Below, piece after piece: positions 1-32,000 of a stretch of 32,000 nucleotides of DNA (the stretch's first letter is position 1; every line of letters begins with the position of its first letter). The position numbers and the translations under genes were made by a program. The notes below the pieces were generated by a model. It was not told where the DNA came from, did not search any database, and saw nothing but the letters and a program-made list of their open reading frames with translations. The DNA lies in the NCBI GenBank assembly GCA_035721065.1, contig DASTNJ010000031.1, forward strand, positions 32,368 to 64,367, written 5' to 3'. The stretch comes from Mycobacterium sp. (GTDB taxonomy: Bacteria; Actinomycetota; Actinomycetes; Mycobacteriales; Mycobacteriaceae).

Positions 1-2791
<2,791 letters not shown>

Positions 2792-2820
<29 letters not shown>

Positions 2821-3361
2821 GTCCTGGGTCGAGACGGCACAGCCACGCGGCGAGACCGCCGCGCTGGTGGCGGTGCAGTCGGCGCTGACCGACCGGCCCG
2901 GCGTGCTGCCGGCGGCGCGGGCCATGTCGCACTTCGGCGAGCACAGCCTCGGCTGGCTGGCCCTCGCGGCGGCCGGCGCCCTGGCCCAGCCGCGGCGGCG
3001 GCGGACCTGGCTGCTGGCCGGTGCCGGGACGCTGGCCGCGCACGCGGCCGCGGTGGCGATCAAACGGGTGGTGCGCCGGGAGCGGCCGCAGCACCCGGCG
3101 GTCGCGGTCGGCGTGGGAACGCCGAGCCGGCTGAGCTTCCCGTCGGCGCACGCCACGTCCACCACCGCGGCGGCGATCCTGCTCGGCCGCGCGGTGGGAC
3201 TGCCGGCCCTGACGCTGCCCGCGCTGCTGGTGCCGCCGATGGCGCTGTCCCGGATGGTGCTCGGCGTGCACTACCCCAGCGACGTGGTCACCGGTGTCGC
3301 GGTGGGCGCCGCAGTGGCCGGCGCCGCGATCCGGTTGGATAGCGACGGGGGGCGTCGATGA
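2792..3361 (+). CDS. PAP2-family phosphatase, Rv3807c-like (decaprenylphosphoryl-5-phosphoribose phosphatase candidate)
   Basis: All three PAP2 motifs are present: KRVVRRERP, SFPSAHA and SRMVLGVHYPSDV. Its position between glfT2 and ubiA equals that of Rv3807c. The start is uncertain (GTG 2768, ATG 2792, GTG 2801/2807), and all candidates overlap the glfT2 3' end. Confidence 0.75.
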
Positions 3362-3380
3362 GTGGGATTTGGGTGACGCA

Positions 3381-4283
3381 GTGACTTCACAACCCGGACC
3401 GCCGTCCAACCTGGCCGTCGGCGTCGTCAAGGCGCTGCGGCCGCGCCAGTGGGTGAAGAACGTCCTGGTGCTGGCCGCCCCGCTGGCCGCGCTGGGCAGT
3501 GGCGTGCACTACGACTACGCCGACGTGCTGGTCAAGTCGCTGATCGCGGTCGGGGTGTTCTGCCTGGCCGCGTCGTCGATCTACCTGGTGAACGACGCCC
3601 GCGACGTCGAGGCCGACCGCGCGCACCCGACCAAGCGGTTCCGCCCGATCGCCGCCGGCGTGGTTCCGCCGTGGCTGGCCTACACGCTGGCGGCGCTGCT
3701 CGCCGCGGTCTCCCTGGGCGTGTCGTGGTGGCTGACTCCGAACCTGGCCCTGGTGATGGCGATCTACCTGGTCCTGCAACTGGCCTACTGCTTCGGCCTG
3801 AAGCACCAGGCGGTGATCGACATCTCGATCAACACGTCGGGGTTCCTGCTGCGGGCCATCGCCGGCGGCGTCGCGGCCGGCATCCCGCTGTCGCAATGGT
3901 TCCTGCTGGTGATGGCGTTCGGGTCGATGTTCATGGCGGCCGGCAAGCGTTACGCCGAACTGCAGCTCGCCGAGAGCACCGGGGCCAAGATCCGCAAGGC
4001 GCTGGAGAACTACACCGGCACCTACCTGCGGTTCGTCTGGACGATGTCGGCCACCGCGGCAGTGGTCTGCTACAGCCTGTTCGCGTTCGAGCGCGACCAC
4101 GGCTCCGGCTCCTGGTACGCGGTGTCGATCATCCCGATCGCCATCGGGCTGCTGCGGTACGCCGTCGACGTCGACGGCGGCATGGCCGGCGAGCCCGAGG
4201 ACGTGCTGCGGCGGGACCGGGTGCTGCAACTGCTGGCGCTGGCCTGGATCGGAACCATCGGTGCTGCCGTCGCTTTCGGCTAG
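3381..4283 (+). CDS. ubiA: Decaprenyl-phosphate 5-phosphoribosyltransferase (DPPR synthase, UbiA family)
   Basis: GTG 3381 gives VTSQPGPPSNLAVGVVKALRPRQWVKNVLVLAAPLAALG..., colinear with the remembered Rv3806c (302 aa; 300 aa here). It has the UbiA Asp-rich motif YLVNDARDVEADRAHPTKRFRPIA, is polytopic and hydrophobic, and has the C-terminus LALAWIGTIGAAVAFG. The track start at 3294 would overlap the upstream gene by 68 nt. Confidence 0.9.
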   Translation: MTSQPGPPSNLAVGVVKALRPRQWVKNVLVLAAPLAALGSGVHYDYADVLVKSLIAVGVFCLAASSIYLVNDARDVEADRAHPTKRFRPIAAGVVPPWLAYTLAALLAAVSLGVSWWLTPNLALVMAIYLVLQLAYCFGLKHQAVIDISINTSGFLLRAIAGGVAAGIPLSQWFLLVMAFGSMFMAAGKRYAELQLAESTGAKIRKALENYTGTYLRFVWTMSATAAVVCYSLFAFERDHGSGSWYAVSIIPIAIGLLRYAVDVDGGMAGEPEDVLRRDRVLQLLALAWIGTIGAAVAFG

Positions 4284-4290
4284 CCCGCGG

Positions 4291-6291
4291 GTGCGGGCGG
4301 TGGCGCGGGCCGGCGAGGTCCGCCAGATCAGCCTGCTGACGAGTGTGGCGGTGACCGCGGTGCTGTTCGGCTGGGGCGCCTGGCAGCGGCGGTGGATCTC
4401 CGACGACGGGCTGATCGTGCTGCGCACCGTGCGCAACCTGCTGGCCGGCAACGGGCCGGTGTTCAACGCCGGCGAACGGGTGGAGGCCAACACCTCGGCG
4501 GCCTGGACCTACCTGATGTACCTGAGCTGCTGGCTGGGCGGGCCGATGCGGACGGAGTACATGGCACTGGCCGTCGCGCTGATCCTCAGTGTGCTCGGCA
4601 TCGTGCTGGTGATGCTGGGCACCGCCCGGCTGTACGCGCCCGGGCTGCGGGGCCGAAGCGCGTTGCTGCTGCCGGCCGGGGCGCTGGCCTACATCGCGCT
4701 GCCGCCCGCACGCGACTTCGCGACGTCCGGACTGGAGAACGGCCTGGTGCTGGCCTACCTGGGCCTGCTCTGGCTGATGCTGGTGCACTGGGCCCAGACG
4801 CCGGTGCCGATCACGCCGGCCCGGCCGGTGCCGGCCCGCCGGTGGGTGTTCATCGGCTCGCTGGCCTTCGTCGCCGGGCTCAGCGTGCTGGTGCGGCCCG
4901 AGCTGGCGCTGATCGGCGGGGGCGCGCTGATCATGCTGCTGCTCGCGGTCCGCGGCTGGCGGGCCCGGGGGCTGGTGGTGGTGGCCGGCGGGCTGGTCCC
5001 GGTGGCCTATCAGGTGTTCCGGATGGGCTACTACGCGCTGCTGGTGCCCGGCACCGCGCTGGCCAAGGACGCGGCCGGCGACAAGTGGTCGCAGGGGATG
5101 ATCTACCTGGCCAACTTCAACGCGCCCTACTCGCTGTGGGTGCCGGCCGTGCTGCTGACGGTGCTCGGGCTGCTGCTGGCGGTCGCGGTGGGACGTCAGC
5201 GGTCGGCGCGCAGCCTGCCGCCGGCCGGTTTCCGCCGCGTCAGCCGGGGAGTGCAGCGCCCGGCAGTGGTGGTGTGGTTCATGGTGGCCAGCGGCCTGCT
5301 GCAGGGGGCCTACTGGGTTCGGCAGGGCGGCGACTTCATGCACGCCCGCGTGCTGCTGGTGCCGCTGTTCTGTGTGCTGGCCCCGGTGGCCGTCATCCCG
5401 GTGCTGTTGCCCAGCGGCGACCGGCTCTCCCGGGACGCCCAGTACTGGCTGGCCGGGACGGTCGGCGCGCTGTGGCTCGGCACCGCCGGCTGGGCGCTGT
5501 GGGCGGCGAACTCGCCGGGCATGGGCGCCGACGGAACCCGGGTCACCTACTCGGGCATCGTCGACGAACGGCGGTTCTACTCGCAGGCCACCGGCCAGGC
5601 GCACCCGCTGACCGCCGCCGACTACCTGGACTACCCGCGGATGCGCGCGGTGCTGACCACGATCAACAACACCCCGCAGGGTGCGCTGCTGCTGCCGTCG
5701 GGCAACTACGACCAGTGGGACCTGGTGCCGGCCATCCTGCCGGTGCCGCCGATGCCCGGCACCCCGCCGAACCCGGACCCGGATGGCACCGGCCCGCACA
5801 CGGTGTTCTTCACCAACCTCGGCATGCTGGGCATGAACACCGGCCTCGACGTGCGGGTGCTGGACCAGATCGGGCTGGTCAATCCGCTCGCGGCGCACAC
5901 CGACCGGGTGCAGCACGCCCGGATCGGGCACGACAAGGACATCTTCCCGGACTGGATCATCGCCGACGGCCCGTGGGTGAAGTGGTATCCGGGCATTCCG
6001 GGCTACCTGGAGCAGCAGTGGGTGGCCGAGGCTCAGGCGGCGCTGAGCTGCCCGGCCACCGACGCGGTGCTGCACTCGGTCCGCGCCCCGCTGGGCGTGC
6101 ACCTGTTCATCTCGAACTTCCTGCACGCCGCCACCTTCACCAAATACCGGATCGACCGGGTGCCGCGCTACGAGCTGATCCGGTGCGGGCTCGACGTGCC
6201 CGAACTGCCCCCGCCGCCGGAGGGGCAGCCGGGCTCTGCCGCCGGCCCCGGCCAGGGGCCCTACACGGGGCTGCCGGCCGAAGGCCCCTGA
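4291..6291 (+). CDS. aftB: Terminal beta-(1->2)-arabinofuranosyltransferase AftB (GT-C)
   Basis: Colinear with the remembered Rv3805c. Shared stretches include AVLFGWGAWQRRWISDDGLIVLRTVRNLLAGNGPVFNAGERVEANTS, ARDFATSGLENGLVLAYLGLLW, QGGDFMHARVLLVPLFCVLAPVAVIPVLLP, VTYSGIVDERRFY and HARIGHDKDIFPDWIIADGPWVKWYPGIPGYLEQQW. The start is ambiguous (GTG 4261, 4291 or 4300). The C-terminus is a Pro/Gly-rich tail. Confidence 0.88.
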   Translation: MRAVARAGEVRQISLLTSVAVTAVLFGWGAWQRRWISDDGLIVLRTVRNLLAGNGPVFNAGERVEANTSAAWTYLMYLSCWLGGPMRTEYMALAVALILSVLGIVLVMLGTARLYAPGLRGRSALLLPAGALAYIALPPARDFATSGLENGLVLAYLGLLWLMLVHWAQTPVPITPARPVPARRWVFIGSLAFVAGLSVLVRPELALIGGGALIMLLLAVRGWRARGLVVVAGGLVPVAYQVFRMGYYALLVPGTALAKDAAGDKWSQGMIYLANFNAPYSLWVPAVLLTVLGLLLAVAVGRQRSARSLPPAGFRRVSRGVQRPAVVVWFMVASGLLQGAYWVRQGGDFMHARVLLVPLFCVLAPVAVIPVLLPSGDRLSRDAQYWLAGTVGALWLGTAGWALWAANSPGMGADGTRVTYSGIVDERRFYSQATGQAHPLTAADYLDYPRMRAVLTTINNTPQGALLLPSGNYDQWDLVPAILPVPPMPGTPPNPDPDGTGPHTVFFTNLGMLGMNTGLDVRVLDQIGLVNPLAAHTDRVQHARIGHDKDIFPDWIIADGPWVKWYPGIPGYLEQQWVAEAQAALSCPATDAVLHSVRAPLGVHLFISNFLHAATFTKYRIDRVPRYELIRCGLDVPELPPPPEGQPGSAAGPGQGPYTGLPAEGP

Positions 6292-6292
6292 G

Positions 6293-6349
6293 CAGCGGTT
6301 ACCCCAGTCGCTCGTCGTCGCGCCCGGATGAGAACCGCTGAGGTTTTCC
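6293..6349 (+). terminator. Weak candidate terminator after aftB
   Basis: CAGCGGTT (6293-6300) pairs with AACCGCTG (6333-6340), followed by AGGTTTTCC. The 32-nt loop is large, so this call is tentative. Confidence 0.25.
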
Positions 6350-6439
6350 GACAACAGATTTCGACCAAAGTGCTGCGCCGCAAAAACCTGTGGGTTTACT
6401 GTATGCCTACTTAATCGACTCAGTGGCGAGCAGGCGGGG

Positions 6440-8530
6440 GTGCCGGCCATGGCCCATCGGCGGAGCGCGAAAACTCATCGACGGTCCGGCCCGGCCGCGC
6501 CGCGCCGTTCCCGGCGGGTGGTCGGTCTCGGCGGCGCGATCAGCGCCTTCCTGACATTCGGGGTGGCGCCGGTGGCCGACCTGCCGAAAGCGCGCGCCGA
6601 CGAGTTCGACCAGATCTTCGACCAGGTGCTGGACGCGCTGAACAGCGCCGACGCCGCGCCGGGGGCGACCGCCGCGCTCGACGCGGGCGGTGTGGCTGCG
6701 GTGAATCCGTTTGCCGCGTTGGTGGATGGGTTGGAGCGGGATTGGCTGGCCAGTTCGGTGGGCCAGCAGCTGGATGGGGTGTTGAATGCGGGGTTTGGGC
6801 AGGCTGATCCGGGTGCGGTGACGGCTGCGGGGGCGTGTGGGTGGATCTGTGATGGTGCCAACGGGGTGGGGGGTGGTTCGCTGGCGGCCGCCGAAGGTCA
6901 GGGTGGCGGGTTGTTGTTCGGCAATGGCGGCAATGGTGCCACCGATGCGGCCGGTGTTGGTGGTGCCGGTGGTGATGGCGGGTTGTGGTTCGGCAATGGC
7001 GGTAACGGGGGTGCCGGGGCGGCGGGGGCCGATGGCGCGGACGGGTCGGCGGGGTCGGCCGGTGGTGCCGGGGCTGTTGGGGGTGCCGGCGGGGCCGGTG
7101 GTGATGCGACCGGGTTGTTCAGCAGCGGCGGTGATGGTGGTGCCGGCGGTGTCGGCGGTGCTGGCGGGACCGGGGGCGCGGGCGGGCCCGGTGAGGCGGG
7201 CGGGTCCGGCGGGTCCAGCGGGGCCGGCGGCGCCGGGGGTGCTGGTGGTTCGGGTGGCGTGTTGGGTCATGCCGGGGCTGACGGGGCCGCTGGCGGGTCC
7301 GGGCAGAGCGGTGGTGGTGGCGCGGGTGGGGGTGAGGTCGGGGCGACCGGTCCGGTGGGGGCGACGGGTCCGGCGGGGCCGGCCGGGGCGACCGGTGTGG
7401 CCGGTGATACCGGGGCGACGGGTCCGGTGGGGGCGACCGGGGCGACCGGTGTGGCCGGTGATACCGGGGCGACGGGTCCGGCCGGGGCGACCGGGGCGAC
7501 GGGGGCGACGGGTCCGGCTGGGGCGACGGGTCCGGCCGGGGCGACCGGCCCGACCGGCCCGGCCGGCCCGACCGGGCCGACCGGTCCAACCGGCCCGCCG
7601 CCGACCCCGAGCGTGGGCACCACCATCACGCCGAGCCCCTCGACCACCAGCTTCCTGGGCGGCGATGCGGCGAGCCCGACCGCCGTCTACGTCGTGGACG
7701 GTGGCTTCGGCAGCCTGCTGGTGATCCCCACCACGGGCCAATTCGCCAACACCGTCCATGACACCATCGCCATCGACCCCACCACGTCGGATTACGAACC
7801 AGCAGACGTGGCGGTCAGTCCCGCAACCGGCGGCGACGTATACGTCACCAACGACAACATCGTCAACCCGACGGCCGACGGCACGGTCTCGGTGATCGAC
7901 CCCTCCACGAATGCGGTCATCGCCACCATCCCCGTCGGCGTCGATCCGCAGGGCGTGGCGGTGAGCCCGGAAACCGGAAACGACGTCTACGTCGTCAACG
8001 AAAATCCCGGCGGCACCGGGTCGGTCTCGGTGATCGACCCCGCCACCGACAACGTCGTCGCCACCATCCCCGTCGGCAGCGGGCCGACCAGCGTGGCGAT
8101 GGGCTCCAACGGCGATGCCTACGTCGCCAACACCGGGGGCAACGTGTCGGTGATCGACACCGCCACCAACACGGTGGTCGCCACCCTCGCCGTCCCGCTC
8201 CCGAACGGTGTGGCGGTGGGCCCCAACGGCGACGTCTACGTGGCCGCCGGCGACGCGGTGGTGTTCTCCAACGGCACCGTCACCGCCACCATCCCGGTCG
8301 GCACCACCCCATTCGGCGTGGCGGTGAGCCCCACCGGCGACTACGTCTATGTCACCAACAACGGCAGCGACAACGTATCGGTGATCGACCCGTCCAACGA
8401 CACGGTCGTCGTCACTCTCCCCGTCGGCCAGTCACCGGAGGGTGTGGCGGTGGTTCCCAGCGGCAGCGCAGCCGGCTACACCTACGTCGTCAACGTCGGC
8501 AGCGACACGGTGACGGCGATCAAGCCTTAG
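6440..8530 (+). CDS. Secreted mosaic protein: signal peptide + PGRS-like Gly-rich domain + collagen-like triple-helix repeat + YVTN-type beta-propeller
   Basis: 696-aa ORF starting at GTG 6440, or at ATG 6449 which has GCGGGGG 8 nt upstream. The N-terminus is basic (RRSRRVV), followed by a hydrophobic core ([18 protein letters not shown]) and an ARA|DE cleavage-like site. Then come a Gly-rich block, 30 G-X-Y triplets, a T/S/P linker and about 7 repeats of about 40 aa. Strong GC3 bias runs throughout this frame. Confidence 0.8.
6860..7330 (+). repeat. PGRS-like polymorphic Gly-rich coding block (no PE domain upstream)
   Basis: About aa 141-297. It contains [43 protein letters not shown] and runs of GGAGG/GGSGG/GGTGG, which is the motif grammar of PE_PGRS C-terminal domains as I remember it. 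Confidence 0.65.
7331..7600 (+). repeat. Collagen-like region, 30 uninterrupted G-X-Y triplets
   Basis: I counted [90 protein letters not shown]. This is in frame with ORF 6440 (7331-6440 = 891 = 297 codons). Confidence 0.85.
7385..7492 (+). repeat. 54-bp tandem duplication inside the collagen-like region (52/54 identical)
   Basis: 7385-7438 and 7439-7492 are both GGGGCGACCGGTGTGGCCGGTGATACCGGGGCGACGGGTCCGG followed by TGGGGGCGACC or CCGGGGCGACC. The period is 18 codons. Confidence 0.9.
7682..8527 (+). repeat. About 7 YVTN-family beta-propeller repeats (coding)
   Basis: A recurring unit of about 40 aa, for example [74 protein letters not shown] and [30 protein letters not shown]. It matches the 40-residue YVTN repeat pattern from memory. 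Confidence 0.75.
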
Positions 8531-8720
8531 CTGGGTGGCGGCCGTCGCGGCGGTCGGGACGTAGCGGCCGGCCCCGGAAATGTGACGTACACCGCAGACC
8601 GGCGCGCCGGGCGCCGCCGCCGACCAGCCTGACCTGCGACGACGCTCATCGGTGTTGTCCAGATCACCGCGGAATCCGCTGGCCAGGGCCGTCCGGGAAC
8701 CGTTTATGGCAGATCGGTAA

Positions 8721-9842
<1,122 letters not shown>

Positions 9843-9873
9843 TCTTCGGCCTCTTTCGGCCTCGGCTAGAGCA

Positions 9874-9920
9874 AACAGTCAACGGCGGTGACCCTCGCGG
9901 TCGCCGCCGTTGACTGTTTC
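9874..9920 (+). terminator. Hairpin terminator after fbpA
   Basis: AAACAGTCAACGGCGGTGAC (9874-9893) pairs with GTCGCCGCCGTTGACTGTTT (9901-9920). The stem is 20 bp with one G-U pair and a 7-nt loop, and the right arm ends in TGTTT followed by CC. It sits 32 nt after the fbpA stop. Confidence 0.6.
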
Positions 9921-9996
9921 CTACGTCCGGCCTGCCGGGGTGTGATTGACTACCGGACAGGTACGAGTCGGCCGGTTGGATGAAGTGAGGCTTGGT

Positions 9997-10899
9997 ATGA
10001 GAGGGCTGTCGATGCTGCTGCGCACGCTGTGCGCCGTCGTGCTGACCCTGGGCATGTGGGGGACGGGCGTTTCGGTGGGGCGGGTCGGTACCGCCCACGG
10101 CGCGGAGTTCGAAAATCTGATGGTGCCGTCGCCGTCGATGGGCCGGGACATCCCGGTCGCCTTCATGGGCGGCGGACCGCACGCGGTGTATCTGCTGGAC
10201 GCGTTCAACGCCGCCCCGGAGCTGAGCAACTGGGTGACCGCGGGCAACGCGATGAACACGCTGGCCGGCAAGGGCCTGTCGGTGGTCGCCCCGGCCGGCG
10301 GCGCCTACAGCATGTACACCAACTGGGAGAAGGACCAGAACAAGCAGTGGGACACGTTCCTGGGCACTGAGCTGCCGGACTGGCTGGCGGCCAACAAGGG
10401 CCTGGCCCCCGGCGGCCACGCGGTGGTGGGCGCCTCGCAGGGCGGCTACGGCGCGATGGCGCTGGCCTGCTTCCACCCGGACCGGTTCGGCTTCGCCGGC
10501 TCGCTGTCGGGCTTCCTCTACCCGGCCGAGACCACCGAGACCGGTGTCATCAACGACGCGCTGCAGCGCTACGGCGGCCTGGAGCCGTACGGCATGTGGG
10601 GCTCGGCGACGCTCGGCCGGTGGAAGTGGCACGACCCGAACCAACACGTCCAGCTGCTGGCATCGAACAACACCCGGCTGTGGGTGTACTCGCCGATGGG
10701 CCCGACCCCCGACATGGAGGCGATGATGGGCAACCCGGCCGAGGCGGCCGGTAGCGCGCGGTTCTTCTACAAGCACTACCGCGAGGTCCGCGGCCACAAC
10801 GGACACTGGGAGTTCCCGCCCGACGGGGAGAACGGCTGGGGTGGCTGGAGCCAGCAGCTGGTCGCCATGACGCCGGACATCATCGGCGCCATCCGCTAG
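9997..10899 (+). CDS. fbpD: Antigen 85-related protein FbpD / MPT51 homologue
   Basis: ATG 9997 has GTGAGG 6 nt upstream. FENLMVPSPSMGRDIPVAFMGGGPHAVYLLDAFNAAPELSNWVTAGNAMNTLAGKGLSVVAPAGGAYSMYTNWE and the C-terminus GDIIGAIR-like PDIIGAIR are colinear with the remembered Rv3803c (299 aa; 300 aa here). Confidence 0.9.
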   Translation: MRGLSMLLRTLCAVVLTLGMWGTGVSVGRVGTAHGAEFENLMVPSPSMGRDIPVAFMGGGPHAVYLLDAFNAAPELSNWVTAGNAMNTLAGKGLSVVAPAGGAYSMYTNWEKDQNKQWDTFLGTELPDWLAANKGLAPGGHAVVGASQGGYGAMALACFHPDRFGFAGSLSGFLYPAETTETGVINDALQRYGGLEPYGMWGSATLGRWKWHDPNQHVQLLASNNTRLWVYSPMGPTPDMEAMMGNPAEAAGSARFFYKHYREVRGHNGHWEFPPDGENGWGGWSQQLVAMTPDIIGAIR

Positions 10900-11080
10900 C
10901 TCGTCCGTTTGGCGCGGCGCGGGGGTGCGTTCGTCCTGCGTCTGCGGCGGTGATCCGGCGGCTGCGGCGTCCATCCTGCGCTGACGGCGCCGATCCTGGA
11001 TCAGCGGTGAGGCCCGCTCGCACTTCTGGGCCCTGAGCGCAGGGTCAACGGCGGAATAGGCAGCCGGTACGGTGAAGAAC

Positions 11081-11152
11081 GCGATCGCAGGGTTCCCGGC
11101 GATCGCGGCAATTCCGGCGATCGCGGCAATTCCAGCGATCCCCGCTATTCCC
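11081..11152. repeat. Four tandem 18-bp repeats in the culp6 5' region
   Basis: The four units are GCGATCGCAGGGTTCCCG, GCGATCGCGGCAATTCCG, GCGATCGCGGCAATTCCA and GCGATCCCCGCTATTCCC. Three units begin with the 8-bp palindrome GCGATCGC. The array ends 29 nt before ATG 11181. Confidence 0.85.
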
Positions 11153-11180
11153 GAGCCCCCGACACCGCCGGCAGGAGAAG

Positions 11181-12335
11181 ATGGCCAAGCAGCCCCCCAG
11201 TTCCCCGCGCAGCAACGGGGCCAAGGCCAGCAACGGCGCCAAGGGCAGCAACGGCGCTAAAGGCGCCAAGGGCTCGCGTAGCTGGGGCGGTGCCCGCGGC
11301 TCGGGCGGCACCCGCCGCCCCAGAGCGTCCCGCATGTCCCAGCGGCGGCGCCGCCGCATCCTGGCCTGGAGCGCGGCCGCGGCGATGGCCGTGGTGGTCG
11401 CGGTGGCCGTGGCCGCGGTAGTGGTGCTGATCCGCCGCCCCGAGGCTCCGTCGGGCCCGGAGGAGCCGCAGGCGGTGCCGCCGAGCGGTGCGGTACCGCA
11501 TCCGAAGAAACCCCGGCCGGAGTTCCAGAACGCCAGCTGCCCGGATGTGCAACTGGTGTCGGTGCCCGGAACCTGGGAGTCGTCGCCCACCGACAACCCG
11601 CTCAACCCGACCGAGTTCCCGCGCGGGTTGCTGCTCAACGTCACCCGGCCGATGACCGACCAGTTCGACGCCGGGCGGCTGCAGGCCTACACCGTCCCCT
11701 ACATCGCCCAGTTCCACAACCCGTTCGCCGCCGACAACCAGGTGAGCTACAACGACAGTCGGGCCCAGGGCACCGCGGCCACGGTCAAGGCGATGACCGA
11801 GATGAACGAGAGGTGCCCGCTCACCTCCTACGTGCTGGTGGGGTTCTCGCAGGGCGCGGTGATCGCCGGTGATGTGGCCAGCGACATCGGCAACGGCCGC
11901 GGGCCGGTCGACGAGGACCTGGTGCTGGGCGTGACGCTGATCGCCGACGGCCGGCGGGAGCCCGAGGTTGGCAACGACGTCCCGCCGAGCCCGCCCGGCC
12001 AGGGTCTGGAGATCACCCTGCACGAGCTGCCGATGCTGTCCGGGCTGGGGCTCACCATGACCGGCCCGCGCGAGGGCGGCTTCGGTGAGCTGAACAAGCG
12101 CAGCAACGAGATCTGCGCTCCCGGCGACATGATCTGCGCCGCCCCGCTGGGCGCGTTCGACATCAGCAAGCTGATGGACACCTTCGGGGTGCTGGCCGGC
12201 GGTGCCGGGCAACCGGTGCACGCGATGTACGCCACCACCGACTTCTGGGACCACGACGGGGAGTCGGCGACGCAGTGGACGCTGAACTGGGCGCACGGCG
12301 TGGTGGACAATGCGCCGCATCCGAAGCACGGGTGA
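11181..12335 (+). CDS. culp6: Cutinase-like serine esterase/phospholipase, Rv3802c (Culp6) homologue, membrane-anchored
   Basis: AGGAGA lies 5 nt upstream of ATG 11181. The protein starts MAK, has a basic tail and a TM helix ([25 protein letters not shown]), then continues [74 protein letters not shown] (GFSQG nucleophile) and QPVHAMYAT...[18 protein letters not shown]. It is colinear with the remembered Rv3802c (336 aa) apart from an N-terminal insertion. Confidence 0.9.
11211..11273 (+). repeat. In-frame 18-bp tandem repeat ([21 protein letters not shown]) in the culp6 N-terminal tail
   Basis: The units are AGCAACGGGGCCAAGGCC, AGCAACGGCGCCAAGGGC and AGCAACGGCGCTAAAGGC, followed by a partial GCCAAGGGC. 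Confidence 0.8.
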
Positions 12336-12343
12336 GGGGCGGA

Positions 12344-12697
12344 TCAGGCGCGCAGCGACGCCCCGTCGAGATCGATCCCGATCACCCCGGCGACCCGGTC
12401 GAGGTCGGCGTCCCAGCAGAGCAGGGTGGCGTCATGACGATATGCCACCGCCGCGATCATGCAGCCGACCATTCCGCGCGGGGTGACTCCGGCCTGCCGG
12501 CACCGTCGGTAGATGCGCGTCGCCGCGTCGAAGTCGGCGACCGGATCGAAGGGCAGCAACCCGAAGCGCCGCAGCATGCTGCGCAGCGCGCGTTCCTGCG
12601 TGTCACTTCGTGCGCCGGCCGTCACTTCCATCACCACCGGCTCGGTGACCACCAGTTCGCCGTCGGTGGCGATCAGTTCGGCAAGGCGTTGATCCAC
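12344..12697 (-). pseudogene. VapC-like PIN-domain toxin lacking its N-terminal acidic motif (truncated or frameshifted)
   Basis: The 117-aa ORF (V)DQRLAELIATDGELVVTEPVVMEVTAGARS...FDAATRIYRRCRQAGVTPRGMVGCMIAAVAYRHDATLLCWDADLDRVAGVIG has the middle and C-terminal PIN motifs. The in-frame upstream sequence (..SSGAYDRATGSV) runs into a stop at 12782-12784 before any xxDTS first-Asp motif. No cognate antitoxin ORF lies upstream. Confidence 0.55.
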
Positions 12698-12719
12698 GAC
12701 GCTGCCGGTGGCCCGATCG

Positions 12720-12842
12720 TAAGCCCCGGATGATGGTGAGGTCGGCCATGCCGTGGGGCGGGTCGAAGTCGTCGTCTTGAGTCATCACCGGAAGCGCCCT
12801 TGACGCGGCGATCGCCGCGATCCACGGGTCGTTGAAAGACAT
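12720..12842 (-). pseudogene. Remnant of a second PIN toxin (C-terminal portion only)
   Basis: A different frame of the - strand reads MSFNDPWIAAIAASRALPVMTQDDDFDPPHGMADLTIIRG. This is the typical PIN C-terminus (nDxWIAA...TxDxDF...vI). There is no N-terminal half, and the frame runs on without its own stop into the next remnant. Confidence 0.4.
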
Positions 12843-12901
12843 ATTCACCAGCAGATGTATCATTTCGTCTACATAGCCATCAAATGCGTGGAGATGACAC
12901 A

Positions 12902-13147
12902 ATGTCGCGGACGATGATAGATATTGACGACGACGCGCTGGCCGCTGCCCAGGCGCGGCTGGGGACGTCGACGAAGGTCCAGACGGTGAACGAGGCGCTC
13001 CGACTCGCCGCGACGCCCCAGAGCCAGGAGCCGACGGCGCGATCGGTGATCGCGCTGCTTGCGGACTCCGAGATCGACGACCCTCTGGTGACGTCGGCGG
13101 CATGGCGAAGCGTCCCGCACCTCGAGTCGCGGGGACTGTCCGAGTGA
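12902..13147 (+). CDS. vapB: Type II antitoxin, VapB family (Rv0623-like fold suspected)
   Basis: MSRTMIDIDDDALAAAQARLGTSTKVQTVNEALRLAA... is the classic N-terminus of this mycobacterial antitoxin class. It is about 81 aa, sits immediately upstream of a PIN gene, and follows a low-GC putative promoter stretch at 12843-12901 (TATCAT at 12858-12863). Confidence 0.8.
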   Translation: MSRTMIDIDDDALAAAQARLGTSTKVQTVNEALRLAATPQSQEPTARSVIALLADSEIDDPLVTSAAWRSVPHLESRGLSE

Positions 13148-13191
13148 GTCTGCGACTGATCGGCGCACCGGACACCGCGCCGGCCGGGTTG

Positions 13192-13605
13192 ATGCTCATC
13201 GACACCAGCGCCTATGCGCAGATCAAGCATCATCCGCAAGCTGCCGAGCGGTTCACCGGCCTGGCCGCCCGCGGGCTGCTCGCAACCTGCAACGTGGTCT
13301 CGGCTGAGGTGCTGTACAGCATGGCGGGCATCACCTCGATCCGTGCCATGCGGGCGACCCTCGACGGCCTCTGGTATCTGCCGCTGACGGAGTGGTCCGA
13401 GATGCGCGCGCTGGAAACCCTGGTCAAACTCGCCGAGCGGGGAAAGCACCGGGCCGCCAAGGTAGGCGACCTGCAGATCGCCGCCGTCGCCGAGCAGTAC
13501 CGTGCGACCCTGCTGCACTACGACCACGACTTCGAGGACATCGCGGAGGTCACCGGGCAACCGGTCGAGTGGATTGTGCCGCGCGGAGCGGGCCACGGTG
13601 GTTGA
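13192..13605 (+). CDS. vapC: Type II toxin VapC (PIN-domain ribonuclease)
   Basis: The MLIDTSAY N-terminus carries the first Asp. SAEVLYS carries the Glu, GDLQIAAVAE the third acidic residue, and LLHYDHDFEDIAEV the fourth. An alternative start is GTG 13144, which overlaps the vapB stop (GTGA) and would add 16 aa. Confidence 0.85.
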   Translation: MLIDTSAYAQIKHHPQAAERFTGLAARGLLATCNVVSAEVLYSMAGITSIRAMRATLDGLWYLPLTEWSEMRALETLVKLAERGKHRAAKVGDLQIAAVAEQYRATLLHYDHDFEDIAEVTGQPVEWIVPRGAGHGG

Positions 13606-13898
13606 GGCGAGCGCGGGCGTACATCCGTGGTCGCCGTCCAGAAACCAGCGATCATCGATCCGCTCATGACGCACGTCACAAGCTCATAACACGAGTACGG
13701 TTTGATTTGGCGTGCACGCGAACGACCCCTAACATTAAGAGCTGTTTAAGACCTCAAAAGGCGGGGAGCCCCGGTCGGCGCCGGGCGCCGATGCGGCGGT
13801 CGGTCACCGGCGGGCCGTACACAAGCCACAGATGAGCTAGGCGAGCAGACACACTCGGCGTGCGGGCGCCCGCAGAGTTTGCGACAGGAGAACAAGGC

Positions 13899-15812
13899 AT
13901 GGCGTTGAAGTCCGAGGCGGACTATCGCAACCCGTTCATCAAGGACGGCAAGATCCAGCTGCCGGCCAACGGCAGCCTGGTCAAGACCGTCGAGCGGTGG
14001 GCACGGCTGCGCGGCGAGAAGCCGGCGTACACCTTCCTGGACTACTCCACCGAGCGCGACGGCATCGAGCGGGTCCTGTCCTGGGGTGAGTTCGGCGCCC
14101 GCAACCGCGCCGTCGGCGCCCGGCTGCAGCAGGTCACCAAGCCCGGCGACCGGGTCGCCATCCTGTGCGGGCAGAACCTGGACTACCTGGTCTCGTTCTT
14201 CGCCATCCTCTACTCCGGCCGGATCGCGGTGCCGCTGTTCGACCCGGGCGAGCCCGGCCACGTCGGCCGGCTGCACGCGGTGCTGGACGACTGCACCCCG
14301 TCGGCGATCCTGACCACCAGCGCGGCCGCCGAGGGCGTCAACAAGTTCTTCCGCTCCCGCCCGGCCAAGGACCGGCCGCGGGTGATCGCGGTCGACGCGG
14401 TGCCTGAGGAGGTCGGCTCCACCTGGGAGCTGGTGCCGACCGACCAGGACACCGTGGCCTACCTGCAGTACACGTCCGGGTCCACCCGCACCCCGACCGG
14501 CGTGCAGATCACCCACCTGAACCTGCCCACCAACGTGTTGCAGGTGATCCACGCGATGCGCGGCGGAGAGCTCGACCGCGGGGTGACCTGGCTGCCGTTC
14601 TTCCACGACATGGGCCTGATCACGATCATGCTGTCGCCGCTGATGGGCCAGCACTTCACCTTCATGACGCCGGCGGCGTTCGTGCGCCGGCCGCAGCGCT
14701 GGATCCGGGCGATGGCCCGCCGGCCGGACGACACGGGCTTCGCCTACTCGGTGGCGCCGAACTTCGCCTTCGAGCACGCCGCGCTGCGCGGCCTGCCCAA
14801 GGAGGGCGAGCCGGAGCTGGACCTGTCCAACGTGATGGCGATCCTCAACGGCAGCGAGCCGGTGTCGCCGGCGTCGGTGCGCAAGTTCAACGAGGCGTTC
14901 GGCCCGTACGGGCTGAGCCCGGACGCGATCAAGCCGTCCTACGGGCTGGCCGAGGCCACCCTGTTCGTCTCCACCACCCCGATGGATGAGTCGTTCCAGT
15001 CCGTGGTCGTCGACCGGGATGCGCTGAACAACGAGATGCGCTTCGTCGAGGTGCCCGCCGACGCGCCGAACGCCATCAACCAGGTGGCCTCCGGCAAGGT
15101 CGGGGTGGACGAGTGGGCGATCATCGTCGACCCGGAGACCGGCGCGGAGCTGCCCGACGGCCACGTCGGCGAGATCTGGCTGCACGGCGCCAACATGGGC
15201 GTCGGCTACTGGAACCGCCCCGAGGAGACCGTCGAGGTGTTCCAGAACGTGCTCAAGTCACGGACCAGCCCGTCACGCGCCGAGGGCGCCCCGGAGGACG
15301 GGTTCTGGGTGCGCACCGGCGACTACGGCACCTACTGGGGCGATGACAACCTCTACATCACCGGCCGGATCAAGGACCTGGTGATCGTCGACGGCCGCAA
15401 CCATTACCCGCAGGACCTGGAGTACTCGGCCGAGCAGGCCAGCAAGGCGCTGCGGGCCGGCTACGTCGCCGCGTTCTCGGTGCCGGCCAACCAGCTGCCC
15501 AAAGAGGTGTTCGACAACCCGCACGCCGGCCTGAAGTACGACCCCGACGACGGCTCCGAGCAGTTGGTGATCGTCGCCGAGCGGGCGGTCGGGGCGCACA
15601 AGCTGGAGCAGGCGCCGATCGCCGACGACATCCGGGCGGCCATCGCGGTGCGGCACGGGGTGACCGTGCGCGACGTGCTGCTGATGCCGGCCGGGACGGT
15701 GCCGCGCACGTCCAGCGGGAAGATCGGCCGCCGCGCCTGCCGGGCCGCCTATTTGGACGGCAGCCTGCGCAGCGGGACCGCCTCGCCGAACAGCTTCCCC
15801 GACCAGCAATGA
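13899..15812 (+). CDS. fadD32: Long-chain fatty acyl-AMP ligase FadD32
   Basis: ATG 13899 is preceded by AGGAGAA. At 637 aa it has the same length as the remembered Rv3801c. Shared stretches include [37 protein letters not shown] (AMP-binding motif), [18 protein letters not shown] and [11 protein letters not shown]. Its stop overlaps ATG 15809 (ATGA). Confidence 0.95.
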
Positions 15813-15826
15813 CCGAGGAGGGGGCT

Positions 15827-18800
15827 ATGGCCGACGGCGACGACAACACCGGTGACGACGCCGAGGTGGTGCGCTCCGGCGGCTCCGGCGACATGACCGT
15901 CGCGCAGATGCGGGAGTGGCTGCGCAACTGGGTGGCCAAGGCGACCGGACAGTCGCCGGAGGCCGTCAACGAGACCGTCCCGATGGTCGAGCTGGGCCTG
16001 TCGTCGCGCGACGCGGTGGCAATGGCCTCCGACATCGAAGACCTCACCGGGGTGACGCTGTCGGCGACGGTCGCGTTCCGCCACCCGACGATCGAGGCGC
16101 TGGCGACGGTGATCGTCGAGGGCGAGCCGGTGCTGGACGACGATGCGGACGACGAGGATTGGTCGCGCGAGCGCGAGGTCGCCGACATCGCGGTGGTGGG
16201 TCTGGCCACCCGGTTCCCCGGCGACATGAACAGCCCCGAGGAGACCTGGCAGAAATTGCTGGCCGGCTTCGACGCGATCAGCGATCTGCCGGAGGGCCGC
16301 TGGTCGGAGTTCCTGGAGGAGCCGCGGATCGCCGAGCGGGTCGCCCGTGCCCGCACCCGCGGCGGCTACCTGTCCGACATCAAGGGCTTCGACTCGGAGT
16401 TCTTCGCGCTCTCGGCGTTGGAGGCCAACAACATCGACCCGCAGCAGCGGCTGGCCTTGGAGCTGACCTGGGAGGCGCTGGAGAACGCCCGCATCCCGGC
16501 CTCCAGCCTGCGTGGCTCGCTGGTCGGGGTGTACGTCGGCGCGTCCAACAACGACTACAGCTACCTGGGCCTGTCCGACCCGAGCGTCACCCACCCGTAC
16601 GCGATCACCGGCAACGCGCACTCGATCATCGCCAACCGGGTCAGCTACTTCTACGACTTCCACGGGCCGTCGTTCACGGTGGACACCGCCTGCTCGTCCT
16701 CGCTGGTCGCCGCGCACGAGGGCGTGCAGGCGCTGCGCAGCGGCGAATGTGACATGGCGATCGTCGGCGGCGTCAACGCGCTGATCACCCCGCTGGTCAC
16801 GGTCGGCTTCGACGAGGTCGGCGGGGTGCTGGCCGCCGACGGGCGGATCAAGTCCTTCTCGAGTGACGCCGACGGCTACTCCCGCGCCGAGGGCGCCGGG
16901 ATGCTGGTTTTGAAGCGGGTCGACGACGCCAGGCGCGACGGCGATCAGATCCTGGCGGTGATCGCCGGGTCCGCGATCAACCACGACGGCCGCTCCAACG
17001 GCCTGCTGGCGCCCAACTCCGACGCGCAGGCCGCAGTGCTGCGCAAGGCCTACAAGGACGCCGGCATCGACCCGCGCACCGTCGACTACATCGAGGCGCA
17101 CGGCACCGGCACCATCCTGGGCGACCCGATCGAGGCCGAGGCGCTCGGCCGGGTGGTCGGCCGTGGTCGCGCCGCCGACAAGCCGGCGCTGCTGGGCGCG
17201 GTGAAATCCAATGTGGGACACCTGGAGTCGGCGGCCGGTGCGGCCAGCCTGGCCAAGATGGTGCTGGCGCTGCAGCACGACAAGATTCCGCCGTCGATCA
17301 ACTACGCCGGCCCCAACCCCTACATCGACTTCGACGCGTCGCACCTGAAGGTGGCCGCCGAGCCGACCGACTGGCCGCGCTACAGCGGATACGCGATCAC
17401 CGGGGTGTCCGGTTTCGGGTTCGGCGGCGCCAACGCCCACCTGGTGCTGCGCGAGGTGCTGCCGCACGACGTGCTGGCCCCCAAGGAGGCGGAGCCCGCC
17501 GGCGAAGCCGAGGCCGCGGATTCGCAAGAGCCGCCCGCGGAGTCGGGCGGGCTGCGGTTCGACGAGTACGGCGAATTCCTCGACTCCGAGGACCGGATCA
17601 TCGACACGTCCGAAGAGGAGGAGCGCGAGCTTCCCGGGCTGACCGAGGAGGCGTTGCGGCTCAAGGAGATCGCGCTGGCCGAGCTGGCCGAGAAGCAGGC
17701 CGCCGAACCGCACGTGCCACTCATCCCGTTGGCGGTGTCGGGCTTTCTGACCTCCCGCAAGAAGGCGGCCGCCGCCGAGCTGGCCGACTGGATGGAGACC
17801 GAAGAGGGCCGGGCGTCGTCGCTGGAGTCGATCGGCCGGGCGCTGTCGCGGCGCAACCACGGCCGTTCCCGCGCAGTGGTTCTGGCCCACGACCACGACG
17901 AGGCGATCGCCGGCCTGCGCGCGGTCGCCGACGGCAAGCAGAAGCCGAACGTGTTCTCCACCGACGGCCCGGTGACCAACGGGCCGGTGTGGGTGCTGGC
18001 CGGGTTCGGCGCCCAGCACCGCAAGATGGGCAAGGAGCTGTACCTGCGGGACCCGATCTTCGCCGAGTGGATGGACAAGCTCGACGCGCTGATCCAGGAC
18101 GAGCGCGGCGTGTCGATCCTGGAGATGGTGCTCGACGACGCGATCGACTACACCGGCGACACCGTCGAATACCCCATCGAGTCGGTGCAATTGGTGATCT
18201 TCGCCGTGCAGATCGCACTCGGCGAGCTGCTGCGCGCGCACGGCGCGCGACCGGGCGCGATGATCGGCCAGTCGCTCGGCGAGCCGGGCGCGGCCTACTT
18301 CGCCGGCGGGCTGTCGCTGCGCGACACGGTACGGATCATCGTGCCGCGAGCCCGGCTGATGGGCGAGGGCGAGGCGATGCTGTTCGGCGAGTACATCCGG
18401 CTGATGGCACTGGTCGAATACTCCGCCGAGGAAATCAAAACCGTGTTCGCCGACTACCCGGACCTCGAGGTGTGCGTGTACGCCGCGCCGGGCCAGACGG
18501 TGATCGGCGGGCCGCCCGAGCAGGTGGACGCGATCATCGCCCGCTGCGAGGCCGAAGGCAAGTTCGCCCGCAAGTTCCAGACCAAGGGCGCCAGCCACAC
18601 CGCCCAGATGGACCCGCTGCTGGGCGAATTCACCGCGGAGCTGCAGGGCATCCACCCGCATCCGCTGGACTGCGGCTACTACTCCACCGTGCACGAGGGC
18701 AGCTTCATCCGTCCGGGCGGCGAGCCGATCCACGACGTGGAGTACTGGAAGAAGGGTCTGCGCCACCCGGTGTACTTCACCCAGGGGGTGCGCAACGCCG

Positions 18801-21175
18801 TCGACAACGGGCACACCACGTTCCTGGAGCTGGCGCCCAACCCGGTGGCGCTCATGCAGGTCGGATTGACCACGGCCGCAGCGGGATTGCCGGACGCGCA
18901 GCTGATCGGCACGCTGGCCCGCAAGGCCGACGAGGTGGACTCGATGACCACCACGATGGCGCAGCTCTACGTCTACGGCCACGACCTGGACATGCGGACC
19001 CTGTTCGGCCGGGAGACCGACGGACCGGTCGGTCCCGACGAGTTCGCGCACATCCCGCCGACCCGGTTCAAGCGCAAGGAACACTGGCTGGACGCGCACT
19101 TCTCCGGCGACGCTTCCGGGGTGATGCCCGGCTCGCACGTGGCGCTGCCGGACGGCCGGCACGTCTGGGAGTTCGCGCCGCGGGGTGGTGCGGTGGACCT
19201 GGGTGCGCTGGTGAAAGCCGCTGCGGGGGTGGTGCTTCCGGACGCTTCGGTGGCGGCGGCCGAGCAGCGCGCGGTGCCCGGCGACGGCGCCCGCCTGGTG
19301 ACCACGCTGACCCGGCACCCCGGCGGGGCGGCGGTGCAGGTGCACGCCCGCATCGACGAGTCGTTCACGCTGGTCTACGACGCGCTGGTATCCCGCGGCG
19401 GGGCGGGCGCGGTGACGTTGCCGGTCGCGGTCGGGGCTGGGGTACTGGCGGACGACGACGCTGTGCCTGATGTCGCGGACGAAGCCGCTCCGGAGATCCT
19501 GACCGATAATTTGACCCAGGGTCTGGCGCTGGGCGCCAGTTTCGCCAAGTGGTCGCCGGACTCCGGTGAGACGGTGGCCGACCGGCTGGGCGCGATCGTC
19601 GGCGGCGCGATGGGCTACGAGCCCGAGGACCTGCCGTGGGAGGTGCCGCTGATCGAGCTGGGGCTGGACTCGCTGATGGCGGTGCGGATCAAGAACCGGG
19701 TCGAATACGACTTCGACATGCCGCCGATCCAGCTGACCGCGGTGCGCGACGCGAACCTGTACAACGTCGCGGAGATGATCACCTACGCGGTCGAGCACCG
19801 CGACGAGGTCGAGGCGCTGCACGAGCACCAGAAGACGCAGACCGCCGAGGAGATCGCCGCCGAGCAGGCCGCGATGATGGCCGCGGCGAAAGCGCCTGCG
19901 GCCGAGGCGGCTCCGGCTGTGGCCGAGGCGGCGCCGGCTGCGGCCGAGGCTGCGCCGGCTGAGGCGCCGGCACCCCCACCGTCGGACGTTCCGGTGCCCC
20001 CGCCGCCCACCGACCCTCAGGGTCCGGGCGTCAGCAAGGCCTCGTCCGCCACGGCCGCCGCCGCGGCCGCCAAGGTGCTCACCTCCGAAGCGGTGACCGA
20101 GGCGCTGGGCGCCGACGTGCCGCCGCGCGACGCCGCCGAGCGCGTCACCTTCGCCACCTGGGCGATCGTCACCGGCAAGTCGCCGGGCGGCATCTTCAAC
20201 CCGCTGCCCGAACTCGACGACGCCGCCGCCGAGAAGATGGCGCAGCGGCTGTCCGAGCGCGCCGAGGGCGTCATCACCGTCGACGCGGTGAAGTCGGCCG
20301 CCACCATCGAGGCGTTGGCGACCGTCGTCCGCGAGCAGCTCGAGGAAGGGGTCGTGGACGGCTTTGTCCGCACCCTGCGGGCACCGAAAGAAGGCTCGAA
20401 CGCGTTGCCGCTGTTCGTGTTCCACCCGGCCGGCGGGTCGACGGTGGTCTACGAGCCGCTGATGAAGCGGCTGCCCGCGGACACGCCGGTGTACGGCTTC
20501 GAGCGGGTGGAGGGCTCCATCGAGGAGCGCGCCGCCGAGTACGTGCCGAAACTGCTGGAGCTGCACTCCGGGCCGTTCCTGCTGGCCGGCTGGTCGCTCG
20601 GCGGGGCGCTGGCCTACGCGTGCGCGATCGGGCTGAAGCAGGCCGGCGCCGACGTGGCATTCGTCGGGCTGATCGACCTGGCGCTGCCCGGCGAGCCGAT
20701 CGACCAGAGCAAGGAGGGGATGCGCGCCCGCTGGGACCGCTACGCGCGGTTCGCCGAGCGCACCTTCAACGTCGAGGTGCCCGAGATCCCCTATGAGGAA
20801 CTGGAGAAGCTCGACGACGAGGGCCAGGTCCGCTTCGTGCTGGACGCGATCGCGGCCAGCGGTGTGCAGATCCCCGGCGGGATCATCGAGCACCAGCGCA
20901 CGTCGTACCTGGATCAGCGGGCCCTGGCCAGCGTCGAGATTCAGCCGTACGACGGGCACGTCACGCTGTACCTGGCCGACCGGTACCACGACGACGCGAT
21001 CGTGTTCGAGCCGGCGTACGCGACCCGCAAGCCCGACGGCGGCTGGGGCGAGTACGTCAAGGACCTGGAGGTGGTCCCGATCGGGGGCGAGCACATCCAG
21101 GCCATCGACGAGCCGTACATTGCCAAGGTCGGCGCGCATATGAGCGAGGCGATCAACCGCATCCAAGGGGAGTAG
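15827..21175 (+). CDS. pks13: Mycolic acid condensase polyketide synthase Pks13 (ACP-KS-AT-ACP-TE)
   Basis: It is colinear with the remembered Rv3800c. The active-site codons I located are: N-ACP Ser in LGLSSRD (16001-16003), KS Cys in DTACSSS (16691-16693), AT Ser in GQSLGE (18272-18274), C-ACP Ser in LGLDSLMAV (19670-19672) and TE Ser in GWSLGG (20594-20596). ATG 15827 (MADGDD, versus MADVAE in M. tuberculosis) has GAGGAGG 5-6 nt upstream. The alternative is ATG 15809. Confidence 0.95.
19898..19960 (+). repeat. In-frame 21-bp x3 tandem repeat ([21 protein letters not shown]) in a Pks13 linker
   Basis: The units are GCGGCCGAGGCGGCTCCGGCT, GTGGCCGAGGCGGCGCCGGCT and GCGGCCGAGGCTGCGCCGGCT, followed by a partial GAGGCGCCGGCA. 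Confidence 0.85.
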
Positions 21176-21179
21176 GGCA

Positions 21180-22733
21180 GTGACCAACAAGACCACCGCC
21201 GAGTTGCTGGCCGACCTGCACGAAAAGCTGGAGCAGGCCAAAGAGCCCGGCGGTGAGAAGGCCGTCGCCAAGCGGGAGAAGAAGGGCATCCCCAGCGCCC
21301 GGGCCCGCATCCACGCGCTGCTGGATCCGGGCAGCTTCCTGGAGATCGGCGCGCTGTGCAAGACCCCCGGCGACCCCAACGCGCTCTACGGCGACGGCGT
21401 CGTCACCGGCCACGGCCGGATCAACGGCCGGCCGGTCGCGGTGTTCAGCCACGACCAGACCGTGTTCCAGGGCTCGGTCGGCGAGATGTTCGGCCGCAAG
21501 GTGGCCAAGCTGATGGAGTGGGTGGCGATGATCGGCTGCCCGATCATCGGCATCAACGACTCGGCCGGCGCCCGCATCCAGGACGCGGTGACCTCGCTGG
21601 CCTGGTACGCCGAACTGGGCCGCCGGCACGAGATGCTGCGCGGCCTGGTGCCGGAGATCTCCATCATCCTGGGCAAATGCGCTGGCGGAGCGGTGTATTC
21701 GCCGATCCAGACCGACATGGTGGTGGCGGTGCGCGACCAGGGCTACATGTTCATCACCGGCCCGGACGTGATCAAGGACGTCACCGGCGAGGACGTGACC
21801 TTCGACGAGCTCGGCGGCGCCGACGTGCAGGCGCAGCGCGGCAACCTGCACCACGTCGTCAACGACGAGGCCGAGGCGTTCCAGTACGTCCGCGACTACC
21901 TGAGCTTCCTGCCGTCGAACACCTTCGACGACCCGCCGATCGTCAACCCGGGTCTGGAGCCGGAGCTCACCGAGTCGGACATGGAGCTGGACACCATCAT
22001 TCCGGACTCGGACAACACCGCCTACGACATGCACGAGATCCTGCTGCGAATCTTCGACGACGGTGACGTGTTCGACGTCGCCGAGCAGCGCGGACCGGCG
22101 ATGATCACCGCGTTCGCCCGGGTCGACGGGCGGCCGGTCGGGGTGATCGCCAACCAGCCGATGTTCATGTCCGGCGCCGTCGACACCGACGCCTCGGACA
22201 AGGCGGCCAGCTTCATCCGCTTCTGCGACTGCTACAACCTGCCGCTGATCTTCGTCGTCGACACCCCCGGAGCCATGCCGGGTTTCGCCGAGGAGGAGAA
22301 GGGGATCATCAAGCGCGGCGGCCGGTTCTTCAACGCGATCGTCGAGGCCGATGTGCCGAAGGTGACCATCGTGGTGCGCAAGGCCTATGGCGGCGGGTAC
22401 GCGGTGATGGGCTCCAAGCAGCTGTCGGCGGACCTGAACTTCGCCTGGCCCACCGCGCGGATCGCGGTGATCGGCGCCGACGGCGCGGCCCAGCTGCTGA
22501 TGAAGCGGTTCCCGGACCCCACCACGCCGGAGGCGCAGCAGGTCAAGAAGGATTTCATCGAGGGATACAACCTCAACCTGGCGATCCCGTGGACGGCGGC
22601 CGAGCGCGGCTACATCGACGGCGTGATCGAGCCGCACGAGACGCGGCTGCTGCTGCGAAAGTCGTTGCGGCTGCTCGCCGACAAGCAGAACACCCGCAAG
22701 GTGCAGCGCAAGCACGGGCTGCTGCCGATCTAG
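21180..22733 (+). CDS. accD4: Acyl-CoA carboxylase carboxyltransferase beta subunit AccD4
   Basis: GTG 21180 lies 4 nt after the pks13 stop. The 517-aa product is colinear with the remembered Rv3799c. Shared stretches include [78 protein letters not shown] and [41 protein letters not shown]. Confidence 0.95.
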
Positions 22734-22756
22734 CTGCCCCTTTCCCCCCGCGACCC

Positions 22757-22802
22757 GACGCAGAATCGCACTCAGCCGCCGGCGCGAGTGCGATTCTGCG
22801 TC
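22757..22802 (+). terminator. Perfect 17-bp-stem hairpin after accD4 (no U-tract)
   Basis: GACGCAGAATCGCACTC (22757-22773) pairs with GAGTGCGATTCTGCGTC (22786-22802) across a 12-nt loop. It starts 24 nt after the accD4 stop. Confidence 0.5.
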
Positions 22803-23021
22803 TGCTCGCGCTGAAGGGGTCTCAGGGGAGTAAGTGTTGCGTAACGCTTTTATCACTCCAGTCACTTACGCATCAGAGCCACTATCGTGTGACGGAGAAG
22901 CTTTTGCGATACCAGTCAGCGCCGTCGAGTCGACGACGGCGACCGGAGACCGTAGGCGGCCATAGGCGTCCGTAGTCGGCACGACCCAGGGGGTTGAATT
23001 GCGCGCTAGTGACGAGGCTCG

Positions 23022-24590
23022 ATGAGTTTGCTGCTACCACCGGCGCAACTGGCCGTCTCGAGGACCGTGCCGCCGCCCGCCGCAGCGGCAGCCCTGGCGC
23101 GTAAACGTTTGCTGCGCAGGGCGATTGCTGCCTCGGCCATCGGGAATGCGACTGAGTGGTACGACTACGGCGTCTACGCCGTCGTCGCCACCTATCTCAC
23201 CGGTGCGTTCTTCCCGAACACGCTGGGCAACCTCGGCACCATGCTGGGCTTCGCGGTGTCGTTCGTGCTGCGGCCGCTGAGCGGCATGGTGTGGGGCCCG
23301 ATCGGGGACCGCTTCGGCCGCAAACCGGTGCTGATGGCCACCGTGACCCTGATCGCCGTGGCGACCACGCTGATCGGCGTGCTGCCCACCTACGCGGTCG
23401 CCGGCTGGTTGGCGCCGGTGTTGCTGATCGGCCTGCGGGTGGTGCAGGGATTCTCCACCGGCGGCGAATACAGCGGCGCGGCAACGTTCATGGCCGAGTA
23501 CGCGCCCGACGACAAGCGCGGAAAGTACGGCAGCTTCCTGGAGTTCGGCGCGCTGGGCGGATTCGTGGCGGGCAGCGCGGTCGTGCTGACGCTGGAGATG
23601 GCGCTCACTCACGAGGAGATGGCCGCCTGGGGCTGGCGGATCCCGTTCCTGATCGCGCTGCCGCTGGGCATGATCGGGCTGCTGCTGCGCGCCCGAATGG
23701 ACGAGACGCCGGTGTTCACCGAGTGCGCGGCGTGCGAGGTGGTCACCGGGTCGGCGTGGAATCGACTGGTGGACCTGCTGTCCGGCCACACCCGGCCGAT
23801 CCTGGTGATGTTCGCGATGGTCGCCGCGCTCAACGTCATCGACTACACGCTGGTCACCTACCAGCCGACCTACCTGCATGCCGCCCTCGGGCTCGGCGAA
23901 CGCAGCCGCACCACCGTCGTCCTGGTGGGCGAGCTGGTGATGATGGCCGCCATCCCGTTCGCCGGAGCCTGGTCGGACCGGGTCGGCCGCAAACCGCTGT
24001 GGCGCGCCGCGCTGCTGGCGCTGGGCGTGCTGGCGCTGCCGATGTACTGGCTGATGGGGCAGGGAATCTTTTGGGCGATGGCCGGATTCGCGGTTCTGAG
24101 CCTGCTGTTCGCCGCGCCGCTGGCGATGGTGGCGGCGACGTTCCCGGCGATGTTCCCCACGCAGGTGCGCTACGCCGGCGTGGCGATCGCCGACAACGTG
24201 GCCGTCGCCCTGTTCGGCGGCACCGCGCCGATGGTGGCCGACTCGGTGATCGGCAGCACCGGCTGGCAGCTGTTCCCGGCGGCGTACCTGATGCTGGCGG
24301 TGGCGGTCGGTTTGGTGGCGCTGCGGTTCGTGCCGGAGACGGCCGGCTGCTCGCTGCGCGGCACCGACACCCCCGGCGTGCAGAGCGAGCTGGAACGCGA
24401 ACTGGCCGCCTACCCGCCGACCGAGCCGCTGGACGTGGCGGCGCTCGCCGCCGCCGCCCCCGCCCTCACCGCGCTGCCCGCCGAACTCGCGCCGCTGCAA
24501 GCACTTGCCAGTGTGTCGTCGTACAAACACGCACGCACGCGGGTGGGTGGCGTCCGCGGCTCGCGGCAGTGGGCGGCCGCTAGGGCTTGA
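23022..24590 (+). CDS. MFS transporter, metabolite:H+ symporter (MHS; ProP/KgtP-like) family
   Basis: GAGG lies 5 nt upstream of ATG 23022. The 522-aa product has about 12 hydrophobic segments. It shows the MHS N-terminal signature GNATEWYDYGVYAVVA and the MFS loop motifs GPIGDRFGRKP and WSDRVGRKP. The C-terminal tail is Ala/Pro-rich. The 3' end overlaps the embB 3' end convergently by 11 nt. Confidence 0.85.
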   Translation: MSLLLPPAQLAVSRTVPPPAAAAALARKRLLRRAIAASAIGNATEWYDYGVYAVVATYLTGAFFPNTLGNLGTMLGFAVSFVLRPLSGMVWGPIGDRFGRKPVLMATVTLIAVATTLIGVLPTYAVAGWLAPVLLIGLRVVQGFSTGGEYSGAATFMAEYAPDDKRGKYGSFLEFGALGGFVAGSAVVLTLEMALTHEEMAAWGWRIPFLIALPLGMIGLLLRARMDETPVFTECAACEVVTGSAWNRLVDLLSGHTRPILVMFAMVAALNVIDYTLVTYQPTYLHAALGLGERSRTTVVLVGELVMMAAIPFAGAWSDRVGRKPLWRAALLALGVLALPMYWLMGQGIFWAMAGFAVLSLLFAAPLAMVAATFPAMFPTQVRYAGVAIADNVAVALFGGTAPMVADSVIGSTGWQLFPAAYLMLAVAVGLVALRFVPETAGCSLRGTDTPGVQSELERELAAYPPTEPLDVAALAAAAPALTALPAELAPLQALASVSSYKHARTRVGGVRGSRQWAAARA

Positions 24591-27500
24591 TCCGGATCTG
24601 GCCCGGCGACCACCAGCCGGTGCGGGTCGCGGTGCCCAGGTCGATGTCGGCCGGCCGGGCCGCGATGATCGTGTCGTACTGCCGCAGCGAACCCCAGTCG
24701 CGGCCCCAGTCGCGAGACAGGTAGGTCGCCATCACGTGCGCCCGCAGCAGCACGTCGGTGATGCCCAGCAGGCCGCCGTTGACGCCGTCCTCCCAGGTGT
24801 CGGTGTCCTGCTTCTTGGCGTTGTAGTCCGGCGTGATGCGGAACTCGGGAACCTCGAGCACACCGTTGGCGTGCAGCATCGGGTGCTGGCAGGGGAACGC
24901 CATGCCGACCGCCCAGTCCATCAGCACCGGCGTCGACGAGCCGAGGTACTCCTGCACCGACTTGAGCTCGGGAACGCGCGGCGGCGTCACCGCGATCCAG
25001 TCGCGCGGGGTCAGCGACTTGTCCTCGGCGACCACCCGGACCGCGACCGCGTCATGCGGAATCTTCGCCCGCGGGTAGCGCAGGTTGCGCCACATCTTCG
25101 GCCACTCGCCGAACAGGTCGTAGGGCACCAGCCGGCCGCCGGGCACCGGCGCGCCGTCCGGGCCGGGCAGGCCGTACTCCAGTTCCACCGTCTGGCCGCT
25201 GGTGTAGCCCTTGAGCACGCTGAAACCGGAGACGGTGCCGGCGGCGGTCACCACCACCAGCGGGTGCGCGGCGTCCGGCGGCGGCAGCTGATACCAGGCC
25301 GACGTCAGCCTGCTCTGCTGCTGCACGTCGGAGGTGTAGGTGCCGGCCAACGGAACCCGGGCCGGATCCAGCTGGTAGGGCAGCGGCACGGTCGAGCCGT
25401 TGATGCCCGGCGTCTTCAGCTTCGCCGGGGCGTCCCAGTCGTAGTCGGTGCCCGGCTGGGTGATCGTCATCCGCAGCGACTCGGCGGTGACCCGCTCGGC
25501 CACTCCGTTCGGGGTGAAGCCGACCGGGTCCACCCCGCCGAGCGGCCCCAGCGGCCCGTAATCGCCGGGCAACGCGACCAGTGCGCCGTCGTTGGGGTCC
25601 GGTTCGACCAGCACGTCGTCGGCCTGACCGCAGCCGCCGGCGAACGCCCGGATGTTGGCCCATCCGTTGGAATAGGTGGGGTATTCGCGGATGATGCCGG
25701 CGACCATCGACGCGACGCCCACACACACCATCAGCCCGGCCGCCAGCGGCACCGGAGCCGCGGTCACCGCCCGGGCGAGGAAGCCTTCGCCGCGGTCGCG
25801 GGGGGCGAAATGCAGCCAGGCCGCCCACGCCGCAGCGATCACCGACAGCGCGAAAAACATTGTGCTGACGCTGATCCCGGCGATCCGCGGCATCGCGGCG
25901 TTGAACGGCACCCCGTAGCTGGACACGTACCACCAGCCGTTGGTGGTGGCGAAACACAGCGCCAGCAGGAACAGCACCGCGGCGGCGAACGCCATCCGGT
26001 TGCGCGACCAGCGCAGCACCTGGCGGGAGACCAGCACCGTCGTCAGGGCCGCCATCGCCCCGCCGACCGCCGCGAACAGGCCCATGTGGTGCACCCACTT
26101 GGTGGGGGTGAACATCAGGAAGAACATGGTGCCGAAGATGACGCCCATCAGCCGCCACGCCGGCCCGGTGGCCACGCCGGGAACCTTCTTGCGGCGCAAC
26201 AGGATGAACATCGCGGTGAACAGGCACAGCGCGGTGATCAGGAAGCCGAACCGCCGGGACAGGGAGCCGTCCACGGTGGGCAGGAAAAGGTAGTAGTAGC
26301 GCAGGTTCTCGGTGTACCAGGCCTGGCTGGGCCCGATCGCGGTGCGAATCCGGGTGGCCTCGACGACCGCGCGCGCCGTCTGGTCGGCGAGCACCACGGT
26401 CAGGATGACGAAGCCCGCCGCCAGCAGCGGGGCCACCAGCGGCCAGGTGCCGACTTGGCGGTGCCGGCGCACCAGGATCCGCATCAGCGGCCGGCCGGCG
26501 GCCACCAGGGCGGCCACCGCAATCAGGCCGGTGGGCTGGACGCCCAGCGTGAACGCGGCGCAGACGATGGCCAGCGCGGCCGGGGTCAGCCGGCTGGAGA
26601 TGATGGCCCGCTCGATCAGCACGTAGGTGATCAGCGAGCCGACGGCGATGATGCCCTCGGGTCGCAGCCCGTTGTTGAACGGCATCCAGGCCGCCAGCAG
26701 CACGGTGCCGGCCGCCCACAGCGCCGCGCGACTGCCCGCCACCGCCGGGCCGAACCGGGGCAGCACCTCGCGGCTCAGCAGCAGCCAGCAGACCAGCCCG
26801 GCGACCAGGTCGGGCAACCGGATCCAGATGCTCTGGTCGCTGATGTGGGTCATCAGCGCCAGCAGGTTGTAGTACCAGCCGAACGGGTCTTCCGGGCTGC
26901 CGAACCAGCGGAAGTAGTTGCTCATGTAGCCGGCGTGGTCGGCGACCCGGGCCATGCCGAGGATGTAGCCGTCGTCGGAGGAGTTGGCGCCGATCACGTA
27001 CCAGAGCAGGAACGCGAAGATCACCGCGACGTCGGCCAGGCTGAAGAACCGCCAGCGGGCGGGGATCAGCCGGTGCATCCGCCTGCCGTCCATCCGGTCC
27101 AGGCGCCACAGCGCGGCCAGCGCGACGACGGTGGCGGCGATCGCGCCGAGGATCGCGGCCAGCTTCAGCGCGGTCGGCCGGGTGGAGAACCGGGTGTCGA
27201 TGGTGGCGTGCAGTTCCAGGCCGGGCGGGGCCGGGCCGGTCAGGTCGGTGAACACGCCGACGATCTGCGGGCGCAGGTTCGGGTCCTCCCAGCCCGACTT
27301 CTCGGTGAGGCCGGTGAACGTGACGAACGTGCCGGCGTGCGACGAGGTGACGACGATGTCGTCGCAGCCCTTGGCGCCCTGGGTGCCTTCGACTTTGGCG
27401 CGCGGCACGCTGGCCAGCACCACGTTGCGGTCGGTGACGTCCACCTGTCCGGAGGCGACCGTGACGAACAGGCCGTTGAGTTTGGCGTCCTTACCGCCGG

Positions 27501-27873
27501 TCGGGGCGGTGCTGACGATGGTGCCGCCCTTCTCGGGCACCGAGCGGACCACCGAGCACGGCACGGTGACCGTCGCCTCGATCGGGGTCTGCGAGATCAG
27601 CGGCGCGGTCACGCTGGCGAGCTCATTGTGCTGCGGCCAGTTCAGTGCGGCGGTGGTCTGCACCACCGGCAGCAGCGGGGTGGCCACCGACAGCACGAAG
27701 CCGACCAGGCCGGCGATCGCGGCGACCCAGCGGGTGATCTTGAGTTCGTTTGCTGTCACGGGCTGGTCGGTTCGCGACCCGCGGCGTGCGGCTTCGCCGC
27801 CCTTGCGATCGCTCGGCGTCAGGTCGGTTCGCGACCCGCGGCGTGCGGCTTCGCCGCCCTTGCGATCGCTCAC
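24580..27873 (-). CDS. embB: Arabinosyltransferase EmbB (GT-C; ethambutol target)
   Basis: It is colinear with the remembered Rv3795. Shared stretches include [99 protein letters not shown] and the C-terminus SPGQIRIKP. The start is ambiguous. GTG 27873 overlaps the embA stop (GTGA) and gives 1097 aa including 38 repeat-encoded residues. GTG 27759 ([11 protein letters not shown]) gives 1059 aa. Confidence 0.9.
27765..27871. repeat. MIRU-like tandem repeat at the embA/embB junction (2 perfect 50-bp copies, 57-bp period)
   Basis: GGTCGGTTCGCGACCCGCGGCGTGCGGCTTCGCCGCCCTTGCGATCGCTC occurs at 27765-27814 and again at 27822-27871, separated by GGCGTCA. The 57-bp period equals 19 codons. On the - strand each copy reads [16 protein letters not shown] in the embB frame. 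Confidence 0.85.
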
Positions 27874-30800
27874 GGCAGTGCCCGAATCGGTCCGGGGCGA
27901 CTCCAGCCCTTGACGGTCACGGTGCCCTGCTCGACCTCGGCGGCCGGCGCCTGCGCGGCGGGGATCAGCCGGTGATACTGCTCGACGGCGCCCCACTCGC
28001 GGTACCAGTCGTTGTCGAGGTAGGTCGAGACCGTCGTCGTCCACAGCATCGCCTGGGTGAACAGGAACGGCCCGCCGTCCTCGCTGGACTGCCACAGGTT
28101 CGACGACGCCGCGGTCTGCTTGTGGTCGGGCATGATTCGGTACTCCGGTAGTTCGGCGATCCCGAGGTGCTCGGTGAACTGCCGCTGGCAGGGGAAGTTG
28201 GCCGCGGTGGCGATGTCGGCCAAAACCGGGGTCTGCGTGCCGATCAGCTGCTGGAGGGTCTGGGTGACCGGGACCCGCGGCGGGGTGAACGCGATCCACT
28301 GCTCGCTGGACAGGTTCGGGTCGTCGGCGACGATGCGCACCACGTTGGTGCCCGGCGGTGCCCAGGCCAGCGGGAAACGCAGGTTGCGCCAGGCGTTCTG
28401 CGGGCCGGGCTCGATCGGCTCGGACTGGCTCAGCGCGTGGTAGCCGTCGTCGTTGTGCACGCCCCACTCCAGTTTCAGCCGCTGCCCGTACTCAAGCTTG
28501 CCGTCCTCCTTGTGCGACCAGATCGCGCCGGCGGCGCTGAACACCACCAGCTTTCGGTTCGGGGCCGGCGGGGGCAGCTGATACCAGACCGAGGTGGCGT
28601 GCGCGGCGATCCGGTTCTCGTTGTAGCTGCCCAGCACCGGGACGACGGCCGGGTTCAGTCCGAACGGCAGCTTCACCCGGGAGCCGTTGACGCCGGCCGG
28701 CTCGTTGTCGGGGATGCGGCCGCCGGCGGTGCCGGCCGAGTCGCTCTGGTTGGCGCTCGGCTTGTTGGGCGAAGCGTCGGAGTTGACGACACCGGGTTTG
28801 GCGATGACGGCCAGCGAGGTCAGGTCGTCGTCAACGGCGTTGGGGGAGAAGCCGACCGGGTTGACGCCGCCCAGCGGGCCCAGCGCCCCGAACTGCTGAC
28901 CCGGAACCGGTTGCAGCAGACCGACATTGGGGTCCGGCTCGGTGAGCACCTCGTCGGCCATCCCGCAGCTGGTGGGCGACAGGCCCGACGCCAGCGCCTG
29001 CACGTTGGCCTTGGCGATGGTGTACGCGGGGTAGCGGCCGGCGGCGCCCTTGAGCATCGAGCCGACCTCGAGCAGCACCATGAACGACGCCAAAAGCAGC
29101 AGCGGGGTGGACGCCAGGATCCGGTTGCGCCGGCTCGGCGTCACCTCGGTGTGCCCGGCGTAGTCCAGCCGGAAGTGCTGCCAGCCGGCCAGCAGCCCGG
29201 TGATGATCGAGGCCGCCAGGAACATCGTGGTGACCGGGCGGCTGGCGATCACCGGCGGGATGTCGAACCACGGCACCCCGTAGTTGCCGGTGTAGAACCA
29301 GCCGTTGATCCCCGAGGTGGCCCAGGCGACGACGAACAGCAGCGCGGTGACATACAGCGACAGGTTGCGGCGGCTGTGCAGCCCGACTTTGGCGAAGGTG
29401 AACGCGGTGACCGCGCCCAGCGCGCCGGCCAGGCCGGCGAACGCGCCGAACTGCACCGCCCACTTGGTCGGGGTGAACGTCAGCAGCAGCAGACCGAGCG
29501 CGGTGCTGCCGACCAGCCGCCACAGTGGGCCGGTGGCCAGGCCGGGCAGCCGGCCGCGGCGCAGCAGCATCACCAGCAGGCCGAACACGCAGAACAGCAG
29601 GGTGAGGATGGCGAAGCGGCGGGCCATCGACCCGTCGACGTTCTCCTCGACGGTCAGGAAGTAGTAGCGCAGGAACTCCTGGTACCAGGCGATCGTCGGG
29701 CCGACCTTGTATTTGATCCGCCACGACTCGGCGACATTGGCCACGGTCTGCGCGCGGAACACCACCACGATGATCAGCGAGGCGGCGGCCGCCAGCACCG
29801 CCAGCGGCGGCAGCATGCCGTCCTGCGGGCGGCGGCGGCGGATGATCTGCGCGATCGGCCGGGCGCCGGCCAGCAGCGGGGCGATCGCGATCAGCCCCTG
29901 CGGCGCCAGCGTCGCCGACAGCAGCGCGGCCACGATGGCCGCGGCGGCCGGCACCAGTCGCCGGGTGGCGATCGTGTGCTCCACCAGCACCCAGGTGACC
30001 ATGACGCCCAGCGCGATCAGCGGTTCGGGCCGCAGCCCGTTGTTGAACGGCAGCCAGGCCGCGATGAAGACCGCGCCGGCTGTCCAGGTGGCCACCCGGT
30101 TGGCCGCCAGGCCGCCTTTGCCGGGGCCCAGCCGGGGGAGCACCGAGCGGCTGATGATCAGCCAGCAGGTCATGGCGGCGGCGGTGGCCGGCAGCCGCAT
30201 CCACACCCCGTCGGTGCTGACCTGCGCCAGCTTCGCCAGCAGGCTCTGGTACCAGTCGAACGGGGCCTCGGTGGTGCCGAAGTACCGGTAGTAGTTGGCG
30301 ACGTACCCGGCCTTCGGCGCGATCCGGGCGATGGTCAGGTTGTAGCCGTCGTCGCTGGAGGTGGCGCCGACGATGTGCCACAGGGCCAGGGTGCCGACCA
30401 CCGCGGCGTCGACGATCCAGTGGGCTTTGCGCCAGCGCTGCCACCGGAGCTGCCAGCTGCGGCGTGTCTTTCGCCCCGAGTGCGAATCCAGCACCGCCAG
30501 CGCGGCCGTGGCCAGCACCACCGCGAGCACACCCAGCGTCATGACCCCCGCCTTGAGGGTGGTGGGCGCGGTGATGAACCGGGTGTCGACGTCGATGCGC
30601 GCGCTCAGCCCCGGCTGCGGGGGCACCTTGAGCTCGGTGAAGATGCCGCCGATCTGTGGCTTCTTGTCGATCGGCAGGGTTTTGGCCGCACCGGGGATGC
30701 CGACGAAGTCGGCGCCGACCTCGCCGATGGTGGCCCACAGGTGCAGCTGGCTGCAGCCGCCGCTCTGCACCGCCGGGCGGGGTGCGGCCGCGGCCACCGA

Positions 30801-31163
30801 GTCCCGGAACGCCGCGAACACCACGTCTTTGGTGGCCCGCACGAACAGCCCGCTCTTGGTGGCGTCCACCCCGCCGGCCGGGATGGTGGACAGCACCAGG
30901 CCGCCGCCGGCGGGCAGGCTGGCCACCGCCGTGCAGGGGATGGAGATGTCCAGCGCCCGTGGCGCGCCGGACACCAGCGGAGCGGTGACGTCGCCGATGT
31001 TGCCGTCCGGCGTGGTTTGCTGCGGCCACAGGATGGCTGCGGTGGTCTGCCTCACCGGCAACAGCGGCGCGGCGGCGCACAGCAGCACCCCGGCGATGCC
31101 CGCGACGACGGCGACCAGCCGGGCGATCCGGTAACGGGACCGCTGGTTTCCGTCGGGGGACAC
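27870..31163 (-). CDS. embA: Arabinosyltransferase EmbA (GT-C)
   Basis: GTG 31163 gives [25 protein letters not shown] (M. tuberculosis EmbA: [21 protein letters not shown]). It is colinear throughout ([95 protein letters not shown]) and the C-terminus PGPIRALP is identical to my memory of Rv3794. Confidence 0.93.
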
Positions 31164-31171
31164 GAGGGTCG

Positions 31172-31177
31172 ATGTTA
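31172..31177 (-). promoter_or_regulatory. Candidate -10 hexamer TAACAT for a leaderless or short-leader embA transcript
   Basis: The reverse complement of 31172-31177 is TAACAT (TANNNT). Its 3' end lies 8 nt before GTG 31163. No Shine-Dalgarno sequence precedes the embA start. Confidence 0.3.
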
Positions 31178-31236
31178 TGCGACGGCGCAGGTGCTAGTGG
31201 GACCCGGCGTTGGGGCGCGTGGTGTCACGTCTGCCT

Positions 31237-31304
31237 TCGTCACACCCGCCCCACCAGCCTCCAAAAATTGACCATAGAAACAATTGCCCGCCTCTGAGCG
31301 ACAC
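31237..31304. repeat. Left inverted repeat of the cassette
   Basis: TCGTCACACCCGCCCCACCAGCCTCCAAAAATTGACCATAGAAACAATTGCCCGCCTCTGAGCGACAC. The inner 21 bp (31284-31304) are a perfect reverse complement of 31826-31846. Confidence 0.85.
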
Positions 31305-31305
31305 C

Positions 31306-31445
31306 GAGGGGTCGGCGGATCATGCGGTTCATCCGGTCGGCGGATGGTGCGGTTCATCCGGTCGGCGGATGGTGCGGATCACCCCGTCGGTGGATGGTTC
31401 GGATCACCCGGTCGGCGGAAAGCGCCACTTAGCCCGTCGGCGGGG
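31306..31445. repeat. Six phased 25-bp direct repeats, each containing an ATCCG-N5-CGGAT-type dyad
   Basis: 15-mers start at 31306, 31331, 31356, 31381, 31406 and 31431. They read GAGGGGTCGGCGGAT, ATCCGGTCGGCGGAT (twice, perfect dyad arms), ACCCCGTCGGTGGAT, ACCCGGTCGGCGGAA and AGCCCGTCGGCGGGG. The full 25-mers at 31321-31345 and 31346-31370 are 23/25 identical. Confidence 0.85.
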
Positions 31446-31788
31446 CACCGGGGTTGTTCGGGCCGGATCGGCCACCACGCAAGCTGTCGGCTTCGTCGCG
31501 CAGCGCCATCACCCGCTGGTGGATTCGGTATTCGGTTGCGCGCGGCATCTGCGCCGGCCCGTAAAGCGCACGCCCGCGCCGGTACACCCGGCCGTATCGT
31601 CGCTCCCAGCGCAATGCGTCCGATATTGCCTTCGACGCTCGCCCGTTGACGCAAAAGCCATGGTGGGCCAGGGCTTCGATGAGTTCGGCGATCGTCGCGG
31701 TGCCGTGCTGGAACAGCTGCATGGTGAGTACGTAGCGCAGTTCGATGCCGCGGAGGCACCGACGCTGCCTGTTGTTGGTTGTGTTCAT
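31429..31788 (-). CDS. Small (119 aa) putative winged-helix / HTH DNA-binding protein, family not recognised
   Basis: ATG 31788 has GAGGG about 7 nt upstream. Third codon positions are predominantly G/C. The core LTMQLFQHGTATIAELIEALAHHGFCVNGRASKAISDALRWERRYGRVYRRGRALYGP looks like helix-turn-helix plus wing. The tail is basic. Confidence 0.6.
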   Translation of the reverse strand: MNTTNNRQRRCLRGIELRYVLTMQLFQHGTATIAELIEALAHHGFCVNGRASKAISDALRWERRYGRVYRRGRALYGPAQMPRATEYRIHQRVMALRDEADSLRGGRSGPNNPGAPPTG

Positions 31789-31825
31789 GGTCCGACCCTC
31801 TAACGCGGGTCTGACATCGCGGCGT

Positions 31826-31893
31826 GTGTCGCTCAGAGGCGGGCAACTGTCTCTGTGGTCGATTTTCGGGGGAGGGTGGGGCTGGAGTGACGA
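31826..31893. repeat. Right inverted repeat of the cassette
   Basis: GTGTCGCTCAGAGGCGGGCAACTGTCTCTGTGGTCGATTTTCGGGGGAGGGTGGGGCTGGAGTGACGA. Its reverse complement aligns without gaps to 31237-31304 with 10 mismatches. Confidence 0.85.
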
Positions 31894-31904
31894 CTGCCGG
31901 CAGC

Positions 31905-31976
31905 GGGTCGGCGCGGCGCGGCGGGTCGGCGCGGCGCGGCGGGCGGGTCGGCGCGGCGCGGCGAGCGGGTCGGCGG
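31905..31976. repeat. GC-rich tandem repeat, unit GGGTCGGCGCGGCGCGGC (3 full copies plus 1 partial; periods 18/22/22 bp)
   Basis: Copies lie at 31905-31922, 31923-31940 and 31945-31962, with a partial copy at 31967-31976. This is directly outside the right inverted repeat. Confidence 0.8.
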
Positions 31977-32000
31977 AGGACGCCGCGCCTACCGGGACCG

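Follow-up and report, generated by a model that had tools for sequence, protein, structure and literature searches.

The window analysed here is a stretch of 32,000 nt from Mycobacterium sp. (GCA_035721065.1 DASTNJ010000031.1:32368-64367), read on one strand. Between aftB and an fbpA-like gene it contains one intact open reading frame, 6440..8530 on the plus strand, which amounts to 696 aa when counted from the GTG at 6440. Alignment makes the ATG at 6449 the most likely true start since M1-A2 aligns with the starts of P0041, P0070 and most other family members; a GGGGG is found 5' of this ATG, and residues are numbered from it throughout. The predicted protein presents, in order, an RR signal peptide, a helical N-domain, a PGRS-like block, a run of G-X-Y triplets, a T/S/P linker and a YVTN propeller. 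It finishes with the sequence ...TVTAIKP and has no LPXTG motif. The coordinates of all features are collected in Table 1.

Table 1. Features of the gene and its flanks, with positions in the window.
Feature	Residues	Position	Strand	Basis or remark
aftB, upstream flank		4261..6291	+	NF041481, 1106 bits vs 1050 cutoff; ends 157 bp before ATG 6449
Whole gene	1-693	6449..8530	+	693 aa + stop; likely start ATG 6449, ORF opening GTG 6440
Signal peptide (predicted)	1-50	6449..6598	+	Hydropathy profile and family-wide conservation
N-domain	51-129	6599..6835	+	Alignments A1-A3; profile search; AF2 helices
PGRS-like Gly-rich block	130-294 (165 aa)	6836..7330	+	49% Gly; PF21526 21.4 bits
Collagen-like region	295-384	7331..7600	+	30 uninterrupted G-X-Y triplets; PF01391
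54-bp (six-triplet) tandem repeat		7358..7587	+	Tandem Repeats Finder: ~4 copies, 84-87% match; underlies collagen-like region
Thr/Ser/Pro-rich linker	385-410 (26 residues)	7601..7678	+	AF2 pLDDT <50
Seven-bladed YVTN beta-propeller, first blade degenerate	411-693	7679..8527	+	TIGR02276, AF2, Foldseek
120-bp tandem repeat		8027..8245	+	1.8 copies, 79%; two adjoining blades unusually alike in DNA
fbpA-like mycolyltransferase, downstream flank		8853..9842	+	PF00756 Esterase E 2e-61

A preliminary description of this DNA had proposed a 2.1-kb mosaic gene between aftB and fbpA with a product of four modules. The gene is present as an intact frame, and each of the four modules is real as judged from Pfam, NCBIfam, sequence composition and the conserved leader. 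Its uniqueness did not stand: the protein belongs to a family whose cassette has 443 representatives, and carries one module in addition.

The aftB-fbpA junction

The upstream flank is assigned by NF041481, a terminal beta-(1->2)-arabinofuranosyltransferase. The downstream fbpA-like frame opens at 8739, and its likely ATG at 8853 is 322 bp past the stop codon of the gene. The fbpA-like product is 63-79% identical to the product of the gene after aftB in 80 loci, with matches beginning at query residues 33-37. Two mycolyltransferase-type esterases are encoded downstream on the same strand, consistent with the proposed proximity to mycolyltransferase genes.

The junction comparison covered 80 aftB loci from the genomes of 80 Mycobacteriaceae species, out of a total of at least 560, and closer relatives may exist outside this set. 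As had been stated for M. tuberculosis and M. smegmatis, no gene lies between aftB and fbpA in any of the 80; the gap is approximately 150-350 bp, and 833 bp in one. Within 10 kb on either side, none of these loci has the gene or a match to its N-domain or propeller. The gene is a lineage-specific insertion into an otherwise gene-free junction. The closest relatives of the flanking genes are from Mycolicibacter, with a best amino acid identity of about 74%. The two flanking spacers share no conserved DNA with the 80 loci and lack a sigma-70-like promoter. Direct and inverted repeats in them do not exceed chance expectation (an 11-bp match), and a hairpin resembling a weak terminator is located at 6378-6393. 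The same cluster also carries a PIN-domain ORF, an insertion unrelated to the first.

Signal peptide and N-domain

The hydropathy profile divides the leader into an n-region (residues 1-23) with eight Arg and one Lys, including an RR at residues 22-23, a Gly/Ala-rich h-region (residues 24-43) of 20 uncharged residues with Kyte-Doolittle values up to 1.77, and a c-region, DLPKARA, that precedes D51-E52. Cleavage is predicted at ARA|DE, and no lipobox Cys is present. Both hallmarks are shared by the family: an AxA|(D/E/G) site is kept in 101 of 102 members and the RR in 93, while six members have RxR instead and three have neither. A typical Tat signal has an RR ahead of hydrophobic residues, an h-region of low hydrophobicity, basic residues in the c-region and a site of the AxA type. 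Set against this general pattern, the leader offers S-R-R-V-V-G-L, an uncharged, Gly/Ala-rich h-region 20 residues in length, and both a Lys and an Arg in the c-region. Sec and Tat are both possible export routes, given the RR shared by 91% of members, the abundance of Gly and Ala in the h-region and the basic residues of the c-region. By either route, the leader would carry the protein across the plasma membrane and would be cut at ARA|DE.

The N-domain was not matched by any Pfam or NCBIfam model. AF2 predicts helices at residues 51-69 and 87-127, and the domain holds a conserved stretch, LExDW..SS.GQ..D..LN. The proposed lack of a PE domain is borne out, with a conserved leader of the signal-peptide type ahead of the PGRS-like block. 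Pfam gave no PE match at E≤0.01 in the whole protein and none at E≤10 in the N-domain, and an hhalign comparison of the N-domain profile with the PE-PGRS protein P0093 returned a probability of 2%. Profile comparison led to the rejection of PE homology for both the N-domain and the linker, and a likeness of 'VDAVINQPFLTLFDRPLIGDGAPG' to the PE_PGRS linker is without statistical support (E 30).

The PGRS-like block

The expected Gly-rich block of about 160 aa with PGRS signatures is present and includes two canonical 11-residue PGRS motifs, with PF21526 (PGRS) scoring below its 27-bit cutoff (E 3e-4). On relatives with the same N-domain, the PF21526 score is 35-76 bits, the highest being 75.7. 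The block is entered by an 11-residue CGWIC-type motif that contains the only two Cys of the protein, C130 and C134. This motif stands where PE_PGRS proteins have GRPLIGNGANG, and only the I-x-(N/D)-GANG portion aligns; the canonical GRPLI motif is absent from the window protein. A relative, P0348, has a GRPLI-like entry, 'FDRPLIGDGAPG' (DRPLIGDGAPG). Hydrophobic turns (LLF, LWF, GLF and VL) occur in the block.

For residues ~130-190, AF2 gave a pLDDT of 81-91 with neither helix nor strand. The sole PDB fold match of the block was a PPII-bundle antifreeze protein, which was not significant (E 0.07, probability 0.38). Over residues 205-409 the pLDDT is below 50; thus, the second half of the Gly-rich block and the collagen-like region are unmodelled. 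For PE_PGRS proteins, a polyglycine-II sail with a lipid-facing hydrophobic edge has been proposed, and the GRPLI motif is conserved between the leader domain and the PGRS (PMC9436101, PMC10216338). By analogy, the block in the window protein may fold as a small polyglycine-II sail in which the LLF, LWF and GLF turns would form the lipid-facing edge, and C130-x3-C134 may be a disulfide that replaces the Arg/Pro lock of GRPLI.

The collagen-like region and linker

The count of 30 uninterrupted G-X-Y triplets followed by a T/S/P linker is exact, and the anticipated match to the collagen triple-helix repeat was obtained (PF01391, 29.7 bits vs 27.2 cutoff). GAT (12), GPA (6) and GPT (4) are the principal triplets. 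Pro occupies X in 13 of 30 triplets (43%) and Thr occupies Y in 18 of 30 (60%), as compared to 31% and 48% in Gram-positive collagen-like proteins; the composition fits that of bacterial collagen-like proteins (PMC8968730). There is a weak sequence match to 1WCK (BclA). The SclB-like model NF038329 matched a stretch at E 1e-10, with 40.9 bits vs a cutoff of 325, and NF038330 scored 24.1 vs 400. With scores this far below the cutoffs and no LPXTG, membership in these Scl1/Scl2 adhesin families was rejected.

When 1.94 Mb of related DNA was scanned in all six frames, only one other G-X-Y run of 10 triplets or more was identified, and none of approximately 45 relatives has a run longer than eight. 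The PGRS-propeller junction of the relative L088 carries a G-X-Y seed, 'GHAGADGTHGATGAAGAL'. A short G-X-Y junction seed of this kind, duplicated in tandem as a 54-bp unit within the window lineage, is the most likely origin of the block. A phage or plasmid origin was considered and rejected: the collagen block had no DNA match among 50,697 phage records, and plasmid matches, all in unrelated genera, were confined to the propeller, with the caveat that the BLAST low-complexity filter may mask matches to repeats.

If the block folds as a triple helix, three chains would associate through the 30 triplets, and the resulting stalk would measure ~26 nm (90 residues x 0.286 nm). The Thr residues at Y and the T/S/P linker are possible glycosylation sites, and the linker in particular may be O-mannosylated.

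The YVTN propeller

The proposal of about seven 40-aa YVTN blades agrees well with both sequence and predicted structure. TIGR02276, the YVTN repeat model expected to match, did so in five stretches at 132 bits (cutoff 27.85, E 5e-39), and AF2 produced a seven-bladed propeller of ~28 strands with a pLDDT of 85-97 across residues ~410-693. The surface-layer protein of Methanosarcina mazei, 1L0Q, was identified by sequence (E 4.7e-41) and by Foldseek (E 1.4e-19, 36% identity). Foldseek also returned YncE (3VGZ/3VH0), Lp49 (3BWS) and hydrazine synthase beta (5C2V_B), and the TM-scores of these structures and 1L0Q were 0.56-0.76 on the target. Both 1L0Q and E. coli YncE have seven blades, 40-residue YVTN repeats and an extracytoplasmic or cell-surface context, and differ from the window protein in partner domains (PKD in 1L0Q, none in YncE). 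The propeller heads would be expected to bind a ligand. A match to NF048007, the MmpL3/TtfA transport complex stabilizer (E 8e-7, 28.5 bits), falls far under its 600-bit cutoff and is accounted for by generic YVTN similarity; membership was rejected.

Relatives of the protein

Exact look-ups of the protein sequence, taken from either start, gave no match. Collagen repeats overwhelmed a full-length homology search; once the low-complexity middle was taken out, generic YVTN propellers did the same, and the best matches covered only ~50% of the query. The one informative search was that with the N-domain profile A3. It identified 443 cluster representatives at E≤1e-3, 230 at ≤1e-10 and 26 at ≤1e-30, most family members being fragments from metagenomes. 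The window protein is 38-48% identical to family members and follows their pattern of an RR n-region, an AGAFLAFGL-type h-region, AxA|D and an N-domain with LEQDW..S..GQ..D..LN. In the family, a Gly-rich PGRS block comes after the N-domain and a C-terminal passenger is optional.

The passengers are YVTN propellers, PecA-like peptidases, GH5 glycosidases and alpha/beta-hydrolases. A propeller is present in P0041, P0070 (a three-member cluster), P0269, L088, L091 and L114, a GH5 passenger in P0372, P0395 and P0306, and an alpha/beta-hydrolase in L095; the passenger of P0348 matches PF20729 (164 bits) and NF038019 (146 bits). In [Mycobacterium] kokjensenii (genus Mycolicibacter), the cassette occurs as a multi-copy tandem cluster in which some genes are giant.

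The statement in the preliminary description that no characterised mycobacterial protein is known with this architecture is not supported in that form. At least six environmental mycobacterium-like sequences have the layout of the window protein minus the collagen block, and PE-PGRS-YVTN proteins are known (PMC4758615, P0093). The auto-annotation of those six by JGI is 'YVTN family beta-propeller protein'. The metagenome YVTN relatives share the order of leader, N-domain, CG(F/L/W)ICNG, PGRS and propeller, and L088 is 41% identical to the window protein over its full length (E 3e-120). They differ in that the PGRS runs into the propeller through at most seven triplets, whereas the window protein adds 30 triplets and the T/S/P linker (~115 residues), and their genes are found in other genomic contexts.

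Comparison with known systems

The PE_PGRS proteins with passengers (PE-PGRS-YVTN, PecA/PE_PGRS35 and LipY) have in common with the window protein a GGA/GGN-type block with aromatic or hydrophobic turns, a block entry of I-x-(N/D)-G-A-N-G and a C-terminal functional module. The passengers published for PE proteins, including YVTN propellers (Sultana et al. 2016, PMC4758615), match those of the signal-peptide family: YVTN, aspartic-peptidase-like, endoglucanase/GH5 and alpha/beta-hydrolase. In contrast to PE_PGRS, the window protein has, in place of PE, an RR signal peptide of the cleavable type followed by a helical N-domain without annotation, GRPLI is replaced by CGWIC in its subfamily, and the collagen-like block has no counterpart. 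The implied export route would be Sec/Tat and not ESX-5. The window lineage is also nearest to Mycolicibacter, where M. terrae and M. engbaekii are reported to have 0 pe_pgrs genes (PMC12209268).

Uninterrupted G-X-Y runs of comparable length between non-collagenous domains are found in BclA of Bacillus (GPT-rich, 1WCK) and in Scl1/Scl2 of Streptococcus pyogenes. As in the window protein, X is enriched in Pro and Y in Thr, and a stalk is combined with a globular head. While the C1q-like CTD of BclA and the V domain of Scl are trimerisation domains, none was recognised beside the collagen-like region of the window protein by Pfam or NCBIfam. It also differs in having no LPXTG or exosporium-targeting motif, very few charges and a beta-propeller as the head. 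In three non-mycobacterial proteins, P0049 (630 aa) and P0003 and P0007 (968 aa), a collagen-like region directly precedes a YVTN/YncE-type propeller. Since the identity (28-39%) is driven by repeats, the N-termini are unrelated and there is no PGRS, these represent a convergent domain combination and not orthology.

Discussion

From its sequence, the gene probably encodes an exported modular protein of the envelope or surface, a member of an unnamed Mycobacteriaceae family whose proteins join a cassette of Sec/Tat-type signal, N-domain and PGRS block to a variable passenger. Against placement at the envelope or surface, a Sec or Tat substrate arrives in the periplasm with the mycomembrane still to cross. 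Two features are new: PGRS follows a leader of the Sec/Tat type in a lineage whose nearest relatives are Mycolicibacter, and there is a collagen-like insert that was found in no relative; PE-PGRS-YVTN proteins and the passenger types of PE proteins were already known. A literature search, mostly of sources other than subscription journals, found no report of signal-peptide-led PGRS or mycobacterial collagen-like proteins.

Whether the G-X-Y block forms a triple helix bears on the oligomeric state. It could instead be an extended, possibly glycosylated, low-complexity spacer that arose by replication slippage in a monomeric protein, which is unlikely though it has several observations behind it. 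The block is a young 54-bp tandem array with 84-87% identity, it is missing from every relative, no neighbouring trimerisation domain was recognised and only 3 of 90 residues are charged (two Asp and one Glu). Its pLDDT is below 35, though a monomer prediction could not show a triple helix in any case. Neither a monomeric propeller nor a polyglycine-II sail has a known trimerising role, which also counts against a trimeric stalk. On the other hand, Gly is kept in all 30 triplets despite a 13-16% divergence between repeat copies, suggesting a period-3 constraint on Gly. The preferences for Pro at X and Thr at Y resemble those of triple-helix formers such as the GPT repeats of the BclA type (PMC8968730), and PF01391 scores above cutoff.

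The location of the gene invites a functional explanation, namely a periplasmic or cell-wall scaffold for AftB arabinan-capping and Ag85 mycolyl transfer, comparable to the propeller that stabilises MmpL3/TtfA, with position reflecting function. The gene does have aftB on one side and two mycolyltransferase genes on the other, all in the same orientation, there is the weak match to NF048007, and a 26-nm stalk would approximate the thickness of the envelope. This explanation is nonetheless very improbable given that the NF048007 score is explained by generic YVTN similarity, that all 80 compared species have no gene at the junction and that the PIN-domain insertion in the same cluster suggests a locus tolerant of insertions in this lineage. 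The siting beside aftB and fbpA is most likely incidental because no relative adjoins either gene (0 of ~45 family members, five with propellers). Even less credible is a decayed PE_PGRS gene that has lost its PE, or an ORF in repetitive, GC-rich DNA that is spurious or has no function. A PGRS-like block with a YVTN passenger does occur in PE proteins (P0093; PMC4758615), and many family members in the databases are broken within the Gly repeats. The N-terminus is, however, a conserved signal peptide and N-domain in 443 representatives with a near-invariant AxA|D, unlike PE. The ORF is unbroken over 2.1 kb with in-frame domain matches along its full length (E down to 5e-39), GC3 in the propeller part is 0.90, which fits coding sequence, and the AF2 pLDDT of the propeller exceeds 90.

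With the gene taken as an exported member of the signal-peptide family, a broader proposal can be put forward tentatively: PGRS is not exclusive to substrates of PE/ESX-5, a parallel family places the same sail and passengers behind a Sec/Tat signal, and the window protein would be, within the sources searched, the first from mycobacteria with a collagen-type trimeric stalk. If this is true, PGRS would be an envelope-anchoring module that is independent of the export route and may predate its capture by PE. A puzzle of the PE_PGRS proteins is how the Gly-rich domain reaches or holds the mycomembrane and whether ESX-5 and PE are needed. The signal-peptide family provides a natural comparison, in which the PGRS block and passenger types of those proteins follow an ordinary leader, and it bears on the origin of PGRS as it occurs in a genus with two species reported to be free of pe_pgrs genes. 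The collagen-like insert suggests that a few rounds of duplication could turn a six-triplet seed into a trimeric stalk; if the block folds, mycobacteria would be counted among the bacteria with surface proteins of the collagen-like type. If expressed, the protein would be a candidate lineage-specific surface antigen or adhesin.

Domain organization of the protein

The window carries a conserved mycobacterial cell-envelope cluster arranged as glf, glfT2, a PAP2 phosphatase gene, ubiA, aftB, the gene in question, two Ag85-type esterase genes (fbpA-like and fbpD-like), a cutinase-like gene, a PIN-domain ORF, fadD32, pks13, accD4, an MFS transporter gene and, on the opposite strand, two Emb arabinosyltransferase genes. 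The preliminary description of a four-module protein encoded between aftB and fbpA is accurate in every particular except that the start codon is shifted by 9 nt and the Gly-rich block scores below threshold on the Pfam PGRS model (21.4 bits against a cutoff of 27). Translation almost certainly begins at ATG 6449, since Met-Ala is the conserved family start in an alignment with relatives and GGGGG lies approximately 10 nt upstream. Residues are numbered from this ATG.

Features of the window and of the loci retrieved for comparison
Locus	Feature	Position (strand)	Residues	Remarks
Window	Weak terminator-like hairpin	6378-6393 (+)		T-rich tail; in aftB-gene spacer
Window	ORF as first described	6440-8530 (+)		696 aa; 693 aa from ATG 6449
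Window	Signal peptide		1-50	n-h-c layout
Window	N-domain		51-129	Helical
Window	Gly-rich block		130-294	49% Gly
Window	Collagen-like block	7331-7600	295-384	Exactly 30 uninterrupted G-X-Y triplets
Window	Thr/Ser/Pro linker			Directly after collagen-like block
Window	YVTN propeller		~411-693
Window	120-bp tandem repeat in propeller	8027-8245 (+)		1.8 copies, 79% match
Window	PIN-domain (VapC-like) ORF	12344-12697 (-)		PF01850, E = 8e-10; between cutinase-like gene and fadD32
Window	264-aa ORF	12880-13674 (-)		No Pfam hit; between PIN ORF and fadD32
L036	Unrelated 195-aa ORF	11836-12423		Overlaps end of aftB
L083	45 uninterrupted G-X-Y triplets	2-412 (+)		GSQ/GAT/GAK/GAQ; runs to stop codon
L134	Mycolicibacter gene cluster	1-12933		OY726394.1 3987843-4000775

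The anticipated collagen and propeller domain hits were both obtained (Pfam Collagen, 29.7 bits against a cutoff of 27.2; TIGR02276, E = 5e-39). The propeller region matches the Methanosarcina S-layer propeller 1L0Q (E = 4.7e-41), is modeled by AlphaFold2 with a pLDDT of 85–97, and retrieves seven-bladed 1L0Q, YncE, hydrazine synthase beta and Lp49 in Foldseek. Two adjoining blades are unusually alike in DNA sequence, and the tandem repeat that they form suggests a recent blade duplication or homogenization. The first ~60 residues of the PGRS block gave a confident model with neither helix nor strand, for which the sole PDB match, a PPII-bundle antifreeze protein, was non-significant.

The hairpin between aftB and the gene lies in a locally AT-richer stretch of their 157-bp spacer. 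A separate promoter for the gene would be compatible with this arrangement, but a sigma-70-like site was not detected in the spacer.

A family of signal peptide-led PGRS proteins

The metagenome proteins P0041 and P0070 share the leader, N-domain, CG(F/W)ICxG motif, Gly block and YVTN propeller of the window protein, and are without the collagen block. The architecture had been considered unique; this now applies among relatives to the collagen block, but not to the pairing of cassette (signal peptide, N-domain and PGRS block) and propeller. A family profile made of the leader and N-domain, cut before the Gly repeats, was searched against 1.84 billion cluster representatives and matched 443 at E ≤ 1e-3, 230 at ≤ 1e-10 and 26 at ≤ 1e-30. 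The window gene is a member of a family and not a one-off mosaic. The N-domain is covered by no Pfam or NCBIfam model and has no detectable relation to the PE domain (hhalign probability 2%).

The passenger behind the cassette varies among the long members. It may be a YVTN propeller (protein P0269; loci L088, L091 and L114), a PecA-type aspartic-peptidase-like domain (P0348), a GH5 / endoglycoceramidase-like domain (P0372, P0395 and P0306) or an alpha/beta-hydrolase (L095), and many members have Gly repeats alone in ORFs of up to ~2000 aa. In several members, a GRPLI-like motif (FDRPLIGDGAPG in P0348) leads into the Gly block, and their Pfam PGRS scores are 35–76 bits. Thus, the Gly block of the family is a genuine PGRS domain despite the window copy falling under the cutoff. 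P0348, a 685-aa metagenome protein, consists of a signal peptide, N-domain, PGRS block (75.7 bits) and an aspartic-protease-like domain of the PecA ("PE domain-processing") type (PF20729, 164 bits; NF038019, 146.4 bits against a cutoff of 150), with no PE domain. It is a Sec/Tat-type counterpart of PE_PGRS35/PecA.

Published PE-family proteins carry YVTN propellers, aspartic proteinases, endoglucanases or alpha/beta-hydrolases as C-terminal domains (PMC4758615) and P0093 is a PE-PGRS-YVTN protein, so the pairing of PGRS and propeller was already known. No description of this PGRS-passenger layout behind a signal peptide was found in the searchable part of the literature.

P0265, a named member, is encoded in the complete genome of [Mycobacterium] kokjensenii, of the genus Mycolicibacter, where it stands in a tandem cluster of Gly-rich genes with RR signals (L134). 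The cluster includes a 958-aa paralogue (N-domain profile E = 1e-27), a 3428-aa gene that shares the leader and differs in its N-region, a 5626-aa Gly-rich gene that is cut, and the 310-aa P0265 itself, directly adjoined by a 440-aa ORF, possibly its frameshifted continuation. Pfam identified nothing except PGRS among the cluster products. Since a recent review lists no pe_pgrs genes for Mycolicibacter terrae and M. engbaekii (PMC12209268), PGRS domains appear to exist outside both the PE_PGRS family and the clade in which PE_PGRS genes are counted.

The export signal

With 8 Arg and 1 Lys, the n-region of the window leader is strongly basic, and S-R-R closes it; an h-region of 20 uncharged residues and a c-region of DLPKARA follow, and then D-E. 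In the 102 members of the family whose N-termini are intact, the n-region holds 5–12 Lys/Arg, AxA is followed by D, E or G in all but one (101), and RR directly precedes the h-region in 93, with RxR in six and neither in three. The leader is of the general secretory type and not a type VII signal. The predicted route is either Sec or Tat: the S-R-R-V-V-G-L of the window protein, its Gly/Ala-rich h-region and its c-region Lys/Arg resemble Tat signals, but the RR is partly compositional, given the overall Arg richness. At the level of sequence, the proposed contrast with the PE_PGRS export route holds, and it extends to a family.

Origin of the collagen-like block

The block contains GAT (12), GPA (6), GPT (4) and other triplets, with Pro at 43% of X and Thr at 60% of Y positions, as is usual for collagen-like proteins of bacteria (PMC8968730). 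When 1.94 Mb of related DNA was scanned in six frames, just one other run of at least ten G-X-Y triplets came up, so the block is not mere background of this GC-rich DNA. The other run, in L083, is of a different collagen-like type; it is encoded by the 3' end of a gene that the start of the contig truncates, and an N-domain/PGRS family gene lies 2.3 kb downstream of it. In relatives, PGRS passes straight into the first blade via a short G-X-Y stretch, which at L088 reads ...GLFGHAGADGTHGATGAAGALV... (7 triplets); the window carries the same junction sequence, then the 30 triplets and linker. No run beyond 8 triplets occurs in ~45 metagenomic relatives, and a 54-bp (six-triplet) tandem unit underlies the block (~4 copies, 84–87% match). 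The short junction stretch and the tandem structure together suggest that a seed at the junction expanded locally in this lineage. As for an outside source, the block had no phage DNA match and plasmid matches reach the propeller only.

No trimerization domain is recognizable in the window protein, and the AlphaFold2 monomer prediction leaves the block unmodeled. The block is a candidate triple helix.

The aftB-fbpA junction

In 80 aftB loci from species-representative Mycobacteriaceae genomes, an fbpA-like gene follows aftB without exception. The gap is ~150–350 bp in all but L036 (Candidatus Mycobacterium methanotrophicum), where a gap of 833 bp, the sole enlarged one, holds an unrelated ORF; the junction is therefore occasionally occupied in other lineages. 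The view that it is otherwise gene-free holds broadly. No N-domain or propeller match lies within ±10 kb in any of the 80 loci. The closest of these genomes, from Mycolicibacter species, are only ~74% identical to the window in amino acid sequence across five flanking genes. A collection of 15 billion proteins does not contain the exact protein. The spacers flanking the gene hold no repeats or other scars.

The PIN-domain ORF, 4 kb downstream, has no homolog in the 80 loci and therefore represents a second lineage-specific insertion in the conserved cluster. The region upstream of it showed no clear antitoxin ORF. The 264-aa ORF between it and fadD32 may be a shadow ORF or belong to this inserted segment.

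The implied link to the neighboring mycolyltransferases is unsupported. Since no relative shares the aftB/fbpA neighborhood, this placement is probably incidental.

Proposed function

The protein would leave the cytoplasm by Sec or Tat, with cleavage between ARA and DE, and the PGRS block may fold as a small polyglycine-II sandwich. Where PE_PGRS proteins have the Arg/Pro "lock" of GRPLI (PMC10216338), this subfamily has C-x3-C, the only two cysteines of the window protein, which could make a disulfide once outside the cytoplasm. By analogy with the "sail" model for PGRS (PMC9436101), the LLF/LWF/GLF turns would face lipid with the C-terminal modules displayed. The triplets, if trimerizing, would give a ~26 nm stalk bearing three propeller heads. 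This collagen-like stalk is a secondary point of interest; the main value of the gene is that it exposed a signal peptide-led PGRS family and, with it, a testable question on PGRS localization.

Follow-up and report, generated by a model that had tools for sequence, protein, structure and literature searches.

A winged-helix gene between inverted repeats in the embC-embA spacer and its dispersed relatives in Mycobacteriaceae

Described systems resembling the embC-embA unit

Several described systems resemble, in one respect or another, the small gene between inverted repeats that lies upstream of embA in the DNA analysed here. In REPIN-RAYT systems, doublets of REP sequences are reportedly associated with a REP-associated tyrosine transposase. 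MPME1 and MPME2 are said to be ultra-small mobile elements of mycobacteriophages. In Bacillus subtilis, the Ter sites IRI and IRII adjoin rtp, the gene of the replication terminator protein RTP. The operator of a regulator normally lies only upstream of its gene. The operon downstream of the unit is also of medical interest: embAB encodes the target of ethambutol, and in M. tuberculosis resistance mutations occur in the embAB promoter region. Finally, TRIT is a conserved palindrome at gene ends, confined to mycobacteria and present in 147 copies in M. tuberculosis, for which an unknown binding factor has been proposed (PMC3152330). The module reported below is apparently undescribed so far: literature searches returned nothing relevant on its core motif, on inverted repeats between embC and embA, or on actinobacterial MITEs.

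The unit upstream of embA

The window, that is, the whole stretch of 32,000 nucleotides analysed from Mycobacterium sp., contains a 68-nt inverted repeat (31237-31304 against 31826-31893) whose arms were found by a repeat search to be 85% complementary and separated by 521 nt. The inner 21 nt are identical in both arms (TTGCCCGCCTCTGAGCGACAC at 31284-31304, reverse complement at 31826-31846). The window contains just two occurrences of the 19-nt core pattern; about 0.42 matches would be expected by chance even allowing three mismatches. The discrete unit with inverted-repeat ends, proposed in the earlier note from the bare sequence, is upheld. The unit and its borders comprise the following features.

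31161-31186, minus strand: embA start codon GTG (31163-31161) and conserved upstream motif CGTCGCATAACATCGA, outside the unit
31224-31235, plus strand: extra copy of the terminal motif, GTCACGTCTGCC, directly outside the arm, recognised by sequence comparison with that motif
31237-31304, plus strand: downstream (embA-proximal) arm, with its core at 31284-31304 and terminal motif GTCACACCCGCC at 31239-31250
31310-31443, no strand: array of 25-bp tandem repeats, placed after the stop codon and before the embA-proximal arm
31429-31788, minus strand: gene of 119 aa with a predicted winged helix-turn-helix (wHTH) and long C-terminal helix (ORF, homologues and AlphaFold2 model)
31789-31825, minus strand: leader, putative operator/promoter region, with GATGTCAGAC at 31809-31818 and AGAGGG at 31796-31801
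31826-31893, minus strand: upstream (embA-distal) arm, outer part variable and inner core conserved (inverted repeat I1)
31826-31846, minus strand: core of the upstream arm, putative protein binding site, an exact pattern match to TTGCCCGCCTCTGAGCGACAC

The terminal motif GTCACAYCYGCCAC is repeated at the outer ends of the arms across many mycobacterial loci. In the window the extra copy GTCACGTCTGCC adjoins the arm, and the CTGCC on the left, read in the earlier note as one half of a possible 5-bp target-site duplication, is part of this copy. The CTGCC on the right is one half of the palindrome CTGCCGGCAG. The duplication is also missing at L204, a unit at the same embC-embA site, and the proposal is not upheld.

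The 119-aa ORF starts 7 nt after a Shine-Dalgarno-like AGAGGG (31796-31801), has GC contents of 0.66/0.53/0.79 at the three codon positions and belongs to a family with 535 protein homologues. Among orthologues dN/dS is 0.10-0.27 at dS values of 0.6-1.3, indicating that the ORF is under purifying selection. It can be regarded as a real gene, as had been supposed. A sigma-70 scan identified no promoter.

The AlphaFold2 model (pLDDT 86) comprises a winged helix followed by a helix at residues 83-104. The best fold matches in a Foldseek search were Pex/PadR, MarR, ArsR and RTP; Pex was matched with an E-value of 7e-3 and a TM score of 0.54, and a phage PadR with a TM score of 0.55, while RTP chains aligned across 94-109 alignment columns with a TM score of about 0.45. 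The protein is thus confidently predicted to be a PadR/Pex-like winged helix with a long C-terminal helix of the dimerisation type, and the helix-turn-helix-plus-wing core first proposed from the translation is borne out by the model. The window protein matched no family in Pfam (E up to 1), NCBIfam or PHROGs, and a profile search of PDB sequences with the small-protein family gave no match. The wHTH of AbiEi was matched marginally in PADLOC (E 0.003, 5 of 25 members). Neither the Pfam search nor the fold model showed a serine or tyrosine recombinase domain in the protein.

The similarity to PadR/Pex autoregulators and to the N-terminal domain of the AbiEi antitoxin thus lies in the fold, and extends to inverted putative sites near the gene start. 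Unlike these proteins, the module has no partner toxin or ligand domain, its sites lie on either side of the entire gene and are common to all paralogues, and it is dispersed. The protein has no sequence match to the PadR family (PF03551). It also differs from AbiEi in its length of about 100 residues, without a second domain or a conserved neighbour gene across contexts. RTP, like the module protein, is a small wHTH protein with a C-terminal long helix, and in both cases asymmetric sites, putative ones in the module, form an inverted pair beside the protein's own gene. In contrast to Ter sites, nothing ties the module's sites to a replication terminus, and its paralogues are many and scattered. 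One of them lies beside emb, which we take to be near the origin from the gene order of M. tuberculosis; an RTP-like replication terminator is therefore unlikely, as far as the genome fragments compared show.

Between the gene and the embA-proximal arm, Tandem Repeats Finder detected 4.4 good copies of a 25-bp repeat at 31310-31419 (89% matching), and in a second repeat search the 25-nt register could be traced over 31286-31443. Of the six phased repeats counted in the earlier note, the array itself is retained, but it consists of four or five clear copies and some degenerate ones, not of six clean copies. Other units at the emb site (L070, L205 and L207) hold unrelated tandem repeats at the equivalent place, and the repeat region appears to be a variable zone within the unit. 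Derivation of the 25-bp repeats from the arms was considered and dropped; the similarity had been judged by eye and was not above chance.

The gene downstream of the unit (27870-31163, minus strand) encodes an Emb arabinosyltransferase (Pfam PF04602, PF14896 and PF17689) whose closest relatives are annotated as arabinosyltransferase A, and embB follows at 24580-27870. With or without the unit, the motif CGTCGCATAACATCGA lies directly 5' of embA in L066, L068, L070 and L202-L209, and it probably marks embA's own promoter region. The unit is situated about 50 nt upstream of it.

At the emb site, the unit is oriented alike in the window, L204, L066, L068, L205, L207 and L208, and is inverted in L070 (M. 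kumamotonensis). Elsewhere it is eroded, with a truncated gene in L203, a solo arm in L202 and arm stubs in L206, and it is absent from L209. These loci span a deep divergence (embA 73-77% identical) and the unit is found both in Mycolicibacter and in the lineage of the window; the embC-embA copy is old. In a neighbour-joining tree of 88 residues, the window and L204 copies did not group with the emb copies of Mycolicibacter, but the resolution of such a tree is too low for claiming independent insertions. The embC-embA spacer is a hot spot, occupied in other species by a VapBC-like pair or by a gene for a peptidase.

Family, arms and genomic contexts

The small-protein family occupies at least 492 genomic loci in Mycobacteriaceae and is matched by 997 representatives of 50%-identity clusters; relatives also occur outside Mycobacteriaceae, in other Actinomycetota. 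In nearly all of 80 loci compared, inverted copies of the consensus core TGCCCGCCTC-NN-AGCGACAA bracket the gene, and some 45-60 nt separate the gene from a homologous arm with this core on its upstream side. Apart from the copies beside the gene, about 0.86 Mb of DNA flanking the 80 loci contained no further core. Core positions are 90-100% conserved despite saturated synonymous sites. Complementarity of the outer arms is mostly lost (median 0.58-0.67), and their concerted evolution, in which arms are more alike within than between loci, is limited to a few loci. Long arms of 54-74 nt with about 94% complementarity are present in L204, L004, L076 and L010. In one genomic context (D), the gene has both arms on its upstream side. 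An alignment of 72 leaders revealed the conserved layout AGCGACAAC-N5-9-gaTGTCrnAC-N-gTGCGACgGT-N7-ATG, in which further GCGAC/GTCGC-like half-sites stand at a fixed distance from the ATG.

The core varies together with the protein. The recognition helix comprises residues 51-64, and the invariant residues K53 and S56-E62 fall inside it. In seven loci of two clades, S52 is replaced by G, P or N, and at all seven the arms end in AGCGA[AT]T, whereas at all of about 73 loci retaining S52 they have AGCGAC[AT]; this covariation represents only two or three independent lineages. In distant homologues, one of them from Aquihabitans, only the AGCGAC half is kept, in inverted pairs beside the gene. Because residue 52 covaries with the inner end of the core, the arms are considered putative binding sites of the protein that they enclose. 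The earlier suggestion that the inner arm end is the conserved part, and that this is more in keeping with a protein-binding site than with the tip of a transposon, agrees with the family-wide conservation of the core and with this covariation. For the regulon of a transcription factor such sites would be unusual, since they bracket the gene and since gene-less doublets of arms are mostly found at gene 3' ends.

The module occurs at no fewer than ten different, unrelated syntenic intergenic sites, with kdpE, fadB, rplJ and gabT among its neighbours away from emb, and at some sites it lies between convergent genes. No partner gene is conserved across contexts. Paralogue clades track the genomic site. 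Within each of contexts A, B and C the orientation does not vary (17, 9 and 11 loci, respectively), and in context I it is split two against two.

In metagenome contigs, 81 gene-less doublets of arms were detected, at least some of which derive from Mycobacterium. Their spacers vary between 17 and 80 nt. The doublets are intergenic (19 between convergent, 19 between tandem and 7 between divergent genes) and mostly placed at gene 3' ends, at distances of about 30-60 nt from stop codons. No hidden homologue beside them was detected by hmmsearch of six-frame ORFs, and no Rfam family matched the window region or eight doublet-carrying contigs.

As a conserved-sequence palindrome at gene 3' ends, the doublets are reminiscent of TRIT. 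They are set apart from it by copy number: the core has no additional copy in the mycobacterial flanks, and 23.5 kb of a genome with the label M. tuberculosis did not contain it. Identity with TRIT, whose consensus is given only as a figure, was rejected on copy number.

Origin and role of the module

We favour, with moderate confidence, the view that the unit belongs to a conserved Mycobacteriaceae module consisting of an autoregulated DNA-binding gene and its own inverted sites, with mobile ancestry and an incidental position at emb. From the conservation and covariation described above we infer that the protein would bind the cores of both arms (TGCCCGCCTC-NN-AGCGACAA, the inner 20 bp of each arm) as well as the GCGAC/GTCGC-like half-sites of the short leader, and thereby control its own transcription; the bound protein would probably also form a barrier in the intergenic region. 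The module may have been mobile in the past, with an ancient dispersal to the ten or more intergenic sites and vertical inheritance at each of them since. Entry between embC and embA would have taken place before Mycolicibacter and the lineage of the window diverged, in their common ancestor or earlier. A single flip through exchange between the arms may then have occurred in M. kumamotonensis, and the truncated gene, solo arm and arm stubs of other relatives would be products of erosion. The location upstream of the embA promoter region would be incidental, without dedicated control of emb.

A lesser possibility is that the module represents a new kind of minimal self-propagating element of Actinomycetota, in which the arms and an end-binding wHTH protein, with no catalytic protein encoded in the element, would rely on host recombination or replication for spread and leave doublets behind. 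Such an element would be a functional parallel to REPIN-RAYT systems with a different protein. Both have a vertically inherited gene between inverted copies of a short conserved sequence and long-term purifying selection on gene and repeats. Gene-less inverted doublets with short spacers, intergenic and mostly at gene 3' ends, would be a further parallel; those of the module come from metagenome contigs, and the flanks of the 80 loci contain none apart from the arms beside the gene. The module protein, however, is predicted to be a DNA-binding winged helix of about 100 residues and not an HUH/Y1 (IS200-like) nuclease; the copy number of the module is low, with no extra copy in the 0.86 Mb of flanks, and a single genome may hold several paralogous genes.

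Rather unlikely, in our judgement, is an active non-autonomous transposable element, MITE-like with a passenger regulator, whose 68-bp arms would be recognised by a transposase encoded elsewhere. Like MITEs and non-autonomous insertion sequences, the module is intergenic and has long arms resembling terminal inverted repeats, in which a terminal motif recurs; the core of the arms is conserved and subterminal. It occupies ten or more unrelated sites, and besides gene-less doublets there are internal-deletion derivatives, in a series down to arm-loop-arm. The arms of L204, L004, L076 and L010 are near-identical, and several contigs end at or beside the unit. On the other hand, no target-site duplication was found at any long-armed locus, the youngest-looking copies included, no transposase or recombinase was present among the large ORFs of the window (as the earlier note had stated), and the flanks of the 80 loci contained no arm distant from a gene. 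Copies group by site and their synonymous divergence is saturated, which argues against a recent burst, and recent near-identical copies of the module are lacking; its conserved part is subterminal, and at fixed loci purifying selection acts on both ORF and core. Nor was a copy found on plasmids or phages: the unit had no protein or DNA match in plasmid collections, and no match among 50,697 phage records (tblastn, E up to 1), DNA searches being likewise empty. An origin from MPMEs, prophages or plasmids was dropped on the basis of these searches. MPME1 and MPME2 resemble the module in their size class of about 0.4-0.65 kb, in short inverted repeats around one small ORF and in being mycobacterial, but differ in having no protein or DNA counterpart of it among the phage records and no PHROG family in common; the module's arms are far longer with a conserved internal core, and all its copies are chromosomal. 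The mobile cassette of the earlier note thus holds in an evolutionary sense, given the number of sites, the deletion derivatives and the doublets, but not as current mobility, the copies being old and no target-site duplication, no transposase in the window and no plasmid or phage copy having been found. Unlikely to a somewhat greater degree is a function of the arms at the RNA level, either as a duplex enclosing the ORF or as a doublet hairpin, serving as a terminator, processing site or stabiliser. The minus-strand RNA of 31230-31900 folds with its arms paired (z-score -7.2), the doublets are intergenic, enriched between convergent genes and close to stop codons, and with TRIT the gene ends of mycobacteria carry a further conserved palindrome (PMC3152330). 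At the two variable positions of the core the arms match in 31 of 65 cases, against 8.7 expected by permutation; such agreement is also expected from RNA pairing or gene conversion. However, conservation extends beyond pairing to the core sequence itself, the AGCGAC half is specifically retained in distant homologues, and the inner end of the core covaries with a protein residue. In addition, pairing of the outer arms is usually lost, Rfam families are absent from the regions searched, and the arms of context D, both upstream of the gene, are unable to enclose the mRNA.

The two readings that give the unit a role at embAB are less probable still. A lineage-specific regulator, in which the small protein would bind upstream of embA and tune arabinosyltransferase expression, agrees with the short distance between the unit and the embA upstream motif and with retention of the unit at emb across the deep divergence of the embA genes. 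We regard it as very improbable, since only 3 of the 80 loci are adjacent to emb, the same module and core stand beside kdpE, fadB, rplJ, gabT and other genes, and embA is intact where the unit is eroded (L202, L203 and L206) or absent (L209). Most family members being far from emb, the earlier idea of an emb-specific regulatory module is not sustained; some effect of the unit on embAB is possible. The least probable reading is an invertible switch, in which recombination between the arms would flip the gene and any internal promoter and thereby alter embAB expression. Like Hin/hix segments, the unit consists of inverted repeats around a small gene immediately 5' of an operon, and both orientations exist among relatives: M. 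kumamotonensis differs from M. sinensis and seven other loci, and context I holds both. Within-locus similarity of arms exceeds that between loci in some cases, as arm exchange would give. In contrast to Hin/hix, the protein is a plain wHTH without a recombinase domain, no recombinase was found in the unit or among the large ORFs of the window, though one may be encoded elsewhere in the genome, and orientation is constant in contexts A, B and C and in eight of nine emb-site copies. Moreover, embA has a conserved upstream motif of its own, which the unit does not include, and a unit between convergent genes has no switch target. What stands of the switch proposed earlier is the difference in orientation between species at two sites; a frequently flipping switch is unlikely.

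The results define a large protein family that had no match in the searches of Pfam, NCBIfam, PHROGs and PDB sequences, together with a putatively cognate 20-bp DNA motif. The pairing of gene and site has a predicted specificity determinant, residue 52 versus the CA/AT bases. The motif is also a new palindromic repeat for mycobacteria, whose inventory of palindromic elements is poorly understood. The module lies immediately upstream of the embAB promoter region in members of the M. terrae complex and in lineages related to it. The arms and tandem repeats may add to assembly breaks beside the unit, and they could act as lineage markers.

The unit in the window and its neighbours

The unit in the embC-embA spacer consists of two inverted arms and the small gene between them, with the following features in and beside it:

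31237-31304 and 31826-31893: inverted-repeat arms, 68 nt each, 85% complementary, spacing 521 nt
31429-31788, minus strand: ORF of 119 aa, between the arms
31310-31419: 25-bp tandem array between the arms, 4.4 good copies, register traceable to 31443
27870-31163, minus strand: Emb arabinosyltransferase gene downstream of the unit, nearest relatives annotated as arabinosyltransferase A
24580-27870: embB, next after the embA-type gene

The inverted repeat reported in the earlier note is real at the length and complementarity listed. Its inner 21 nt (TTGCCCGCCTCTGAGCGACAC) are identical between the arms, and the 19-nt pattern of the core, the conserved inner part of each arm, has exactly two matches in the 32-kb window, both being the arms. 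AGAGGG precedes the ATG of the ORF by 7 nt. The CTGCC pair flanking the unit, read in the same note as a target-site duplication, has other origins: the left copy is part of an extra terminal-motif copy (GTCACGTCTGCC, 31224-31235, next to GTCACACCCGCC, 31239-31250), the right copy makes up one half of a palindrome (CTGCCGGCAG), and no comparable feature occurs in L204, a related locus at the emb site. Just beyond the distal arm lies a GC-rich tandem repeat (31903-31975; period 18-22 bp, about three copies, unit GCGGGTCGGCGCGGCGCG); the window stops at 32000.

The neighbouring genes, an Emb arabinosyltransferase and then embB, matched their earlier description. The remaining window encodes glf, glfT2, ubiA, a cutinase, esterases of the kind including mycolyltransferases, and genes whose domains correspond to those of fadD32, pks13 and accD4. 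We follow the M. tuberculosis gene order both in naming these genes and in reading them as a mycobacterial cell-wall cluster. Among the large ORFs of the 32-kb window, neither a transposase nor a recombinase was found. A PIN-domain (VapC-like) ORF (12344-12781, minus strand) stands between the cutinase gene and the gene for an AMP-binding protein, read as fadD32; against the M. tuberculosis order, it looks like an insertion into an otherwise conserved cluster. Small ORFs adjoining it (12603-13674) had no Pfam match. An MFS or sugar transporter gene (23022-24590, plus strand) lies between the carboxyl-transferase gene read as accD4 and embB, where M. tuberculosis carries different genes.

The encoded protein and its arms

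The 119-aa protein has 535 homologues, and every named one is from Mycobacteriaceae. One-genome-per-species collections contain 492 loci of the gene, and clustering at 50% identity gave 997 representatives; one distant representative came from an Aquihabitans MAG. Within contexts, the recurrent syntenic sites holding the module, dN/dS was 0.10-0.27 with dS of 0.6-1.3; this ORF is a genuine gene subject to selection. Pfam, NCBIfam, PHROG and PDB sequences gave no match. A confident AlphaFold2 model (pLDDT 86) has the order beta, alpha1, alpha2, beta, alpha3, beta-beta wing and long helix (residues 83-104), a predicted winged-helix fold that bears out the small wHTH gene proposed earlier. Its best fold matches were Pex/PadR, MarR, ArsR/HlyU and RTP of B. 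subtilis, while AbiEi wHTH proteins gave marginal sequence matches only. The invariant K53 and S56-E62 are located in the recognition helix, alpha3.

Almost all of the 80 compared genome loci have a core, with the consensus TGCCCGCCTC-NN-AGCGACAA, at about 45-60 nt before the gene and a second, inverted core at its 3′ end or just after. Many homologues have a C-terminal tail, LSLRGGQ, whose codons lie in the downstream arm. No core was found elsewhere in about 0.86 Mb of DNA flanking the loci. The leader, from upstream core to ATG, shows conservation of both sequence and spacing, and it contains further GCGAC/GTCGC-like half-sites. Many mycobacterial arms reach about 55-75 nt outward and terminate in a recurring motif (GTCACAYCYGCCAC); therefore, the 68-nt repeat first noticed in the window is a feature of the family. 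Outer arm parts are usually decayed (median within-locus identity 0.58-0.67); L204 and L004 are among the few loci in which they are near-identical.

Protein and site vary together. Residue 52 lies in the first turn of the recognition helix, in the motif G-R-x-S-K. Arms end in AGCGA[AT]T in all seven loci where this residue is G, P or N, which belong to two clades (contexts E and I), and AGCGAC[AT] is found in every one of about 73 loci keeping S52. Distant homologues keep the AGCGAC half alone, as inverted pairs adjoining the gene. This covariation, the distant pairs, and the invariant helix and core indicate coevolution of the protein with its site. Judged from these patterns, the protein most probably reads its arms.

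The downstream arm of L043 is amplified to four tandem 77-bp units (6275-6525), each with a complete core, and multiple tandem arms also occur in L077 and L032. These amplified arms suggest that arms commonly undergo unequal exchange.

Distribution of the module

At least ten recurrent contexts are represented among the 80 loci, with gene names from our own reading of representative sequences: ppx / kdpE-kdpD; GntR gene / large decarboxylase and efp; oxidoreductases / fadB; an acyl-CoA synthetase region in Mycolicibacterium; ROK kinase / rplJ; carboxylic acid reductase / gabT; MBL hydrolase / phosphatase; embC / embA; a DUF456 region; and a relA-side site. Clades of the protein follow genomic context, and each site therefore represents an old acquisition, vertically inherited since then. 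Two or three copies are present in some genomes. Context D has its two arms close together upstream of the gene, as a hairpin; in context J the arms are found downstream of the gene. Given this distribution of the family, specific regulation of emb is refuted as its general role.

A metagenome scan with the core found at least 120 loci. Among the matches listed, about 15 are gene-bearing. About 81 are gene-less doublets, in which a spacer of 17-80 nt separates one arm from a second, inverted arm; they are located between convergent (19), tandem (19) or divergent (7) genes and frequently 30-60 nt from stop codons. At least some doublets are from Mycobacterium: DnaE1 of contig L143 shares 93% identity with its M. 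malmoense counterpart. The doublet of this contig (690-746), about 600 nt upstream of dnaE1, has long outer arms; in L212, a genome labelled M. tuberculosis, no core was found in the 23.5 kb surrounding dnaE1. In L113 and L119, a doublet occupies the site that holds a gene-bearing unit in M. komossense. In seven short-read contigs (L001, L008, L018, L046, L055, L063 and L078), an end lies no more than a few hundred bases from the unit, and L001 starts inside the arm. Such breaks may come from the arms, from their tandem repeats or from population heterogeneity at the locus.

The embC-embA site in the window and its relatives
Window, Mycobacterium sp. MAG: unit present, same orientation as emb
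L204, metagenome contig: unit present, same orientation
L066, Mycobacterium sp. MAG: unit present, same orientation
L068, M. sinensis: unit present, same orientation
L205, M. minnesotensis: unit present, same orientation
L207, M. hiberniae: unit present, same orientation
L208, M. arupensis: unit present, same orientation
L070, M. kumamotonensis: unit inverted; third arm and 26-bp repeats
L203, MAG: arms intact, ORF truncated to 65 aa
L202, metagenome contig: single degenerate arm only
L206, M. algericus: outer-arm stubs only, adjoining a VapBC-like pair
L209, M. heckeshornense: unit absent; spacer holds a peptidase gene

Outside the unit, nearly all emb-site loci share the conserved upstream motif of embA itself (CGTCGCATAACATCGA), with small variants in L207-L209. 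The zone from the conserved protein domain to the embA-proximal arm holds unrelated tandem repeats in several species, including the 25-bp array of the window. The spacer is a hot spot for other insertions too. In M. algericus it contains a PhdYeFM-type antitoxin and PIN toxin pair (L206, 1662-2362), and in M. heckeshornense a 632-aa S15 peptidase gene (L209, 540-2438).

Nature of the module

The best-supported reading is an autoregulated gene for a small DNA-binding protein, flanked on both sides by that protein's own sites. The module would be of mobile ancestry, now fixed at many sites, and its embC-embA position would be incidental. An active MITE-like transposon would share the TIR-like arms, the many occupied sites and the deletion derivatives. 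However, no target-site duplication, transposase, recent copy, or plasmid or phage copy was found, and the gene is under purifying selection. As for an invertible switch, two flips were seen between species, but orientation is fixed elsewhere, and no recombinase was found in the unit or among the large ORFs of the window. The arms might also act by pairing in RNA: they pair in silico (z = -7.2), variable core positions agree between them, and doublets lie at gene 3′ ends. Against this stand the sequence-specific conservation, the covariation of arms with the protein and the fact that outer arms have lost their pairing.

Among known systems, the architecture of the module most closely resembles REPIN-RAYT, although a winged-helix binder takes the place of the HUH nuclease and copy number is low. 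On the defining features compared, the module does not qualify as a MITE or an MPME and is probably no inverton, and the protein does not qualify for PadR or AbiEi membership. The searchable literature yielded no account of the protein family or of the core motif. We rate the module as a kind of repeat-bracketed palindromic element.
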